A stretch of 64,000 bases of DNA from positions 2,848,001-2,912,000 of the forward strand of contig OZ243916.1 in assembly GCA_965213675.1 (NCBI GenBank), written 5' to 3'. The notes beneath the pieces are model-generated. The model was not told the origin of the DNA, made no database searches, and worked only from the letters and a program-made list of their open reading frames with translations. Positions 1-64,000 of the stretch are shown one piece after another. The stretch's first letter is position 1. Every line of letters begins with the position of its first letter. The translations under genes were made by a program, and so were the position numbers. The stretch is from an uncultured Candidatus Binatia bacterium (lineage in GTDB: Bacteria > Desulfobacterota > Binatia > UBA9968 > JAJDTQ01).

Positions 1-711
1 CGCGGGCGTCGGCCCTATGCCGGACGCAATCTCCAGGGTGTCGAACTGCCGCATGCCGTAACGCTTGGCGAAATAGTTGAGCGTGTCATGGTAGCTGACG
101 AACCGGATGCCGTTGAGGCTCCGGGCGTTCCTCTGCCACTCGGGTATGCGCCTGTCCAGCTCCGCCAGATAGGCCTTCAGGTTCTCCATGAAGAAAGGAC
201 GGTGCTCGGCGTAGGCTTTCGACAGGCCCTCCGCAACGTTCCGCGCGATGAGCTTGCCCAGGACCGGGTCCAGATTGTAGTGGGGGTTGCCCATGGGATG
301 GACGTCGCCTCCCTTGCGCGAAAGAGTCTCCGGCATCCCCAAGGGCACGACTCCGGTGGATGTATCGATATAGCCGATCCCTCCGCGTGATACTCGCGGG
401 TTGTCGGCCACGTCGAGCAAGGCCGGCAGGAACGAATGCTCCAGCGTGAGCCCCATCAACACCACCGCATCCGCGCGGTTGAGCAGGGTGACCATGCTCG
501 GCTTCACCTGAACGCTGTGGATATCGCGGACGCCCAGGGTCAGGCTCTTGACCGACACCCGGTCCCTGCCGATCTGCCGGGTGATGTCGGCCAAGTCCGG
601 GATCGTCGTGATCACCCGGATCTTCTGGGCCGCCACGGAACCCGAAAGTATCGAAACGAACGCCAGCGTGGCGACGAACGCCCCCAACTGCTTCGCGGAC
701 ACGCTCTTCAT
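1..711 (-). CDS. Metal (Zn/Mn) ABC transporter substrate-binding protein, ZnuA/TroA family; runs off the window edge
   Basis: Manual translation from ATG at 711: MKSVSAKQLGAFVATLAF...KIRVITTIPDLADITRQIG...DIHSVQVKPS...GDVHPMGNPHYNLDP...FVSYHDTLNYFAKRYG. Cluster A-I SBP motifs (NPH, YH); not in the ORF track because no stop lies within the window. Confidence 0.88.
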   Translation of the reverse strand, partial: MKSVSAKQLGAFVATLAFVSILSGSVAAQKIRVITTIPDLADITRQIGRDRVSVKSLTLGVRDIHSVQVKPSMVTLLNRADAVVLMGLTLEHSFLPALLDVADNPRVSRGGIGYIDTSTGVVPLGMPETLSRKGGDVHPMGNPHYNLDPVLGKLIARNVAEGLSKAYAEHRPFFMENLKAYLAELDRRIPEWQRNARSLNGIRFVSYHDTLNYFAKRYGMRQFDTLEIASGIGPTPA

Positions 712-722
712 GAGAAGTCCCC

Positions 723-2219
723 CTAACGCCGCTCACGAAAGCCATGCGTATGGCTGCCGAACACGGTGGTCCACTGAAGGTAGAACTGAGCGCCGTCGTT
801 CCCCGATGCCGCTCCGCCGACGTCATCCTTACCGTGGGTATACTGCAGACGCAGACGGTTGAACTCGCTGGGCGACCAGGAAATGTAAGGCGACACGCTC
901 TGCGTCTTGTTGTTGGGATTCTCCAGGTCGGGCGCGGAATCGAGCATCAGCCCTAGACTCCAACGGCCCTGAATCTCCGGATTGAGATTCCACTCCGCGT
1001 AGGCATAGCCGCCGCGGGCGGTGACCCGCCCCAAGTCATGGAACGTCTGGCGGTTGCTGAACCACTCGCCCGCGAGCGTGAACCCCTCATAGAAACCCGC
1101 AACCAGAGGCCGGTGCCGGAGTGTCACGTCGAGACCGAGCAGAGAGCGCTCGCTCCGTTCCTCCTCCATCTCCATCCTTGGCGTGAACGCCAACGAGGAA
1201 CCCACTTCGAAGTTCCAGGTCTCGCTCAGGTCGAAATAGGCATGCACCCGGCCCAGGTAGGTCAGGTGGCTGAGGAAGTGCTGGCCTCCAGAGGCGCCGT
1301 CCTCCGCATGTTCCTCGCCGTGGTCGTCATGTTCCTCACCGTGATCGTCATGATCCTCGCCGTCGTCGTCGTGATCCTCGCCGTCGTCGTCATGATCCTC
1401 GCCGTCGTCGTCATGATCCTCACCGTGATCGTCATGATCCTCGCCGTCGTCGTCGTGATCCTCGCCGTCGTCGTCGTGATCCTCACCGTGATCGTCGTGA
1501 TCCTCGCCGTGATCGTCATGATCCTCGCCGTGATCGTCGTGATCCTCACCGCCGTGCGCGTGGGAATGGCCGATTTCGTTGAACACGCCACCCGTGGCGG
1601 CCAGGTAGAACGGTGTCGGGAAGAGATAGCGCCATTGGACGCCGGTGCCCAAGGCCTCCCCGCCCACCATGCGGGTAAGAGACAACGGCGCATTGACGAA
1701 CGGGAGCTCGTGCTGATGAAACTGCGCCAGGCGGCCGAAATCCGCGAAGAACCGGCCGGCGGTGATGTTGACGGGCAGAGCGGTGGTTTGCACGGCCGCC
1801 TCTTCGATCTCGACCCCACCTTCCGAGCCGGTGATGAACGTATAGGCCCTGGCGTACGGATCTATTTCAGCCGACAGTCCGACCTCCAGCGTCCGGAACC
1901 TGAACTCTCCGTCGCTGTCACCCCTGTGTTCGAAAGTGGTGTCGAGGGACGCCCCGATGGAAGGATTCAGGATCGAGGGGCTCTTCTGAATCGATTTCAC
2001 CGACTGCTCCACCGAATCCACACGGGCGGCCTCCGCCTTCTTCTGCTCGAGCTCGTCGATGCGCTTCATCAGCCGGCCCATCTCCTCCTGCATCGCCTGC
2101 AAATTCTTCTTGAGCGCGTCCACCGGCTCTTGCGCCCCAGCCGGCGCCGCCAACCCGCAGGACAGCAAGAGCGCGAGGCACCCGGCAAACAACCTCTCCA
2201 TCACGAAAACCCGTCCCAT
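723..2219 (-). CDS. Outer-membrane beta-barrel protein with N-terminal coiled coil and His/Asp-rich loop, probably metal uptake
   Basis: Signal peptide, coiled coil, FGRLAQFHQHELPF motif, alternating beta strands, C-terminal LQWTTVFGSHTHGF; co-oriented with the metal SBP and divergent from a Fur-family gene. Confidence 0.75.
   Translation of the reverse strand: MGRVFVMERLFAGCLALLLSCGLAAPAGAQEPVDALKKNLQAMQEEMGRLMKRIDELEQKKAEAARVDSVEQSVKSIQKSPSILNPSIGASLDTTFEHRGDSDGEFRFRTLEVGLSAEIDPYARAYTFITGSEGGVEIEEAAVQTTALPVNITAGRFFADFGRLAQFHQHELPFVNAPLSLTRMVGGEALGTGVQWRYLFPTPFYLAATGGVFNEIGHSHAHGGEDHDDHGEDHDDHGEDHDDHGEDHDDDGEDHDDDGEDHDDHGEDHDDDGEDHDDDGEDHDDDGEDHDDHGEEHDDHGEEHAEDGASGGQHFLSHLTYLGRVHAYFDLSETWNFEVGSSLAFTPRMEMEEERSERSLLGLDVTLRHRPLVAGFYEGFTLAGEWFSNRQTFHDLGRVTARGGYAYAEWNLNPEIQGRWSLGLMLDSAPDLENPNNKTQSVSPYISWSPSEFNRLRLQYTHGKDDVGGAASGNDGAQFYLQWTTVFGSHTHGFRERR
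1299..1550 (-). repeat. 21-bp coding tandem repeat, about 12 copies encoding GE(D/E)HDD(H/D)
   Basis: Directly visible gatcctcgccgtcgtcgtcat-type units. Confidence 0.95.
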
Positions 2220-2259
2220 CAGCGTCTCCCTTCTGCTTACAGAGCTCGATACCCGACAC

Positions 2260-2286
2260 TTTATTAATAAGAAAATATCAATTAGT
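2260..2286. promoter_or_regulatory. Candidate Fur/Zur operator
   Basis: AT-rich TTATTAATAAGAAAATATCAATTA in a GC-rich genome, just upstream of the metal uptake genes and divergent from the Fur-family gene; loose resemblance to Fur-type boxes. Confidence 0.45.
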
Positions 2287-2494
2287 CAACCATTATGACG
2301 TCGCATATAAGGCATTTGGTGATAAGATGTACTTGGTACTAGCAGGAGTATATCAATATACTGGCGGGTCTGGACGGGTGTGGCCGAAAGGACCTCCTGC
2401 TTTGCATGTCCGAAGCCCAGTGGTGTACAATCGGTGGCCTCTTATTTAGGAAGAGGACGGAACGCACCGCCCGCGGCAGGATCGGGAGACTCCC

Positions 2495-2929
2495 ATGACC
2501 GACGAAAAACGCCACGCCGAAGAAGCCGCTTCCCAGCATCGCCCCCGCGCCAAACGGCGGACACGGCAACGAAGCGTCATCCAGCGGGTGCTGCTGGAAG
2601 CCAACCGGCCGCTCAGCCCCCACGACATCCTCCAGGCCGCGCAGGCCACGGCGCCCGGACTGGGCATCGCCACCGTCTACCGCGCGATCCACACCATGAT
2701 CACAGAGGGCACCCTGGTCGCCGTGAACATTCCCGGAGAGGCTCCCCGCTACGAGACCGCGGGAAAGGAACACCACCATCACTTCCAGTGCCGGACCTGC
2801 GACGACATCTTCGACATCCAGGGTTGCCCGCCGGCCATCCAGCAACTCGCCCCCAAGGGTTTCCGGCTCGAAGGCCACCAGGTCGTGCTCTACGGCGTGT
2901 GCCCCCCGTGCACGGGAATGCCCGCGTAG
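2495..2929 (+). CDS. Fur-family transcriptional regulator (Zur-like)
   Basis: RTRQR, GIATVYR, HHHHFQCRTC and C-terminal GVCPPC motifs; RBS GGGAG. Confidence 0.92.
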   Translation: MTDEKRHAEEAASQHRPRAKRRTRQRSVIQRVLLEANRPLSPHDILQAAQATAPGLGIATVYRAIHTMITEGTLVAVNIPGEAPRYETAGKEHHHHFQCRTCDDIFDIQGCPPAIQQLAPKGFRLEGHQVVLYGVCPPCTGMPA

Positions 2930-3080
2930 ACAGACTTGCGTTTCCCCATACGATGACGTATCGCGGGATGACGTATCGCGGAAGTGGTTCTTGCGACCCG
3001 CTCACTCGCTTTGCCTTCGCGGCACGGCCCTTGGCGGGTCAAGGCCAGCCGTGCCGTGAACCCCGCCACAGGAGACCCAT

Positions 3081-3587
3081 ATGAGCGCCCTGCGTATCGA
3101 ACAGGAAGGAATGCCGGCACAGGAGCTGGATTTCCGGCAACTCGCGGAACTGGACGGCCAGATCGCCGACGTCGGCGCACTGATCCCGGGCCGGGTCGGC
3201 GGCGCGGTGACGCTTCAGGCCGTCCTCGACCGGCTCAATCCGGACCGGGACCTCGACCACCTGACGGTGGAGTCCACCGACGGCGGCTTCGCCGCCAGCG
3301 TGCCGCTGGAGGCGCTGCGTCACGCGGTCATCGCCTACCGCGCCGGCGACGAGCCGCTGCCCCGGGACAAGGGCGGGCCGCTGCGGTTCCTGATCCCCGA
3401 CGACGAGGGCTGCGCCACCGGCGGCGCCGACGCCTGCGCCAACGTAAAGTTCGTGGGCACGCTGCGCTTGACCAGGGGGAAGGGCAAGGACACGCGCCCT
3501 GCCACGCCGCGACAACACGCCGGCCTGCACGAGCGCGAACGGCAAGAGGGACGCCAAGGGCCTACGCCGCAGAAGATGGATCGTTGA
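3081..3587 (+). CDS. Small molybdopterin-dependent oxidoreductase-like domain protein
   Basis: STDGGFAASVPL...PLPRDKGGPLRFLIP...ANVKFV resembles the Oxidored_molyb core; RBS AGGAG. Confidence 0.65.
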   Translation: MSALRIEQEGMPAQELDFRQLAELDGQIADVGALIPGRVGGAVTLQAVLDRLNPDRDLDHLTVESTDGGFAASVPLEALRHAVIAYRAGDEPLPRDKGGPLRFLIPDDEGCATGGADACANVKFVGTLRLTRGKGKDTRPATPRQHAGLHERERQEGRQGPTPQKMDR

Positions 3588-3614
3588 ATTGTCACGCCCC
3601 CGGATCGTCATGAT

Positions 3615-3838
3615 CGTCATTCCCGCAGAACAGGCTGTGTCAAAGGTCGCCTGGACAAGAACTGGCACCAAACCCCCGAATCGTCATTCCCGCGGAAGCG
3701 GGAATCCAGGGGCGAGGAGAGGTGAAACGGGCGTACTCCCCGCCTCTCCCCGCCTGGATTCCCGCTTCCGCGGGAATGACGTATTCGTTACGTCCTGGTC
3801 TGCAGTGTTTTGACACGGTCTGCTGCGCGGAAATGACG
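3615..3838. repeat. Nested CGTC-type REP composite element (REP arm / GGCTGTGTCAAA IR / REP doublet / TTTTGACACGG IR / REP arm)
   Basis: cgtcattcccgc..acaggctgtgtcaaa..cgtcattcccgcggaagcgggaatcc..ggattcccgcttccgcgggaatgacg..ttttgacacggtctg..ggaaatgacg. Confidence 0.9.
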
Positions 3839-3864
3839 AAACCCGGGCCGAGAAAGGAAACTGA

Positions 3865-5001
3865 ATGGCTTCACTCAAGGACAAGTACGCGATCGTGGGC
3901 GTGGGACACTCGGCCTTGGGCAAGGTGCCGGAACTGAGCGACTACGGCCTGCAGGTGACGGCGGTGAAGGCCGCCCTGGACGACGCCGGCCTCACGAAGA
4001 ACGACGTCGACGCGGTCCTCACCCACAGCCACCTGCTGGGCGCGGTGCGGGTGCACCACCAGAATCTCTCGGAGCGGCTGGGCATCGACTCCGCCTTCGG
4101 CGTTTCGCTGTCGTCGGGTGGGGCGACCTCATGCCTCATGGTGCAGGTGGCCGCGGCGGCCATTGAGGCGGGTTTCTGCAAGACCGTGCTGTGCGTGCAC
4201 GGCGACAAGGGCGCCACCCGCAAGACCGTGAGCCGGGGCGAGGGCGGCGGCGAGTTCGGTCCCGAGTACGGCCTGTTCGGCGCCGCCGGGCAGCACGCCT
4301 TCGGGCTCACCCGGCACATGCACGAATACGGCACCACCCACGACCACATGGGCGCCATCGCGGTGGCCTGCCGCAAGCACGCGCAACTGAACCCCGTGGC
4401 CGCCATGCAGGCCGACATGACCCTGGAGGATTACCACAACTCGCGCTGGATCGTGTGGCCGTTTCACCTGTTCGACTGCTGCCTACGGAGCGACGGCGCC
4501 GCCGCGGTCATCGTCACCTCCGCCGAGCGCGCCAAGGACATGAAGCAGCGCCCCGTCTATGTCACGGGCATGGGCCGCGCCAACAACTCCCGCGGCTACA
4601 TATGGGGCGACCACATGACCGAGCTGGGCGCCAAGGAGTCCGGCGCCCAAGCGTTCGCCATGGCCGGCCTCAAGCCCGCGGACATCGACACCGCGCAGAT
4701 CTACGACTGCTTCACCTACATCCTCATGGCCACGCTGGAGGACTACGGCTTCTGCAAGAAGGGCGAGGGCGGCCCGTTCGTGAGCGGCGGCCGCATCGAG
4801 CTGGGCGGCGAACTGCCCACCAACACGTCCGGCGGGATGCTGTCCGAGTGCTACATCGAGGGCATGCTCCAGATCGTCGAGGGCGTGCGCCAGTTGCGCG
4901 GCGAATGCGGCCCGCGCCAGGTCCAGGACGCCGAAACCGCCATCATCAGCGGCAACGGCGGCAACGCCGTGTGCCACTCGACGCTGATACTGCGCAATTG
5001 A
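3865..5001 (+). CDS. Thiolase-family protein (SCP2/Ltp2-like)
   Basis: AIVGVG, DCCLRSDGAAAVIV, IYDCFT and NTSGGMLSE motifs; adjacent OB-fold partner. Confidence 0.9.
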   Translation: MASLKDKYAIVGVGHSALGKVPELSDYGLQVTAVKAALDDAGLTKNDVDAVLTHSHLLGAVRVHHQNLSERLGIDSAFGVSLSSGGATSCLMVQVAAAAIEAGFCKTVLCVHGDKGATRKTVSRGEGGGEFGPEYGLFGAAGQHAFGLTRHMHEYGTTHDHMGAIAVACRKHAQLNPVAAMQADMTLEDYHNSRWIVWPFHLFDCCLRSDGAAAVIVTSAERAKDMKQRPVYVTGMGRANNSRGYIWGDHMTELGAKESGAQAFAMAGLKPADIDTAQIYDCFTYILMATLEDYGFCKKGEGGPFVSGGRIELGGELPTNTSGGMLSECYIEGMLQIVEGVRQLRGECGPRQVQDAETAIISGNGGNAVCHSTLILRN

Positions 5002-5013
5002 CCGGAGAGCCGA

Positions 5014-5175
5014 GGAGCCTGCGCCGCAGGGATTCGCGAAAGCGAAAATTCGCTATCGCCGTCCCTTCGGTCGGTCGATTGAGGAGAATATCAGGTCATA
5101 TTTGACGAAATCGAGCGGCCGAAGAGACGGATGAGAGCGGATTTGCAGCCGTGAAGTCCTGCGACGCAGGCGTCC
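5014..5175 (+). repeat. About 160-bp hairpin-forming MITE/IRU-like element, copy 1
   Basis: Terminal IRs ggagcctgcgccgcagg...cctgcgacgcaggcgtcc; near-identical inverted copy at 48039-48199. Confidence 0.85.
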
Positions 5176-5278
5176 TAGGGACGCAGGTCGCAGGAGCGAA
5201 GCATTATCCGACAAGGCGACACGGACGAAGGAACGCCCGTTGCCGCCGGGAAATGCAGAACGATAGAGGGAGACCGCC

Positions 5279-5686
5279 GTGAGCGACTACGCCAAACCGA
5301 TTCCGACCCCGTCCGAGGACTCCCGGATCTACTGGGAAGCCACGAAAAACCACGAACTGAAGTTGCAGCAGTGCCGCGTGTGCGGCGCCTTCCGATTCCC
5401 GCCCGCCGAGGTGTGCCCCGAGTGCACCTCCGACGCGTACGACTGGAAACCCGTCTCCGGCAAGGGCCGCGTTTTCTCATTCGTCATCTACCACCGCGCC
5501 TATCAACGCGGTTTCGCGGACGAGCTACCCTACGTGGTGGCCGTCATCGAGCTTGACGAGGGACCGCGCATGCTCTCCAACGTCACCGGCTGCAAGCCCG
5601 AGGAAGTGCGCTGCGACATGCCCGTGGAGGTGGTCTACGAGGACATCACCGACGAAGTAAGCCTGCCCAAATTCCGGCCGGCGTAA
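5279..5686 (+). CDS. Zn-ribbon/OB-fold protein (DUF35, ChsH2-like)
   Basis: CRVC...CPEC, SGKGRVFSF, PYVVAVIELDEGPRMLSN. Confidence 0.92.
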   Translation: MSDYAKPIPTPSEDSRIYWEATKNHELKLQQCRVCGAFRFPPAEVCPECTSDAYDWKPVSGKGRVFSFVIYHRAYQRGFADELPYVVAVIELDEGPRMLSNVTGCKPEEVRCDMPVEVVYEDITDEVSLPKFRPA

Positions 5687-5717
5687 ACCGCGAGAGATCT
5701 GCGGCGCCCCCCTCTTC

Positions 5718-5964
5718 CGTCATTCCGGCGAAACAGTCTGTGTCTAAACTCCAGAGGCACTACGTAACAGAACGTCATTCCCGCGAAAGCTTGCCCTCGA
5801 CCCCGATCGGGGGCGGGAATCCAGGGGCGGTGGTGGGGCACTGCAACGGCGTTTCCCCGCCTCGCCACCCCTGGATTCCCGCTTCCGCGGGAATGACTTC
5901 TCGGGGGTTTGGTGCAATTCTTGCCCGGTGACGTTTTGACACAGCCTGTTCCGCCGGAATGACG
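5718..5964. repeat. Nested CGTC-type REP composite element
   Basis: Same architecture as 3615-3838; inner spacer nearly identical to that of 53108-53325; one REP loop carries a ttgccctcgaccccgatcgggg insert. Confidence 0.9.
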
Positions 5965-6020
5965 GAGCAGGGGCGCGGGAATGACCGTGATGGGGCCTGT
6001 TGCCGCAAAGGAGAACAACC

Positions 6021-7436
6021 ATGTCCTATCGCGACCTGAGGGAGTGGCTGGAGCAGGTGGACGCCATGGGCGAGTTGCGCCGGATTCCCGGCTGCGACTG
6101 GAACCTGGAGATCGGCGCCCTGGCGGAGATGGCCGGGCGCGGTCAGGACGCCTCCGCGCTGCTGTTCGACAACATCAAGGACTACCCCGAAGGCCACCGG
6201 GTGCTGGTGGGCATGGTGGAGTCGCTCAAGCGCGCGGCCCTCACCACCAACCTGCCCACGGACATCACCCGCAACGAATTCATCGCCGCCTGGAAGGAAC
6301 GCCTCAACAACCCCAAGCTGATCCCGCCGGAGTACGTGGACGAGAGCCCGCTCTACGAGAACGTGTTCACCGGCAAGGACGTGGACGTGCTCAAGCTGCC
6401 GGTGCCCAAGTGGCATGACGAGGACGGCGGTCGCTACATCGGCACCGCCCACGTGGTCATGACCCAGGACCCGGACGAGGGCTGGGTGAACATGGGCACC
6501 TACCGCACCATGGTCCACGAAAAGGACCGCCTGGCGGTCTACATCTCGCCGGGCAAGCACGGCCGCATCCACCGCCAGAAGGCCTTCGACCAGAACAAGC
6601 CCCTCAAGGTGGCCATCTCATTCGGCCAGGACCCGCTGCTGTTCCTGCTGTCCTCGCGGCAGATCCCTTGGGGTGAGCAGGAGCTGGACTACGCCGGCGG
6701 CATCAAGGGCGCGCCCATCGACGTCATCCGCGGCGAGTTCACCGGCCTGCCCATTCCCGCCCACGCCGAGATCGCCATCGAGGGCGAGATCATGCCCGAC
6801 GAGACCCGCGACGAGGGCCCCTTCGGCGAGTGGCCCGGCTATTACGCCAGCGGCTCGCGCCAGGAACCGGTGGTGCACGTCAAGAGCCTGATGTACCGAA
6901 ACAACCCCATCCTCACCGGCTCGCCGCCGTTCCGGCCGCTGCCCGGCGCCGACGGCTGCACCTCGCTGATACGGGCCGCGTTCATCTGGGATTCCATGGA
7001 AAAGGCGGGCGTCCCCGACGTCACCGGCGTCGCCTGCTACCAGAACCGCTTCTTCACCGCCGTCTCCATCCGCCAGCGCTACCCCGGCCACGCCAAGCAG
7101 GCCGCCTTGATCGCCAGCCAGAACCACACCGGCGCCTACCTCGGCCGCTACGTGGTGGTGGTGGACGACGACATCGACGTCGCCGACCTGAACGACGTCG
7201 TGTGGGCCATGTGCACCCGCTGCAACCCCGCCGACTCCATCGACATCCTGCGCCGCACCTGGAGCGGCCCCCTCGACCCCATCATCCCCCGCGACCAGAA
7301 AGGCCACAACTCCCGCGCCATCATCGACGCCTGCCGCCCCTACGAATGGATCAATGACTTCCCGCCCGTGTCGGGAGCGAGCGCGGAGCTGAAGGCGGAG
7401 GTGCTGGAGAAGTATGGGGGGTATTTGAAGGGGTGA
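6021..7436 (+). CDS. UbiD-family (de)carboxylase
   Basis: MSYRDLREWL, DGGRYIGT, NMGTYR, EGPFGEWPGYY, VVVDDDID; ATG at 6021 after RBS AAGGAG. Confidence 0.93.
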   Translation: MSYRDLREWLEQVDAMGELRRIPGCDWNLEIGALAEMAGRGQDASALLFDNIKDYPEGHRVLVGMVESLKRAALTTNLPTDITRNEFIAAWKERLNNPKLIPPEYVDESPLYENVFTGKDVDVLKLPVPKWHDEDGGRYIGTAHVVMTQDPDEGWVNMGTYRTMVHEKDRLAVYISPGKHGRIHRQKAFDQNKPLKVAISFGQDPLLFLLSSRQIPWGEQELDYAGGIKGAPIDVIRGEFTGLPIPAHAEIAIEGEIMPDETRDEGPFGEWPGYYASGSRQEPVVHVKSLMYRNNPILTGSPPFRPLPGADGCTSLIRAAFIWDSMEKAGVPDVTGVACYQNRFFTAVSIRQRYPGHAKQAALIASQNHTGAYLGRYVVVVDDDIDVADLNDVVWAMCTRCNPADSIDILRRTWSGPLDPIIPRDQKGHNSRAIIDACRPYEWINDFPPVSGASAELKAEVLEKYGGYLKG

Positions 7437-7505
7437 GGGAGGCGCAGACGTCACTTCACATTATACTTCACATAGCGTAAGCTGGGAGAGAGAAGCTCGG
7501 GCGTC

Positions 7506-8312
7506 ATGACCACGACATTGCCACCCCCCATGAGTGGCGCTTCGCCCGCCGAAGTGCCGCTTCCGCATGCCCCCTTGGAACGGGTCATCGCACAGGTCCG
7601 GTTCCCAACGATCCTGTCCATTCGCAATCCTGAAAAGGTGGCGACCTTCCAGGAGAAGATTCGGCGGACATACCCCGTCTTGAATCAGGAACAGGTCCGC
7701 CGAGTAGTATTGAATGCGGATCAGCCGGCATCGGATCCCAAGATTCAGGAAGATGTCGTGTGGCGTTTTAGCGACCGGGATCGCAAGTGGCGGATTTCGC
7801 TCGCTACGGACTTCGTTGCACTGGAAACGACAAGCTACGACAACCGTCAAGATTTCTTGACACGCCTGCGGTCAATCGTTGGTGCTGTCGAAACAACCAT
7901 GAACCCGCAAGAGGCGTTCCGTCTCGGGGTACGGTACATAGATCGGATTACGGGTCCCGCCCTGCGGGACATTTCAAAGTTTATTCGGCGGGAAGTCCTG
8001 GGTGTTTCCTTGTCTCCTATTGGTGCCGCGGCTCAAACCGTACTGACGCAAACGCAGTTCCGTGCCGAGGAAGGATCACTCCAGGCCCGCTGGGGGCTCT
8101 TACCTGCGAACGGTACCATCGATCTGGGCACTCTCGAACCCATAGACGAGCCCTCTTGGATCCTGGATCTGGACATGTCCTCGACTGAACCCCTGGACTT
8201 TTCCGCCGACATCCTAGGCAACGCGGCGGAAAAGTTTGCCGCACGCGTCTATTCAGTATTCCGCTGGATGGTGAGCGCCGACTTCTTGCGTTTCTATGGA
8301 GGGCAACCATGA
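7506..8312 (+). CDS. TIGR04255-family protein (function unknown), gene 1 of cassette A
   Basis: LPHAPLERVIAQVRFP...WRF...FVALETTSY...RLGVRYIDRI...ILDLD pattern characteristic of the family, recalled from memory and not searched. Confidence 0.8.
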   Translation: MTTTLPPPMSGASPAEVPLPHAPLERVIAQVRFPTILSIRNPEKVATFQEKIRRTYPVLNQEQVRRVVLNADQPASDPKIQEDVVWRFSDRDRKWRISLATDFVALETTSYDNRQDFLTRLRSIVGAVETTMNPQEAFRLGVRYIDRITGPALRDISKFIRREVLGVSLSPIGAAAQTVLTQTQFRAEEGSLQARWGLLPANGTIDLGTLEPIDEPSWILDLDMSSTEPLDFSADILGNAAEKFAARVYSVFRWMVSADFLRFYGGQP

Positions 8313-8977
8313 GTCTGCCAGGGGCCGTGGCACTCAACATCGCAACTTCTGCTGGTGGCGCAATGCAGAGCCAGCCTAGGTTTGGGCGAGTCAGCGTGCG
8401 TGCGGACTTTGCCGAGCCGGCAACTATAAGCTCCTACGATTCCGTCGTGTTTTGGCCGGAAACACTTGCCAACCCCTCGCTCCCGATCCTGCTCCATGGA
8501 AAACCCGAGGCTGTACAACACGGGCGGAGTGTTGCGGAGATCCGACGCCTTTCAGGCCTGACGTGGGACGAACTGGCTGGTCTCATGCACGTCTCACGAA
8601 GAAGTCTTCACCATTGGGTTAGCGGGAAACCGGCTAGCGCTGAACACCAGACGCGACTGCAGCGGCTTCTTGGAGCGCTACGCCGTCTCGACCGGGGCGA
8701 CAGCTCACAGAATCGGGCGCTGCTCCTTGCGCCCGACGACACGGGAACGCTTTTGCTGGACTTGCTTAAAGCCGGACAATACGACGCCGCGGTGATAGCC
8801 GTTGGAGAAGCAGCGCCGTCGCGTCTTTCCCCGAGTACCGAACTGAGTGCGACGGCGCGAGCATCCCGTATCCCGCCGGCTCCAGCGGCTCTTGTCGACG
8901 CCAAACAGGATCGCCCCAGCGGTTCACATCGAGCGGTAGTCAAGAAACCGTTGAGGCACCCTAAGCCCGGCGTCTAG
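8309..8977 (+). CDS. XRE-type HTH protein with N-terminal extension, gene 2 of cassette A (putative antitoxin)
   Basis: IRRLSGLTWDELAGLMHVSRRSLHHWVSGK HTH; ATGA overlap with the upstream stop. Confidence 0.75.
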   Translation: MSLPGAVALNIATSAGGAMQSQPRFGRVSVRADFAEPATISSYDSVVFWPETLANPSLPILLHGKPEAVQHGRSVAEIRRLSGLTWDELAGLMHVSRRSLHHWVSGKPASAEHQTRLQRLLGALRRLDRGDSSQNRALLLAPDDTGTLLLDLLKAGQYDAAVIAVGEAAPSRLSPSTELSATARASRIPPAPAALVDAKQDRPSGSHRAVVKKPLRHPKPGV

Positions 8978-8984
8978 CCAACCC

Positions 8985-9863
8985 ATGCCGTCCTTGCGTG
9001 CCGAAGACGTAACGCGCATCGATAGGGCGCTCCGATCTTGGCGCCAAGGGGATGTGGCCTTTGACGAGGATGTCTTCTTCCTCCATTTGGCCGACTTGCG
9101 GACACCACTCACGAATGAAGCGCAAGAGACCGCCAAGGCCCGCACTGACTCCGGCGAAGGCATGGCGGTGGAAGGCGTGGCTAGCGTAGTCTCCGGAGTC
9201 GTTCTTGTGACCCAAACGTGTGATATCGTGCGTTCGTGCGCCGAGCGACCCTATGTCGACGTGTCTCCACTGATCAAAGTTTCCGGACCTTTCCTCAACG
9301 ACGTCCGCCGGTTACGCCGCCCTGCCTTTGCACATGTGCCTGCGGTGGAAACACAAGGGCTTGTTGCTGACCTGGATCGGACCATGACCCTAGAAAAAGC
9401 GATTATTGCCGCTTGGGAACGGACACCCGGCTGGAGCACAGACGCGGAATCCCGTGCGTTCGCCGAGGCACTCTCAAGGAAACGAGCCCGGTTTGCCTTT
9501 CCAGACGACTTTGTCGCCGCCACCCAGCGCCTACAAGCCCACCTCAAGAGGCGACACAATCGTCAGAGCAGTGAGGGTGCTCACCTCCAGTCGCTTCGTG
9601 AAATTCGCGTCCGTGCAGCTCCATCTTGGGATGACCCTGCCGTGAGCCTGTTCCTATGGTTCGTGAAGGAAGCCGACCCGCCAGGGTTCGACCCCAAGTG
9701 GGACGCCTATATCGACAAGTGGAAGGACAGACTCGATGTCACAGGTCGATTCGCCGTCGATGGCGCGATCGTTTGCAGCCTGGAGGATATGACTGCGCAG
9801 GACTACGTGGAAAGCGATAGGCTAGATCTGGATCAGTTGTCCTCCCTCGACTCGCATCGGTAA
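8985..9863 (+). CDS. Hypothetical protein, possible PemK/MazF-like fold, gene 3 of cassette A
   Basis: WRQGD...VLVTQTCDIV...VDVSPL...LVADLDRTMTLEK spacing parallels PemK/MazF strand order; the ORF is solid, the fold is inferred. Confidence 0.6.
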   Translation: MPSLRAEDVTRIDRALRSWRQGDVAFDEDVFFLHLADLRTPLTNEAQETAKARTDSGEGMAVEGVASVVSGVVLVTQTCDIVRSCAERPYVDVSPLIKVSGPFLNDVRRLRRPAFAHVPAVETQGLVADLDRTMTLEKAIIAAWERTPGWSTDAESRAFAEALSRKRARFAFPDDFVAATQRLQAHLKRRHNRQSSEGAHLQSLREIRVRAAPSWDDPAVSLFLWFVKEADPPGFDPKWDAYIDKWKDRLDVTGRFAVDGAIVCSLEDMTAQDYVESDRLDLDQLSSLDSHR

Positions 9864-9925
9864 CGGCTTGTGCTTCTCGCCCCACATGGCCTTACAAAAT
9901 AGAATTCAACTTCTAAACTACAAGT

Positions 9926-10160
9926 GTACTCGCTCGAAGGATATTCTCCGTTCTGCGTGCCCGGCTGGAGGACTATCCTGCCGTCGCCCTCGTCGGCCCC
10001 CGACAATGCGGTAAGACAACTCTGGCCCTCTCGCTGGGCGGCCGATACTTCGACCTCGAACAGGAGACCGACCGGCTTCGTCTGGATCTTGCTTGGGAGG
10101 ACGCCACTGCTGGACACGATCTCGTCGTTTTGGACGAGGCTCAGGCTTGGCCCGCTGTTG
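9926..10160 (+). pseudogene. 5' fragment of an AAA_14/DUF4143-type ATPase
   Basis: Manual frame from 9926: VLARRIFSVLRARLEDYPAVALVGPRQCGKTTLA...YFDLE...LVVLDEAQAWP (Walker A and B). Homology stops at the direct repeat; no proper start codon. Confidence 0.85.
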
Positions 10161-10622
10161 CAGCGAGTATTTGGAACGGGGTCCGCAGGTGGTGTGCGAC
10201 TTGGAGGGGATGCTGGCGTACATTGAAGGTTAGTTAGGGGCTTACGAACAAGTCATTCCCGGGGAACAGGCTATGTCAAAACGTCGCCCGAACAAGACTT
10301 CGCGCCAACCCCTCGATTCGTCATTCCCGCGGAAGCGGGAATCCATGGGTGGGGAGGCGGGGATCAGGTTGGCGGCAACCGGAAAACGTCGGTCTCGGAA
10401 TCAGCCGTCCACAACGTGCCCGTATCGATATCGAACCACCAGCCGTGCAGCGTAAGAGCGCCCTTTTCCACTCGATCCTGAATCCACGCGTAGGACCGGA
10501 GGTTTGCCAATGACCTGAGCACCGATCGCTGCTCGGCCGCAGTCGCCGTTTCCGCGTCCGTGCGCTCGCGCTCTGAGCCCTCCGCCAGCACCTCCCGGCA
10601 CGCTCCGTCCGCCAGCGCCACC
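10160..10622. repeat. 463-bp direct repeat, copy 1 (spacer + partial REP element + 3' end of carbonic anhydrase)
   Basis: Aligns with 14695-15157 at a constant offset of 4535 bp with few mismatches. Confidence 0.95.
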
Positions 10623-11029
10623 CAAGGCCCAAGGCACTCGAACGGCGGCGGTTCCTGCCCTCGCGCCGCATCCATCGCCGCCTTGATGCCCCCGCAGTGG
10701 GAATGACCGCATACTACGACGTGGGAGACCCCGAGCGCCTTGACGCCATACTCGACGGCCGCCATCACTGCGTACGCGGTCGCGTCGCCCGGACGCCGAG
10801 GGGGCACGAGGTTGGCGACGACGCGAACCACGAAGATGTCTCCGGGACGCGCACCGAAGATCAGAGCCGGGTCTACGCGCGAGTCGCTGCAGGCGATCAC
10901 CAAGACCGCAGGCTCCTGGCCTTGCGATAGCTGCGCCATGAGAGAGCGGCCGCCGCTGTATTCGGTCCGCCGGAACATACGGGCGCCGGCCAGCAGCGCG
11001 GACAAGCTGTCTTTACGACTGTCGTTCAC
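10364..11029 (-). CDS. Beta-class carbonic anhydrase
   Basis: IACSDSRV, VRVVANLVP, VCGHSHCGGI, LHGWWFDI. Confidence 0.95.
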   Translation of the reverse strand: MNDSRKDSLSALLAGARMFRRTEYSGGRSLMAQLSQGQEPAVLVIACSDSRVDPALIFGARPGDIFVVRVVANLVPPRRPGDATAYAVMAAVEYGVKALGVSHVVVCGHSHCGGIKAAMDAARGQEPPPFECLGPWVALADGACREVLAEGSERERTDAETATAAEQRSVLRSLANLRSYAWIQDRVEKGALTLHGWWFDIDTGTLWTADSETDVFRLPPT

Positions 11030-11170
11030 GGTCTTGCCCCTTTACGAGTTGCCGGCCTCGTACATGCAATGAGAGGTCTTTCGCAAACCGGCGCTGTTGT
11101 GACGATGCGATACGCGTCCGAGGCAGGGTGAACCCGGGGCGGTTCAGAACTTGATGCGCTGGATCGTTTC

Positions 11171-11233
11171 TCACTCGAACAGGTCCGCATGCGTCCCTGT
11201 CCTGACAAGCGTTACGGTTTCCTCCTTACGCAT
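11171..11233 (-). pseudogene. Internally deleted YafQ-family toxin remnant (20 codons)
   Basis: ATG overlapping the antitoxin 3' end gives MRKEETVTLVRTGTHADLFE*, matching the YafQ C-terminal RTGTHSDLF motif with the body missing. Confidence 0.8.
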
Positions 11234-11504
11234 CGTCCAGATCGTCGTCGTCCAGATCCGCCATCAGCTCTTTCACACTGTTGTAGCTCTCAAGCCCTTC
11301 CCCGGTACGGGCCTGACGGATGGCCTCGCGCGTCTCTGTATTGGGAATCCGGACGGCAAACGGCAAGCCCTTACATAGGGCGACCTGCTTGTAGAATAGC
11401 GTTATGGCCTCGGTTGCGGACAGGCCTAGCGTAGAAAACACCTTCTCCGCGTCTTGCTTCAGGTCAGGTTCCACACGGGCACGAATCATTTCAGTCTTGG
11501 CCAT
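11226..11504 (-). CDS. RelB/DinJ-family antitoxin
   Basis: MAKTEMIRARVEPDLKQDAEKVFSTLGLSATEAITLFYKQV...GLPF...PNTETREAI; RBS GGAGG. Confidence 0.92.
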   Translation of the reverse strand: MAKTEMIRARVEPDLKQDAEKVFSTLGLSATEAITLFYKQVALCKGLPFAVRIPNTETREAIRQARTGEGLESYNSVKELMADLDDDDLDDA

Positions 11505-11625
11505 CGCAGACCTCCATGATTTCATGTGTACCACATTCGAGGAACGTCACAACGGTTGACTTCTCAAGTACACACGAGCCTCAACTGATGCCCCCCATTG
11601 ACAGAGCGCACGTCGTCGTGGAGCC

Positions 11626-11940
11626 ATGGAAACAGACGACCTCGGATTGCGCCTTGTGGAACTCCGCGGCCGGAACCTTGAACTGGTCGAGCGACGGATC
11701 TTGAAACGGCAGTCGCAGGCCGGTATCAAGCTGGGTCAGATGCCGGTGGCCGAAAGACGCGACTATCCGCTCGACGAGGACTTGGTGTCGATGCTAGGGT
11801 TGCTTCCTCGTGCGCTCGCCCCGATGCGCAGCCAGGACAACTGCAGGCGGTTGCCACCGGTATTGGAGCCATGGGGCGCGCGGAAGCGGCGTGCTGGCTC
11901 GGCGGCGCCCTGCACCTCAAGCATCCGCAACGAGTCCTGA
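11626..11940 (+). CDS. Possible short hypothetical protein or gene remnant
   Basis: GGAG RBS before the ATG and a plausible first 60 codons; no recognisable family. Confidence 0.25.
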   Translation: METDDLGLRLVELRGRNLELVERRILKRQSQAGIKLGQMPVAERRDYPLDEDLVSMLGLLPRALAPMRSQDNCRRLPPVLEPWGARKRRAGSAAPCTSSIRNES

Positions 11941-12073
11941 CTGCGTTCCTGCTGACCGAGCCGCCGTCGCGCAGCAGATCGTGAACGTAGGCGCCGTGGT
12001 CGAGACGAGACATACAGGTCAGGACCCCGGTTCCACCCTGCACGGCCCGGCGTGATCGGACAGGAGGAGCGGT

Positions 12074-12766
12074 ATGCGAATTGAGCCAGAAGTCGATGGG
12101 GTAAGCATCGTCTTGGTGGGTAATTTCAACCCGGCCATTTTCACGCCAAGCTGGTTTGCATTGTACGACTTGTTGCCGAAGAGCGTTGCGGACAGCGCGG
12201 AACTGGGAATCGCTCACCCAGAGATCACGCAATTTCGCGCCGACTGGCTCACTTTTGAGGTCAGCAAGGACACGTTCAAAGCTGAAACCCTGCTGGCACC
12301 CCACATACGGGTGCGTGATCTTGTGGTTCGCGTTCTTAAGGAATACCTATATCATGCGCCCTTGAGGGCATTTGGAATCAATCGCAATGTCCATTTCCGG
12401 GTCCCGGATTTCAGCGCAAGGGACCGGATTGGCAGGACGCTGGCGCCGGTAAAGCCGTGGGGCGCTTGGGGTCAGCGCCTCGGTACAAGCGGTCATCAAG
12501 GGGGCATGATATCTCTAACCATGAGACAAGCAACCGTCGAAGGAAGGCCTGCCGATGATCAGATCAACGTGACGGTGCAACCGTCGAACCGCATCGTCGA
12601 AGCGCCTGGGGTGTATGTAGGCATCAATGATCATTACACAGCTAGTGAGGCGGATGGACCCGGAAGCGGCAGGCGGCTGATGGAGATTCTGGAACAAAAC
12701 TTCGACAACTCGGTTGCGAGCGGAGAAAAGATCATCGACCACATTATGTCATTGAGTGAGCATTAG
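12074..12766 (+). CDS. Divergent TIGR04255-like protein, gene 1 of cassette B
   Basis: SIVLVGNFNPAIFTPSWF...LRAFGINRNVHF...INVTVQPS...VYVGINDH pattern; strong RBS AGGAGGAG. Family link inferred from motif layout. Confidence 0.6.
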   Translation: MRIEPEVDGVSIVLVGNFNPAIFTPSWFALYDLLPKSVADSAELGIAHPEITQFRADWLTFEVSKDTFKAETLLAPHIRVRDLVVRVLKEYLYHAPLRAFGINRNVHFRVPDFSARDRIGRTLAPVKPWGAWGQRLGTSGHQGGMISLTMRQATVEGRPADDQINVTVQPSNRIVEAPGVYVGINDHYTASEADGPGSGRRLMEILEQNFDNSVASGEKIIDHIMSLSEH

Positions 12767-12777
12767 GAGGTTTGTTC

Positions 12778-13383
12778 ATGCTTCACGGGGGGCAAGCCGT
12801 AGCTGTGGACAGCACGGATGCGTTTGATGAAGACAGCGGACATAGGTCCGATATTTTGACGCAAGTATCGCTTCGCGTTGCATCAGCGGTGGCCGACGCT
12901 TGGTTGGCGCGGGGGAATTACATCAGCGGATCGTTCCGAACCAGCACACCGATGAAACCAGCGTCGGACGAAGACTACACCGGGCATCCGCAGACCGCCG
13001 ACGGAAACGCCCCGATCCAGGGTCTACCGCCTCGGGCGCGACGGGTGCAATCCGCCACGTTCCATGCGCTGCAGGAATGGGAAGGGTATGTTCTGGCTAT
13101 CGGCAAGCACGATCTTGAGGCACGCCTCATCGATATTACAGCGGGCGGGAAGTACGAGGGTGAGGAGGCAACTATCCCCCTCCTGGAGATATCGGCCCAT
13201 GATGCGGAAAAGCTCCGGGTCGGTGGCGTCTTCCGCTGGGTGATCGGATACGAACACACAATAGGAGGAAACAGAAGGCGAGTGTCCCAGATTGTCTTCC
13301 GAGATCTTCCTGCGGTCACGAAATCCGATCTGCGAGACTCTGAAGAATGGGCCCGCAATATGTTCCAGTCGCTCAATCCGTGA
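12778..13383 (+). CDS. Hypothetical protein with low-structure N-terminus and beta-rich (OB-like) C-terminus, gene 2 of cassette B
   Basis: RBS AGGAGG overlapping the upstream stop; LQEWEGYV...ARLIDIT...GVFRWVIGY...SQIVFR. Confidence 0.65.
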   Translation: MLHGGQAVAVDSTDAFDEDSGHRSDILTQVSLRVASAVADAWLARGNYISGSFRTSTPMKPASDEDYTGHPQTADGNAPIQGLPPRARRVQSATFHALQEWEGYVLAIGKHDLEARLIDITAGGKYEGEEATIPLLEISAHDAEKLRVGGVFRWVIGYEHTIGGNRRRVSQIVFRDLPAVTKSDLRDSEEWARNMFQSLNP

Positions 13384-14462
13384 CAGCGATCAACCTACCT
13401 CCGGCCAACGGTGAACTTGAAATCACCCTCTTCGGACCCGGCTATGGGGAAAGCATTGCTTTGCACATCGGCGACGGCTCTTGGGTTCTCATCGACTCCT
13501 GCATTGGCCCGGGCGGCGAACCGCGAGCGCTACAGTATCTGACGGACCTCGGTGTCGATCCGGCCCGTGACGTCGGCCTGATCGTCGCTACCCACTGGCA
13601 TGACGATCACATTCGGGGCATGGCCGAACTGGTGACGGCCTGCAGCAACGCCGTTTTCTGCTGCGCCGGCGTACTCTGCAAAAAAGAGTTTCTTGGTATG
13701 GTCGGAGCCCTGGAGCGTCGGGGTCTTCCCAGCACCGGTTCGGGCGTACGGGAACTCTACAAAGTCTTTAATAGACTCAAGGGACTCAAGGCAACAGCAA
13801 CTTTCGCCATCGCCAGCCGCATCATCCACGCCCAGGGCTCCTGCGAAATCCGGTCCCTCTCGCCACACGACAAGGAGTTTGTCAGCTTCTTGAGTGAGGT
13901 CAGCAGCCTGATTCCGGGCCAGGGCGAGACCAAGCGCCGAATTCCCAGCCTCACACCCAACAAAGTTTCTGTCGTGTTGTGGATCAATATCGGGGATGTC
14001 GCGCTACTGCTCGGTTCCGACATGGAGAAACCGGGTTGGGGCGACATCCTCCACAGCACGACCGGACCGACGGGGAAAGCGTCGGTGTTCAAAGTGCCGC
14101 ATCATGGGTCGGAGAATGCGGACGACCCAGGGGTGTGGCAAAACATGCTGGAAACCGAACCCTGGGCTGTAGTGGCGCCCTGGCGCCTGGGCGGGCGGAT
14201 TCTGCCGAACCCACACGACGTGCAACGCATCCTGTCCTTTACTGCAAACGCCTACTCTACGGTGTCAAGCAGGCAGCTTACCTCATCACCGACACGGAGA
14301 CACCGCATGGTCGACAAGACGATACGGGAATCCGGAATCCAACTTCGGTCCGTGCCGGTGTCGCACGACGCCGTCCGGCTGCGCAGGGTGGCGGGAAACC
14401 AGGCACAATGGCGGGTCGAGCTCTTCGGCTCGGCATGTGCGCTGAAGGATTTTGCTGCGTAA
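13380..14462 (+). CDS. Metallo-beta-lactamase-fold hydrolase (ComEC/Rec2-like nuclease domain), gene 3 of cassette B
   Basis: GYGESI, LIDS, THWHDDH, LLGSD, KVPHHGS; GTG start overlaps the upstream TGA (GTGA); no membrane segments. Confidence 0.85.
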   Translation: MTAINLPPANGELEITLFGPGYGESIALHIGDGSWVLIDSCIGPGGEPRALQYLTDLGVDPARDVGLIVATHWHDDHIRGMAELVTACSNAVFCCAGVLCKKEFLGMVGALERRGLPSTGSGVRELYKVFNRLKGLKATATFAIASRIIHAQGSCEIRSLSPHDKEFVSFLSEVSSLIPGQGETKRRIPSLTPNKVSVVLWINIGDVALLLGSDMEKPGWGDILHSTTGPTGKASVFKVPHHGSENADDPGVWQNMLETEPWAVVAPWRLGGRILPNPHDVQRILSFTANAYSTVSSRQLTSSPTRRHRMVDKTIRESGIQLRSVPVSHDAVRLRRVAGNQAQWRVELFGSACALKDFAA

Positions 14463-14539
14463 CGTGGCTCTGTCCGACAAGCAGTCCGATTCTCCAACAC
14501 CGTGCTCTTGCCTCTACACATCCGGTAGGTGACGGCGTA

Positions 14540-14661
14540 ATTCGCCGTTGCCCGGCTGAGTACTGTCTCCCGTGGTACCCGCCACTGCTCGTCATCGCGC
14601 CTTGCCGACGACAAAAAATCCTCCGCAGATTATGACGCGAATTAACCAGACACCACACTAG
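14540..14661. repeat. Partial relative of the MITE at 59604-59778
   Basis: Shared core gtggt(a/g)cccgccactgctcgtcatcgcgcc(t/g)tgccgac and an ACACTAG-type end. Confidence 0.7.
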
Positions 14662-14694
14662 TGGGCGCCCACCGGCGATTTCTCGTGTGTCAAA

Positions 14695-15157
14695 GCAGGG
14701 AGTACTTGGAACGGAGTCCGCAGGTGGTGTGCGACTTGGCGGGGATGTTGAAGTACATTGAAGGTTAGTGAGGGGCTTACGAACACGTCATTCCCGGGGA
14801 ACAGGCTGTGTCAAAACGTCGCCCGAACAAGACTTCGCGCCAACCCCTCGATTCGTCATTCCCGCGGAAGCGGGAATCCAGGGGTGGGGAGGCGGGGATC
14901 AGGTTGGCGGCAACCGGAAAACGCCGGTCTCGGAATCAGCCGTCCACAACGTGCCCGTATCGATATCGAACCACCAGCCGTGCAGCGTAAGAGCGCCCTT
15001 TTCCACTCGATCCTGAATCCACGCGTAGGACCGGAGGTTTGCCAATGACCTGAGCACCGATCGCTGCTCGGCCGCAGTCGCCGTTTCCGCGTCCGTGCGC
15101 TCGCGCTCTGAGCCCTCCGCCAGCACCTCCCGGCACGCTCCGTCCGCCAGCGCCACC
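14695..15157. repeat. 463-bp direct repeat, copy 2, carrying an orphan 3' fragment of carbonic anhydrase (14899-15157, minus strand)
   Basis: Aligns with 10160-10622; carbonic anhydrase similarity stops abruptly at 15157. Confidence 0.95.
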
Positions 15158-15334
15158 TCAATCGCACCGGGACCGGATCTGAAGTGGCACATGTCGGAGG
15201 TTGTCGAAGAACGGATCGCGGATAACCGGCCCTTGATCGAACTGCGAGGTAAGAAAGTCATGCTCCCGAACAAGAAGGACATGTTTCCGAGGAAAGACGC
15301 CTTGGAGTGGCGGCTGGAGCACCTTCTGAAATAG
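15158..15334 (+). pseudogene. 3' remnant of an HNH restriction-type endonuclease
   Basis: SIAPGPDLKWHMS...LIELRGKKVMLP...FPRKDALEWR resembles the tail that follows the HNH motif in putative restriction endonucleases; no 5' part. Confidence 0.55.
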
Positions 15335-15344
15335 GTGCGAGTTC

Positions 15345-16520
15345 TCACGCCCCCCTCAACACCTCCGCCATCTCCCTCACCCCAATCACCTCCACCTCCC
15401 GTGACAGCGGATAGCGTTCCGTTCCCGCGTACACGACGAACGCCTTCTCGGGCCGTACGTCTTCCAGCGCGTTGTAGAAGCCTCGGGTGGGGCGTGGGGC
15501 AAGGCTGTGCTTGATCTCGATGGCCCAGGGGGCGGTGCGGCCGGGGAGCTCCAGGACCAGGTCGATCTCGGCGCCGGCGGCGGTGCGGTAGAAGCTGGCG
15601 AGGGTCCGCCAGGGTGCCACGGCCAGGAGATTCTCGATCACGAAACCCTCCCAGCTCGCGCCCATCACGGGGTGACCGGTAAGGGTGAGCTCGTCCTGAA
15701 TGCCGAGGAGCCCGTGCACGAGGCCGCTGTCTCTGACGTACACCTTGGGCGACTTCACCAGCCGCTTGCGGGTGTTGGCGATGAAGGGCGGCAAACGCCG
15801 AACCAGCAGGAGATCGGTCATGAGATCGACGTACCGGGTGACCATGGGCGCGCTGATGGACAGGCTGGAGGCCAACGCCGAGGCGTTCAGCAGGGATCCC
15901 TGCCCGTGGGCGAGCATCCGCCACAGCCTCTCCAGCGTGGCGGCGGGAACCGGGTACGGCGAGAACTGCGGCATGTCCCGTTCCAGGTACGTGCTGATGA
16001 AGTTCAGACGGTACCCGAGGCTGTCTGCATCGTTGGCGGCGAGAAAGCTCTCGGGGAAGCCGCCGCATACCCACAATCTCCTGAGGGCCTCGTCGTCAGG
16101 CGCTGCTTCGAGAACGTCGAAGGGATGGAGCGCCACGTATTCGATGCGCCCCGCAAGGCTCTCGCTCGACTGCCGCAGCAGGTCCATGGATGCGGAGCCC
16201 AGGATCAGGAACCGGCCCGTGCGCCTGCCCGCCCGGCGGCCTTCGTCGATGAGGCCGCGCAACTCGCGGAACAACTCCGGGGCGCGGTGGACCTCGTCGA
16301 TGATCACCAGACGGTCGGCGTACCGCTCAAGGAAGAGCCTGGGCTCGGCCAGCCTGCCCCGATCCGTGCTTTTCTCAAGGTCAAGGTATACGTTATTGTC
16401 AACGTTGGCGATTTGCCGCGCCAGCGTGGTCTTGCCAACTTGACGCGGGCCGATGAGTGCCACGGCGGCCTGACGACCCAGAGCGACGCGGACGTCTTTG
16501 GCTGCACGGCGCGCGATCAT
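15345..16520 (-). CDS. AAA_14 + DUF4143 ATPase
   Basis: GPRQVGKTT, IIDEVH, LILGS, GGFPE, KSPKVYVRDSG, EIDL...AIEIK. Confidence 0.92.
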   Translation of the reverse strand: MIARRAAKDVRVALGRQAAVALIGPRQVGKTTLARQIANVDNNVYLDLEKSTDRGRLAEPRLFLERYADRLVIIDEVHRAPELFRELRGLIDEGRRAGRRTGRFLILGSASMDLLRQSSESLAGRIEYVALHPFDVLEAAPDDEALRRLWVCGGFPESFLAANDADSLGYRLNFISTYLERDMPQFSPYPVPAATLERLWRMLAHGQGSLLNASALASSLSISAPMVTRYVDLMTDLLLVRRLPPFIANTRKRLVKSPKVYVRDSGLVHGLLGIQDELTLTGHPVMGASWEGFVIENLLAVAPWRTLASFYRTAAGAEIDLVLELPGRTAPWAIEIKHSLAPRPTRGFYNALEDVRPEKAFVVYAGTERYPLSREVEVIGVREMAEVLRGA

Positions 16521-16522
16521 CC

Positions 16523-16555
16523 TTGCAAATTAAAATGATTTGTTTGGATTTGCAA
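16523..16555. promoter_or_regulatory. Inverted-repeat operator TTGCAAAT-N17-ATTTGCAA directly before the ATPase start
   Basis: Visible palindrome in an AT-rich patch abutting the ATG. Confidence 0.55.
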
Positions 16556-16598
16556 TATTATAAGCAGCGTCTACTCTGCAGTTGATGGTGACGTTTGG

Positions 16599-17072
16599 AT
16601 GTCTCCCTCTTGGATAGCAGCTCTGCGGCGCATCGCCGCCACGTTCGCCTCGAAAGGCCGCAACGTTCGCGGGACCGTAGACGACGACCCCCACGACGGC
16701 ACCCCACCCGACGACGACACCGTCGTCCTCCCCATCGAGGAGGTTTTAGGGGATGGTCACTACCCAAACGATAGCGACCATCTGCCCGACGAAGACACCG
16801 TCGTCCTCCCCATCGAGGACCACATCGACCTCCACCCGTTCGCGCCCCGGGACATCCCGAGCGTGGTGGAGGACTACGTCTGGCAGTGCCACGGGGAGGG
16901 GCTCCGGGAGGTGCGGATCATTCACGGGCGCGGCAAGGGGGTGCAGCGGCGCATCGTGCAGTCCGCGTTGGAGAAGAACCCGCTGGTGGAGTCCTGCCAC
17001 GATGCGCCGGCTGAGAGGGGCGGGTGGGGCGCGACGGTGGCGGTGATTCGTGCGAAGGAGCGCGGAGAGTAG
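16599..17072 (+). CDS. Smr/MutS2 domain protein (true start uncertain)
   Basis: IDLHPF...VRIIHGRGKGV...GGWGAT; duplicated DTVVLPIE segment near the N-terminus. Confidence 0.88.
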   Translation: MSPSWIAALRRIAATFASKGRNVRGTVDDDPHDGTPPDDDTVVLPIEEVLGDGHYPNDSDHLPDEDTVVLPIEDHIDLHPFAPRDIPSVVEDYVWQCHGEGLREVRIIHGRGKGVQRRIVQSALEKNPLVESCHDAPAERGGWGATVAVIRAKERGE

Positions 17073-17109
17073 GGGACTCCGGGATCGTGCTCGGCACGGC
17101 CGCGGTTCG

Positions 17110-18273
17110 TTACGTCACGATCGCGTCCGTCCAGAGTCGTTCGAGGAAGCGTTTCCAGGGCAATATCCAGATGCCCTCGCTGGTGCGGCGGGGGGCGTCT
17201 TCGTTGCACACAATTACCGCTTGGGACGGATGATGTTCCTCCATGTAGGCGCGCATGGCCCTGAGTTCTTCGGGGCGGACACGGGGGCTTCCCTTGACCT
17301 CGATGGCTATCTCGCCCGCACGGCCGAGGATGAAGTCGCACTCCAGCCCGGACTTGGTGCGCCAGAAGCGTACCGGGAAATCGTACTCGCGATAGGAACG
17401 ATAGGCGAGCAGCTCCATCAGCACGAGATGCTCCAGGGCGCGCCCGAAGTCGGCACCGTGCTCGCGTTCGATCCGGCGCCCGGTCACGTGGCCGGCCACG
17501 CCGACGTCGAACAGGTAGAATTTCGGGGCGCGCGTGATGACCGCGCGTGAGCGGCGCCGGCTGAACGGCTCGACGAACACACCCAGCAGCGTATCCACAA
17601 GTATCTGAAAATACTCCCGCACGGTCTTGGAGTCGACACCGCAGTCCCTGGCGACGTTGCTGTAGTTCAGAAGTTCTCCATGGGAGAACGACAAGGCTTC
17701 GAAAAACCTCGAGAAACCGGCCACGTTACGCGTCAGCCCTTCGTCGAACACCTCCTCCTTCAGATAGTCATCCACATAGCCCGCGAGCGCCCGCCGGTAT
17801 CCCGCCGCGTCGTAGTGCTGCGGGACCAGCCCCCGGTTGAGCGCCCTCAGGAGATCGAATTCCGGCACTTCCGGCCAGGTGAGCGGATGAAGTTCGAAAC
17901 GCCAGGCGCGGCCGCCCAGCAGATTGGCCCGGCCGCGTTTCAGCTTCCTGGCACTGGAACCGCACAAGAGGAAGCTCAACCCTTCGTTCTCGATCAGTCG
18001 ATGAACCTCGTCCAGAACGGCGGGCGCCTTCTGCACCTCGTCGACGATGATGGGGTCGGCCCGCGTCGCTCGATCGAATGCCGCCACGCGCTCGGACAAC
18101 GCCCAAGGCGCCCGCGTGAGTTCCAGCAGAAGCCGGGTATCGAGCAGGTCGAACCGGGCCGCGTTGGGGAAGGTCTCGCGAAGCAAGGTTGACTTGCCGG
18201 TCTTGCGCGGGCCCCACAAAAAGGCGGACTGCCCCCGCGGCAGGTCAAGGCGGAGGGTGCGGCGGTAGTGCAT
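17110..18273 (-). CDS. AAA_14 + DUF4143 ATPase
   Basis: GPRKTGKST, IVDEVQ, CGSSARKL, PKFYLFDVG, ECDF...IEVK. Confidence 0.92.
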   Translation of the reverse strand: MHYRRTLRLDLPRGQSAFLWGPRKTGKSTLLRETFPNAARFDLLDTRLLLELTRAPWALSERVAAFDRATRADPIIVDEVQKAPAVLDEVHRLIENEGLSFLLCGSSARKLKRGRANLLGGRAWRFELHPLTWPEVPEFDLLRALNRGLVPQHYDAAGYRRALAGYVDDYLKEEVFDEGLTRNVAGFSRFFEALSFSHGELLNYSNVARDCGVDSKTVREYFQILVDTLLGVFVEPFSRRRSRAVITRAPKFYLFDVGVAGHVTGRRIEREHGADFGRALEHLVLMELLAYRSYREYDFPVRFWRTKSGLECDFILGRAGEIAIEVKGSPRVRPEELRAMRAYMEEHHPSQAVIVCNEDAPRRTSEGIWILPWKRFLERLWTDAIVT

Positions 18274-18276
18274 ATT

Positions 18277-18325
18277 TTCGGATCTCACTCCGAAATAGTC
18301 GGGCTATTTCGGAATATACTCCGAA
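18277..18325. promoter_or_regulatory. Two TTCGGA-N6-TCCGAA palindromic boxes directly before the ATPase start
   Basis: ttcgga-tctcac-tccgaa and ttcgga-atatac-tccgaa. Confidence 0.6.
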
Positions 18326-18452
18326 GTGGCACGCCTTGACAAGGCGTTGGCGGAGGGCCGCGTGGGTTTCCGGGAAGGCCCTCCCGCCCCCGATCGGGGT
18401 CGAGGGCAAGCTTTCGCGGGAATGGTGGTTTCGTCCCGGGGCCTGGTGCCGC

Positions 18453-20918
18453 TCAGTCGCTCTCCTCCGCCTCCCGCACCAGCGCCCTGATGCGGTCGGG
18501 CGTGAGCGGCAGGTCCTTGATCTGGATGCCCAGGGACGACAGGGCGTGGGAGACGGCGTTGGCGAGGGCGGCGCCGCAGGCGACGATGCCGCCTTCGCCG
18601 GCGCCCTTGACGCCGAGGGGGTTGAGGGGCGAGGGGGAGTACTCGGTGATGATGCTTTCCACCGGGGGGATCTCCATGCTGGACGGGAGCGGGTAGTCGA
18701 GCAGGGTGGTGGTGAGCAACTGGCCGTCCTCGTTGTAGGCGAGTTCCTCCAGCAGGGTGCCGCCGATGCCCTGGGCGGCGGCGCCGAGGGCCTGGCCGTG
18801 CACGAGCAGGGGGTTGACGGCGCGGCCGACGTCTTCGAGCACCAAATACCGCAGGATCTCCACCATTCCCGTCTCGGGGTCGACGGCGACGTGCACCAGG
18901 TGGCCGCCGTAGGTGTAGGTGAGGCGGTCGGTGTGGAAGTACTCGGTGGCCTCGAGGCCGGGGGTGTCGCTGCCGGAGAGCCTGCCGGGCTTGGTCATTT
19001 CCAGCAGGTCGCCCAGGTTCAGCAGCGCGCGGCTGGCATCAGCGACATCGCCCCCCGGATTTCCGCGCGGTGCCTCGTACGGGGCAGGCTCTTCCCCGGA
19101 ATGACCGGGGCTGCCCGCTACGGGCCGGTCCGCCCCGGCGTCCGCCTCTCGACCGCCGCTGCCCGCCGCGGGCCGCTCCGTGCCGGCGGCATAGACCTTG
19201 CCAGAACGGAACTCCAGCCCCGCGGGGTCCGTCTCCAGCCGCCTCGCGGCCACCTCCAGCAAGCGTTTCCTGAGCGCCTCGGCCGTCAGGTGCACGGCGT
19301 TGCCGGCCATGACGGTGCCGCGGCTGGAGTAGGTGCCGCCGCCCCAGGGCATGAGGTCGGTGTGGCCGTGGAACACGGTGATCCACTCCATGGGCACGCC
19401 CAGGGCGTCCGCGCAGATCTGCGCCATGACGGTCTCGTGGCCTTGGCCCAGGGTGGCGATGCCCAGGTAGACGGCGACGCTCTCGGGGCCGGTGACGACC
19501 ACGCGCGCGCCCTCGGACGGCCCGAGGCCGGTGTTCTTCACGAACCAGCCGATGCCGATGCCGTGGTAACGGCCGTCCCGCTTCTGCCCCTGGAGGGGTT
19601 TCACCGCGTCGTAGCCGAACCGCTCCAGGGCGGTGGCCAGCGCCCGCGGGTAGTCGCCGCTGTCGAACACGGTGGAGGCGATGCCCGGGCGCGTGGGCCC
19701 CAGGTCGTAGGGCAATTCCTCGGGCTGGATGAGGTTCTTGCGGCGCAGGTCGATGGGGTCCATGCGCAGGTCGGCCGCGACCATGTCGAGCATGCGCTCG
19801 CGGAAGTAACACGACTCGAAGCGGCCGGGGGCGCGGTAGGTGCCCACCCCCATCTTGTTGGTCATGACGCACTCGACGTGGGCCTCGTAGGCGGGGAAGC
19901 GGTACGGCCCGGGCAGCACCGCGGCGGTGGACGCGGGCACCAAGCCGCCGTGGGTGCGGATGTGCGCGCCCATGTCGCCGTGGATGCGCGCGCGCATGGC
20001 CAGGAACGTGCCGTCCCGGCGCGTGGCGATCTCCAACTCGCAGCGCACCGCGCGCGAGTGGTTGGCGGCCATGAGGTGCTCACGCCGGTCCTCGATCCAC
20101 TTCACGGGCCGCCCGAGGGTCATGGCGGCATAGGGAATCAGGTAGTCCTCGGGATAGAACTCGCCGCGGATGCCGAAGCCGCCGCCCACGTCGGGCTCGA
20201 TGAAGTGGATGCGGTGTTCGGGCATCTCCAGCAGGGACGACAGCACCGCGCGGTTGAAGTGCGCCACCTTGGTCATGCCCCACACCGTCAACTCGCCGCG
20301 CCCGGCGTCCCAGGATGCCACGAGGCCGCGGGTTTCCATGGGGTTGCCCGTATGGCGGTGCACGCGCAGGACTTCCTTGCGCGTGTACTCGGCATCGCGG
20401 AACGCTCCGTCCACGTCGCCGAGCTTGATGTCGTAGCCGCCGGCCACGTTGGTGCCCTGTTCCTCGTGGATGAGGATGTCGCCCTTGAGCGCCGCCTCCA
20501 CGTCCGGCACGGCTGGAAGCGGCTCGTACTCCACGTCGATCAAGTCCGCGCCGTCCTCGGCCACGTAACGGTCCACTGCCGCCACCAGCGCCACCGGCTC
20601 GCCCACGTAGGCGACCTTGTCCCGCGCCAGCGGATACTGGAGAAAGCGGTCCAGACCATCCAGCGCGTACATGCGCAGCGGCACCGGCTTCACCCCGGCG
20701 GGCAGGTCCGCGAACGTGAGTGCCGCAGCCACCCCCGGGAGCTTCAACGCCGCCGACACGTCCACCGACTTGATGCGCGCGTGCGCGTGCGGGCTCCGCA
20801 GCACGGCCGCGTAAAGCACCCCGGGGAGCTTCACATCATCGATGAACGTGGCCCTGCCGGTCAGGAACCGGACATCTTCACCGCGCCGTATGGGCGCCCC
20901 GATGTATGTCTGCGTCAC
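18453..20918 (-). CDS. Xanthine dehydrogenase-family molybdoprotein large subunit (CoxL-like)
   Basis: RSPHAHA, PMETRG, VGGGFG, YRAPGR, GQGHET, TYSSRG, VKGAGEGG. Confidence 0.92.
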   Translation of the reverse strand: MTQTYIGAPIRRGEDVRFLTGRATFIDDVKLPGVLYAAVLRSPHAHARIKSVDVSAALKLPGVAAALTFADLPAGVKPVPLRMYALDGLDRFLQYPLARDKVAYVGEPVALVAAVDRYVAEDGADLIDVEYEPLPAVPDVEAALKGDILIHEEQGTNVAGGYDIKLGDVDGAFRDAEYTRKEVLRVHRHTGNPMETRGLVASWDAGRGELTVWGMTKVAHFNRAVLSSLLEMPEHRIHFIEPDVGGGFGIRGEFYPEDYLIPYAAMTLGRPVKWIEDRREHLMAANHSRAVRCELEIATRRDGTFLAMRARIHGDMGAHIRTHGGLVPASTAAVLPGPYRFPAYEAHVECVMTNKMGVGTYRAPGRFESCYFRERMLDMVAADLRMDPIDLRRKNLIQPEELPYDLGPTRPGIASTVFDSGDYPRALATALERFGYDAVKPLQGQKRDGRYHGIGIGWFVKNTGLGPSEGARVVVTGPESVAVYLGIATLGQGHETVMAQICADALGVPMEWITVFHGHTDLMPWGGGTYSSRGTVMAGNAVHLTAEALRKRLLEVAARRLETDPAGLEFRSGKVYAAGTERPAAGSGGREADAGADRPVAGSPGHSGEEPAPYEAPRGNPGGDVADASRALLNLGDLLEMTKPGRLSGSDTPGLEATEYFHTDRLTYTYGGHLVHVAVDPETGMVEILRYLVLEDVGRAVNPLLVHGQALGAAAQGIGGTLLEELAYNEDGQLLTTTLLDYPLPSSMEIPPVESIITEYSPSPLNPLGVKGAGEGGIVACGAALANAVSHALSSLGIQIKDLPLTPDRIRALVREAEESD

Positions 20919-21040
20919 GGGCTCTTCCCTCCCCGCCCATGGATACCCGCGTCCCCGTAATGACCATTCGAAATCACCCCGATCAGGCCTTCATGAGGAC
21001 ACGCGCGTTAATGGTGTGCACGGCGGCCGTGCCCGGCGCC

Positions 21041-23449
21041 TCAGAACGCCCAGCGCCAGCCGCCCAGGAAGGTCAGTTCGGGGGCGGCGTCCTTGCGGTG
21101 CCCGGGGCGGTGGCTGTACACGGCGCCCAGGCGAAGCTCACCCTTGGGCAGAGGCCGGAGCCATTCGCCGGAGAAGTCCACCTGCCGGGCGCTCGGGGCC
21201 AGGCCAGCGCTCACCGCGTCGTACGACACCGCCCCGGACTTCGTGCGGCTCACCGGCACGGTCAAGGACGCCCGCCCGCGCTCCACGCGCAGGGGCTGCG
21301 ACACGGAAAGGCGCAGCGTGCCGGCGTGGGCCAGCGCCCGGCTCGCGCGCAGCGTGAACGCGCTGGTGGCCAGCGACGACACCCGGTCCACCAAGCCCGC
21401 GCGCGCGTCGGGCACGACGATGCCCACCTCGGCGTTGACGCCGATGCGCCACCGGCCCAGCGCCGTGTGCGCGTCCAGCCCCAGGAAGGACGTGTCCGCC
21501 GCCAACCCGCCGAACCCACCTTCTCCCACGCTCCCCAAAAGCGTCCTGGGCTCGCCGATCCAGCCGGCCCGCATGCCCCAGGGCGACCCCATGCGCCGCC
21601 AGTTCAGCGCCGCCCCCACCGTGGGCCGCTGTCCCGGCGTGGTGAACGCGGCCACGGACACGCCTCCCCGCGCCGCCAGAGTCGCCTGCACCGCCCCCGC
21701 GGCCAGCGACATGTGGCTGCCCCGGACCTCGGCCGACGCTTCCACGCGGTTGGCGTACAGCGTGATGGGCGCCGCGTCGCCGGCACGACCGCCTCGGTCC
21801 CCCGGCGCGTGGAGCGCGTGACGCGGCTGTGCCGCACCCGCGGGCGCCGCGGCACGTTCCAGGCTGCCCGCGCCCCGGTGTGAGGCAACGGGGTCGTCCG
21901 CACGACCCGGCCACGCTCGGTCGGGCGCCAGGAAGCCCCGCAGCCGCGCCGTCACCGATGGCCCGCCCGCGGCCCCGGCCAAGTCCCCCAGCCGGTACCA
22001 AAACGGCGCTCCCATCCGGTCCAGCGCCATGACCTCCCGCGACGCCAGCGACCGCCGGAGCCCGTCCCCAAACGCCGTCCCCGGGCTGATGGATGTGGAC
22101 AGCAAGCGGAACCCGCCCTGTCCCACGCGCGTGTCCACCGGAACCTCCAGCACCCCCACCGGCGAGGTTGCCGCGCCCAGGTCCATCGATCCCTGGCCGT
22201 AGACGGTCGCATCGGCGTAGAAGCCGGTCTTGTCGGCGGTCTCGAACAACCGGGTCACCAGGTCCGTGTTCGCCAACTGATCGCGGAAGAGTTGCTTCAT
22301 GATGGCGAGCCCGCCGGACACCATGGGGGCGGCCAACGAGGTCCCTCGGGTCTCCAGAAAGTCCCGACTGTCGAAACCACCCACCGCCGGACCGAAATAC
22401 GCGGCGGTGACACCGGCGCCCGGGGCGGCGATGCAGTAGTCCGCGGCCAAGCCGCAACGATTGGAAAAGTAGGCGATCTTCCCGTCGGCCGGGTTCAGGG
22501 CGATGACCGCGATGGAGTGGCCTTGCAGCTCCTCGATGCGTGCCGCAAGCCCCGGCAGAATGTCCACCGACGTGGCGTTCAGCGCCCAATGCGGACAGTT
22601 CTCTGTGGTGGCCGGGTGGCAAAGATCACCGTGGGAGTTGCCCGCCGCCCACACGAGAATGGCCTTTTCCCCGGCGTCCGCCTGGGCCAGAGCCGCGAGG
22701 GTGCTGCCGTAATGGGCGCGCAGGCCCTCCTCGGTATAACCGTCGATGATCCCCTGATAGCCGAAACTCAGGTTCAGGATGTCCACCTTGCGGTCGCCGT
22801 CGCGCCAGGACAGCACCTGCTGGTACAACGCCGTGTCCTCGGCATCCACCAAAGACAACACATCCACGGGAATCGGCCGGTAGATGCCGTCACCTTGGCC
22901 CAGGGTCAGGGCGAACATGGCGATGTCCGCCCCCCAGGCCACGCCGTGGTGGGCATAGGGTATGCCGGTGCGCGCCCCGGCCGCGACGCTGGCCACCGCG
23001 GTTCCGTGGGAAATGCCCTCTTCTTCGGAGCCCGTCTCGTCCACAGCGCCAGGAGTGAACTCCTCGGTGACGGTCCGATTCCCGTTCCCCGCAATGGACG
23101 GATGCTCCAGGTCGATGCCCGTGTCGATGAACCCGATGGTCACGCCCGCCCCAGGCTCGGCCTCCGGCCCCTTCACCAAGGCCAGGTTGCCGTAGGCCTC
23201 ATCCGCTTTGATGTGCGTCAGACCCCACTGGTTCTGAAATCCCGGCGCCTCGCGGTACTTCTCGCTCTCCTCCGCCGCGGCAGCCTTCACCGCCTCGGGC
23301 TCGACGCACTCACCGCCCTGCACCTCGATGCACTTGTCCGGAGCGAGCTGCGAACGTCCGCCAATGTTGCCGCAGCCGGCGAGACCGAGCACCAGAAAAA
23401 GGAGGACGAGAAACGTGAGTGCGGCCGTGAACCGGGAATGGTGTGACAT
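21041..23449 (-). CDS. S8 subtilisin-like serine peptidase lipoprotein with C-terminal beta-barrel-like region
   Basis: Lipobox LAGC; catalytic triad motifs IDTG, HGT, GTSLAAP; AAGN; ends in aromatic WRWAF. Confidence 0.88.
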   Translation of the reverse strand: MSHHSRFTAALTFLVLLFLVLGLAGCGNIGGRSQLAPDKCIEVQGGECVEPEAVKAAAAEESEKYREAPGFQNQWGLTHIKADEAYGNLALVKGPEAEPGAGVTIGFIDTGIDLEHPSIAGNGNRTVTEEFTPGAVDETGSEEEGISHGTAVASVAAGARTGIPYAHHGVAWGADIAMFALTLGQGDGIYRPIPVDVLSLVDAEDTALYQQVLSWRDGDRKVDILNLSFGYQGIIDGYTEEGLRAHYGSTLAALAQADAGEKAILVWAAGNSHGDLCHPATTENCPHWALNATSVDILPGLAARIEELQGHSIAVIALNPADGKIAYFSNRCGLAADYCIAAPGAGVTAAYFGPAVGGFDSRDFLETRGTSLAAPMVSGGLAIMKQLFRDQLANTDLVTRLFETADKTGFYADATVYGQGSMDLGAATSPVGVLEVPVDTRVGQGGFRLLSTSISPGTAFGDGLRRSLASREVMALDRMGAPFWYRLGDLAGAAGGPSVTARLRGFLAPDRAWPGRADDPVASHRGAGSLERAAAPAGAAQPRHALHAPGDRGGRAGDAAPITLYANRVEASAEVRGSHMSLAAGAVQATLAARGGVSVAAFTTPGQRPTVGAALNWRRMGSPWGMRAGWIGEPRTLLGSVGEGGFGGLAADTSFLGLDAHTALGRWRIGVNAEVGIVVPDARAGLVDRVSSLATSAFTLRASRALAHAGTLRLSVSQPLRVERGRASLTVPVSRTKSGAVSYDAVSAGLAPSARQVDFSGEWLRPLPKGELRLGAVYSHRPGHRKDAAPELTFLGGWRWAF

Positions 23450-23774
23450 GGGGCCCCCCCTGTGATCTGGCTGTGTTTGAACATCGGCCTGTCCAACGGG
23501 CACTTTATCGAATCATGCAGACTTTGCATAATCCGTCCGTTGTTCAGGACTTCCACGTCAAGGGACGATTCAACGAGAGGGTAACGCTCATCAAACAACA
23601 AGACTCCAATGTTGCAATCGCCGAACAGGATGAGGGATATGGTAAGCAATAGGCAAGGGGCTTTTGGGAAGGGAAAGGGAGCTGCCGCTTACGCTCACGG
23701 TAGGTGAGGTCAAGCGGCAGGCGGTCTCGAAGAGAAAAGGCGAGCCGAAAAATATCTCTGCGAGATGGGAGAGG

Positions 23775-24071
23775 TTAGAGAAATTTGACGAGGGCGACGA
23801 TCAGACCGCCTTGGGCGATCATCCCACCGAACAGCCATTTCACAAGGTCTGCCTTCACCCCCGCGATGGTGGCGACGGTTTCGTGCCGTAAGGCCTCTAT
23901 GCCGGCCTTGGTTTCTTGCCGCAGGGATTCTATGTCCGCTTTAGTGGCGAGGTTGGAGTTGAGGAGAGCGACATGCTCTTCGGCAAGCGTCTCGGCCTGC
24001 TTCTCGGTGAAGCCGCTCTCGGTCAAGCGCTTGACGAAGCGGTGAGTGTCGAAGGCGATGGCCTCGGTCAT
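23775..24071 (-). CDS. CCDC90/DUF1640-family coiled-coil membrane protein
   Basis: MTEAIAFDTHRFVKRLTESGFTEKQAE...LATKADI...C-terminal TM helix. Confidence 0.85.
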   Translation of the reverse strand: MTEAIAFDTHRFVKRLTESGFTEKQAETLAEEHVALLNSNLATKADIESLRQETKAGIEALRHETVATIAGVKADLVKWLFGGMIAQGGLIVALVKFL

Positions 24072-24204
24072 AATTTCATAATAGCTATTCCACCGGCGGA
24101 GGACAAGAACCCCGACATCTCCAGCAGCTCCTTGCAACGTTGGGGTAGGGTTACCGAAATATTACGAAACGTCATTGCCCAGCGACGACGAATGGTGAGC
24201 GGAG

Positions 24205-25584
24205 CTAGAACTGCCGCACAAACCGTAGCTCTCCGCTGGTCCTCCGGTAGTCGTAGAGCTGAGCATTGGTTTCCCGGACCTCTCGCACCACGGACAGTTG
24301 CGGGCTGAAGCCGAACAGCGTGAAGCCCCGGTTCAGGACCGACGCTCGCAGCGTCAGGGTCTCGTCCTTTCGCACCACACCGGAAGGTGTATGGGGCGGC
24401 CAGCTTGCTTCGTAGTCCGTCCAGCGGTATCCGGCGGTCCCGGACAGGTTGAACCCGTAAGGCAGCACCAGCGACACACCCGTCTGGAGCCATGTATTCT
24501 CGTTGCGATTGCGCAAGCTCAGCGGCCGGTCCCGGCCGTGCCCGACGGTGAGATTCGCCCGCACGGTCGGCCTGACCACCCAGCTTGTGTTGACGGAAAT
24601 ACTCCTCACGGGGCCGTCCAAGGCCTTGTTGGTGTAGTACCGCCGGTCATGCCAGGAAGCATTGCCGGCCAAGGTGAGCCGCCTCGCCAACCGGTGCCTC
24701 ACCTGCAAGCGCGCTCCCAGGTCAAAGTAGTCCCGCTTGTTGCCGGTCCACTGATTTCGCCAATTGGCCAACACACTGAACTGCGTGCTGCGGGAAGCCA
24801 GCACCCGCGGCCCCGCGTGAACCGACACCAGCAACTTGTTGAACTCGTCCTTCGAGTACTCCCGACTCGACAGGTCCGCACCCATGCGGAGCCGGAGCCG
24901 TTCCCCCACCGGATGGTGGTATTCTCCGCCGCCCCAAACCGAAAGGCCGACCCCCGATGTCGTGAGGTTTTCCGAGTCTCGCCTGAACGGCAGTCCAAAG
25001 ATCTCAATGACCCGGGCGTCCGACTGGCCCCCGATGTTCGTGTCCGGCGCCAAAGCAAAACCCATATTGACGCTCCAGCGCCGGCGTGCCCGAATGCGCC
25101 ACAGGAAACTACGCACGTTGGCAATTACCGGAGCTGGAGGGTCCCCGGCGAGAACGCGCTCGAAGTGTTCCTTGGCGAGATCGTCCTCCCCCAAATTAAA
25201 AAAGGCCCGCGCCAACTCCAGTCGCACCCGCACCAACCCCGGCTCCCCAACCAACAGACCGCGGAACGCCCCAATGGCCTCTTCAAGAAGAACCGCGGCC
25301 TCACCCTCGTCCCGTCCCCCAGACTGTTGGGCGGCCTCCAAGGCAGCCAGACCGCGCAGAAATGCCACGTTCTTATCAAACCCCCGTTCCCGTACCAACC
25401 CCCGCAAAATTGCGAGAGCTTCGCGGTGGCGACCCTGGCTGATTAGGATTCGACTGTTCTGAACACCACGCTCAAAAACCCCTTCCGCCCCCGGAGCCGT
25501 GCGCTCGGGCTGCTGGGCCTCGGCCCCGAACACCCCCAACACCAGAACCGCGATCACTCCGAAGACTACCCTGTTGAGTTCCAT
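24205..25584 (-). CDS. Surface lipoprotein assembly modifier (Slam/DUF560, type XI secretion)
   Basis: Signal peptide, TPR region (RVRLELARAFF), DTNI motif, beta barrel ending NAQLYDYRR...FVRQF; lies downstream of a TbpB-like lipoprotein gene. Confidence 0.85.
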   Translation of the reverse strand: MELNRVVFGVIAVLVLGVFGAEAQQPERTAPGAEGVFERGVQNSRILISQGRHREALAILRGLVRERGFDKNVAFLRGLAALEAAQQSGGRDEGEAAVLLEEAIGAFRGLLVGEPGLVRVRLELARAFFNLGEDDLAKEHFERVLAGDPPAPVIANVRSFLWRIRARRRWSVNMGFALAPDTNIGGQSDARVIEIFGLPFRRDSENLTTSGVGLSVWGGGEYHHPVGERLRLRMGADLSSREYSKDEFNKLLVSVHAGPRVLASRSTQFSVLANWRNQWTGNKRDYFDLGARLQVRHRLARRLTLAGNASWHDRRYYTNKALDGPVRSISVNTSWVVRPTVRANLTVGHGRDRPLSLRNRNENTWLQTGVSLVLPYGFNLSGTAGYRWTDYEASWPPHTPSGVVRKDETLTLRASVLNRGFTLFGFSPQLSVVREVRETNAQLYDYRRTSGELRFVRQF

Positions 25585-25689
25585 GCCTCGAACTTTCCCG
25601 CTAAATGCAAAGAGGGGGACAGCCAACCGACTGCCCCCCTCTCGCTGCGCCTTCCCTCAAAGGAAGAACTGTTGTTATCGCTTCGTAGG

Positions 25690-28600
25690 TTACGGCTTCA
25701 AATGAGCGCCGAAAGCGCCAACGAAACTTTCCGTTACCGCGTCATCCCCCGAGCCCGTGGTACTGCTGAGACCAAAGGTGCCGGCGGCAGCCTTCGGCGC
25801 GACGTGGGACTCGTCCACGTCCTCGGTATCTGTATCATTTGCCGTAGGGCCGAAAAACGACCCTTCCCATTTACCGTTGAACTTGTAGTGCGCGGCGCCC
25901 GGATCGCTCATCGCGCCCATAACGGCATCACCGCCCGTCCACGTAGCTTGGCCCTCAGTTAGTACAGTCCGCATCAGCAAAATACTATCGCCGTACTCTT
26001 CGCCGTCTACAAATATCCCGTCCACCGAGCCCTCAATCGTTCCCGGCATATCATCCGCCCCGAAGTTCGCCACCAGCGTCGCGGCACCGTCAAAGTATGA
26101 CACCGCCCCGCCAGTCTTGTGATGGGCACCGACGGCCTCTCCGACATATCTGGCTGCGCCCGTAACTTTGTTCGCCACGGGGGCCTCGTATTCCTCCGTG
26201 CCGCCTTTCGCAAACGCCCCGAACGTGTCAAGGCCACTGCTAGCTGCTTCAGCTAGCCATATCCCAAAGAGCAAGTAGTCTTCCTGATCATCGGCCTCGA
26301 CCGCGGTCACGGCACTCCTCGAGCCCGAAAAGCGGTATCCTGACATAGCGCTGACCATTACGGTGTCGTCATCTCCTGTTGTAAATGTCACCGAGCATTG
26401 TACGCCATCTGGACAAGTGAAACGCCCACTGAGATCGGGCGTAGCCTCGTTCTTATCGTCGTCGAAGTCGCCTGAGTAGACCTTGTCGGAAACGAAGCGC
26501 AACTTCTTGATATAGTCCAGATCCTCAAGTTCAATTTCCTTATTGTCGACACGCTTCGCCTGTACCCCAGTAACGGCCGCAATCTGCTTCTCCTTGTCGG
26601 AGAAGAGCAACAACTGGCTGTTGCCGTCAGTAGTGGGACCGGAAACGGAGAACCGATGCCTAAATGCGCCAGGCCCATCCTCTTTGTATTCCACCTTAGC
26701 CTCGTTGTCACCAAAGGTCACACCGGTAACGGTGACACTCGGCTCATCCTCCGTCCCCAGCCACGCTACGGTCCCGCTCACATCTGTACCTCTGTCCGTC
26801 GCCGCCGCCGTCAACGTCAACGCTGCGCCAACCCGCGCCGTTTCCTCCTCACGCAACTTGGCGGCAGTCTTCGTGACGGTATCTCGATCCGTGTCGTACA
26901 TATCCGCAGTAATGTCGTATGCATTCGCCTGCTTGAACAGATCAAGGACATGCTCGCCGGCAGCTTCCACCGCCATATCAGCATAGTTCTCCGCGTTCAT
27001 AGCAGCGGCTTTGGCGCTCAAGATGTCACCATCCGCTTCGCCATCGTAAGCCATCTTCGCATCGTCCCTATGCCCTTCCGCCTCCGTCTGATACGTCATC
27101 GCCTCAGTCGACATCATTGCGCCGGCGGCAGACGTGGAGGCGGCCATAGCGTCGGTACTCGCGTTCATGGCGCGAGTCGCCGCCGCGCGGGCAGCCGTGT
27201 ACGCTTTCATCGCCTCGTCTAGGGCAGCCTTCGCACCTTCCGAGTTCTTCCTCCCTCTCATCGCCTTTTCGTAAGCGTCTTGCGCTCGTTTTACCTCGCC
27301 ACCGGTACCATCCGCACCACCAGCCATGTCCGCCGCCGCTTTAGCGGCGTTGGAGTGCTCCATGGCTTTGTCGGCGGCCGTCTTCGCGGCGCCCTGTGCG
27401 GTCTTTAGCGCGACCGCCTCCCTGTCCGCCCTCAGCCGGTTAGCGATCATCTGATCGTCCTTGGCCTCAGCTTCGCTCTCCGCGGCGTGACCAGCCGCGG
27501 TCTCCGCGGCGGTCAAGTGCGTCTGCGCTTCGGCGGCGGTGGTAGCTCCCTGTGCCTTACTATTCGCCTCCTTGGCGTCGGCATAGTGACCCTCCGCCGC
27601 TTCAGCTGCGAGCACGAGGCGGGCATGAACGTCTCCGCCAACATCCTCGGCGTTTGTCGCGATGGTGCGCGCGGCTTCGGCACTTAGTTTTGCAGCCGCT
27701 TCAGCAGCAGCAGCGTCCGACTTGAGGTCGGCCAACGCCTTCGCATCACTCACCATGCCAGCATACTTATTGGCGTCGTCAAGAGCGTTGTCAGCGTCCA
27801 TCTTGGCGTTCTCAGCATTGCGCTGATGAATCATCGCCACGCTGGACTCGGTGGCGGCCTGCGCCATCCCGTTCGCCGCCTGGGCTGCGGCATGTGCCGC
27901 CATGGCGGCGTTCATTGCCTTAACGGCCTCATCGTATGCATCCGAGCCATCGTCCTCAAGCTCGCTTACAGCAGCCATGGCGTCGTCGTATGCCTTCTTA
28001 GCCGCGGCCTCGGCCTCCTGTGCTTTTTTCTTCGCGTCATCCAACGCCATCCGCTCGTCGTCGCCCGAGCCGGTCACCGCCCCCGCGGCGTTCTCGGCGA
28101 CCTCGCCGTAGCTCATCGCATCATCCCGGGCCGCTTCAACCTGGCCTTGATACATCTTCGCATCCGCCGACGTGGCGGCGGCCTGCGCCTTTGTGTTCGC
28201 GGCCATGGCGGCCATATAGGCGGCCTCGGCCTTGTCCAGGGCGCGCGTCGCTTCCGCGTACTTCAGGGCGTTGCTCGTCGCATCCGCCATCGCGTTATCG
28301 ACGGCCGCCTTCGCCTCGTTGTAGGCCGTCTCGGCTGCCGTTGCCGCGTCATTGGCCGCCATCTTGGCGGCGTTCAGCGCCATGGCCTCGTCGGCCTTCA
28401 TCTTGGCGTCGGCCACCATTCCGGCTTCAGTGGAAGCCTCGTCGCTGGCGGCTCGGGCTGCGTCCCGGGCGCCCTCGGCGGTCCTCTGCGCCTGTTCCGC
28501 CGCGGCGGAAGTAGTCGCGGCTTGCGCGGAGGAGTTCCACCTCACAGCATCCCTGTAGGCCGCGCCGGCCCGGTCGCGCGCGGCCACGGCGGCATTGTAG

Positions 28601-29196
28601 CTGTCCATGTCCGCGTCCTTGTCCGCTTCGATGTCCATTACCGCCTGCTTCGCGTCGTTGTAGGCCGTCATGGCTGCCATTTCCGCGGCCGCGGCCGCCA
28701 TCTGGGCGGCGCTCAGCGCGGTGGCTTCCTGTTCCTGGGCCTGCTTCGCTTGCGTTATGGCCGCAGCGTAACCCTCGGTATCCATCTGTGCCGCCTCGGC
28801 CCTCGCCTGCGCGGCCTCCGCATTGGCCTGAGCAGCCTCGGCCTCGCTTGACGTTCCAGCCGACTGAGCGGCCGCGTTGGCGGCCTTGGCGTCGTCGTAA
28901 GCGGCTGCGGCGCGATGCATCGCGGCCTCGGCGGCTACGTAGCTCGTGTTGTCAGCAGCCTTGTCCGCTTCGGCTCCCATGAAGGCCGTTTTCGCGGCTT
29001 CGTAAGCAGTCATTGCGGCCATCTCCGCCGCGGCCGCCGCATCCTGTGCGGCCTTCAAGTCGGCTGCTTCCTGAACCTCCGCCGGTGTCGGTCCCGGGTC
29101 GGGCTGTTCGGACGAACCACCGCTGCAGCCGTACAGCACCATGGAGAGTACGGCGGCAAGGCAGAGCGCCAACAGTTTGTTAGCTGAAGTAGACAT
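25690..29196 (-). CDS. Giant surface lipoprotein: Ala-rich coiled-coil stalk plus C-terminal TbpB-like handle/barrel domain
   Basis: Lipobox LYGC; about 750 aa of Ala-rich helical repeats; DYLLFGIWL, ARYVGEAVG, GKWEGSFFGP, AAGTFG, FVGAFGA. Confidence 0.8.
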   Translation of the reverse strand: MSTSANKLLALCLAAVLSMVLYGCSGGSSEQPDPGPTPAEVQEAADLKAAQDAAAAAEMAAMTAYEAAKTAFMGAEADKAADNTSYVAAEAAMHRAAAAYDDAKAANAAAQSAGTSSEAEAAQANAEAAQARAEAAQMDTEGYAAAITQAKQAQEQEATALSAAQMAAAAAEMAAMTAYNDAKQAVMDIEADKDADMDSYNAAVAARDRAGAAYRDAVRWNSSAQAATTSAAAEQAQRTAEGARDAARAASDEASTEAGMVADAKMKADEAMALNAAKMAANDAATAAETAYNEAKAAVDNAMADATSNALKYAEATRALDKAEAAYMAAMAANTKAQAAATSADAKMYQGQVEAARDDAMSYGEVAENAAGAVTGSGDDERMALDDAKKKAQEAEAAAKKAYDDAMAAVSELEDDGSDAYDEAVKAMNAAMAAHAAAQAANGMAQAATESSVAMIHQRNAENAKMDADNALDDANKYAGMVSDAKALADLKSDAAAAEAAAKLSAEAARTIATNAEDVGGDVHARLVLAAEAAEGHYADAKEANSKAQGATTAAEAQTHLTAAETAAGHAAESEAEAKDDQMIANRLRADREAVALKTAQGAAKTAADKAMEHSNAAKAAADMAGGADGTGGEVKRAQDAYEKAMRGRKNSEGAKAALDEAMKAYTAARAAATRAMNASTDAMAASTSAAGAMMSTEAMTYQTEAEGHRDDAKMAYDGEADGDILSAKAAAMNAENYADMAVEAAGEHVLDLFKQANAYDITADMYDTDRDTVTKTAAKLREEETARVGAALTLTAAATDRGTDVSGTVAWLGTEDEPSVTVTGVTFGDNEAKVEYKEDGPGAFRHRFSVSGPTTDGNSQLLLFSDKEKQIAAVTGVQAKRVDNKEIELEDLDYIKKLRFVSDKVYSGDFDDDKNEATPDLSGRFTCPDGVQCSVTFTTGDDDTVMVSAMSGYRFSGSRSAVTAVEADDQEDYLLFGIWLAEAASSGLDTFGAFAKGGTEEYEAPVANKVTGAARYVGEAVGAHHKTGGAVSYFDGAATLVANFGADDMPGTIEGSVDGIFVDGEEYGDSILLMRTVLTEGQATWTGGDAVMGAMSDPGAAHYKFNGKWEGSFFGPTANDTDTEDVDESHVAPKAAAGTFGLSSTTGSGDDAVTESFVGAFGAHLKP

Positions 29197-29706
29197 CTAT
29201 GCTCTCCTTTTCCCTAGAGTAAACTGAATCGCCATTTCCAATCGCTGCCACGGAGGCAGCGTCACGCCCGCGTTCGACCTGGCCGAAGACGCGGCCCCAG
29301 CCTGCGTCAAGGACCAAACCCTGGTCGCAGCATGTGTCCAACTCCTCGTTCCTTCGCTTTACCGATAACATAAAAAGGACCTTGTCCGGCTTTTGTACCA
29401 CCAAGCGGACCGTACGGCAACCCCCATATTTCGGAAATTTCTGGAAATCGGCGTAAATCCCATTCGCCCCGGAACCTTCGGGACGGGAAGCACTCGTGAA
29501 AACACTGGTGGATCATGGTCGCCACGGAACCCGGAAGTGCAGCAGAGATCAGTGTCTACCACCAAAGGATGGGTTTTGCAAGAAGGAAGTGGCGGCAGGA
29601 AGCAGGAAGTGGCGGCGCGGGGCTGGCGCCTCCGGGGAGACCGTGCCAACGTTTCGCTGGCGCCGGGTCGCCCCGTCATGCGCCACGGTCCCCGTCATGC
29701 GCGGCG

Positions 29707-30153
29707 CTATTTGACCTCCGGCGGCGCCGGAAGCCTGAGCAGGATGGTCTTGATGTCCTGGCGGATGGTCTTGATGTCGCCTTCGACCCGTTCAAAACGG
29801 GAGTCGATCTGCGCGAACCGGTCGTCGACTCGGCGAAATTTCTCGTCCACCAGATCGAACCGGGTGTTCATGACCTCCACCACCGAGTCGACACGGCCGT
29901 CGATCTTGTCATTCAGTTGCCCGATCCGGCTGTCAAACTTGTCGTTCAACAGCCCGATCTGGCTGTCGATCTTCTGATTCAGTTGCCCGATCTGGCTGTC
30001 GATCTTGTCGTCCAGTTGCTCGACCCGACCTTCCAGCCGGTTGATGTCGGGTTTGACCTGGACCTGTATTGCCCATACAGACAGACTCCCCAAGGCCGCC
30101 AACACCGCCACCGTGGCCGTAATCACACCGGAAAATTCCTTGAGTATCTTCAC
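29707..30153 (-). CDS. Membrane-anchored coiled-coil protein with 11-residue repeats
   Basis: GTG start after AGGAGGG; N-terminal TM; (K/Q)IDSQIGQLN-type repeats. Confidence 0.7.
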   Translation of the reverse strand: MKILKEFSGVITATVAVLAALGSLSVWAIQVQVKPDINRLEGRVEQLDDKIDSQIGQLNQKIDSQIGLLNDKFDSRIGQLNDKIDGRVDSVVEVMNTRFDLVDEKFRRVDDRFAQIDSRFERVEGDIKTIRQDIKTILLRLPAPPEVK

Positions 30154-30454
30154 GCTATCCCTCCTTCGAGCGTCTGAAGCCATCCTATACTTTCAAGATC
30201 GGTCGATCAAGGTTTTCCTTAGGCTGAAGTCCATCCGCGGCGATGAAATCCGCGGGTTCCGGGAACTCGGCGGAAGGGTCTCCGTGTCCGCGGCGCCAAG
30301 GCGGCAGCCTGGGTGTTGCCGTACCGGGACTTGCGGGTACTTGATTCAGGATCTCGTTTGACTTGTGCCCGCAAAAACCCGATAAAGAGACGAACTTGGG
30401 CCGTCCAGGAGCGGCCGCTTCCCACCGGAATTCACAACGCAAGGAGAAGATCCA

Positions 30455-30670
30455 TTGGCAACCTCCGTCACAGCCCCTATGGTTGGTAAGATATTGAGGA
30501 TCGAGGCGAACCCCGGCCAGGCCGTGGAAGAGGACGATGTGGTCATCGTCATGGAAGCCATGAAGATGGAGATTCCCGTGGTGGCGCCGGCTGGCGGGAC
30601 GGTCAAGGAAATCAAGGTCGAGGTGGGGCAGTCGGTGGAGGCGGGAGAGGATCTCGCCGAGATCGAATAG
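30455..30670 (+). CDS. Biotin carboxyl carrier protein
   Basis: APMVG...MEAMKME motif; TTG start after AAGGAG. Confidence 0.93.
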   Translation: MATSVTAPMVGKILRIEANPGQAVEEDDVVIVMEAMKMEIPVVAPAGGTVKEIKVEVGQSVEAGEDLAEIE

Positions 30671-30716
30671 CCACGCCGGCAGGCACGGCTTCGGCCCGGC
30701 GGGATTGAGATCGAAC

Positions 30717-30833
30717 ATGGGCACTTGGGAATTCGGCTTCACGGTGGCGCTGGTGGGCAGCGTCGGCACGCTGGTGGTGCTGTGGCTGCTGAGCCTGCTG
30801 ATTCTTCTCATCAAGAAAATATTTCCTGCATGA
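30717..30833 (+). CDS. OadG/MmdD-like small membrane subunit (38 aa; not in the ORF track)
   Basis: MGTWEFGFTVALVGSVGTLVVLWLLSLLILLIKKIFPA*; single TM between the BCCP and beta-subunit genes. Confidence 0.7.
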   Translation: MGTWEFGFTVALVGSVGTLVVLWLLSLLILLIKKIFPA

Positions 30834-30902
30834 CGACTCATTTCCTGCATGGTGACTTCCTGCATGGTGACTTCCTGCATGGTGACTTCCTGCATGATGA
30901 CT
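30823..30902. repeat. 15-bp tandem repeat (ttcctgcatggtgac), about 5 copies, derived from the small gene's 3' end
   Basis: Directly visible. Confidence 0.9.
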
Positions 30903-30941
30903 CCGCCCCCGGCTCGTCAGTGTCGCTTCCCTGTTTTTTTG

Positions 30942-31225
30942 GTCATTCCCGCTTCTGTGTTTTTTGAGTCATTCCCGCGAAAGCGGGAAACCAGGAGAGG
31001 TGGGGCGGGACCCCTCCGCCGCCCCTGGATTCCCGCTTTCGCGGGAATGACTCAAACAGGGGGGCGGGGATGACTAGAAAAACAGGGGGGGCGGGGGAAT
31101 GACCAAATACAGAGCGGGGCGGGGATGACTAATACAGAGCGGGACGGGGATGACTGAACAGAGAGGGACGGGAATGGCTGAACAGAGAGGGACGGGGATG
31201 ACTGAACAGAGAGGCGGGGATGACG
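30942..31225. repeat. REP doublet followed by about 24-bp tandem units (ggatgactgaacagagagggacg)
   Basis: gtcattcccgcgaaagcgggaa...ggattcccgctttcgcgggaatgac, then about 7 degenerate units each containing g(a/g)atgac. Confidence 0.85.
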
Positions 31226-31301
31226 GGCCGGGGGGACCGGGAGTGGAATAGCGGGGCGTCACCTTTCATAATTGGCGGGTCTTCACCTTTCACAACACGA
31301 T

Positions 31302-32444
31302 ATGGAATCTGCGATCTTTTCCGGCGTTCTGGGGCTGCTTGACGGCATTACGAACCTGGGGGGCGGCCAGGTGGTCATGATGGCCATCGCGGGGGTGCTG
31401 CTCTACCTGGGTATCGGCAAGGGGTTCGAGCCGCTGCTGCTGGTGCCCATCGGCTTTGGCGCCATCCTGGTGAATATTCCCCAGGCGGACCTGATGGCGG
31501 AGGGAGGCACGCTCCGGTTCTTCTACGACTTCGGCATCCGCACGGAGATCTTCCCGGTGCTGATCTTCATCGGCATCGGCGCCATGACCGACTTCGGGCC
31601 GCTGTTCTCCAACCCCAAAATCATCATGCTGGGGGCGGCCGGGCAGTTCGGCATCTTCCTGACGCTGCTGCTGGCCTTGGGGCTCGGGTTCAGCAAGCTC
31701 GACGCCGTGGCCATCGCGGTCATCGGCGCGTGCGACGGTCCCACCGCCATCTACGTCAGCTCGCGCTACGCGCCGCACCTGTTGGGCGCGGTGTCGGTGG
31801 CGGCCTATTCTTATATGTCGCTGGTGCCGTTGATTCAGCCGCCCATCATGCGCGTGCTGACCACGGCGCGGGAGAAACAGGTGGTCATGGGCATGGTGCA
31901 ACAGAAGCCCGTGTCCAAAACCACGCGCATCCTGTTCCCCATCGTCGTCACCGTGGTGGCGTCCATCATCGCACCCTTGGGGACGCCGCTCATCGGCATG
32001 CTGATGCTCGGCAACCTGCTGCGGGAGTGCGGCGTGGTGGAACGGCTCAAGCTGGCCTCGGAGAACGAGATCGCCAACATCGTGACGCTGCTGCTGGGAC
32101 TGTCCATCGGCGGCACCATGGCGGCGGAGCGGTTCCTGCGGGTGGAGACCCTGATGGTGCTGTCCCTGGGGCTCGTGGCCATCGGCCTCGACACCGTCAT
32201 GGGTGTCCTCTTCGGCAAGGGCATGTGCCTGCTGAGCCGTGGCAAGATCAATCCCCTCATCGGCGCCGCCGGCATCTCCGCCTTCCCCATGGCCGCCCGC
32301 GTGGTGCAGAACGAGGGCCAGCGCTACAACAGGAAGAACCACCTGCTGATGCACGCCATGAGCGCCAACGCCGGCGGCCAGATCGGCTCCGTCATCGCCG
32401 CGGCCATCATGCTGTCGGTGCTGCGCGGGATGGGGATCATCTGA
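31302..32444 (+). CDS. Sodium-translocating decarboxylase beta subunit (OadB/GcdB/MmdB family)
   Basis: FEPLLLVPIGFG, GAMTDFGP, IGACDGPTAIY, AYSYMSLVPLIQPP, IGAAGISAFPMAAR. Confidence 0.95.
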   Translation: MESAIFSGVLGLLDGITNLGGGQVVMMAIAGVLLYLGIGKGFEPLLLVPIGFGAILVNIPQADLMAEGGTLRFFYDFGIRTEIFPVLIFIGIGAMTDFGPLFSNPKIIMLGAAGQFGIFLTLLLALGLGFSKLDAVAIAVIGACDGPTAIYVSSRYAPHLLGAVSVAAYSYMSLVPLIQPPIMRVLTTAREKQVVMGMVQQKPVSKTTRILFPIVVTVVASIIAPLGTPLIGMLMLGNLLRECGVVERLKLASENEIANIVTLLLGLSIGGTMAAERFLRVETLMVLSLGLVAIGLDTVMGVLFGKGMCLLSRGKINPLIGAAGISAFPMAARVVQNEGQRYNRKNHLLMHAMSANAGGQIGSVIAAAIMLSVLRGMGII

Positions 32445-32588
32445 CAAACTTGCGAATGTGGGCTTAAGGATCGGCATGGAAGGGCGATTCACTCCATGGG
32501 CACCGATTCTTGACTTTCCCGCCGTTTCCTGGTGTCGTGTTCTGGAACGGCCCGCATTGGCGCGCCCAGCGCACCAGGAGATGGCCTC

Positions 32589-33083
32589 ATGAGTTTGATC
32601 GTTTCCGAAATCTACGATGCGCTGATCGAAGCCGGGACTTCCTCGGAGAAGGCAACAGCCGCGGCCGCCGCCGTGCCCTTGGCCGAGAACGTGGCGACAA
32701 AAGACGACATCGCAAGGATTGAAGCGGACATCGCGGGGATTCACGCCAGCATGGCGACCAAGGACGACATCGCAAGGATTGAAGCGAGCATGGTGACCAA
32801 GCAGGACCTCGCGGATGCCTGCATGGCTTTCGAGCGGAAACTCGCGGATGCCAGCACGGCTTTCGAGCGGAAACTCGCGGATGTCAGCATGGCTGCCAAG
32901 CAGGACCTCGCGGATGTCAGCACGGCTTTCGAGCGGAAACTCGCGGAATACAACTCGGCCATCAATCGGGAGTTCGCGAAGATCAAGAAGGACATTGCCG
33001 TCCTCAAGTTCGCGGTGTTCAGCGGCGGAGCGGTCATCATGGCCGCTCTCGGCACTCTGTTAAAGCTGGCTTTGTATCCGTAG
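32589..33083 (+). CDS. Coiled-coil membrane protein, paralogue 1 (MSLIVSEIYDAL family, CCDC90-like architecture)
   Basis: Head IVSEIYDALIEAG, ATKDD necks, 11-aa repeats, C-terminal TM ending LALYP. Confidence 0.8.
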   Translation: MSLIVSEIYDALIEAGTSSEKATAAAAAVPLAENVATKDDIARIEADIAGIHASMATKDDIARIEASMVTKQDLADACMAFERKLADASTAFERKLADVSMAAKQDLADVSTAFERKLAEYNSAINREFAKIKKDIAVLKFAVFSGGAVIMAALGTLLKLALYP

Positions 33084-33144
33084 TTCGTCTGCATGGGCGC
33101 CTTGCGCGACCGTATCCGCTCCAACGTCTGGAAACCCGACCTCC

Positions 33145-34734
33145 GTGGCCGAAAAACGCAAAGCACCTGAACCCGACGGCGCCGCGCGGGAAGTTCCGGC
33201 CCCGGAACAACGTCTCGCCGACCTCGAGGCGGGCGTCCTCGCGGGCGACCTCCGCGCCATCGACAAGCAGCACGGCGAGGGCAAGCTCACGGCCCGGGAG
33301 CGCATCGAGCGGCTCGTGGACCCGGGCAGTTTCACGGAAGAGTTCATGCTGGCCGAGACCCAGTGCACGGATTTCGGCATGGCGGAGCGGCGCCGGCCCA
33401 CGGACGGGGTGGTGTGCGGGTTCGCGCGCGTCGACGGGCGGCCGGTGTACCTGTTCGCCCAGGACCGCACGGTGCTGGCCGGGGCGGTGGGCAGCGCCCA
33501 CGCCGAGAAGATCGCCAACGGCATCCGCACCGCCCGGTCCCTGGGAATGCCGTGCATCGGTCTCTACGACTCGGTGGGGGCGCGCATCCAGGAGGGGCTC
33601 TCGGTCACGGCGGCCATCGGCCAGATCTTCTTCGAGAACAGCATCGCGTCGGGCGCGATCCCGCAGATCTCAGCAGTCATGGGGCCGTGCATCGGCGTGG
33701 CCTCGTATTCGCCGGCGCTCACGGACTTCATCCTCATGGTGCGCGGCACGAGCCAGATGTTCATCACCGGGCCGCCGGTGATCAAGGAGGTGCTGGGGGA
33801 AGAAGTGACCATGGAGGAGTTGGGCGGCGTGCGCATCCACTCCGAGGTATCCGGGGTGGCGGACGTGGTGAGCGCGGATGACGAGGCCTGCCTGGCGGAG
33901 ATCCGCAGGCTGCTGGGGTACCTTCCGGCAAACTGCCACGAGGCGCCGCCGCGGCGGGAGAGCGGCGACGACCCCGAACGGCGGCTCGACGGCATCGAAG
34001 CGCTGGTGCCCGAAGACAAGCGCAAGCCCTACGACATCGTCAAGGTCATCCGGGCGGTGGTGGACGGCGGCGAGTTCCTGGAACTCAAGCGCCGCTTCGC
34101 GCGCAACCTGGTGATCGGGTTCGGGCGGCTCGACGGCCACCCGGCAGGGTTCGTGGCCAACCAGCCCATGTTCCTGGCCGGCAGCCTGGACGTGGACGCG
34201 TCCGACAAGGCGGCGCGCTTCATCCGCTTCTGCGACGCCTTCAACATCCCCATCGTGACGCTGATGGACGTGCCCGGGTTCTTCCCCGGGCGGCAGCAGG
34301 AAGAACTGGGCATCATCCGTCACGGCGCCAAGATGCTCTACGCTTACGCCGAGGCCACCGTTCCCAAGATCACCCTCGTGCTGCGCAAGGGCTACGGCGG
34401 CGCCAAGCAGGCCATGTGTACGCGCGAGATGGGCGCCGACCAGCTTTGGCTGTGGCCCGGCGTGGAGCTGGCGGTCATGGGCGGCGGCGGCGCCGTCAAC
34501 GTGCTCTACCGGCGCGAGATCGCCGCCTCCGACGACCCCGAGCGCACCCGCCGCGAGAAGATGGCCGAGTTCCACGAGCGCTTCAACGGCCCCTTCGAGG
34601 CACTCTCCAAACAATTCTCCCAAGCGGCCATCCAGCCCGCCGAAACCCGCGCCCGCCTCATCCACGCCCTGGCGCTGCTGCGCCGCAAAAAGGAAACCCG
34701 CCCCGCCAAAAAGCACGGCGTCATGCCAGTGTAG
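33145..34734 (+). CDS. Acyl-CoA carboxylase/decarboxylase carboxyltransferase subunit
   Basis: KLTARERI, DGVVCG, DSVGARIQEG, MFITGP, VANQP, RFCDAFNIP, DVPGF, KKHGVMP. Confidence 0.93.
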   Translation: MAEKRKAPEPDGAAREVPAPEQRLADLEAGVLAGDLRAIDKQHGEGKLTARERIERLVDPGSFTEEFMLAETQCTDFGMAERRRPTDGVVCGFARVDGRPVYLFAQDRTVLAGAVGSAHAEKIANGIRTARSLGMPCIGLYDSVGARIQEGLSVTAAIGQIFFENSIASGAIPQISAVMGPCIGVASYSPALTDFILMVRGTSQMFITGPPVIKEVLGEEVTMEELGGVRIHSEVSGVADVVSADDEACLAEIRRLLGYLPANCHEAPPRRESGDDPERRLDGIEALVPEDKRKPYDIVKVIRAVVDGGEFLELKRRFARNLVIGFGRLDGHPAGFVANQPMFLAGSLDVDASDKAARFIRFCDAFNIPIVTLMDVPGFFPGRQQEELGIIRHGAKMLYAYAEATVPKITLVLRKGYGGAKQAMCTREMGADQLWLWPGVELAVMGGGGAVNVLYRREIAASDDPERTRREKMAEFHERFNGPFEALSKQFSQAAIQPAETRARLIHALALLRRKKETRPAKKHGVMPV

Positions 34735-34774
34735 AACCCCGCGTCACTAACCTCATCGCCACGCCTCCTCTTGC

Positions 34775-34810
34775 CGTCATTTCCGCGGAAGCGGGAATCC
34801 AGGGGTGGCG
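34775..34810. repeat. Single CGTC-type REP
   Basis: cgtcatttccgcggaagcgggaatccagggg. Confidence 0.85.
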
Positions 34811-34947
34811 GGGCGACTTCTCGTTTAAGTTGACCATCCTGAGCGCCGACAGTTCCTTATGAGACCCTTCTTGACTTTGCCGCCGTTTCTTGGTCTCGTA
34901 TTCTGAAACGGCCCTTCCATGCGCGGGGCGCATTTGGAGAATGAACG

Positions 34948-35289
34948 ATGGGCCTGATCGTTTCCGAAGTCTACGATGCACTGATCGAAGCCGGAGCCTC
35001 CCCAGTCAGCGCAAAAGCCGCCGCCGGCGCCGTGCCACCAGCCGAGAACATGGCCACCAGGGACGACATCAACAGGGTGGAAGGCGACATCGCCAGAATC
35101 GAGGCCAACATGGCCACCAGGGACGACATCAACAGGGTGGAAGGCGACATCGCCAGAATCGAGGCCAACATGGCCACCAGGGACGACATCGCCAGAATCG
35201 AGAAACAGATCGCTGTCCTCCGCTTCGCGGTCTTCACCGGCGGCCCGGCCATCCTTGCCTTCATGGTCAAGCTGACCTTCTTCCCGTAG
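34948..35289 (+). CDS. Coiled-coil membrane protein, paralogue 2
   Basis: MGLIVSEVYDALIEAG; exact 60-bp repeat (MATRDDINRVEGDIARIEAN); TM ending KLTFFP. Confidence 0.82.
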   Translation: MGLIVSEVYDALIEAGASPVSAKAAAGAVPPAENMATRDDINRVEGDIARIEANMATRDDINRVEGDIARIEANMATRDDIARIEKQIAVLRFAVFTGGPAILAFMVKLTFFP

Positions 35290-35328
35290 GTTTTCGCCAC
35301 GCGTCGAATCCGCGGAACCCCTAGCCCC

Positions 35329-35745
35329 CTACTCGCGTGCCCCCTCCCGCCGCGTCATGATCGCCAGCCGCGTGACCCCGGCGGCCCGGGCGGCGTCCAT
35401 CACCGCCACCACCACACCGTGAGGCACGCGCCGGTCGGCGCGGATCCACACCTGGGCGTCGCGCCGTCCCGCGGCCGCCGCGCGCAGGCGCGCCCCCAAC
35501 ACCTCCAGGGTCACCGGCGCGCCGTCGAGGCGGACGGTGCCGTCCGGTGTAACGGCGATGGTGATGTCGCGGTCCTCGCTCGCCAGCTCCGGGGCCGCGG
35601 CGCCGGGCAGGTCCACGGTGATACCCGGGTTGGTCAGGAAGTTCATGGACAGGGCGAAGAAGATCAGCAGGTTGAAGATCGTGTCCACCACCGGCGTCAT
35701 GTCGATGAAGCCCGCGGCGGCTCTCCTGCGGGGGCGAAAATTCAT
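35329..35745 (-). CDS. exbD: ExbD/TolR biopolymer transporter
   Basis: IDMTPVVDTIFNLLIFF, IRADRRVPHG; ATG overlaps the upstream stop. Confidence 0.88.
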   Translation of the reverse strand: MNFRPRRRAAAGFIDMTPVVDTIFNLLIFFALSMNFLTNPGITVDLPGAAAPELASEDRDITIAVTPDGTVRLDGAPVTLEVLGARLRAAAAGRRDAQVWIRADRRVPHGVVVAVMDAARAAGVTRLAIMTRREGARE

Positions 35746-36371
35746 GCCGGCCGACCGCTCCCGTCGCCCGCGCCGTCGGTCAGCAGGTCCATGAAGCGAG
35801 TGCACAGGCGCTCCATTTCCAGTGTCAGGGCGTTGGCCTTGTTGAGCAGGTAGCGGTGCATGACCACGGTGGGAATGGCCACGCTCAGGCCCGCCAGGGT
35901 GGTGACGAGGGCCTCGGAGATGCCCCCGGCCAGGGTGGCCGGGTCTACCACGCTCTGGGTCGAGATCACCGAGAAGATCTCGATCATGCCCGAGATGGTG
36001 CCCAGGAGGCCGAGCAGGGTGCTGACCCCGGCGATGGTGCCGAGGGTGTCCACAAAGCGCTCCAGCCCAGCGGCTTCCTGCCGGCCGGCCTCCTCCAGAT
36101 GCTCCTTCATGATGTCGCGCCGCTGCCCGGCGACGCGCACGCCCACCGCCAACACCCGCGCCACCGCCGCCGGGCTCGCGCCCAGCAACTCCCCGGCCGC
36201 CGCCAAGTCCCGGTCCGCCACCAGCGCCTCGGCGCGACGCACCAAGTCCGCCGGCGCCACCCGCCGCCGCCGCAGACTCAGCAACCGTTCCACGAAGATC
36301 GCCACCGCCACCATGGAACACAACAGGATCGGCGCCATGAAGAAGCCGCCCTTGGCAAGGAATTCAAACAT
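35742..36371 (-). CDS. exbB: MotA/TolQ/ExbB proton channel protein
   Basis: LGTIAGVSTLLGLLGTISGMI, GISEALVTTLAGL. Confidence 0.88.
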   Translation of the reverse strand: MFEFLAKGGFFMAPILLCSMVAVAIFVERLLSLRRRRVAPADLVRRAEALVADRDLAAAGELLGASPAAVARVLAVGVRVAGQRRDIMKEHLEEAGRQEAAGLERFVDTLGTIAGVSTLLGLLGTISGMIEIFSVISTQSVVDPATLAGGISEALVTTLAGLSVAIPTVVMHRYLLNKANALTLEMERLCTRFMDLLTDGAGDGSGRPA

Positions 36372-36554
36372 GATGTGAGCCGTTCACGGATGTGTGGACC
36401 GCCACCTCGCGCCATCCGCGCCTTGATATCTGCCGGACTGCCGGCCCAAGCGCTTGGCCGGACCATGGGCGGCGCACCGCCTTGTGCCCCGTCCCCCTGT
36501 GCCATATCATTTGCTCATGGCTTCCGTTAAGCGCCCGGCGCCCCTCGTTGTCCC

Positions 36555-37283
36555 ATGAGCGACGTCAATCTCATCGTGGCCTTCGCCGCCGGCGCGCTCT
36601 CGTTCCTGAGCCCCTGCGTGCTGCCGCTGATCCCGTCGTACCTGTCCTTCGTCTCCGGCATCTCGCCACGCGAGATGAGCGAGGGCGGCGCCGCCAGCGG
36701 TCGAGTGATGGGCAACGCGTTCGCGTTCGTCCTGGGCTTCTCCATCGCCTTCATCGCCCTGGGCGCGTCGGCCAGCCTGCTGGGGCGGCTGCTGATGGGG
36801 TACCAGGACGTGGTGCGCGTGGCCGGCGGCTTGTTCATCCTGGTGGTGGGGGTGTACCTGACCGGGCTCTTCCGGGTCGCCACCCTGGAACGCTACGCCC
36901 AGGTCAACCTGCGCAGCAAGCCCGCCGGGTATCTCGGCTCGGTGCTTGTGGGCCTCACCTTCGCGGTGGCCTGGATTCCATGCGTAGGGCCGATCCTCGG
37001 CGCCATCCTGACCCTGGCCGGCACCACCGGCGAGTTGCACCGCGGCGCGCTGCTGCTCTCCGCCTACGCCGCCGGCCTGGGCCTGCCGCTGCTCCTCAGC
37101 GCTTTGGCCATGAGCCAGTTCTTCCGCGTCTCCCGCGCCCTCGGCTCCTGGCTCCCCGCCATCCACGTCGCCGCCGGCCTCCTCCTCGTCGCCGTCGGCC
37201 TCCTCCTCGTCACCGACAACATGACCGCCGTCAACGCCTACGCCCTCCGCCTCACCCCCGCCTGGCTGGTGACGCGCCTGTAG
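36555..37283 (+). CDS. ccdA: Cytochrome c biogenesis protein CcdA
   Basis: FLSPCVLPLIPSY and WIPCVGPIL motifs. Confidence 0.92.
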   Translation: MSDVNLIVAFAAGALSFLSPCVLPLIPSYLSFVSGISPREMSEGGAASGRVMGNAFAFVLGFSIAFIALGASASLLGRLLMGYQDVVRVAGGLFILVVGVYLTGLFRVATLERYAQVNLRSKPAGYLGSVLVGLTFAVAWIPCVGPILGAILTLAGTTGELHRGALLLSAYAAGLGLPLLLSALAMSQFFRVSRALGSWLPAIHVAAGLLLVAVGLLLVTDNMTAVNAYALRLTPAWLVTRL

Positions 37284-37312
37284 GGCATCCATCGCTTCCA
37301 ACGTAAGTGAAG

Positions 37313-37606
37313 ATGGAGACTCCCTTTGTCTACATCCTCGCCAGCAAACCCCGCGGGACACTTTATATCGGCGTCACATCCAAACTTGTTCAACGCGTCT
37401 GGCAACACAAGAACGACGTCGTCGCCGGTTTCACCAAGCGCTACCAAGTACACCGCCTGGTCTGGTACGAGGTCCACGGCTCCATGGAAAGCGCCATCAC
37501 CAGAGAAAAGGTCCTCAAGAAGTGGCGCCGCGCCTGGAAGATCGCGTTGATCGAGAAAACCAACCCCACATGGGCCGACCTCTATGACGACATCGCAAAT
37601 TTCTGA
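37313..37606 (+). CDS. Small GIY-YIG nuclease (UPF0213-like)
   Basis: FVYILAS...TLYIGVT...RVWQHK...FTKRY...AITREK.LKKW.RAWKI.LIE..NP.W.DL. Confidence 0.93.
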   Translation: METPFVYILASKPRGTLYIGVTSKLVQRVWQHKNDVVAGFTKRYQVHRLVWYEVHGSMESAITREKVLKKWRRAWKIALIEKTNPTWADLYDDIANF

Positions 37607-37631
37607 CTTCGCCCCTACCGCCCCGAGTCGT

Positions 37632-38716
37632 TACTCCCGCGACAGCGGCTGTGTCGAACTCTCGCGAAAGCCGCTGTGTCGAACACTACCCGAACTGGCG
37701 ATGGCACCGCCATCCCGAACCGTCATTCCCTTCCCGCTTCCCAAGCTGTGTCAAAACAGGTTGTGTCAAAACTCTTTACGCAACCACATCACGGAACGTC
37801 ATTCCCGCGAAAGCTTGCCCTCGACCCCGATCGGGGGCGGGAATCCAGGCGGGGCGAGGCGGGGAATACCCTCGTTTCGCCCCCTCCCCACCCATGGATT
37901 CCCGCTTCCGCGGGAATGACACTTCGGGGCGTGGCAGGCATTCTCCCTATCCAAGCGGAGTTCTGACACAACCGCTTCCGCGGGAATGACACTTCAGGGC
38001 GTGGCAGGCTTTTCCCCATCCAAGCGGAGTTCTGACGCAACCGCTTCCGCGGGGCGGTTCGAGGCGTGGCAGGCTTTTCCCTATCCAAGCGGAGTTCTGA
38101 CGCAACCGCTTTCGCGGGAATGAGGGCACGTGAGGAACCGTTGCGAGGCGCAGCCGAGCCTGTTTCGGGCAGGGGTGGCGCGGGACCTGCCCGCCTCGCC
38201 CCCTCCCCACCACCCCTGGTTTCCCGTTTCCCAGGCTGTGCCAAAACAGGTTGTGTCAAAACTCTTTACGCAACCACGTCACGGAACGTCATTCCCGCGA
38301 AAGCTTGCCCTCGACCCCGATCGGGGGCGGGAATCCAGGCGGGGCGAGGCGGGGAATACCCTCGTTTCGGCCCCTCCCCACCCATGGATTCCCGCTTCCG
38401 CGGGAATGACACTTCAGGGCGTGGCAGGCTTTTCCCTATCCAAGAGGAGTTCTGACACAGCCGCCTCCACGGGACGCTTCAGGGCGTGGAGGGCGTTCTC
38501 CTATCCAAGCGGTGTTCTGACGCAACCGCTTCCACGGGGCGGTTCGAGGCGTGGCAGGCATTCTCCCTATCCAAGCGGAGTTCTGACGCAGCCGCTTCCA
38601 CGGGACGGTTCAGGGCGTGGAGGGCGTTCTCCTATCCAAGCGGAGTTTTGACACAACCGCTTTCGCGGGAATGAGGGCACATGAGGAACCGTTGCGAGGC
38701 GCAGCCGAGCCTGTTT
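37632..38716. repeat. About 1.1-kb REP cluster: two direct-repeat blocks, each a REP doublet followed by 3 or 4 tandem 65-70-bp units
   Basis: Blocks start near 37743 and 38233; units cgtggcaggc..ctatccaagcggagttctgac(a/g)caaccgcttcc. Confidence 0.92.
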
Positions 38717-38758
38717 TGGGCCGCCCCTTGCGAGGTCCGTCCCGCGTCGTCCTGCGCC

Positions 38759-40066
<1,308 letters not shown>

Positions 40067-40196
40067 TCACCTGTTCGTAACAGATCACGCGGAGCATGGA
40101 CATTCAGACCCCACCGTTGTTCCCACACGGTGTTCACCGCCATCCGTTTTCTTCAGTTGCAGTCCGGGCGGGGATCAACCATGATAGGGTAGTCTC

Positions 40197-40523
40197 ATGG
40201 TTTCGGCTCAAAAATGGTCGCGGCGCGCGGTCAACTACGGCCTGTTGGCCGCGTTGGCGCTGATGCTGTTCTTTCTGGTGTTCGGCGAGTGGGGACTCGT
40301 GCACTACCGGCGCCTGGTGGAGGAGCGGCACCTGCTGGAAGAGCGGTCCCAGGCGTTGCAACGGGAGAACGAACTGTTGCGTGAGAAGATCCACCGCATC
40401 CGCAAGGACGACCGCTACCTGGAAAAACTCGCTCGGGAGGAGTTCGGCCTGGCGCGAGAGGGAGAGACCATCTACCTGTTCCCAACCGACGGGCTCCACA
40501 ACGCCGTTCAGCCGGAGCGTTGA
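40197..40523 (+). CDS. ftsB: Septum formation initiator FtsB/DivIC
   Basis: TM, FGEWG, coiled coil, YLEKLAREEFGLAREGE. Confidence 0.88.
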   Translation: MVSAQKWSRRAVNYGLLAALALMLFFLVFGEWGLVHYRRLVEERHLLEERSQALQRENELLREKIHRIRKDDRYLEKLAREEFGLAREGETIYLFPTDGLHNAVQPER

Positions 40524-40559
40524 CATCGCTTGCGCGATCCCATAAGGAGTGATCCCAGA

Positions 40560-40634
<75 letters not shown>

Positions 40635-40657
40635 GACTCACCCTCCCGCTTTCCTTG

Positions 40658-41884
40658 CTACGGCTTTCCTTTCGACGGCTTTCCTTTCGACGACGCTTCC
40701 TGCGCTTTCGCCACTTGCTCTTGCGCGGTGCGCGCCGCGTCCGCAGCGGTGCCAGCACTGGCTCCCGCGTCACCCGACCGCGCGGCCGCGCCGGAACCGG
40801 CACTGACATCGGCTCCTTCGCCGCCGTCCTCCCCGTTCACCGTGGCGCCGGCGAGGGCGTGCACCATGCGCTCCACGGAGATGGCGCCCACGGTACGGCC
40901 CTCCACGTCCACCACGGGCGCTTCCTCGCCGGAAGAATCCACCACCAGCGACAGAGCCTCCTCCAGCACCATGTCGGAGGGAATGACGGCGTCCGGCTCC
41001 GGTTCGGGGGCGGGCGTGCCGTCCTCGGCCGGTTCCATGATGGAACCCACCTGGATCACGCGGCCGCGGTTGATGTTGCGGGTGAAGTTGGAGATGTAGT
41101 CGTCACTGGGCTGGAGCACGATCTCCTGGGAGTCGCCGTTCTGCACCACCACGCCGTCGCGCAGGATGGCGATGCGGTCACCGACGGTGATGGCCTCGTC
41201 GAGATCGTGGGTGACGAACAGGATCGTGCGGTGCAGCTCCTGCTGCAGTTCCAGCAGCAGCGCCTGCATGTCCGCGCGGATGAGCGGGTCCAGGGCGCTG
41301 AAGGCCTCGTCCATGAGCAGGATCCCGGCCTCGGTGGCCAGCGCCCGGGCCAGTCCCACGCGCTGCTGCATGCCCCCGGAAAGCTCGTGGGGATAGGAGG
41401 CTTCGTACCCGGTGAGCGCCACGCGGTCGATCCAGCGCTGGGCGCGGTCGTCGCACTCCGCCCGCGCCACCCCCTGCATGTCCAGCCCGTAGCGCACGTT
41501 CTCCAGCACCGTGCGGTGCGGGAACAGGGCGAAGTGCTGGAACACCATGCTTACCTTGTGCCGGCGCAGGTCCTGCAGCGCCGCGCGGTCGAGAGTGCGC
41601 ACGTCCTGGCCCGCTACCCGCACGGAGCCCTCGGTGGGCTCGATGAGCCGGTTGACATGGCGGATCAGCGTGGACTTGCCGCAGCCGCTGAGCCCCATGA
41701 CCACCTGGATGCTGCCCGGATCCACCGTCAGTTCGATGTCGCGCAGCGCCAGCACATGGCCGTGGGCTTCCAGCAGCTCCTGCTTGCCCATGCCCTCGCG
41801 CACGTACGGCATCATCGACTCGGGGGCGTCGCCGAACACCTTGTAGAGCGAGCGGATTTCGATGTGGGAGGAATCGGGCGCCAT
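40658..41884 (-). CDS. proV: Glycine betaine/proline ABC transporter ATP-binding subunit (ProV-like)
   Basis: GLSGCGKST, LSGGMQQRVGLARAL, LMDEAFSALDPLIR; real start MAPDSS overlaps the permease stop. Confidence 0.9.
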   Translation of the reverse strand: MAPDSSHIEIRSLYKVFGDAPESMMPYVREGMGKQELLEAHGHVLALRDIELTVDPGSIQVVMGLSGCGKSTLIRHVNRLIEPTEGSVRVAGQDVRTLDRAALQDLRRHKVSMVFQHFALFPHRTVLENVRYGLDMQGVARAECDDRAQRWIDRVALTGYEASYPHELSGGMQQRVGLARALATEAGILLMDEAFSALDPLIRADMQALLLELQQELHRTILFVTHDLDEAITVGDRIAILRDGVVVQNGDSQEIVLQPSDDYISNFTRNINRGRVIQVGSIMEPAEDGTPAPEPEPDAVIPSDMVLEEALSLVVDSSGEEAPVVDVEGRTVGAISVERMVHALAGATVNGEDGGEGADVSAGSGAAARSGDAGASAGTAADAARTAQEQVAKAQEASSKGKPSKGKP

Positions 41885-42765
41885 CAGCTCTGCCTGCCGC
41901 TCTGGATGCGCCGGCCGTAGCTCTGCGTGATGCGGTCGAAGACAATGGCCAGCGCCACCACCGCGGCGCCGTTGAACAGACCCAGGGCGAAATACTGGTT
42001 GGTCACCGCCTGGAGCACCGGCTGGCCCAACCCCTTCACGCCGATCATGGACGCGATCACCACCATGGACAGGGCCATCATGATGGTCTGGTTGACCCCC
42101 GCCATGATGTTGGGCAGCGCCAGCGGCATCTGGATGTCGAACAGGCGCCGCCAGGTGTCGGTGCCGAAGGCGTCGGCGGCTTCCAGTACCTCCTTGTCCA
42201 CCAGCCGGATGCCGAGGTTGGTGAGGCGGATGACCGGCGGTACCGCGTAGATCACCACGGCGATGAGCCCGGGGATCTTGCCGAGGCCGAACAGCATGAC
42301 CACCGGGATCAGGTAGACGAAGATGGGCATGGTCTGCATGATGTCCAGAACCGGCGTAATAAGGGATTGCATCCGGTCGGAACGGGACATCCAGATGCCC
42401 GCGGGAATGCCGATGGCGATGGCGATCATGGTGGAGACGAAGATGATCGCCAGAGTGCGCATGGTGTCTTCCCACATGCCCATGTAGCCGATGAGGAAGA
42501 GCGCCGCGGCCACGCCCACGGCCAGCCGCCTGCTGCGCCCGGCCACATAGCACAACGCGGCCACCACCAGGATCACCAGCCACCACGGGGTGGCCAGCAG
42601 CAGTCGCTCGAACCGGATGAGGAAGTAGAGCAGGGGGTCGAATAAACTCTCGATGGTGTCGCCGTAGGTCCGGGAAAATGTCCGGTACCCGGAGTCGAAC
42701 GCCTTCTTGAGCGCACGCAGCGCACCCTCGTCCAGGGTGGGAAATTCTTGCAGCCAACCGGTCAT
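41884..42765 (-). CDS. proW: Glycine betaine/proline ABC transporter permease (ProW-like)
   Basis: LDIMQTMPIFVYLIP, EAADAFG, AGVNQTIMMALSMVVIASMIG. Confidence 0.92.
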   Translation of the reverse strand: MTGWLQEFPTLDEGALRALKKAFDSGYRTFSRTYGDTIESLFDPLLYFLIRFERLLLATPWWLVILVVAALCYVAGRSRRLAVGVAAALFLIGYMGMWEDTMRTLAIIFVSTMIAIAIGIPAGIWMSRSDRMQSLITPVLDIMQTMPIFVYLIPVVMLFGLGKIPGLIAVVIYAVPPVIRLTNLGIRLVDKEVLEAADAFGTDTWRRLFDIQMPLALPNIMAGVNQTIMMALSMVVIASMIGVKGLGQPVLQAVTNQYFALGLFNGAAVVALAIVFDRITQSYGRRIQSGRQS

Positions 42766-42771
42766 GGTTCC

Positions 42772-45483
42772 CTAAGCATGCGCCGCCGCCCAGTTCTCTC
42801 CCGTGTGGACGTCCACCACCAGGCCGCAGCGCAACTCGGCGGCGCCTTCCATGCACTCCTTGACCAGTCCGGTGGCCTCTTCCAGCGAGGCGCGCGGCAC
42901 CTCGAACACCAGTTCGTCGTGCACCGTGAGCAGCATGCGCGCCACGGGCTGCCCCGCGAGCGCCCGGTCCACCGCGATCATGGCGCGCTTCATGATGTCC
43001 GCGGCGGTGCCCTGGATGGGCGCATTGAGGGCCATGCGCTCGCCCACCGCGCGCATGCGGTGGTTGGACGACTGCAGCTCGGGAAGATAGCGCCGGCGGC
43101 CGAACATCGTCGTGGTGAAACCGTCCACCCGAGCCCGCTCCACCTGCGCGTCCAGGAACGCCTTGACCCCCGGAAACTGGGCGTAATAGGCGTCGATGAA
43201 CTCCCGCGCCTCGCCCACCTCGATACCCAGCCGCTGTGACACGCCGTAGGCGGACATGCCGTAGGCAATACCGTAGGAGAACTGCTTCACCCGGCCGCGC
43301 ATGTCGGAGGTGACGCCGTCCAACGGTACGCTGAACACCTTGGCCGCGGTGGCCGCGTGAAAGTCGTGACCGTGGGCGAAGGCCTCCAGAAAGCTCGGGT
43401 CCTCGGACAGGTGCGCGAGCACGCGCAACTCGATCTGCGAGTAGTCCGCCGACAGCAGCACATGGTCCGCCGGAGCCACGAACGCGCGCCGGATCTGGCG
43501 CCCGAGATCGGCCCGGATGGGAATGTTCTGCAGGTTGGGCGCGGACGACGACAGCCGCCCGGTGGCGGCCGCGGCCTGCTCGTAGGTGGTGTGAATGCGC
43601 CCGGTCCCGGGATTCACGAGGCTCAGCAACGAGTCGGTGAACCCGGTGCGGAGCTTGGCCACTTCACGGTACTCCAGCAGCGCGTCGATGATGGGATGGC
43701 GCCCCGCCAGCTTGCCCAGCTCGGCGGCATCGGTGGAGTAGCCGGTCTTGATCTTCTTGGTCTTGGGGAGGCCGAGTTTGTCGAACAGGATGCGCGACAA
43801 CTGCGGGTGCGAGTTCACGTTGAAGGTTTCGCCGGCATGTGCCTGGACCTTGGCCTGAAGCGTGTCCATGCGCTCGCCGAGTTCCTGGTTGAGGCCGCCG
43901 AGATAACCGTCGTCCACCAGGATGCCGGCGTGCTCCATGCGCGCCAGCACCTCGGTCAGGGGGAACTCCAGCGTCTGCGCCAGCTCCCAACTGCCGGACT
44001 CCTTGAGGCGCGCCTCGAGCACCGCCGCCGCCGCCTGCACCGCCGCCGCCTCGGACGCGAGCCGGCGCCGCCGCCGCGCCCGCGCGGGGTCCTCGTCGCC
44101 CGGGTTGAGAAGGTCCTTCTGAACGCCGGCCGACCCGGTTCCGTCCTCCGCCCCCTCATCCAGCGTCGCGTCGAGGTAGCGGGCGACGATGTCCTTCAAT
44201 GCGTAGCCGCCGCTGGCGCCGGGGTCCAGCAGGTAGGCGGCGATCTTGAGGTCGCAGCGCACGCCGCGCAGCCGGCTCCCCTGGCGCATCATGGTGCCGT
44301 GCAGGGGCTTGGCTTCGTACACCGCCTTGGACACGTCCGGGTCGGCCAGCACCCCGGCGGCGTCCGCCGCGCCGTCGAACGGCAGCATCCCCACCTGGCC
44401 CGCCTTGGCGCACAGCGCCGCCATGCCGTGGTCCCACGCCACCGCCACCGACTCGGCCGCGGGCACGTCCGCGCCGGAGGCCCACTGGGAGATGGATTCC
44501 GGCCGGATCACCGCCTCCTCCGCGGGCGCCGCGGCGCCCGGAGCGGCGAGGGCGAGGAAGCGTTCGTACAGGGTGCGGAACTCCAGCGACGTGAACAGCC
44601 GGCGCACCGTCTCCGGATCCCACGGCCGGCGCTCGAACAGGCTCGCGCCGGTGTCCAGGGGCACGTCGTCCAGGAGACGTCCGAGCTTGCGGTTGAGCTT
44701 CACCTGATCGGCGCACGTCTCGATGCCCTTGCGGATCTTCGGGGTCAGCTCGGCCGCGTGCTCGACGATGCCCTCGATGTCGCCGTACTTGGCCAGGAGC
44801 CGGGCCGCGGTCTTGTCGCCCACGCCGGGCACCCCGGGGAGATTGTCGGCCTGCTCGCCCTTGAGGGCGGCAAAGTCCGTCCAGCGCTCGGGGCCGACGC
44901 CGTAGCGCTCCACCACCATGGCGGGATCGTAGCGGATCATGTCGGTGACGCCCCGCCGCGTCATGAACACGGTGACGTCGTCGTTCACGAGCTGAAGGCA
45001 GTCGCGGTCGCCGCTCACGATGATCACGTGGTGGCCGGCCTCGCGCCCGCGGCGGGCCAGGGTGGCCAGCAGATCGTCGGCCTCATAGCCTTCCAGCTCC
45101 ACCACCGGCACGCACAGCGCCTCCAGCACCTCGCGGATGAGCGGGAACTGCTGGCGCAGCGTCTGGGGCGTCTCGTCCCGTCCTCCCTTGTACGCCGGAT
45201 ACTGCTCCAGCCGGAACCGGGGCTCGCCCTTGTCCATGCACGCGATCACCGCGTCCGGCCGCTCCTCGCTCTCCAGCTTGAACAGCATGGACGTGAAGCC
45301 GAACACCGCGTTGGTCACCTGCCCGGAACTCGTGCCCAGCGTCTCGGGCAACGCGAAGAACGCCCTGAACGCCAGCGAATAGCTGTCCAGCAGAAGGACG
45401 CGGCTCTTCGCCGGATCACGGCTCGGCGCGGGCCTCCCCATCGTCACCGACTTGTCCGATTCGGTGTCTCCCCTGGCCGCCAT
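42772..45483 (-). CDS. polA: DNA polymerase I
   Basis: 5'-3' exonuclease domain (EADD, PGVGDKTA); TGRLSS..PNLQNIP, ADYSQIELR, NAPIQGTAAD, VHDEL. Confidence 0.97.
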   Translation of the reverse strand: MAARGDTESDKSVTMGRPAPSRDPAKSRVLLLDSYSLAFRAFFALPETLGTSSGQVTNAVFGFTSMLFKLESEERPDAVIACMDKGEPRFRLEQYPAYKGGRDETPQTLRQQFPLIREVLEALCVPVVELEGYEADDLLATLARRGREAGHHVIIVSGDRDCLQLVNDDVTVFMTRRGVTDMIRYDPAMVVERYGVGPERWTDFAALKGEQADNLPGVPGVGDKTAARLLAKYGDIEGIVEHAAELTPKIRKGIETCADQVKLNRKLGRLLDDVPLDTGASLFERRPWDPETVRRLFTSLEFRTLYERFLALAAPGAAAPAEEAVIRPESISQWASGADVPAAESVAVAWDHGMAALCAKAGQVGMLPFDGAADAAGVLADPDVSKAVYEAKPLHGTMMRQGSRLRGVRCDLKIAAYLLDPGASGGYALKDIVARYLDATLDEGAEDGTGSAGVQKDLLNPGDEDPARARRRRRLASEAAAVQAAAAVLEARLKESGSWELAQTLEFPLTEVLARMEHAGILVDDGYLGGLNQELGERMDTLQAKVQAHAGETFNVNSHPQLSRILFDKLGLPKTKKIKTGYSTDAAELGKLAGRHPIIDALLEYREVAKLRTGFTDSLLSLVNPGTGRIHTTYEQAAAATGRLSSSAPNLQNIPIRADLGRQIRRAFVAPADHVLLSADYSQIELRVLAHLSEDPSFLEAFAHGHDFHAATAAKVFSVPLDGVTSDMRGRVKQFSYGIAYGMSAYGVSQRLGIEVGEAREFIDAYYAQFPGVKAFLDAQVERARVDGFTTTMFGRRRYLPELQSSNHRMRAVGERMALNAPIQGTAADIMKRAMIAVDRALAGQPVARMLLTVHDELVFEVPRASLEEATGLVKECMEGAAELRCGLVVDVHTGENWAAAHA

Positions 45484-45647
45484 GCAATGAGTCTACTCCG
45501 GGGCACGAAGGAGGGTCAACCGGCTAAAGTTTCCGTTCCTGGGGTCGAACTTCCTTATGCAAGTCGTCTTGACATTCGTCGGGTTTCTTGTTGTCGTGTT
45601 CTTGAATGAACCGTAAAAGCGCGCGCAGCGTATGTGGAGATACTATG

Positions 45648-46166
45648 ATGGGCTTGATCGTTTCCGAAGTCTACGATGCGCTGGTTGCCGCCGGGGCTTC
45701 GCAAGAAAAAGCGCTGGCCGCAGCCAGCGCCGTACCCCCCGCCGAACAAATGGCCACAAGGGAAGACATCGCCAAAATCGAGGCCAAGATGGCCACCAAG
45801 GAGGATCTGGCCAGAGGAATCGCCAAAATCGAGGCCAAGATGGCCACCAAAGAGGAGCTGGCCAGAGGAATCGCCAAGGTCGAGGCCAACATGGCCACCA
45901 AAGAGGATCTGGCCAGAGGAATCGCCAAGGTCGAGGCCAACATGGCCAACCTGGACACCAGAATAGCCAACCTGGAGGCCAGAATCGCCAAGGTTGAGGC
46001 CGACATGGCCAAGCTGGAGATCAGAATCGCCAAAATCGAGGCAAGCATGGTCACCAAGGACGACTTCGCCAAAATCGACAAACAAATCGCGGTCCTCCGG
46101 TTGGCGGTCATCGGATTCGGTTCGACCATCGTAGGCTTGCTGTTGAGGCTGACCTTCTTCCCGTAG
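45648..46166 (+). CDS. Coiled-coil membrane protein, paralogue 3
   Basis: MGLIVSEVYDALVAAG; 51-bp repeats (MATKEDLARGIAKIEAK); TM ending RLTFFP. Confidence 0.82.
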   Translation: MGLIVSEVYDALVAAGASQEKALAAASAVPPAEQMATREDIAKIEAKMATKEDLARGIAKIEAKMATKEELARGIAKVEANMATKEDLARGIAKVEANMANLDTRIANLEARIAKVEADMAKLEIRIAKIEASMVTKDDFAKIDKQIAVLRLAVIGFGSTIVGLLLRLTFFP

Positions 46167-46258
46167 ACCTGGACATCCCTCTCCCTTCGCCCACCGAGCG
46201 CCCCTGACCGGCCTCGCCTGAATTCCCGTTTCCGCGGGGAATGACGGCCGTTCCGGGG

Positions 46259-47953
<1,695 letters not shown>

Positions 47954-48038
47954 GTGCCTGTCTCCTTCCGGGCGCTGCACGACCCGGACACGGGCGGGGG
48001 TTTCGCCCTCTGCTTGAGTTTAGACGGTTTGCGCGTCA

Positions 48039-48199
48039 GGAGCTCGCGCCCCAGGAATTCACGTTTGCAAATCCGCTCTTATCCGTCCCATCGGCCGCTC
48101 GATTTCGTCAAATATGACATGATATTCTCCTCAGTCGAGCGGCCGAAGGGACGGCGATAGCGTATTTTCGCTTTCGCGAAGTCCTGCGGCGCAAGCTCC
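48039..48199 (-). repeat. About 160-bp hairpin-forming MITE/IRU-like element, copy 2
   Basis: Reverse complement aligns along its length with 5014-5175. Confidence 0.85.
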
Positions 48200-48234
48200 C
48201 AGGGGGACGGAACGTTGCCAGGAGTCAGCCGACG

Positions 48235-48969
48235 ATGAACCCTTCCACAACACCCTGTCGCCGCCGCGCCGCCGTCATTCGGCACATCGCTTTCGAAGAC
48301 CTGGGGTCGTTCGCACGGCCTCTGTCCGAGCGTGGCTGGCACATCCAGTATCTTGACGCCGGCGTGGACCCGCTCGAAGAGGCCGCGGACGCCGATCTGC
48401 TCGTGGTCCTGGGCGGTCCCATCGGCGCCGGGGACGAGCGCCAATACCCCTTCCTCACGGACGAGGTGCGGCTCATCGCGCGACGCCTGAACGCGGGCCG
48501 CGCGACCCTTGGCATCTGCTTGGGCGCCCAACTCATGGCGCGGGCGCTGGGGGCGCGTGTGTACGGCGCGGCGCGCAAGGAAATCGGCTGGGGGCCGCTC
48601 TCCCTCACCGAAGCCGGCGCCGCTTCTCCCTTGGCCACGCTCGCGCCGCACCGTACTTCGGTGCTCCACTGGCACGGCGACACCTTCTACCTGCCGCGTG
48701 GTGCGCTTCACCTGGCCTCCACCGCGGTATGCGAGAACCAGGCCTTTGGCTGGGGCGAGCGAGCGCTGGCGCTTCAGTTTCATCCCGAAGCGACGGGCGC
48801 CGGGTTGGAGCGCTGGTTCATCGGCCACACCCTGGAGATCGAAACCACCCCGGACATCTCGGTGGCCCGGCTCCGCGACGCCACCCGCCGCTTCGCGCCG
48901 GCCCTGGAAAGCCAGGGACCGGCGTTCTTCCGCCGCTGGCTGGAACAGGTGTTTCCAGGAGAACCCTGA
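48235..48969 (+). CDS. Class I glutamine amidotransferase-like protein
   Basis: VLGGP, LGICLGAQL, HWHGD, LQFHPE triad. Confidence 0.9.
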   Translation: MNPSTTPCRRRAAVIRHIAFEDLGSFARPLSERGWHIQYLDAGVDPLEEAADADLLVVLGGPIGAGDERQYPFLTDEVRLIARRLNAGRATLGICLGAQLMARALGARVYGAARKEIGWGPLSLTEAGAASPLATLAPHRTSVLHWHGDTFYLPRGALHLASTAVCENQAFGWGERALALQFHPEATGAGLERWFIGHTLEIETTPDISVARLRDATRRFAPALESQGPAFFRRWLEQVFPGEP

Positions 48970-49010
48970 TCTACAGGCAGGGGCGCCCGGCCGCTACCCG
49001 CTGGTGCGTG

Positions 49011-49928
49011 TCACCCCGCGATCTCCTCCAATTCGCGGCGGGTGTCGATGTCCTTGGCGAAAGAACGGATCCGGGTCAAGGTCATTGCCACCGGGTGGGA
49101 CATGCGGCCAGCGGCGTCCCGGACCATGATCTGGCGCGACAGTTCGGCGGCGAGATCCGGCATCGCGAGACGGCGCGTGGCGTAACGGAGGTAGGTCTTC
49201 AGAATACCGCACGGCGCCGCCAGGGTCCGACCCGGGCAGCGAAAGTTCCGCAGCAGGCGCCGGTCTTCCTCCATCCACAGCCCGAACGCCTTGAGCGTGA
49301 TGCGCATCATGCGCTCGTAGACACTGCGGTTGCGGTAGCGGTACGCCATCATGAGGAACATGTTGAACCAGTCGAGGCGGATGGCGTTGGGCCGGAGGAC
49401 GAGCACGTGGCCGGGATAGAGGTTCAGCGGCGGCTGGTGCGGCGCGGGACGAATACGGTAGCTGGGCTTCCAACTGCTGACGCCCATCTCCTCCGGCTCG
49501 GCGGCGATCATCTGCCACCACAGCCCGCTGCCGGCGCGGGGCGCGTAGCCCTCGTCCAGCAGCGTGCGGAACTCTTCCGCCGTGGGCAGGATGTCGCACG
49601 CCGAAACCGCCACCGGGCGATCCGGGTAGCGCTCGGTCAGGAGCGTGGCGAACCGCTGGATGTTTGCCAGCAGGTCTCCAGGGGTGTCGCTGACCTCACA
49701 GTCCACCAAGTCCCGATAGACGTGCGCCGGTCCCACCAGAACGGGGTCCTCGAACCGGCGGCTCTCGCGCATGCGCTGGATCAGCTCGCCCGCGATGCAG
49801 CGACCGGACGGCAGGCGCACCGCGCCCTTGAAACCCTGAAGCAAGTCGCCGGGCGCCATTCCTTCGGGTATCGTCTCGACCCGGTCATTGCCGCCAGCCA
49901 TCACGAGGACCGGCAACAGGTCAGTCAT
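49011..49928 (-). CDS. Nucleotidyltransferase-like (GT-A fold) hypothetical protein
   Basis: VLVMAGG, FKG, SACDILP, C-terminal DIDTRRELE. Confidence 0.55.
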   Translation of the reverse strand: MTDLLPVLVMAGGNDRVETIPEGMAPGDLLQGFKGAVRLPSGRCIAGELIQRMRESRRFEDPVLVGPAHVYRDLVDCEVSDTPGDLLANIQRFATLLTERYPDRPVAVSACDILPTAEEFRTLLDEGYAPRAGSGLWWQMIAAEPEEMGVSSWKPSYRIRPAPHQPPLNLYPGHVLVLRPNAIRLDWFNMFLMMAYRYRNRSVYERMMRITLKAFGLWMEEDRRLLRNFRCPGRTLAAPCGILKTYLRYATRRLAMPDLAAELSRQIMVRDAAGRMSHPVAMTLTRIRSFAKDIDTRRELEEIAG

Positions 49929-50168
49929 TCACTTCTCGCTCCATCGGTGCAGGGGTGTCATGCCACGGGACCGTTTCGCGGTTCCGTGGCGCTCGGTCGC
50001 AACGCCTCAGTATGCCTCCCTGCCGTGGCGCTCTCAAGTTCCCTTCACCCGTGCTTCATCTTTTGATAGATCGTGACAAAACTGCTAGTCAAAAAGCAGG
50101 AGCCGTGCGCTTGCGTGAACCGTCCTCGACTCGGTTCGAGCCGGCGCTCGAAAGCAGCCGCATCCATC

Positions 50169-50357
50169 ATGCCAACCACGGTCAAGTGCCCCATTTGTCG
50201 TACCGAAATCCCATGGACCGGCAATCCCTTCCGGCCCTTCTGCTCGGAGCGCTGCCGGTTTGTCGATCTTGGCGCCTGGGCGGGCGGCGACTATTCCATT
50301 GTCGGGGACGAACTGGAGGACGAGTCGCAACCCGTCGAAGAGTCCGGACCCCGATGA
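50169..50357 (+). CDS. yacG: DNA gyrase inhibitor YacG
   Basis: VKCPIC...FRPFCSERCRFVDLGAW...Y.I. Confidence 0.93.
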   Translation: MPTTVKCPICRTEIPWTGNPFRPFCSERCRFVDLGAWAGGDYSIVGDELEDESQPVEESGPR

Positions 50358-50456
50358 ATCAGGATTCCGTACCCGTACCCAACTCCGGCGTCTCGCGGCC
50401 CAGCGCTCCAGCGGCGCCCTTCGCAGCGCTTCAGCCGTAGGCGTTGGCGAGAGACC

Positions 50457-51257
50457 ATGTCGATACATCCTACCGCCGTGGTGGATCCACGGGCCGACAT
50501 CCATCCGGCAGCCGAGCTGGGGCCCTATGTCGTCATCGACGGTCCGGCAAGGATCGGCGCCGGCACGTGCCTCTTTCCCCACGCCGTGGTCCTGGGACAC
50601 ACCGAACTGGGCGAAGACAACCAGTTGCACAGCGGTTCCGTCCTGGGAGACGCGCCGCAGGACCTCTCCTACCGGGGCGCGGAGTCCTACCTGCGAATCG
50701 GCGACCGCAACGTGTTTCGCGAGGGCGTCCAGGTCCATCGCGGCACCGCGCCCGGCAGCGCCACGGTGATCGGCAACGACAACTTCCTGATGGCCAACAG
50801 CCACGTGGCCCACAATTGCCGGTTGGGCAACCGTGTCATCATGACCAACAACTCGGTGGTGGGCGGCTACGTGGAGATCGGCGACCGCGCGGTGCTCTCC
50901 GCAAGTTGCGCCGTGCATCAGTTCGTGCGCATCGGTCCGGTGGCCATCATGCGCGGATTGAGCGCCACGAGCCGCGACGTGCCGCCGTTTTCCATCATCG
51001 ATTGGCAGCACACGGTGCGCGGATTGAACGTGGTGGGTCTGCGCCGGGCCGGTTTCGAGGAGTCGCGCATACGGGCTCTGAAGAACGCCTTCCAGATTCT
51101 CTTCCGCAAACGGCGCAACCTGGGCGTGGCGGTCAAGGAACTGGAAGAAAACCTCGTCGATCCGTTCGGGGACGTCGGTTTCCTGCTCGAGTTCATCCGT
51201 TCGTCCAGGCGCGGCGTCTGCGCTGGCCCCAGATCCCATCCCTTGGGCAGGCCGTGA
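50457..51257 (+). CDS. lpxA: Acyl-ACP--UDP-N-acetylglucosamine O-acyltransferase
   Basis: IHPTAVV, hexapeptide repeats, PQDL, HRGT, HVAHNC, VHQF, GLNVVGLRR. Confidence 0.93.
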   Translation: MSIHPTAVVDPRADIHPAAELGPYVVIDGPARIGAGTCLFPHAVVLGHTELGEDNQLHSGSVLGDAPQDLSYRGAESYLRIGDRNVFREGVQVHRGTAPGSATVIGNDNFLMANSHVAHNCRLGNRVIMTNNSVVGGYVEIGDRAVLSASCAVHQFVRIGPVAIMRGLSATSRDVPPFSIIDWQHTVRGLNVVGLRRAGFEESRIRALKNAFQILFRKRRNLGVAVKELEENLVDPFGDVGFLLEFIRSSRRGVCAGPRSHPLGRP

Positions 51258-51373
51258 GCGTGGCGTCCTGCGATCCGCGACGCTCTGGAAGAACGGATTG
51301 AAAACGGTTTGAAAACCTCCACCGTTCGTTCGAAGCCTTCCGACAGGCTCGGGACGGACGCCGTCCAAGGGCC

Positions 51374-52102
51374 TCACACCGGCCGGTGGTGTTTCGCGAC
51401 GCAGCGCTCGACAGCCTCCTCCGACAGCGGAAACTGGAACATCTCGTTGCGCATGCGCACGCGCTGCAGGCTCACGCGCTCGATGGCCCGTTTCATGGCC
51501 TTGAGTTGCTGCTTGTTGCCGGCGGCGCCGGCCGCCTCGCGCGCCGCTTCGCGGTAGTGGTTTCTCTCGTCCTGGTAGACCACTTCCATGGCCGCGGCGA
51601 TCTTGCGCGCGAGCACGCTGCCCTTGAGCTTGCGCCCTTCCCGAAACAGGCGTGCTCCGCCGCCCTCGGTGACCAGAACCGCGGCCTTCTCCACTGCCGA
51701 GCCGGCCACGTAGTCCCGGCGCAGATCGCCCAGGGCTTTCTCTTCGGGCAACTGGATGGTGTCCTCGGCGGCGATCTTGCGGCCGAGGAGGTACTCCAGG
51801 ATGTCCGCCTGGAGCACGTAATGGTTGAACTCCTGGACCATCTGTTCCATGAGCCCGTGGTAGTGGTGCCGGTCCACCGTGCGGTCCACCTCGGGGAACA
51901 TCTCCACCAGGTTGGCCAACTCGCGGTGCAGGCCGCTGAAATAGCCGTCCACCGGGTGCAGTTCCTTCCATAGCTGAGCCTTCAGCCAGTATACGTGCTG
52001 GTCGCGGGTCGGGCTGCCACGGAAGAACCGCTTGGCAATCTCGGCCTCGGTCTCCCAGTATGGATAGGCCACGTCGATCAGGTATTTCTCGGTCGCGTTC
52101 AT
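51374..52102 (-). CDS. Ferritin-like (putative diiron) four-helix-bundle protein
   Basis: Paired E and ExxH motifs: WKE, QEFNHY, TEGG, DERNHY. Confidence 0.6.
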   Translation of the reverse strand: MNATEKYLIDVAYPYWETEAEIAKRFFRGSPTRDQHVYWLKAQLWKELHPVDGYFSGLHRELANLVEMFPEVDRTVDRHHYHGLMEQMVQEFNHYVLQADILEYLLGRKIAAEDTIQLPEEKALGDLRRDYVAGSAVEKAAVLVTEGGGARLFREGRKLKGSVLARKIAAAMEVVYQDERNHYREAAREAAGAAGNKQQLKAMKRAIERVSLQRVRMRNEMFQFPLSEEAVERCVAKHHRPV

Positions 52103-52300
52103 GGCACGGGCGCCTCCCCAGCGCCGGTTCCGGCGAATCGTGTCCGGCAACTTCTGTCGCGTCCGGCATTTTCGCGCGACGCGCCTGACAGCGGCGAACT
52201 CCGAAGTCGAAGGCCGCCTGTCTTTCGCGGCACAGGTCGCCGCCGGGTATCCTGCACCGCTTTCGCTTTACCGTCCCATGGCATACTATGGACTCTCGCC

Positions 52301-53035
52301 ATGTCCAAGACCGCGGGCATCATCATCATCGGCAACGAGGTCCTTTCGGGCAAGACCCAGGACATCAACTCCACGTTCCTGTGCCGGGAACTCCGGCAAC
52401 TCGGTGTCGAGGTCCAGCGCGTGACGGTGATACCGGACGACCTGGAACTCATCGGGCGCACCGCCTCGCGCTTTGCCGCCCAATGGGACCTGGTGTTCAC
52501 CACCGGCGGGGTGGGCCCGACCCACGATGACGTGACCATCGAGGGAATCGCTCACGGTTTCGGGGTCAAGGCGGTGATCGAGCCGGGCCTCGAGGGGAGG
52601 CTGCGGGCGCGCTACGGCGCGGACCTGAATCCGGCGCGGCTGCGCATGGCCATGGTACCGGAGGGGGCGGAGCTACTCGCCGCCGGGGCCATGTTCGCCC
52701 CGGTGATCCGTATGAGGAACGTCTACGTATTCGCCGGGGTGCCGCGTATCCTGCAGGATCGCTTCCACGCCATCAAGGAACGCTTCCGCGAAGAGCCCTT
52801 CCACTTGCGCAACATCTACATCAAGGACGGGGAAGGGGTCATCGCGGCGACACTGAACGAGCTGCTCGAACGTTTCCCCGACATCCTGCTGGGCTCCTAC
52901 CCGGTTCTGGACAACCCGGAATACAAGGTAAAGGTGACGGTAGAGTCCAAGAGCGCCCCTTACCTAGACCAGGCTGTGGCCGATCTGCTGGAGCAACTGC
53001 CAGCGGCGGCGATTCTGCGCGTCGAGGAAGGCTAG
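52301..53035 (+). CDS. CinA N-terminal-like molybdopterin-binding domain protein
   Basis: IIIGNEVLSGKTQDIN, TGGVGPTHDDVT, FAGVP, GSYP. Confidence 0.88.
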   Translation: MSKTAGIIIIGNEVLSGKTQDINSTFLCRELRQLGVEVQRVTVIPDDLELIGRTASRFAAQWDLVFTTGGVGPTHDDVTIEGIAHGFGVKAVIEPGLEGRLRARYGADLNPARLRMAMVPEGAELLAAGAMFAPVIRMRNVYVFAGVPRILQDRFHAIKERFREEPFHLRNIYIKDGEGVIAATLNELLERFPDILLGSYPVLDNPEYKVKVTVESKSAPYLDQAVADLLEQLPAAAILRVEEG

Positions 53036-53107
53036 TTAGGGTAGCCACGGCCGCGTATCCGCTTTCCAGGTTGTGTCAACACTGATGGGGGCAACTACGT
53101 AACAGAA

Positions 53108-53325
53108 CGTCATTCAAGCGAAACAGGCTGTGTCAAACCCGTGAGGCAAAACCCTACGGAACGTCATTCCCGCGGACGCGGGAATCCAGGGGCGGTGGTG
53201 GGGCACTACGGCGGCGTTTCCCCGCCTCGCCACCCCTGGATTCCCGCGTCCGCGGGAATGACGATTCAGGGTGTTGGTGCCTCTCTGAGTTGGCGTGTGA
53301 CACGGCCTGTTTCGCGGGAATGACG
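53108..53325. repeat. Nested CGTC-type REP composite element, preceded by an extra left-end fragment from 53067
   Basis: Same architecture and nearly the same inner spacer as 5718-5964. Confidence 0.9.
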
Positions 53326-53330
53326 ATCCG

Positions 53331-53774
53331 TTACGGGCTGGCGAAGCGCTCGCCGGTCTGGGTGCCGATCCAGACCTCGCCACCCTGGTAGATTTCCTTC
53401 TTCCAGATGGGCACGCGCCTTTTCAATTCGTCGATGGCGTAGCGGCACGCCTTGAAAGCGTCGTCCCGGTGCGGCGCGGAGACGGCGATCATCACGCTGG
53501 CCTCACCGATGGGCACGTTGCCCAAGCGATGCACGATGGCCATGCGGGTGATGTCCCACTTTCCGGCGGCTTCTTCTCCGAGTCGGGTCAATTCCCGCTC
53601 CGCCATGCCGGGGTAGGCCTCGTAGTCCAGGGAGATGATGGAGCGGCCCTCGTTGTGGTTGCGGGTAGCGCCGATGAAGGTCGAGATGGCGCCGGCGCCC
53701 GGGTCGCTCACGTGGGCCAGCAATTCGTTCAAGTCGATGGGTTCGTCGGTCAGCCGGTACACCTTACCCTCCAC
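53331..53774 (-). CDS. moaE: Molybdopterin synthase catalytic subunit
   Basis: GAISTFIG.TR, LDYEAY..MA, HRLG, HR..AF, PIWKKE. Confidence 0.95.
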   Translation of the reverse strand: MEGKVYRLTDEPIDLNELLAHVSDPGAGAISTFIGATRNHNEGRSIISLDYEAYPGMAERELTRLGEEAAGKWDITRMAIVHRLGNVPIGEASVMIAVSAPHRDDAFKACRYAIDELKRRVPIWKKEIYQGGEVWIGTQTGERFASP

Positions 53775-54009
53775 TTACCGGCGGGATGAAGGCCACCTCG
53801 TCGCCGTCGGCGAGCGGGTGGCCGCGCTGGACGTATTCGCTGTTCACGGCATAGAGGAGCTTGAGGTCGACGCCGGCAAGCCCCGGGTATTCGTGGCGCA
53901 GCCGGGTCCAGAGTTCCTCCACCGTACAGTCCTCGGGCACTTCGTGAACCGCGTCGCCGGCGCCCGCCCGTTCCCGCAGCATGGCGAACAGCCTGACACG
54001 CACGTTCAT
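53764..54009 (-). CDS. moaD: Molybdopterin synthase sulfur carrier
   Basis: LFAMLRE...AVNSEY...DEVAFIPPVSGG. Confidence 0.95.
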   Translation of the reverse strand: MNVRVRLFAMLRERAGAGDAVHEVPEDCTVEELWTRLRHEYPGLAGVDLKLLYAVNSEYVQRGHPLADGDEVAFIPPVSGG

Positions 54010-54512
54010 AGCCCGCGCGCCTGCGCCACCATGTGGCCCAACTGCGGCAACAGCAGGCTCTTCATGGCGGTTTCCACGGCTCCGCGAGAACCCGGCAGGG
54101 AAACCACGATCCGGGGACCCACGGCGCCCGCCAGCGCGCGGCTCAACATGGCCGCGGCGCCGATCTCCTGGTAGCTCAGGGACCGGAACAACTCACCGAA
54201 CCCGTCGATGCGCTTTTCGATCAAGCCGCTCACCACCTCGTAGGTGCCGTCGCGAGGCGCGATGCCGGTGCCGCCGTTGAGCAGCACCACGTCCACGCCG
54301 TCTGCCGCCAACGCCCGTTTCAGGAGCGCGCGAATGTCATTGGGCTCGTCCTTGACGATTTCGTAGCCCGCCACCGCGTGCCCGTTGTCCTCCAGCATCC
54401 CCTTGATGGCGGCGCCGCTCCGGTCCGTCGAGGCATCACGCGTGTCACTCACGGTGATGACGAAGCAGGCCACGGTCTTGAGACTTCGATCAAAATGGGA
54501 CGGATCTGCCAT
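54006..54512 (-). CDS. moaB: Molybdenum cofactor biosynthesis protein MoaB/Mog
   Basis: ITVSD, DRSG, GGTG..PRDGT, GFGELFR, LSRA, LPGS. Confidence 0.9.
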   Translation of the reverse strand: MADPSHFDRSLKTVACFVITVSDTRDASTDRSGAAIKGMLEDNGHAVAGYEIVKDEPNDIRALLKRALAADGVDVVLLNGGTGIAPRDGTYEVVSGLIEKRIDGFGELFRSLSYQEIGAAAMLSRALAGAVGPRIVVSLPGSRGAVETAMKSLLLPQLGHMVAQARGL

Positions 54513-54578
54513 ACATTGCATCCAGAAAAATCGTATCCAGAAAATTTCTCGAACCCGCCGGACTTCACATTCATCCCA

Positions 54579-55685
54579 TCAAATCCGCATGGGCATGACC
54601 ACGTACAGAAGGCTGTCGTCGCCGCTGCGGCGCATGACCGTAGGGCTCTCGTCGTCCATCAGGGCCATCTCGACGTGATCGCCCTGCTCCATCACGTTCA
54701 GGATGTCCAGCAGGTACTGGGCATTGTAGCCGATGATGATGTGGTCGCCGTCGTACTCCGCGTCCACCTCCTCGGCCGCTTCCCCGAGATCCGGGTTGTT
54801 GGCGGAAATCCCGATGGCGCCGCCGCCCAACTCCACGCGGACGCCGCGGAAACGGTCGCTGGAGAGCAGCGACACCCGGCGCAACGCGCGAAAGAGCGTG
54901 GCTTGAACCACATCCGCCTGATTCTTGTTGTCGGCCGGGATAACCTTGTCGTAGTCGGGAAACTCGCCGTCGATAAGCCGGATCGACATCTCCACGTCCC
55001 CCTTCCACGCGAACACCATGTTCCCGGCAAAACCCAGGCTTACGGTGTCTTCGCCGGGATCTTCCAGCAGCCGCCGCAACTCCGCCAGCCCCTTGCGCGG
55101 GATGATCACGCCCTTCTCCAGGCTCAGCGGGCCGATTTCCCGCTGCACCAGGGACAGGCGATGACCGTCCGTGGTGACCATGCGCACCCGGTTGTCTTCC
55201 ATCTCGTGCAGCAGCGCGCCGTTCAGGTTGGATCGGGTCTCGTCCGTCGATATGGAGAAGATGGTCTTGTCGATCATCTCCTTCAACGCCAGCGCGGGGC
55301 ATTGCTTGCGCTCCGCCTCCTCGCTCGACACGAACGCGGGGAACTCGTGCGCGTCGAGACCTACCATCTTGAAGACCGACTTGCCGCTCTGTATCTCCAC
55401 CCGGTCGTTGTCGAGCCGCTTCAGGTCGATGAACTCCTCGGCCAGCTCGCGCACGATCTCGTAGAGCTTTCTGGCATCCACTGTGACGCTGCCCGCGGCG
55501 ATGATTTCGCCGTCGAGGCTGGCGCGCACCCCTACCTCGAGATCGGTGCCGGTGAGACGTATCCGATCACCGTGGGTCTCCACCAGTACGTTGGCCAGTA
55601 TCGGCATGGTGTTGCGTCGTTCCACCGTGCTCTGACTCCAATACAACGCATCCAGAAACACCTCACGTTTGGCTCGGATCTGCAT
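54579..55685 (-). CDS. dnaN: DNA polymerase III beta clamp
   Basis: PILANVL, TDLE, TDGHRL, IIPRK, RLIDGEFPDY, VVMPMRI. Confidence 0.98.
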   Translation of the reverse strand: MQIRAKREVFLDALYWSQSTVERRNTMPILANVLVETHGDRIRLTGTDLEVGVRASLDGEIIAAGSVTVDARKLYEIVRELAEEFIDLKRLDNDRVEIQSGKSVFKMVGLDAHEFPAFVSSEEAERKQCPALALKEMIDKTIFSISTDETRSNLNGALLHEMEDNRVRMVTTDGHRLSLVQREIGPLSLEKGVIIPRKGLAELRRLLEDPGEDTVSLGFAGNMVFAWKGDVEMSIRLIDGEFPDYDKVIPADNKNQADVVQATLFRALRRVSLLSSDRFRGVRVELGGGAIGISANNPDLGEAAEEVDAEYDGDHIIIGYNAQYLLDILNVMEQGDHVEMALMDDESPTVMRRSGDDSLLYVVMPMRI

Positions 55686-55704
55686 TTATCCTCCAGTATC
55701 GCCG

Positions 55705-55916
55705 GCCCTCTTGTTTCTTCTCTATTCTTTAGAATCCCAGAAGTAGTAGAAGGGCCTGTGGATATCGGGATAGGCGTGGGAACCTGTCGTCATTAAAGCA
55801 CTTTTGCGGTGGAAAAAAAAATGCGGCCATGCCCATTGTCAAGATGGGCTGGCCGCGAGAGCGCTGAACTTCCCTGGTTTTTCACAGGCTCTGTCAGGTT
55901 GTCCACAGCATGTCCA
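55705..55916. other. Probable oriC unwinding region (DnaA-trios, GGCC, DnaA boxes)
   Basis: CAG-AAG-TAG-TAG-AAG-GGCC-TGTGGATAT at 55738-55765; T-rich flank; further box-like sites TTTTTCACA and TTGTCCACA. Confidence 0.8.
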
Positions 55917-57236
55917 CTAACCATCAAGCTGGCGCTCCAGGCGTTCCACCGTGGCCTTGATCTCGGGGTCGGTGGTGGTCTTCCTCGCGATGGTCTTGGA
56001 GGCATGGATGACCGTGGAGTGGTCGCGTCCGCCGAACTCGGCTCCGATGGCGGGATAGGACGTGGCCGTGTACTTGCGGCACAGGTACATGGCCACCTGG
56101 CGCGCGACGGCGACCTTCTTGGTGCGCTGCTTGGACTTGAGGTCGCTGATCTTGACGTCGAAGTGGTCGCAGATGGCTTTCTGGATGTTGCGTACGGTGA
56201 CTTTCTTCTCGTTCTCCTTCAGCGTGTGCTTCAATGCCTCCTTGGCGAGATCAATGGTGATGTCGACCCGGGTGAGCGAGGCAAAGGCGCCGAGGCGCGT
56301 GAGGGAGCCTTCCAGTTCCCGGACGTTGGAGCGGATGTGGGTGGCGAGAAAGTCCGCGACCTCGCGCGGCAGATCAATCTCTTCCTCTTCGGCTTTCTTG
56401 ATGAGAATGGCGATGCGAGTCTCGGTGTCCGGCGGCTGGATGTCGGCGGTCAGCCCCCACTCGAACCGGTTTCGCAGCCGGTCTTCCAGATCCGGGATCT
56501 GCTTGGGAAAACGATCCGACGTGAGGATGATCTGCTTGTGGTTCTCGTAGAGCGAATTGAACGTGTGGAAGAACTCTTCCTGGGTGCGCTCCTTGCCGGC
56601 GAGGAACTGGATGTCATCGAGGATGAGCACGTCGATGCTGCGGAAGTGGCTCTTGAACTCGTTCATGCGGTCGCGACGAAGGGAAGCGATCAGGCGGTTC
56701 ATGAACGACTCGGAGGTCGTGTAGACCACCTTTTGACCGGGGAGATGCTCCCGCAAGCGGTTTCCCAAGGCATTGACCAGGTGGGTCTTGCCCAGGCCCA
56801 CGCCGCCGTAGATGAACAGCGGGTTGTAGTGTTCCGCAGGTCGGCTGGCCACCGCCAGGCACGCGGCATGAGCGAACTGGTTGCTGGTGCCGACAACGAA
56901 GTTGTCGAAGGTATAGCGCGGAATCAGCGTCGACGAATCCGCTGGCGCTGGCGCTGGCGTGGGCTTGGGTGGAGGAGGCGCGTGATGGGCGGCCCGCGAC
57001 GGATTGACCGACAGGCCCACGGCGACGTTCTCGCCGTAGTAACGGCTGAACTCCTCCTTGATGGCGTCGACGTAGTTCTCGTTCAGCCAATCGCGAAACA
57101 AGGTGCTGGGGACTTCGATGGTGACCTCGCCGCTGGCGCTCATGTCGAGCGTCAAGGGTTTGATCCATGTATCGAAATCGTGTAAGCCGAGCCTTTCCTT
57201 CAACCGGTTCCGGATGTCACGGGGAAGCTTTTTCAT
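55917..57236 (-). CDS. dnaA: Chromosomal replication initiator DnaA
   Basis: YTFDNFV, YNPLFIYGGVGLGKTHL, DDIQF, RELEG, GGRDHSTV. Confidence 0.98.
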   Translation of the reverse strand: MKKLPRDIRNRLKERLGLHDFDTWIKPLTLDMSASGEVTIEVPSTLFRDWLNENYVDAIKEEFSRYYGENVAVGLSVNPSRAAHHAPPPPKPTPAPAPADSSTLIPRYTFDNFVVGTSNQFAHAACLAVASRPAEHYNPLFIYGGVGLGKTHLVNALGNRLREHLPGQKVVYTTSESFMNRLIASLRRDRMNEFKSHFRSIDVLILDDIQFLAGKERTQEEFFHTFNSLYENHKQIILTSDRFPKQIPDLEDRLRNRFEWGLTADIQPPDTETRIAILIKKAEEEEIDLPREVADFLATHIRSNVRELEGSLTRLGAFASLTRVDITIDLAKEALKHTLKENEKKVTVRNIQKAICDHFDVKISDLKSKQRTKKVAVARQVAMYLCRKYTATSYPAIGAEFGGRDHSTVIHASKTIARKTTTDPEIKATVERLERQLDG

Positions 57237-57273
57237 TGTATTGATGCAGAGTTAGAGTGCTTTCGTGACGTGG

Positions 57274-57304
57274 TTGTCAACAAAATTATCCACAATGTGG
57301 ACAA
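57274..57304. promoter_or_regulatory. DnaA boxes upstream of dnaA
   Basis: Perfect TTATCCACA at 57286-57294, inverted TGTGGACAA at 57296-57304, degenerate TTGTCAACA at 57274. Confidence 0.85.
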
Positions 57305-57591
57305 CTCACTGTCCTGGTCCCGGATTCAGGCCATAGTGAAACCCGGAACCCCGCCGAGGTCCTTGTGGAGGCGGTGAGTGTTCAGCCCATTGAGTCTTGC
57401 CATGTATCCGAAGAAACCGTCCTCTTAATGGTTTCGGCGGCGGTTTGCAATGCCAAAAATGAGGTTGTCTTTTTCTGCAACAAAATCGGGGGAGTGCCCG
57501 TCCCCGGTGTTCGGGTGGAGTCGGGGGACGGCCAAGGCCGGGGTTCGCGGGCATCCGCAGGGGAGCCCGGAGCGAGCCCACGAGGTGTCCC

Positions 57592-58893
57592 GTGGATAAT
57601 CGCCCCAGGCCCACCACGGCGGATTGGGTCCAACGTTCGCGGCAGGTGGTTCCCGGCGGTGTCAACAGTCCGGTGCGGGCATGGAACGCCGTGGGCGGCG
57701 ACCCCCTGTATATCGCCCGTGCCCGGGGATCGCGCATCATTGATCAGGAAGGGCGGGAGTACATCGACTACGTGTGCGCCTGGGGACCGCTCATATTGGG
57801 GCATGCCCCTGCCGGAGTGGTGCAGGCCCTGGTCGAGGCGGTGCCGGATGGGACCGGATTCGGCGCTCCCACCGCAAGGGAGGTCGAGTTGGCGGAACTC
57901 GTCAGCGCGCGCACCGGCATCGAACAGTTGCGTCTGGTGAATTCGGGGACGGAGGCCACCATGAGCGCCATCCGCCTCGCGCGCGGTTACACCGGGCGCC
58001 CCAAGGTGCTGAAGTTCGACGGTTGCTACCACGGCCACGTCGATGCCCTTCTGGCCAAGGCCGGTTCGGGCATGGAGAGCTTCTCGCTGCCCGACAGCGC
58101 GGGGGTGCCGGAGAGCTTCACGTCCCACACCTTGCTGGCGCGTTTCAACGATGCGGACTCCGTGCGCAGTGTGGTGGAGGGGCATCGCGGGGAGGTGGCC
58201 GCGGTGATCGTCGAACCGATATGCGGGAACATGGGGGTGATCCCGCCGGCGCCGGGTTTTCTTGAGGCATTGCGGGAGCTTACGGCCCATCACGGGATTG
58301 TGCTGATCTTCGACGAGGTCATCACGGGCTTCAGGGTGGCGCGCGGCGGCGCCCGGGAACGCTATGCGGTGATGCCGGACCTCACCTGCCTGGGCAAGGT
58401 GCTGGGCGGGGGGTTGCCGGTGGGGGCGTTCGGCGGACCGCGGGACATCATGGCGCGGCTGGCCCCGCAAGGCCCGGTGTACCAGGCGGGCACCCTGTCC
58501 GGGAACCCGGTCACGGTGACGGCGGGCCTGGCCACGCTCAAGGCTCTGGAGAAGCCGGACACGTACCGGGAGCTGGAAGAGAAGGGCCGGATGCTGGAGG
58601 CCGGGCTCCGGCAGGTGCTGGCCCGCGGCGTACCGGGGACGGTCAACCGCGTGGGCTCCATGCTGACCCTGTTCCTGGGACCCGGGCGTGTGACGTCGCC
58701 GGATGACGCCCGCACATGCGACCGCGAACGCTTCGCGCGCTTCTTTCACGGCATGCTGGCGCGCGGCGTCTACCTGCCGCCCTCCCAGTTCGAGACGTGG
58801 TTCGTGTCCCTGGCCCACAGCGAGGAGGACATCGCCGCCACCGTGGCGGCCTTCGCCGACTGGGCCGAGGAGGACGGAGCAGCCCGGGGTTGA
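57592..58893 (+). CDS. hemL: Glutamate-1-semialdehyde 2,1-aminomutase
   Basis: PGGVNSPVRA, NSGTEATMSAIRLAR, GCYHGH, FDEVITGFR, GKVLGGG, YQAGTLSGNP, PSQFE. Confidence 0.97.
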   Translation: MDNRPRPTTADWVQRSRQVVPGGVNSPVRAWNAVGGDPLYIARARGSRIIDQEGREYIDYVCAWGPLILGHAPAGVVQALVEAVPDGTGFGAPTAREVELAELVSARTGIEQLRLVNSGTEATMSAIRLARGYTGRPKVLKFDGCYHGHVDALLAKAGSGMESFSLPDSAGVPESFTSHTLLARFNDADSVRSVVEGHRGEVAAVIVEPICGNMGVIPPAPGFLEALRELTAHHGIVLIFDEVITGFRVARGGARERYAVMPDLTCLGKVLGGGLPVGAFGGPRDIMARLAPQGPVYQAGTLSGNPVTVTAGLATLKALEKPDTYRELEEKGRMLEAGLRQVLARGVPGTVNRVGSMLTLFLGPGRVTSPDDARTCDRERFARFFHGMLARGVYLPPSQFETWFVSLAHSEEDIAATVAAFADWAEEDGAARG

Positions 58894-58968
58894 GCCACCG
58901 GCGTAGCCATCGGTCCCTTCACCGCGGCGTTGACCGGTGCGCACGCGCATGTTAGAAAACCGATTGCA

Positions 58969-59235
58969 GTGAGTGATGCACAGGAGGGCCGGGACGGGCC
59001 ACCCGCCAAGAACGCTGTTGCCAAGAGCCCGGTTCTCTTCCGGGCCGCCAAATACACCGCCATCGGATTCGAGTTTCCCACCACGGTAGGAGCCGGCTTG
59101 GTGCTTGGACACTATGCGGACGCCTACTTCGGAAGCTCGCCCTGGATGGTGCTGGTGATGGGGCTCCTGGGGCTCGTGGTGGCGTTTTACCGGCTCGTGT
59201 TGCTCTTGCGGCATTTCGCCAGGGAGCGCGGATGA
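58969..59235 (+). CDS. AtpZ/AtpI-family F0-associated membrane protein (start uncertain)
   Basis: GFEF...G..LG...D..FGSSPW two-TM pattern upstream of atpB. Confidence 0.8.
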   Translation: MSDAQEGRDGPPAKNAVAKSPVLFRAAKYTAIGFEFPTTVGAGLVLGHYADAYFGSSPWMVLVMGLLGLVVAFYRLVLLLRHFARERG

Positions 59236-59606
59236 GTTGGGAAGCGACCGGGCTCCCGGTCTGGCGCGTGGAGTTGTGGCACGGCCTGCTGGTGGCCGCT
59301 TTCCTGGCGCTCGTGCCGCTGAATTGGTTGGAGCCCGGCGGGCTCCTGCTGGGCGGGCTCTTCATGGGGCTGAACTTCCTGCTCCTTGCGGTGGGTATAC
59401 GGTGGGTGATTACCCCGTTCGCCAGCAAGGGGCGGGTTCGGGCGGGGATTTTCCTGCTGGTCTTCAAGTTCTGCCTCCTGCTGGGCGCCTCCTGGTTGTT
59501 GCTGACCCGCATTTCCCCGGACGCGGTGTCGTTCGCGGTGGGGGTCAACTGCCTGATCCTTGCCATCCTGTGGGATCGGCTCTACGATACGGCGATCAGC
59601 AGGTAG
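59232..59606 (+). CDS. atpI: ATP synthase subunit I-like membrane protein
   Basis: Four TMs with G....LNF motif; operon position. Confidence 0.75.
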   Translation: MSWEATGLPVWRVELWHGLLVAAFLALVPLNWLEPGGLLLGGLFMGLNFLLLAVGIRWVITPFASKGRVRAGIFLLVFKFCLLLGASWLLLTRISPDAVSFAVGVNCLILAILWDRLYDTAISR

Positions 59607-59778
59607 TGTCGTGTCCCGTAGATTCCTGCGACAAGTAGCGCAGGAATAATTTGTTGTCGGCACGGCGCGATGACGAGCAGTGGCGGGCACCACACGAGGA
59701 AGAGCCACGCAGCCGACGGCGAAACAGACCCGCACATTATCGCAGTAATTTGCAGTAATCTACGGGACACGGCACCAG
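59604..59778. mobile_element. MITE with about 21-bp terminal inverted repeats inside the atp operon
   Basis: TAGTGTCGTGTCCCGTAGATT ... AATCTACGGGACACGGCACCA; left end coincides with the atpI TAG stop; no ORF. Confidence 0.8.
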
Positions 59779-59785
59779 GTCATCG

Positions 59786-60487
59786 ATGGGACATCATCCA
59801 TTCACATGGTACGATTTGGTACCCGGCTTCCTGCAGGGGCTGGTGCCCTTGCAGATCTTCTTCTCGCTGGTGAGCATGGCGCTGCTGGTGTGTCTGTCGC
59901 TGGCCGCGCGGCGCCGGCTGCTGGACGCGCGCGACGCGGTCATTCCCAGCGACCGGATCACCCTGGTCAACATTTTCGAGCTTCTGATCGAGTTCGTCAC
60001 GAGCCTGAGTGACAGCATCATCGGGCACCATGGCCGGCGCTACCTCTCGCTCTACGGGACGTTCTTCATCTTCATTCTGCTATCCAACTTCATCGGGCTC
60101 GTGCCGGGATTCTCCCCGCCCACGAGCAACCTCAACATCACCCTTGGCTTGGGGCTGGTTTCGTTCGGCGCCTACCACTACTTCGGCGTGCGCGAGCACG
60201 GCGGCGCCTATCTCAAGCAGTTCATGGGTCCGTTCCTGATCATCGCGCCGCTGTTCTTCCTGATCGAGATGTTCTCGCACATGTTCCGTCCGCTCACCCT
60301 GGGCCTGCGGCTCGCCTTCAACATGTTCGCCGACCACTTGGTGGTGGAGATCTTCACCGGCCTGACCTACGTGGTGATCCCGGTGCTGTTCTATCTCTTG
60401 GGGGCCTTGGTATCGGTCATTCAGGCCTTCGTTTTCACACTCTTGAGCATGATCTATGCGTCTCTGGCCTTGAGCCACGATCATTGA
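59786..60487 (+). CDS. atpB: F0F1 ATP synthase subunit a
   Basis: NFIGLVPG..PPTSNLN, RPLTLGLRLAFNMFADH, IQAFVFTLL..IY. Confidence 0.96.
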   Translation: MGHHPFTWYDLVPGFLQGLVPLQIFFSLVSMALLVCLSLAARRRLLDARDAVIPSDRITLVNIFELLIEFVTSLSDSIIGHHGRRYLSLYGTFFIFILLSNFIGLVPGFSPPTSNLNITLGLGLVSFGAYHYFGVREHGGAYLKQFMGPFLIIAPLFFLIEMFSHMFRPLTLGLRLAFNMFADHLVVEIFTGLTYVVIPVLFYLLGALVSVIQAFVFTLLSMIYASLALSHDH

Positions 60488-60565
60488 CGCCGCGGTTTGC
60501 CGGCCGGAGAGGATGAAGAGGAGAAGCTGGCGGCAACGGCCTCGGCGCCGGAAAGGAGAAAAAGG

Positions 60566-60892
60566 ATGAAGCAACTCACAGCCTTCGTATTGACGGGACT
60601 CTTCACGCTGCTGCTGTCGGGTGTGGCCCTTGCGGCAGACGCCGCGGGCGGCAGTTCGGCCAGCCTGGTCCCGGGTATCGTCGCACTGGGCGCCGGTCTC
60701 GGCATTGCCATCGCCGCGTTCGGTTGCGCCCTCGCGCAAGGCCGGGTGGGTGGCGCGGCCATGGAGAGCATTGGCCGCAACCCCAATTCCGCCGACAAGA
60801 TCTTCACGCCGTTGATCCTGTCGCTGGCCCTCATCGAAGCGCTGGGCATCTACGCCCTGATCATCGCCTTCCTGCTCGCAGGCAAGGTTTGA
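60566..60892 (+). CDS. atpE: F0F1 ATP synthase subunit c with N-terminal extension
   Basis: GAGLGIAIAAFG...QG...IGRNP...LALIEAL; ATG at 60566 after AGGAG. Confidence 0.95.
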   Translation: MKQLTAFVLTGLFTLLLSGVALAADAAGGSSASLVPGIVALGAGLGIAIAAFGCALAQGRVGGAAMESIGRNPNSADKIFTPLILSLALIEALGIYALIIAFLLAGKV

Positions 60893-60932
60893 CCGTTTCC
60901 GCGCCGCCGCATCGGGCGGCGCGAGGACACTG

Positions 60933-60971
60933 AAAAGGCAGGGGCTGTCATTGACGGCCCCTGCCTTTTTT
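60933..60971 (+). terminator. Rho-independent (probably bidirectional) terminator
   Basis: aaaaggcaggggctgtc-att-gacggcccctgcctttttt. Confidence 0.85.
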
Positions 60972-61102
60972 CGGCGCGGGCGCCCCGGCGCCTGTCGCAG
61001 CGGTGGGCAGTGTGCCGCGAGGCATGGAAAGGGTCCGTGCAGGGGCGACGGGCGGTGGCCCTTGTGACGGATTCTCTGAACAGGGCCACTGGCTGGCCGC
61101 CC

Positions 61103-61564
61103 CTACACGGGCATGGCCACGGGGTGCAGTCTCACGCCGGTGTGTTCGAGGATGTCCGCCACGGTGTCGAGCTTGTACGGTTTCTCGTAGAAGATGTCGC
61201 CGATTCCCGTGTTCACCAGCACCTTGAGGCAATGGATGCACGGGGTATGGGTGATGTAGATGGAGGCGTCCTTGATGCTGGCGCCGTTCTTGGCGGCTTG
61301 GGCGATGGCGTTGATCTCGGCGTGGATGGTGCGGAAGCAGTTCCGCTCCATCTCGCCGTCCGGGTTTCTGGACTCATAGACGAGACAGCCCACCTCCGTG
61401 CAGTGGGGCATGCCCGCGGGCGAGCCATTGTAGCCCGTGGCCAGGATGCTCCGGTCCCGGACGATCACCGCCCCCACCTTGGCGCGGGTGCACGTGGAAC
61501 GTTCGGCCACCTGCCGTGTGATGGTCATGAAGTATTGATCCCAACTCAGCCGTTCGTCTGCCAT
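61103..61564 (-). CDS. dCMP deaminase/ComEB-family protein
   Basis: SWDQYFM, RSTC, TGYNG, HAEINAI, PCIHC. Confidence 0.93.
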
Positions 61565-61630
61565 CGCCGCCTCCGTGACCGTTTCCGGCCCTTCCATTCC
61601 ACGGGGCCGCCCGTGGAACGGAATGCCACA

Positions 61631-62434
61631 TCAAGCGCTCTCCAGAAGCACCGGTGTACCGACCCGCGCACCGAGACCGGACCGGGCATCGCCTTCGCAC
61701 CGGGAAATCTCCAGGCGCCCCCAGCTATTGAACAGGACGAGGTAGTTGCCGGCGCCGGCCGAGGCGTAGTTGGCGGACAGGCCCCGGATCACATGGCCGG
61801 CGATGCGCACGGACACGGACGCCGGGGCGAGCGCCTCGAGGTCTTCGCCGCGGATGTTGGTAGTCAGGTTGCCGAAACCGTCGATGTAGATCACCTCGCC
61901 GGCGATGCTGCCCGGATGCCGTCTTTGCGGTTCCGGCACCTTGAGGACTGCGAAACTTTCAACGGTTTGTCCCAGCTTCTCGGACGGCGCCCCGGCGGAC
62001 AAGTGGGCGGCGACGGGCGCGAACACGTCGCGGCCGTGGAACGTGGCGCTCGTGGGGTGCAGGTGGTAGTCCGGATTGGACAGGTGGATCACCCGGGCCA
62101 GCCGTTGCCGGCCCGCGGCGACGCTCAACAGCCCGTTGTCCGGGCCGATGTAACAGGCGCGGTCGGTCTCCACGAGAATGGGGCGCCGCCGGCTCCCCAC
62201 CCCTGGATCCACCACCGCCACGTGAATGGCGCCCGAGGGGAAGAAGTCCACCGCGGCCGCCAGCGCCAGCGCGCCGCCCGTTACGTCCTGCGGGGTCACG
62301 CCGTGGGTCAGGTCGATGATGGCGACCGCCGGGTTGATGGCGTGAATGACCCCCTTCATGATGCCCACGAAGGCGTCCCGGTAACCGAAATCGGTGGTGA
62401 GGGTGATGACACGTGCGGCCGGTGTGTTCGTCAT
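61631..62434 (-). CDS. SAM hydroxide adenosyltransferase (DUF62 family)
   Basis: TLTTDFG, VVDPGVGSRRR, GPDNG, TFHGRDVFAP, IDGFGN; Asp-Arg-His triad present. Confidence 0.9.
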   Translation of the reverse strand: MTNTPAARVITLTTDFGYRDAFVGIMKGVIHAINPAVAIIDLTHGVTPQDVTGGALALAAAVDFFPSGAIHVAVVDPGVGSRRRPILVETDRACYIGPDNGLLSVAAGRQRLARVIHLSNPDYHLHPTSATFHGRDVFAPVAAHLSAGAPSEKLGQTVESFAVLKVPEPQRRHPGSIAGEVIYIDGFGNLTTNIRGEDLEALAPASVSVRIAGHVIRGLSANYASAGAGNYLVLFNSWGRLEISRCEGDARSGLGARVGTPVLLESA

Positions 62435-62467
62435 CGGCTCAGGCAGTCCCTCGGGAAAGGCGCCGGG

Positions 62468-62902
62468 TCACGAGTCGCTCTCCATGGGGTAGCCCTTGTC
62501 GGTCCATCCAGGCAACCCCTCGTACAACACTCTCATGTTGCGGTAGCCCTGCTTGTGAAGAATCTGGTAGGCCAGACTGGCCAGGTGGCGGGGGCACTGT
62601 CAATAGAGTACGACGAGGCCCTCCTTCGGCACGGCGGCGCCTCGGTAGAAGGCGCCCAGCGGTATCGAGACGGCTCCCTTGATGTGCCCGTCCCCATAGC
62701 TTCGAGGTTGCCGCACGTCCACGATGGTGAGGGGTTTGCGGTCGAGGATATGCTCAACCAACGTGTCCACGTGGATGTACTGGATCGCGATCTTGTCCGA
62801 GGGCTCCACCTTGGCGTACTCAGGATAGCTCCCGGGGTCGCCCCAGGCGGATGCCGCGACCATCAGCAGCCACACGGTCAGAGCGATCCGGATTCGCCGC
62901 AT
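62468..62902 (-). CDS. Exported rhodanese-domain protein, probable selenoprotein (UGA at 62600-62602, UxC motif)
   Basis: ATG overlaps the VKOR stop (TAATG); signal peptide; IVDVR..Y..GHIKGA; reading through TGA gives VVLY-U-QCPRHLASLAYQILHKQGYRNMRVLYEGLPGWTDKGYPMESDS*, completing the rhodanese fold; hairpin GGCCAGTCTGGCC starting 18 nt after the UGA. Confidence 0.85.
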
Positions 62903-63813
62903 TATCCGTCCTCCGCTTGCGGTTTCTGAACCCCCGCGAAGCCACTCCGGTCCGCCAGCGTTGCGGGTGTCAACACTCCGACGTGACGCTGACCCTTGAT
63001 GACCCACGTGGGATAGGAACGCACACCCGCCGCCAGGCACTTGGTTGCCGTGGGCCCGCTACGTCCGGCAGGACTGCACTCGATGTAGGGAATGCGCTTG
63101 GCGGAAACGCCGAACAAGGCTTTTTGACTCTCGCAGGCGGGGCACCAGAAGGCCCCGTACATCCTGGCGCCGACCTCCTCCAGGTGGACGGCCAGGCCTC
63201 GCAGCCAAGGGTCTTCGTTCGCCGAAGCGTTCACCGTGACGCCCGAATAGAAGACGAGATGCACCGCCAGCACCGCCACCGCGGCGGCGCCGAAGCTCGC
63301 GCCGAGCCAGGGTTTCCAGGGAACGCGGTGGCTGACCTGCGAAACCTGCGCCAGCGTCACGACGAAGATGGCGGCCAGGAGCGCCAGGGAAGTGAGGCAG
63401 TACGGACAGGCGGCCTCCAGCACGAACAGGGAGACGTAGGTCAGGTACAGGCTGTAGGCGACGCCGAAAAGCGAAACCGCGGCCAACGCCTTCCAACGCC
63501 GGCTGCGCCGCTTGATGAGCGCCGCGCCCGCCAGCACCGCGTACGTGAGAAACCCCCAAAGCGAGGTGGGCAGGCCCAACAGTTCCGACCAGCGGCTGTG
63601 GAGCACGACGTCACAGTCGGCCCCGGCCTCGCAGAAGGCGGCCTCCCCGCCCGACCACGCGGTGCCGGTCAGATAACCCGCCAGCACGAGCCCCACCGCG
63701 GCCAGTCCCAGCACCGGCCAGTTGGGCGTCGGCGGCGCAGGCGGCCTGGACCCCGCCGGGGCCTGCTGCGGCCGCGCGCCCCGCGCCCCTGTTTTCCTGG
63801 ATGCCTTGGCCAC
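62902..63813 (-). CDS. VKOR-family protein fused to a thioredoxin-like domain
   Basis: C...DCDVVLHSRWS, CPYC, then MYGAFWCPAC...YIEC...SYPTW. Confidence 0.93.
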   Translation of the reverse strand: MAKASRKTGARGARPQQAPAGSRPPAPPTPNWPVLGLAAVGLVLAGYLTGTAWSGGEAAFCEAGADCDVVLHSRWSELLGLPTSLWGFLTYAVLAGAALIKRRSRRWKALAAVSLFGVAYSLYLTYVSLFVLEAACPYCLTSLALLAAIFVVTLAQVSQVSHRVPWKPWLGASFGAAAVAVLAVHLVFYSGVTVNASANEDPWLRGLAVHLEEVGARMYGAFWCPACESQKALFGVSAKRIPYIECSPAGRSGPTATKCLAAGVRSYPTWVIKGQRHVGVLTPATLADRSGFAGVQKPQAEDG

Positions 63814-64000
63814 TGGTTCCTCCCTTGGGTCGGTCGGCGGCTGATGCCCGCCCGACGGATCGAGCCCATGTGAAACTTACCAATGCCGTGACGACAAGAC
63901 AAGAATGCGACGCTTCCATACCGTGTTTTCCGGACCCCTCTCGAAACGTGCTTCCCGCCGACCCCCCGGAACGTCATTCCCGCCGTCCCCTGGTTCGTCA

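Follow-up and report, generated by a model that had tools for sequence, protein, structure and literature searches.

A candidate selenoprotein rhodanese with a U-x-C loop encoded beside a VKOR-thioredoxin gene in Candidatus Binatia

Our comparative analyses indicate that the minus-strand gene at 62468..62902 of the window (the whole stretch of 64,000 nucleotides of Candidatus Binatia DNA analysed here) is an intact gene for a selenoprotein, probably exported, and not a truncated rhodanese, that its UGA codon 101 is probably recoded through a downstream hairpin, and that the product may serve as a redox or sulfane-transfer catalyst; we assign this explanation as a whole a probability of roughly 0.87. 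The selenoprotein identity of the rhodanese gene is in itself highly probable from sequence comparison, and the insertion of selenium, the export, the Se-S cycle and the partners of the protein (hereafter the Sec-rhodanese) are what we infer. A hidden selenoprotein with a U-x-C active site, as an earlier note on this DNA had proposed, is borne out by the UGA conserved across loci, by Cys-containing forms and by the Sec machinery of the genome.

An open rhodanese frame across a conserved TGA

The translated coding sequence comprises 144 residues and a terminal TGA, with Sec at residue 101. Its ATG (62902-62900) lies 6 nt after a Shine-Dalgarno-like GGAGGA (62909..62914, minus strand, read from the sequence) still within the VKOR-Trx gene, near its 3' end, and a GGAGG-like motif is also found 5' of the ATG in most same-genus orthologues. 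The overlap of the two genes noted earlier amounts to one base, a common A shared by the rhodanese ATG and the VKOR-Trx TAA (62904-62902). Codon 101 (TGA, 62600..62602, minus strand) stands in the context VVLY-TGA-QCPRH, where a rhodanese loop has its catalytic Cys; beyond it the frame remains open for 43 sense codons (QCPRHLASLAYQILHKQGYRNMRVLYEGLPGWTDKGYPMESDS) up to a second TGA (62470-62468), a stop that is TAA or TAG in several orthologues. The TGA at codon 101 is not an assembly slip. Contigs from two runs, both of which may be the window's own source, show 0 differences over 62400-63000, and a contig from a third study (approximately 90% alike) shows 31 differences over 62534-62848, of which none is listed at 62600-62602. 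Whether TGC or TGT might be read at this site, a point raised in the earlier note, is thus answered by the contigs, which show TGA.

The encoded rhodanese domain extends over residues 50-135 (62498..62755, minus strand; PF00581), and the Pfam Rhodanese match spans the TGA with an E value of 2.9e-14 and 53.8 bits (cut-off 22.2); the translation bears out the 43 further codons read in the earlier note. An AF2 model reached a pLDDT of 72.4, and Foldseek gave 109 PDB matches at E <= 0.001, of which the listed top matches were rhodanese domains. In three of the four printed alignments (6mxv, 3tp9 and domain 2 of 1yt8), the UGA column is aligned with the catalytic Cys, in keeping with the placement first suggested for this TGA, whereas in the 3r2u alignment it is the Cys at +2, not the U column, that meets the catalytic Cys. 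In the active-site loop, U-[Q/A]-C-P-[R/H]-H, Sec takes the place of the catalytic Cys and is followed two residues on by a further Cys.

Preceding the domain is a signal-peptide-like N-terminus (MRRIRIALTVWLLMVAASAWG; 62840..62902, minus strand), read by eye. The n-h-c pattern, likewise judged by eye, recurs in all 22 orthologues and in the Cys forms; each of the 22 orthologues has basic residues at its start, then a stretch of 12-15 hydrophobic residues and a motif of small residues before a conserved DP..YPEY, and the AF2 model places a helix at residues 2-18 and then a low-confidence linker. On our reading of this N-terminus, the Sec-rhodanese would be exported, probably to the periplasm; the Pfam match and the signal-peptide-like start agree with its earlier description as an exported-looking rhodanese.

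To compare the gene among relatives, 41 genomes (its own and 40 relatives) were sampled, with orthologue identities ranging from 99 to 44%. All 22 orthologues in these genomes contain exactly one in-frame TGA each, within the motif LYU[QA]CP[RH]HLA. When these were pooled with 51 loci from a genome-contig scan to give 73 loci (the two sets overlap), the UGA column held TGA in 71, the exceptions being TGC in locus L093 and GGA in locus L064; among 58 distinct 120-nt contexts, 56 have TGA. Five full-length Cys forms (P0023, P0091, P0139, P0133 and P0180) carry Y-C-x-C-P at the UGA column, and the alignment of Cys and UGA homologues that the earlier note had suggested as a check therefore yields both the TGC of L093 and these five proteins. 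Sixteen residues are invariant 3' of the UGA. U101, C103 and H106 do not vary, the second Cys is retained in 22 of 22 Sec forms, and Pro is invariant at +3. Over codons +12 to +40, pN/pS is 0.257 (pS 0.64) among 56 distinct sequences, and these 29 codons beyond the hairpin are, judged from the substitution pattern, under purifying selection. A pN/pS of 0.56 obtained upstream of the UGA was disregarded, as it relied on fixed offsets across an indel-containing region. Genuine decay is seen in genome G005, where all that remains of the gene after VKOR is a C-terminal piece of about 26 residues.

The Sec-rhodanese family occurs mostly in genomes labelled Candidatus Binatia or Deltaproteobacteria. 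In the database, 38 of 41 matches are 87-106 aa long, and the four inspected end in ...LY. All of the Sec-form copies examined there have been called as fragments of about 100 residues, and the family is therefore mis-annotated and absent from selenoproteome counts.

The downstream hairpin and the probable recoding of UGA

The SECIS-like hairpin lies at 62570..62582 on the minus strand and consists of GGCCA (62582-62578), a GUC loop (62577-62575) and UGGCC (62574-62570); the stem with a GU loop seen earlier in CCTGGCCAGTCTGGCC is thus present, and it is conserved in relatives. Its consensus, GGCCA-GUY-UGGCC with 5 bp, begins 17 nt past the UGA, and the loop starts 22 nt past the A of that codon. 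In 53 distinct sequences, the 5-bp helix has 98.9% of its cells paired, and the outer pair is GC in 44, GU in eight and CG in one, the CG (in locus L073) being a compensatory change. None of 500 shuffles reached the observed pairing, covariation score or both-side changes, and 17 of 500 did so for further pair types. Pairing reached 95.1% in register versus 53-57% with the partner slid by one column. The codons point in the same direction: fourfold third-position entropy falls to 0.14 and 0.0 bits at codons +6 and +7, compared with 0.63-1.9 bits elsewhere, and the Ser at +8 is encoded by AGT in every sequence that has Ser there, while in the Cys form L093 the peptide HLASLAY is kept but its codons differ.

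The covariation is thin, as three of the five pairs are invariable, and the folding energy is unremarkable. For the hairpin region as it stands in the window, z is 0.29 and 117 of 200 shuffles fold equally well or better; in three 40-nt contexts (z of 0.29, 0.66 and -0.10), between 83 and 146 of 200 shuffles were at least as stable. In the window's own copy of this region, the minimum-energy fold pairs differently from the conserved hairpin, which has the lowest energy in 14 of the 22 orthologues. RNAalifold recovered the inner three pairs alone (-0.5 kcal/mol), and the support for the full helix, which it missed, comes from explicit pair counts. A chance origin of the hairpin is answered by its conservation across loci; the folding energy does not answer it. 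In one clade (L017, L018, L019, L021 and L023), pair 22-32 is broken and an alternative register, GCCACCU-GUCC-AGG(U)UGGC, fits instead, a register that locus L026 is also able to adopt. A permissive Rfam scan of 62300-64000 returned 0 matches.

The genome is equipped for Sec insertion, and the machinery that the earlier note had proposed to look for (selA, selB, selD and tRNA-Sec) was found in full. The genes selA (592.7 bits), selB (378.6) and selD (377.3) all score above their curated cut-offs and are clustered at C1:2713784-2718389, selD has an in-frame UGA of its own and is itself Sec-containing, and two genes for tRNA-SeC(tca) are present. Seven further UGA-containing genes (selD, five AhpC/TSA and one CMD) have stems of 6-10 bp, and in six of the seven the loops, which start 16-27 nt past the UGA, are GUA, GUU, AGUU, GGUC, GGAC or GUG; the hairpin of the Sec-rhodanese resembles those of these seven genes of the same genome. 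Formate dehydrogenase was considered as a SECIS control, and none of the eight PF00384 matches has an internal TGA; beside the tRNA-Sec, no Sec enzyme was seen at the site inspected. Among the sampled genomes, selA is present in 39 of 41, including all 22 with the Sec-rhodanese, and loss of Sec decoding was rejected on this ground as the cause of the absence of the gene from other genomes.

These data bear on two rival views of the TGA. If it were a nonsense mutation truncating, in this strain, a rhodanese that once contained Cys, gene callers would stop at the TGA just as they do, and short database entries would be expected; but a TGA at the same column down to 44% identity, a downstream frame that is open in all loci and under purifying selection, and the quite different appearance of true decay in G005 leave this explanation with a negligible probability, and the 56 distinct TGA contexts argue against copies of a single contaminant. 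A second view, that UGA-101 is a true stop ending a 100-residue fragment and that the conservation beyond it reflects an RNA element or a separate peptide, is very improbable too: it could draw on the unremarkable energy of the hairpin, but the fragment would be deprived of the entire active-site loop and of the last helix-strand-helix, and the downstream part stays in frame, has neither a start codon nor a ribosome-binding site of its own, changes mostly synonymously, and is contiguous with the rest in the full-length Cys forms.

Gene neighbourhood and possible functions

Upstream of the Sec-rhodanese, the window encodes a VKOR-thioredoxin fusion of 303 aa (62902..63813, minus strand; Pfam VKOR 5.9e-28). 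Its profile matches the Synechococcus VKORC1/thioredoxin structures (3kp9, 4nv2 and 4nv6) over residues 14-286 with an E value of 7e-62; it has a VKOR domain, a loop Cys pair, a membrane CxxC and a Trx-like domain with CxxC, and eight Cys (C61, C67, C136, C139, C224, C227, C246 and C259) are invariant in 41 sequences. The earlier note had coupled the rhodanese to this gene as a redox partner, and the pairing holds in part. VKOR-Trx lies 5' of the rhodanese in 45 of 52 loci and SCO1 in 41 of 52, and in the sampled relatives that have both VKOR-Trx and the rhodanese, the two genes are adjacent in 20 of 20. Strict co-occurrence was not found among the 41 sampled genomes: VKOR-Trx is present in 37 of them, with or without the rhodanese, it occurs without the rhodanese in 17, and two genomes have the rhodanese and no VKOR match. 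The synteny of VKOR-Trx and the rhodanese is real, but it is not obligate.

Past base 64000, VKOR-Trx proved to be part of a Cox11-SCO1-VKOR-Trx cluster, which changes the likely biological context of the pair; the only Cox11 of the genome sits in this cluster. Where VKOR is missing, in loci L056 and L062, SCO1 is found directly 5' of the rhodanese, and other neighbours were seen in 5 of the 51 loci with the Sec form or, in L064, a degenerate form (e.g., L057, L061 and L094). Of 12 loci without the rhodanese, 10 have Cox11-SCO1-VKOR intact, and the rhodanese is therefore dispensable for the cluster. The conserved core is Cox11-SCO1-VKOR-Trx, to which the rhodanese is an accessory gene.

The reading that we prefer may be outlined as follows. 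Translation would start at ATG 62902 and be coupled to termination at the VKOR-Trx stop codon; SelB with Sec-tRNA(Sec) would recognise the GGCCA-GUY-UGGCC hairpin, so that UGA-101 is read as Sec, and translation would end at the second TGA (62468-62470), giving a single-domain rhodanese of 144 residues with a signal peptide. The selenolate at residue 101 would then be the attacking nucleophile and Cys103 would resolve the adduct, forming a U101-C103 selenenylsulfide, a cycle that would make the protein an extracytoplasmic catalyst of two-electron redox or sulfane-transfer chemistry. To switch between its oxidised and reduced states, the protein could trade electrons with the CxxC of VKOR-Trx, quinone being the final acceptor, with the Cys pairs of SCO1 and Cox11 (copper-centre assembly proteins encoded just upstream), or with both. 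That the redox role is tied to VKOR-Trx or SCO1 we propose only tentatively, at somewhat less than even odds. The more specific idea of a Cox11-SCO1-VKOR-Trx-SecRhd module in heme-copper oxidase assembly, in which quinone-linked VKOR-Trx and a U-x-C selenenylsulfide switch would control how far SCO1, Cox11 or CoxB is oxidised or loaded with Cu(I), is speculative and seems to us quite unlikely.

Two other functions would leave the selenoprotein itself intact. It may be a classical sulfurtransferase, in which Sec101 carries sulfane S or Se as an Se-S or Se-Se adduct in the manner of PspE or Wolinella Sud, with periplasmic thiosulfate, polysulfide or a selenium species as the donor and VKOR-Trx simply a housekeeping disulfide oxidase next door. 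The position of Sec at the catalytic Cys, nearest folds that include single-domain sulfurtransferases and Sud (1qxn), the presence of VKOR-Trx regardless of the rhodanese, and the unrelated neighbours of some orthologues are consistent with this; against it stand the loop U-x-C-P-x-H, which is not the C-x-x-G-x-[RST] of the aligned sulfurtransferases, the second Cys, whose invariance in the Sec forms suggests a resolving residue, and the adjacency of VKOR-Trx or SCO1 in most loci, and we regard this role as possible but rather unlikely. Improbable to a greater degree is a Cu(I)-binding or Cu-reducing accessory of SCO1/Cox11 with Sec101, Cys103 and His106 as ligands. Its basis is the gene neighbourhood alone, namely the location 3' of the Cox11-SCO1-VKOR-Trx cluster and directly after SCO1 where VKOR is missing, to which may be added the invariance of the three putative ligands and the UxC Sec motif that passages of PMC13188914 give for a family of Cu/Zn efflux transporters; our searches and structure matches yielded no copper chaperone with a rhodanese fold, and in many relatives the cluster functions without the gene.

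Comparison with known systems

No NCBIfam selenoprotein model reaches its cut-off with the Sec-rhodanese. The top NCBIfam model for it and for its Cys forms is NF041203 (rhodanese_LYCAU, form 3, CxU), yet the score is 50.6 bits (43.5 in the genome scan) against a cut-off of 115. Both have a single rhodanese domain with Sec and Cys two residues apart after ...LY, but the order of the two residues is swapped, LY-U-x-C-P in the Sec-rhodanese versus LY-C-A-U in NF041203, and the Sec-rhodanese is probably exported and is placed after VKOR-Trx. The two families, LYCAU and the present one, make up a natural position-swap pair that could reveal the reasons for preferring Sec as the attacking or as the resolving residue. 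Locus L037 (FCAU, 89.6 bits) is closer to NF041203 and, in a relative, is fused to a membrane transporter-like protein.

A rhodanese-related sulfurtransferase family with a UxU form is described in part of PMC1976440, and passages of a 2026 review (PMC13188914) give rhodanese-like selenoproteins of forms 1, 2 and 4 as UxxS and UxxG and form 5, TsoB, as UxxxxU. In the table passages of that review, U-x-C is absent from the five rhodanese forms. As these passages give them, forms 1, 2, 4 and 5 share with the Sec-rhodanese a Sec in PF00581, the U-first forms starting the loop motif with Sec; forms 1, 2 and 4 have S or G at +3 and no Cys listed at +2, whereas the Sec-rhodanese has Cys at +2 and Pro at +3, and identity with them appears excluded by motif only. 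The rhodanese/DsbD fusion model of TsoB (NF045694) was rejected: the Sec-rhodanese scores 30.3 bits where 805 are required, and it is a single-domain protein of 144 aa. The U-x-C rhodanese would thus join the known CxU, UxU, UxxS, UxxG and UxxxxU forms.

E. coli PspE (2jtq), GlpE and Wolinella Sud share fold and size with the Sec-rhodanese, and PspE and Sud are likewise extracytoplasmic, but these proteins work without Sec, through one Cys in a loop of the C-x-x-G type, and the PspE and GlpE models give the Sec-rhodanese 24-28 bits against cut-offs of 102-126. PspE can reportedly restore disulfide formation in a dsbA mutant.

The neighbouring VKOR-Trx matches Synechococcus VKORC1/thioredoxin (3kp9, 4nv2, 4nv5 and 4nv6) over its full length, with the loop Cys, membrane CxxC and Trx CxxC kept, and differs in its location within the Cox11-SCO1 cluster, often followed by the Sec-rhodanese; our literature searches turned up no account of such an arrangement. 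Our data point to an undescribed association of a VKOR-Trx disulfide oxidase, SCO1, Cox11 and an accessory selenoprotein. Should the oxidase-assembly reading be true, this would be, to our knowledge, the first selenoprotein and the first rhodanese-fold protein in copper-centre biogenesis, and together with the LYCAU family it would indicate that either position of a C-x-C rhodanese loop is open to takeover by Sec. Bacterial VKOR is presented in part of PMC5403849 as a functional equivalent of DsbB. For the TlpA-ScoI-CoxB relay of Bradyrhizobium, passages of PMC6696091 describe a periplasmic redox protein that adjusts the Cys pairs of SCO1 and of oxidase subunit II prior to metallation; the likeness, a functional analogy only, is that a protein with a redox motif is encoded here beside SCO1 and Cox11. 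TlpA is a reductase with a thioredoxin fold, whereas here Sec sits in a rhodanese fold, and the adjacent VKOR-Trx is the expected oxidant.

As regards the hairpin, its size, its position and its GU loop are like those of the fdhF SECIS, and the variant in L017, L018, L019, L021 and L023 also has a bulged U. The SECIS of E. coli fdhF is likewise a small hairpin a short distance past the UGA, with G and U in its apical loop. Compared with it, the present stem is shorter (5 bp), and its loop has 3 nt or, when opened, 5 nt. The nearest look-alikes of this hairpin are those in the selenoprotein genes of its own genome.

The reading frame and its in-frame UGA

The rhodanese gene (62902..62468, minus strand; 144 residues) starts at an ATG (62902-62900) with GGAGGA 6 nt upstream, and the A of this ATG also ends the upstream gene's TAA stop. 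Codon 101 is a TGA (62602-62600, minus strand) in the context VVLY-TGA-QCPRH, followed by 43 sense codons and a second TGA (62470-62468, minus strand) that closes the frame. The Pfam Rhodanese domain spans the first TGA (residues 50-135, E 2.9e-14, 53.8 bits against a cut-off of 22.2). All sequence-level statements of the earlier note are therefore borne out. Two runs of a single study, possibly those behind the assembly itself, gave contigs that span 62400-63000 with 0 differences. A roughly 90% identical contig from another study spans 62534-62848 and shows 31 differences, with none listed at 62600-62602.

The AF2 model, of medium confidence (pLDDT 72.4), matched 109 PDB chains at E <= 0.001; the listed top matches were rhodanese domains, and the listed single-domain matches included Alr3790, YgaP and Sud. 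The U column coincided with the catalytic Cys in three of the four printed profile alignments. U101, C103, P104 and H106 are invariant in 22 sequences, as are D62, V63, H73 and I74, the usual residues of the rhodanese fold. Judged by eye, all 22 N-termini of the selenocysteine (Sec) form resemble signal peptides, and the Cys forms carry signal peptides or a membrane anchor; the N-terminus suggests that the Sec-rhodanese is exported.

A six-frame search of the genome containing the window and 40 relatives found 22 orthologues (E <= 5.6e-28, identity 99-44%), distributed over 14 of the 25 genomes of the genus (the window's own genome counted), two of five in a second family and six of 11 in a third. 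Each of the 22 contains exactly one in-frame TGA and, translated with TGA as U, the motif ...LY-U-[Q/A]-C-P-[R/H]-H-L-A-[S/R]-L-A.... Scanning genome contigs, with one genome per species, yielded 52 further loci (one, L095, a contig-end fragment), mostly in records titled MAG: Candidatus Binatia bacterium or Deltaproteobacteria bacterium. At the UGA column, the 73 scorable pooled loci carry TGA in 71 cases, TGC in one (L093) and GGA in one (L064, with G-N-R in place of U-x-C); the two locus sets overlap in genomes and amount to 58 distinct 120-nt contexts, of which 56 carry TGA. Among 41 database matches, 38 are only 87-106 residues long, and the four short proteins examined all end at ...LY; thus, gene callers stop at the TGA. 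Full-length Cys forms are P0023 (motif FYCDCPRHLASLAY), P0091 (VYCACPHHLSSLAY; matching locus L093), P0139 (LYCACPHELASLAY), P0133 (LYCACPNH) and P0180 (TYCSCPHH). Sec and Cys sharing a single column, within sequence that is conserved to either side, is what classically marks a selenoprotein family. In addition, the region 3' of the UGA evolves as coding sequence (codons +12 to +40: pS 0.64, pN 0.165, ratio 0.257; 56 distinct sequences). Judged from these sequence data, the U-x-C rhodanese is very probably a genuine selenoprotein family, at present mis-annotated.

The G-N-R variant, seen in L064 (3001-3414) and in database protein P0057 (FYGNRPRHLASSAY), keeps the remaining protein and, in L064, the upstream VKOR-thioredoxin gene; it could be a paralogue without redox activity or a form serving a different function. 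One sampled genome holds at least six Cys-type rhodanese paralogues within about 18 kb (G036:C12:99100-116889; E 1e-19 to 1e-12 to the query).

The downstream hairpin and the Sec machinery

The earlier note had proposed a SECIS-like hairpin with a GU-containing loop. With the U of the UGA numbered as column 1, GGCCA (columns 21-25) and UGGCC (columns 29-33) form a stem closed by a G-U-Y loop. Over 53 distinct sequences, pairing in this 5-bp helix holds in 98.9% of cells, with three pairs invariant and the outer pair present as G-C (44), G-U (8) or C-G (1), the last, in L073, being a double, compensatory and synonymous change. One pair is broken in three distinct sequences of a single clade, which is compatible instead with a 7-bp helix in a shifted register, containing a bulged U and closed by a GUCC loop. 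A 2-bp lower extension, missing from the window sequence, reaches 85.8% pairing, and each of its two pairs shows changes on both sides. The observed pairing, covariation score and both-side change counts were reached by 0 of 500 shuffles, and the number of further pair types by 17 of 500, with the caveat that related sequences may outdo shuffles without any structure. Pairing was 95.1% in register versus 53-57% when the 3' partners were slid by one column. Codon usage gives independent support for the hairpin: fourfold-degenerate third positions show an entropy of 0.14 and 0.0 bits at codons +6 and +7 against 0.63-1.9 at the other 28 columns, and the loop Ser, wherever present, is encoded by AGT. 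The Cys form L093 uses CTC GCG AGC CTC GCC for the same HLASLAY. Other observations speak against the hairpin. Stability was no better than that of shuffled sequence (z-scores 0.29, 0.66 and -0.10), folding the window sequence to minimum energy yields another pairing, 14 of the 22 orthologues have the conserved hairpin as their lowest-energy structure, and RNAalifold recovered the inner three pairs but not the full helix.

The Sec machinery called for by the earlier note was found in the window's own genome: selA (592.7 bits), selB (378.6) and selD (377.3), all above curated cut-offs, are grouped at C1:2713784-2718389, and Aragorn placed a tRNA-SeC(tca) on each of two contigs (C1 c[323213,323307]; C4 [3174,3268]). 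Beside each tRNA gene lies a molybdopterin oxidoreductase (C1:324133-325503, C4:978-2348), the two scoring almost the same; C4 could come from a second strain or from a duplication, and the contamination estimate of the genome is 8%. Among the 41 sampled genomes, selA is present in 39, including all 22 with the Sec-rhodanese.

The same genome has a rich predicted selenoproteome. An in-frame UGA lies within the GU..K loop of selD, and each of five distinct AhpC/TSA-family genes, as well as one gene of the CMD family, contains one in-frame TGA, at the redox motifs GUT, GGUQ, UYNC, UGKC, TUPP and CDPU. These seven genes are located at C1:574114-574500 (+), C1:1006697-1007074 (-) (also C12:20639-21016), C1:2958251-2958625 (+), C1:1471141-1471497 (-), C1:3533667-3534062 (-), C1:3742644-3742838 (+) and C1:2717463-2718389 (+). 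Their predicted hairpins have stems of 6-10 bp, and in six of the seven the apical loop (GUA, GUU, AGUU, GGUC, GGAC or GUG) starts 16-27 nt past the UGA, the seventh having a longer, A-first loop. The Sec-rhodanese loop (GUC in the window, GUU in most relatives), 22 nt past the UGA, fits this pattern, though its stem is the shortest.

Gene neighbourhood and proposed redox role

The upstream gene (62902..63813, minus strand) encodes a VKOR-thioredoxin fusion (VKOR-Trx) with eight invariant Cys; over its full length it is homologous to the Synechococcus VKORC1/thioredoxin fusion of known structure (E 7e-62). In window numbering continued past base 64000, it is preceded on the minus strand by SCO1/SenC (64314-64976; 514-1176 of fetched locus L097) and, before that, by a 486-aa Cox11/CtaG-DUF4382 fusion with a DUF4382-like C-terminal part (65144-66604; L097:1344-2804), the sole Cox11 match in the genome. 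Two tandem repeats sit between SCO1 and VKOR-Trx, one of a 20-nt unit (GGAATGACGAACCGGGGGAC; 10.8 copies, 97% match; 64089-64302, L097:289-502) and one of a 24-nt unit (2.6 copies; 63945-64007, L097:145-207); in other families of the order the two genes abut directly. Downstream of the Sec-rhodanese, after a 33-nt gap, lies a SAM hydroxide adenosyltransferase gene (SAM_HAT_N/C; 61631-62434, minus strand), syntenic within the genus at variable distance, and then a dCMP/cytidine deaminase-family gene (61103-61597, minus strand).

The coupling to VKOR-Trx suggested by the earlier note is only partly upheld. VKOR-Trx is directly upstream in 45 of the 52 contig loci and SCO1 is upstream in 41, several of the misses being at contig ends, and VKOR-Trx and the rhodanese are adjacent in all 20 sampled genomes having both. 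However, 17 of the 37 sampled genomes (of 41) with VKOR-Trx have no Sec-rhodanese, and two have the rhodanese without a VKOR match. In L056 and L062, SCO1 directly precedes the Sec-rhodanese with no VKOR, and in L057, L061 and L094 the neighbours are unrelated. Three families of the order share the Cox11-SCO1-VKOR-Trx arrangement, which is intact in 10 of 12 loci examined from genomes without the Sec-rhodanese. Thus, these three genes are the conserved core, with the Sec-rhodanese as a 3' accessory that has disappeared repeatedly. One of these 12 loci, from a same-genus genome (L102, G005:C1:848000-854000), still has about 26 residues of the C-terminal end of the rhodanese (residues 115-140, 69% identity; at 3498-3575), flanked by VKOR-Trx and the gene for SAM hydroxide adenosyltransferase; it shows loss by deletion.

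The conserved UGA at the nucleophile position, the invariant Cys at +2, the extracytoplasmic-looking protein and the thiol-redox and copper neighbour genes are the basis of a possible mechanism. Sec101 would attack as the nucleophile, Cys103 would resolve the adduct to a selenenylsulfide, and the protein would exchange its redox state with VKOR-Trx through the thioredoxin CxxC, with SCO1 and Cox11 through their Cys pairs, or with both. The rhodanese PspE can reportedly replace DsbA, a further lead for a redox role. Alternatively, the protein could be a sulfane carrier of the classical type or serve as a ligand protein for Cu(I). For the redox exchange proposed here, the TlpA-ScoI-CoxB relay (PMC6696091) offers an analogue.

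Relation to known selenoproteins

In its tables, a 2026 review (PMC13188914) gives five rhodanese-like selenoprotein forms, UxxS, UxxG, CxU (NF041203), UxxG and UxxxxU (TsoB), and these tables contain neither a U-x-C rhodanese nor a mention of VKOR. The corresponding parts of a 2022 review (PMC9312934) and of PMC1976440 agree, the latter also describing a UxU form. Our search of the literature on selenoprotein rhodaneses, VKOR and Binatia selenocysteine returned no account of the U-x-C family, of the VKOR pairing or of the gene's Cox11-SCO1-VKOR-Trx context. In one relative, a further locus (L037, G030:C206:631-3990; match 1501-1863) encodes a long cation/proton-exchanger-like membrane protein whose C-terminal rhodanese domain has the motif F-C-A-U-P, the U being an in-frame TGA. 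At 89.6 bits against NF041203 (cut-off 115), it is a candidate for a fused Sec-rhodanese of the CxU type.

Among NCBIfam models, the Sec-rhodanese scores best with NF041203 'rhodanese_LYCAU' (50.6 bits, cut-off 115), and the Cys forms reach 50-61 bits. The U-x-C rhodanese is therefore a family sister to LYCAU in which Sec and Cys have exchanged places, and it is set apart from forms 1, 2 and 4, as the 2026 review presents them, by motif only. Recoding of UGA is itself textbook; the swapped U-x-C motif and the association with Cox11-SCO1-VKOR-Trx are new, testable leads.
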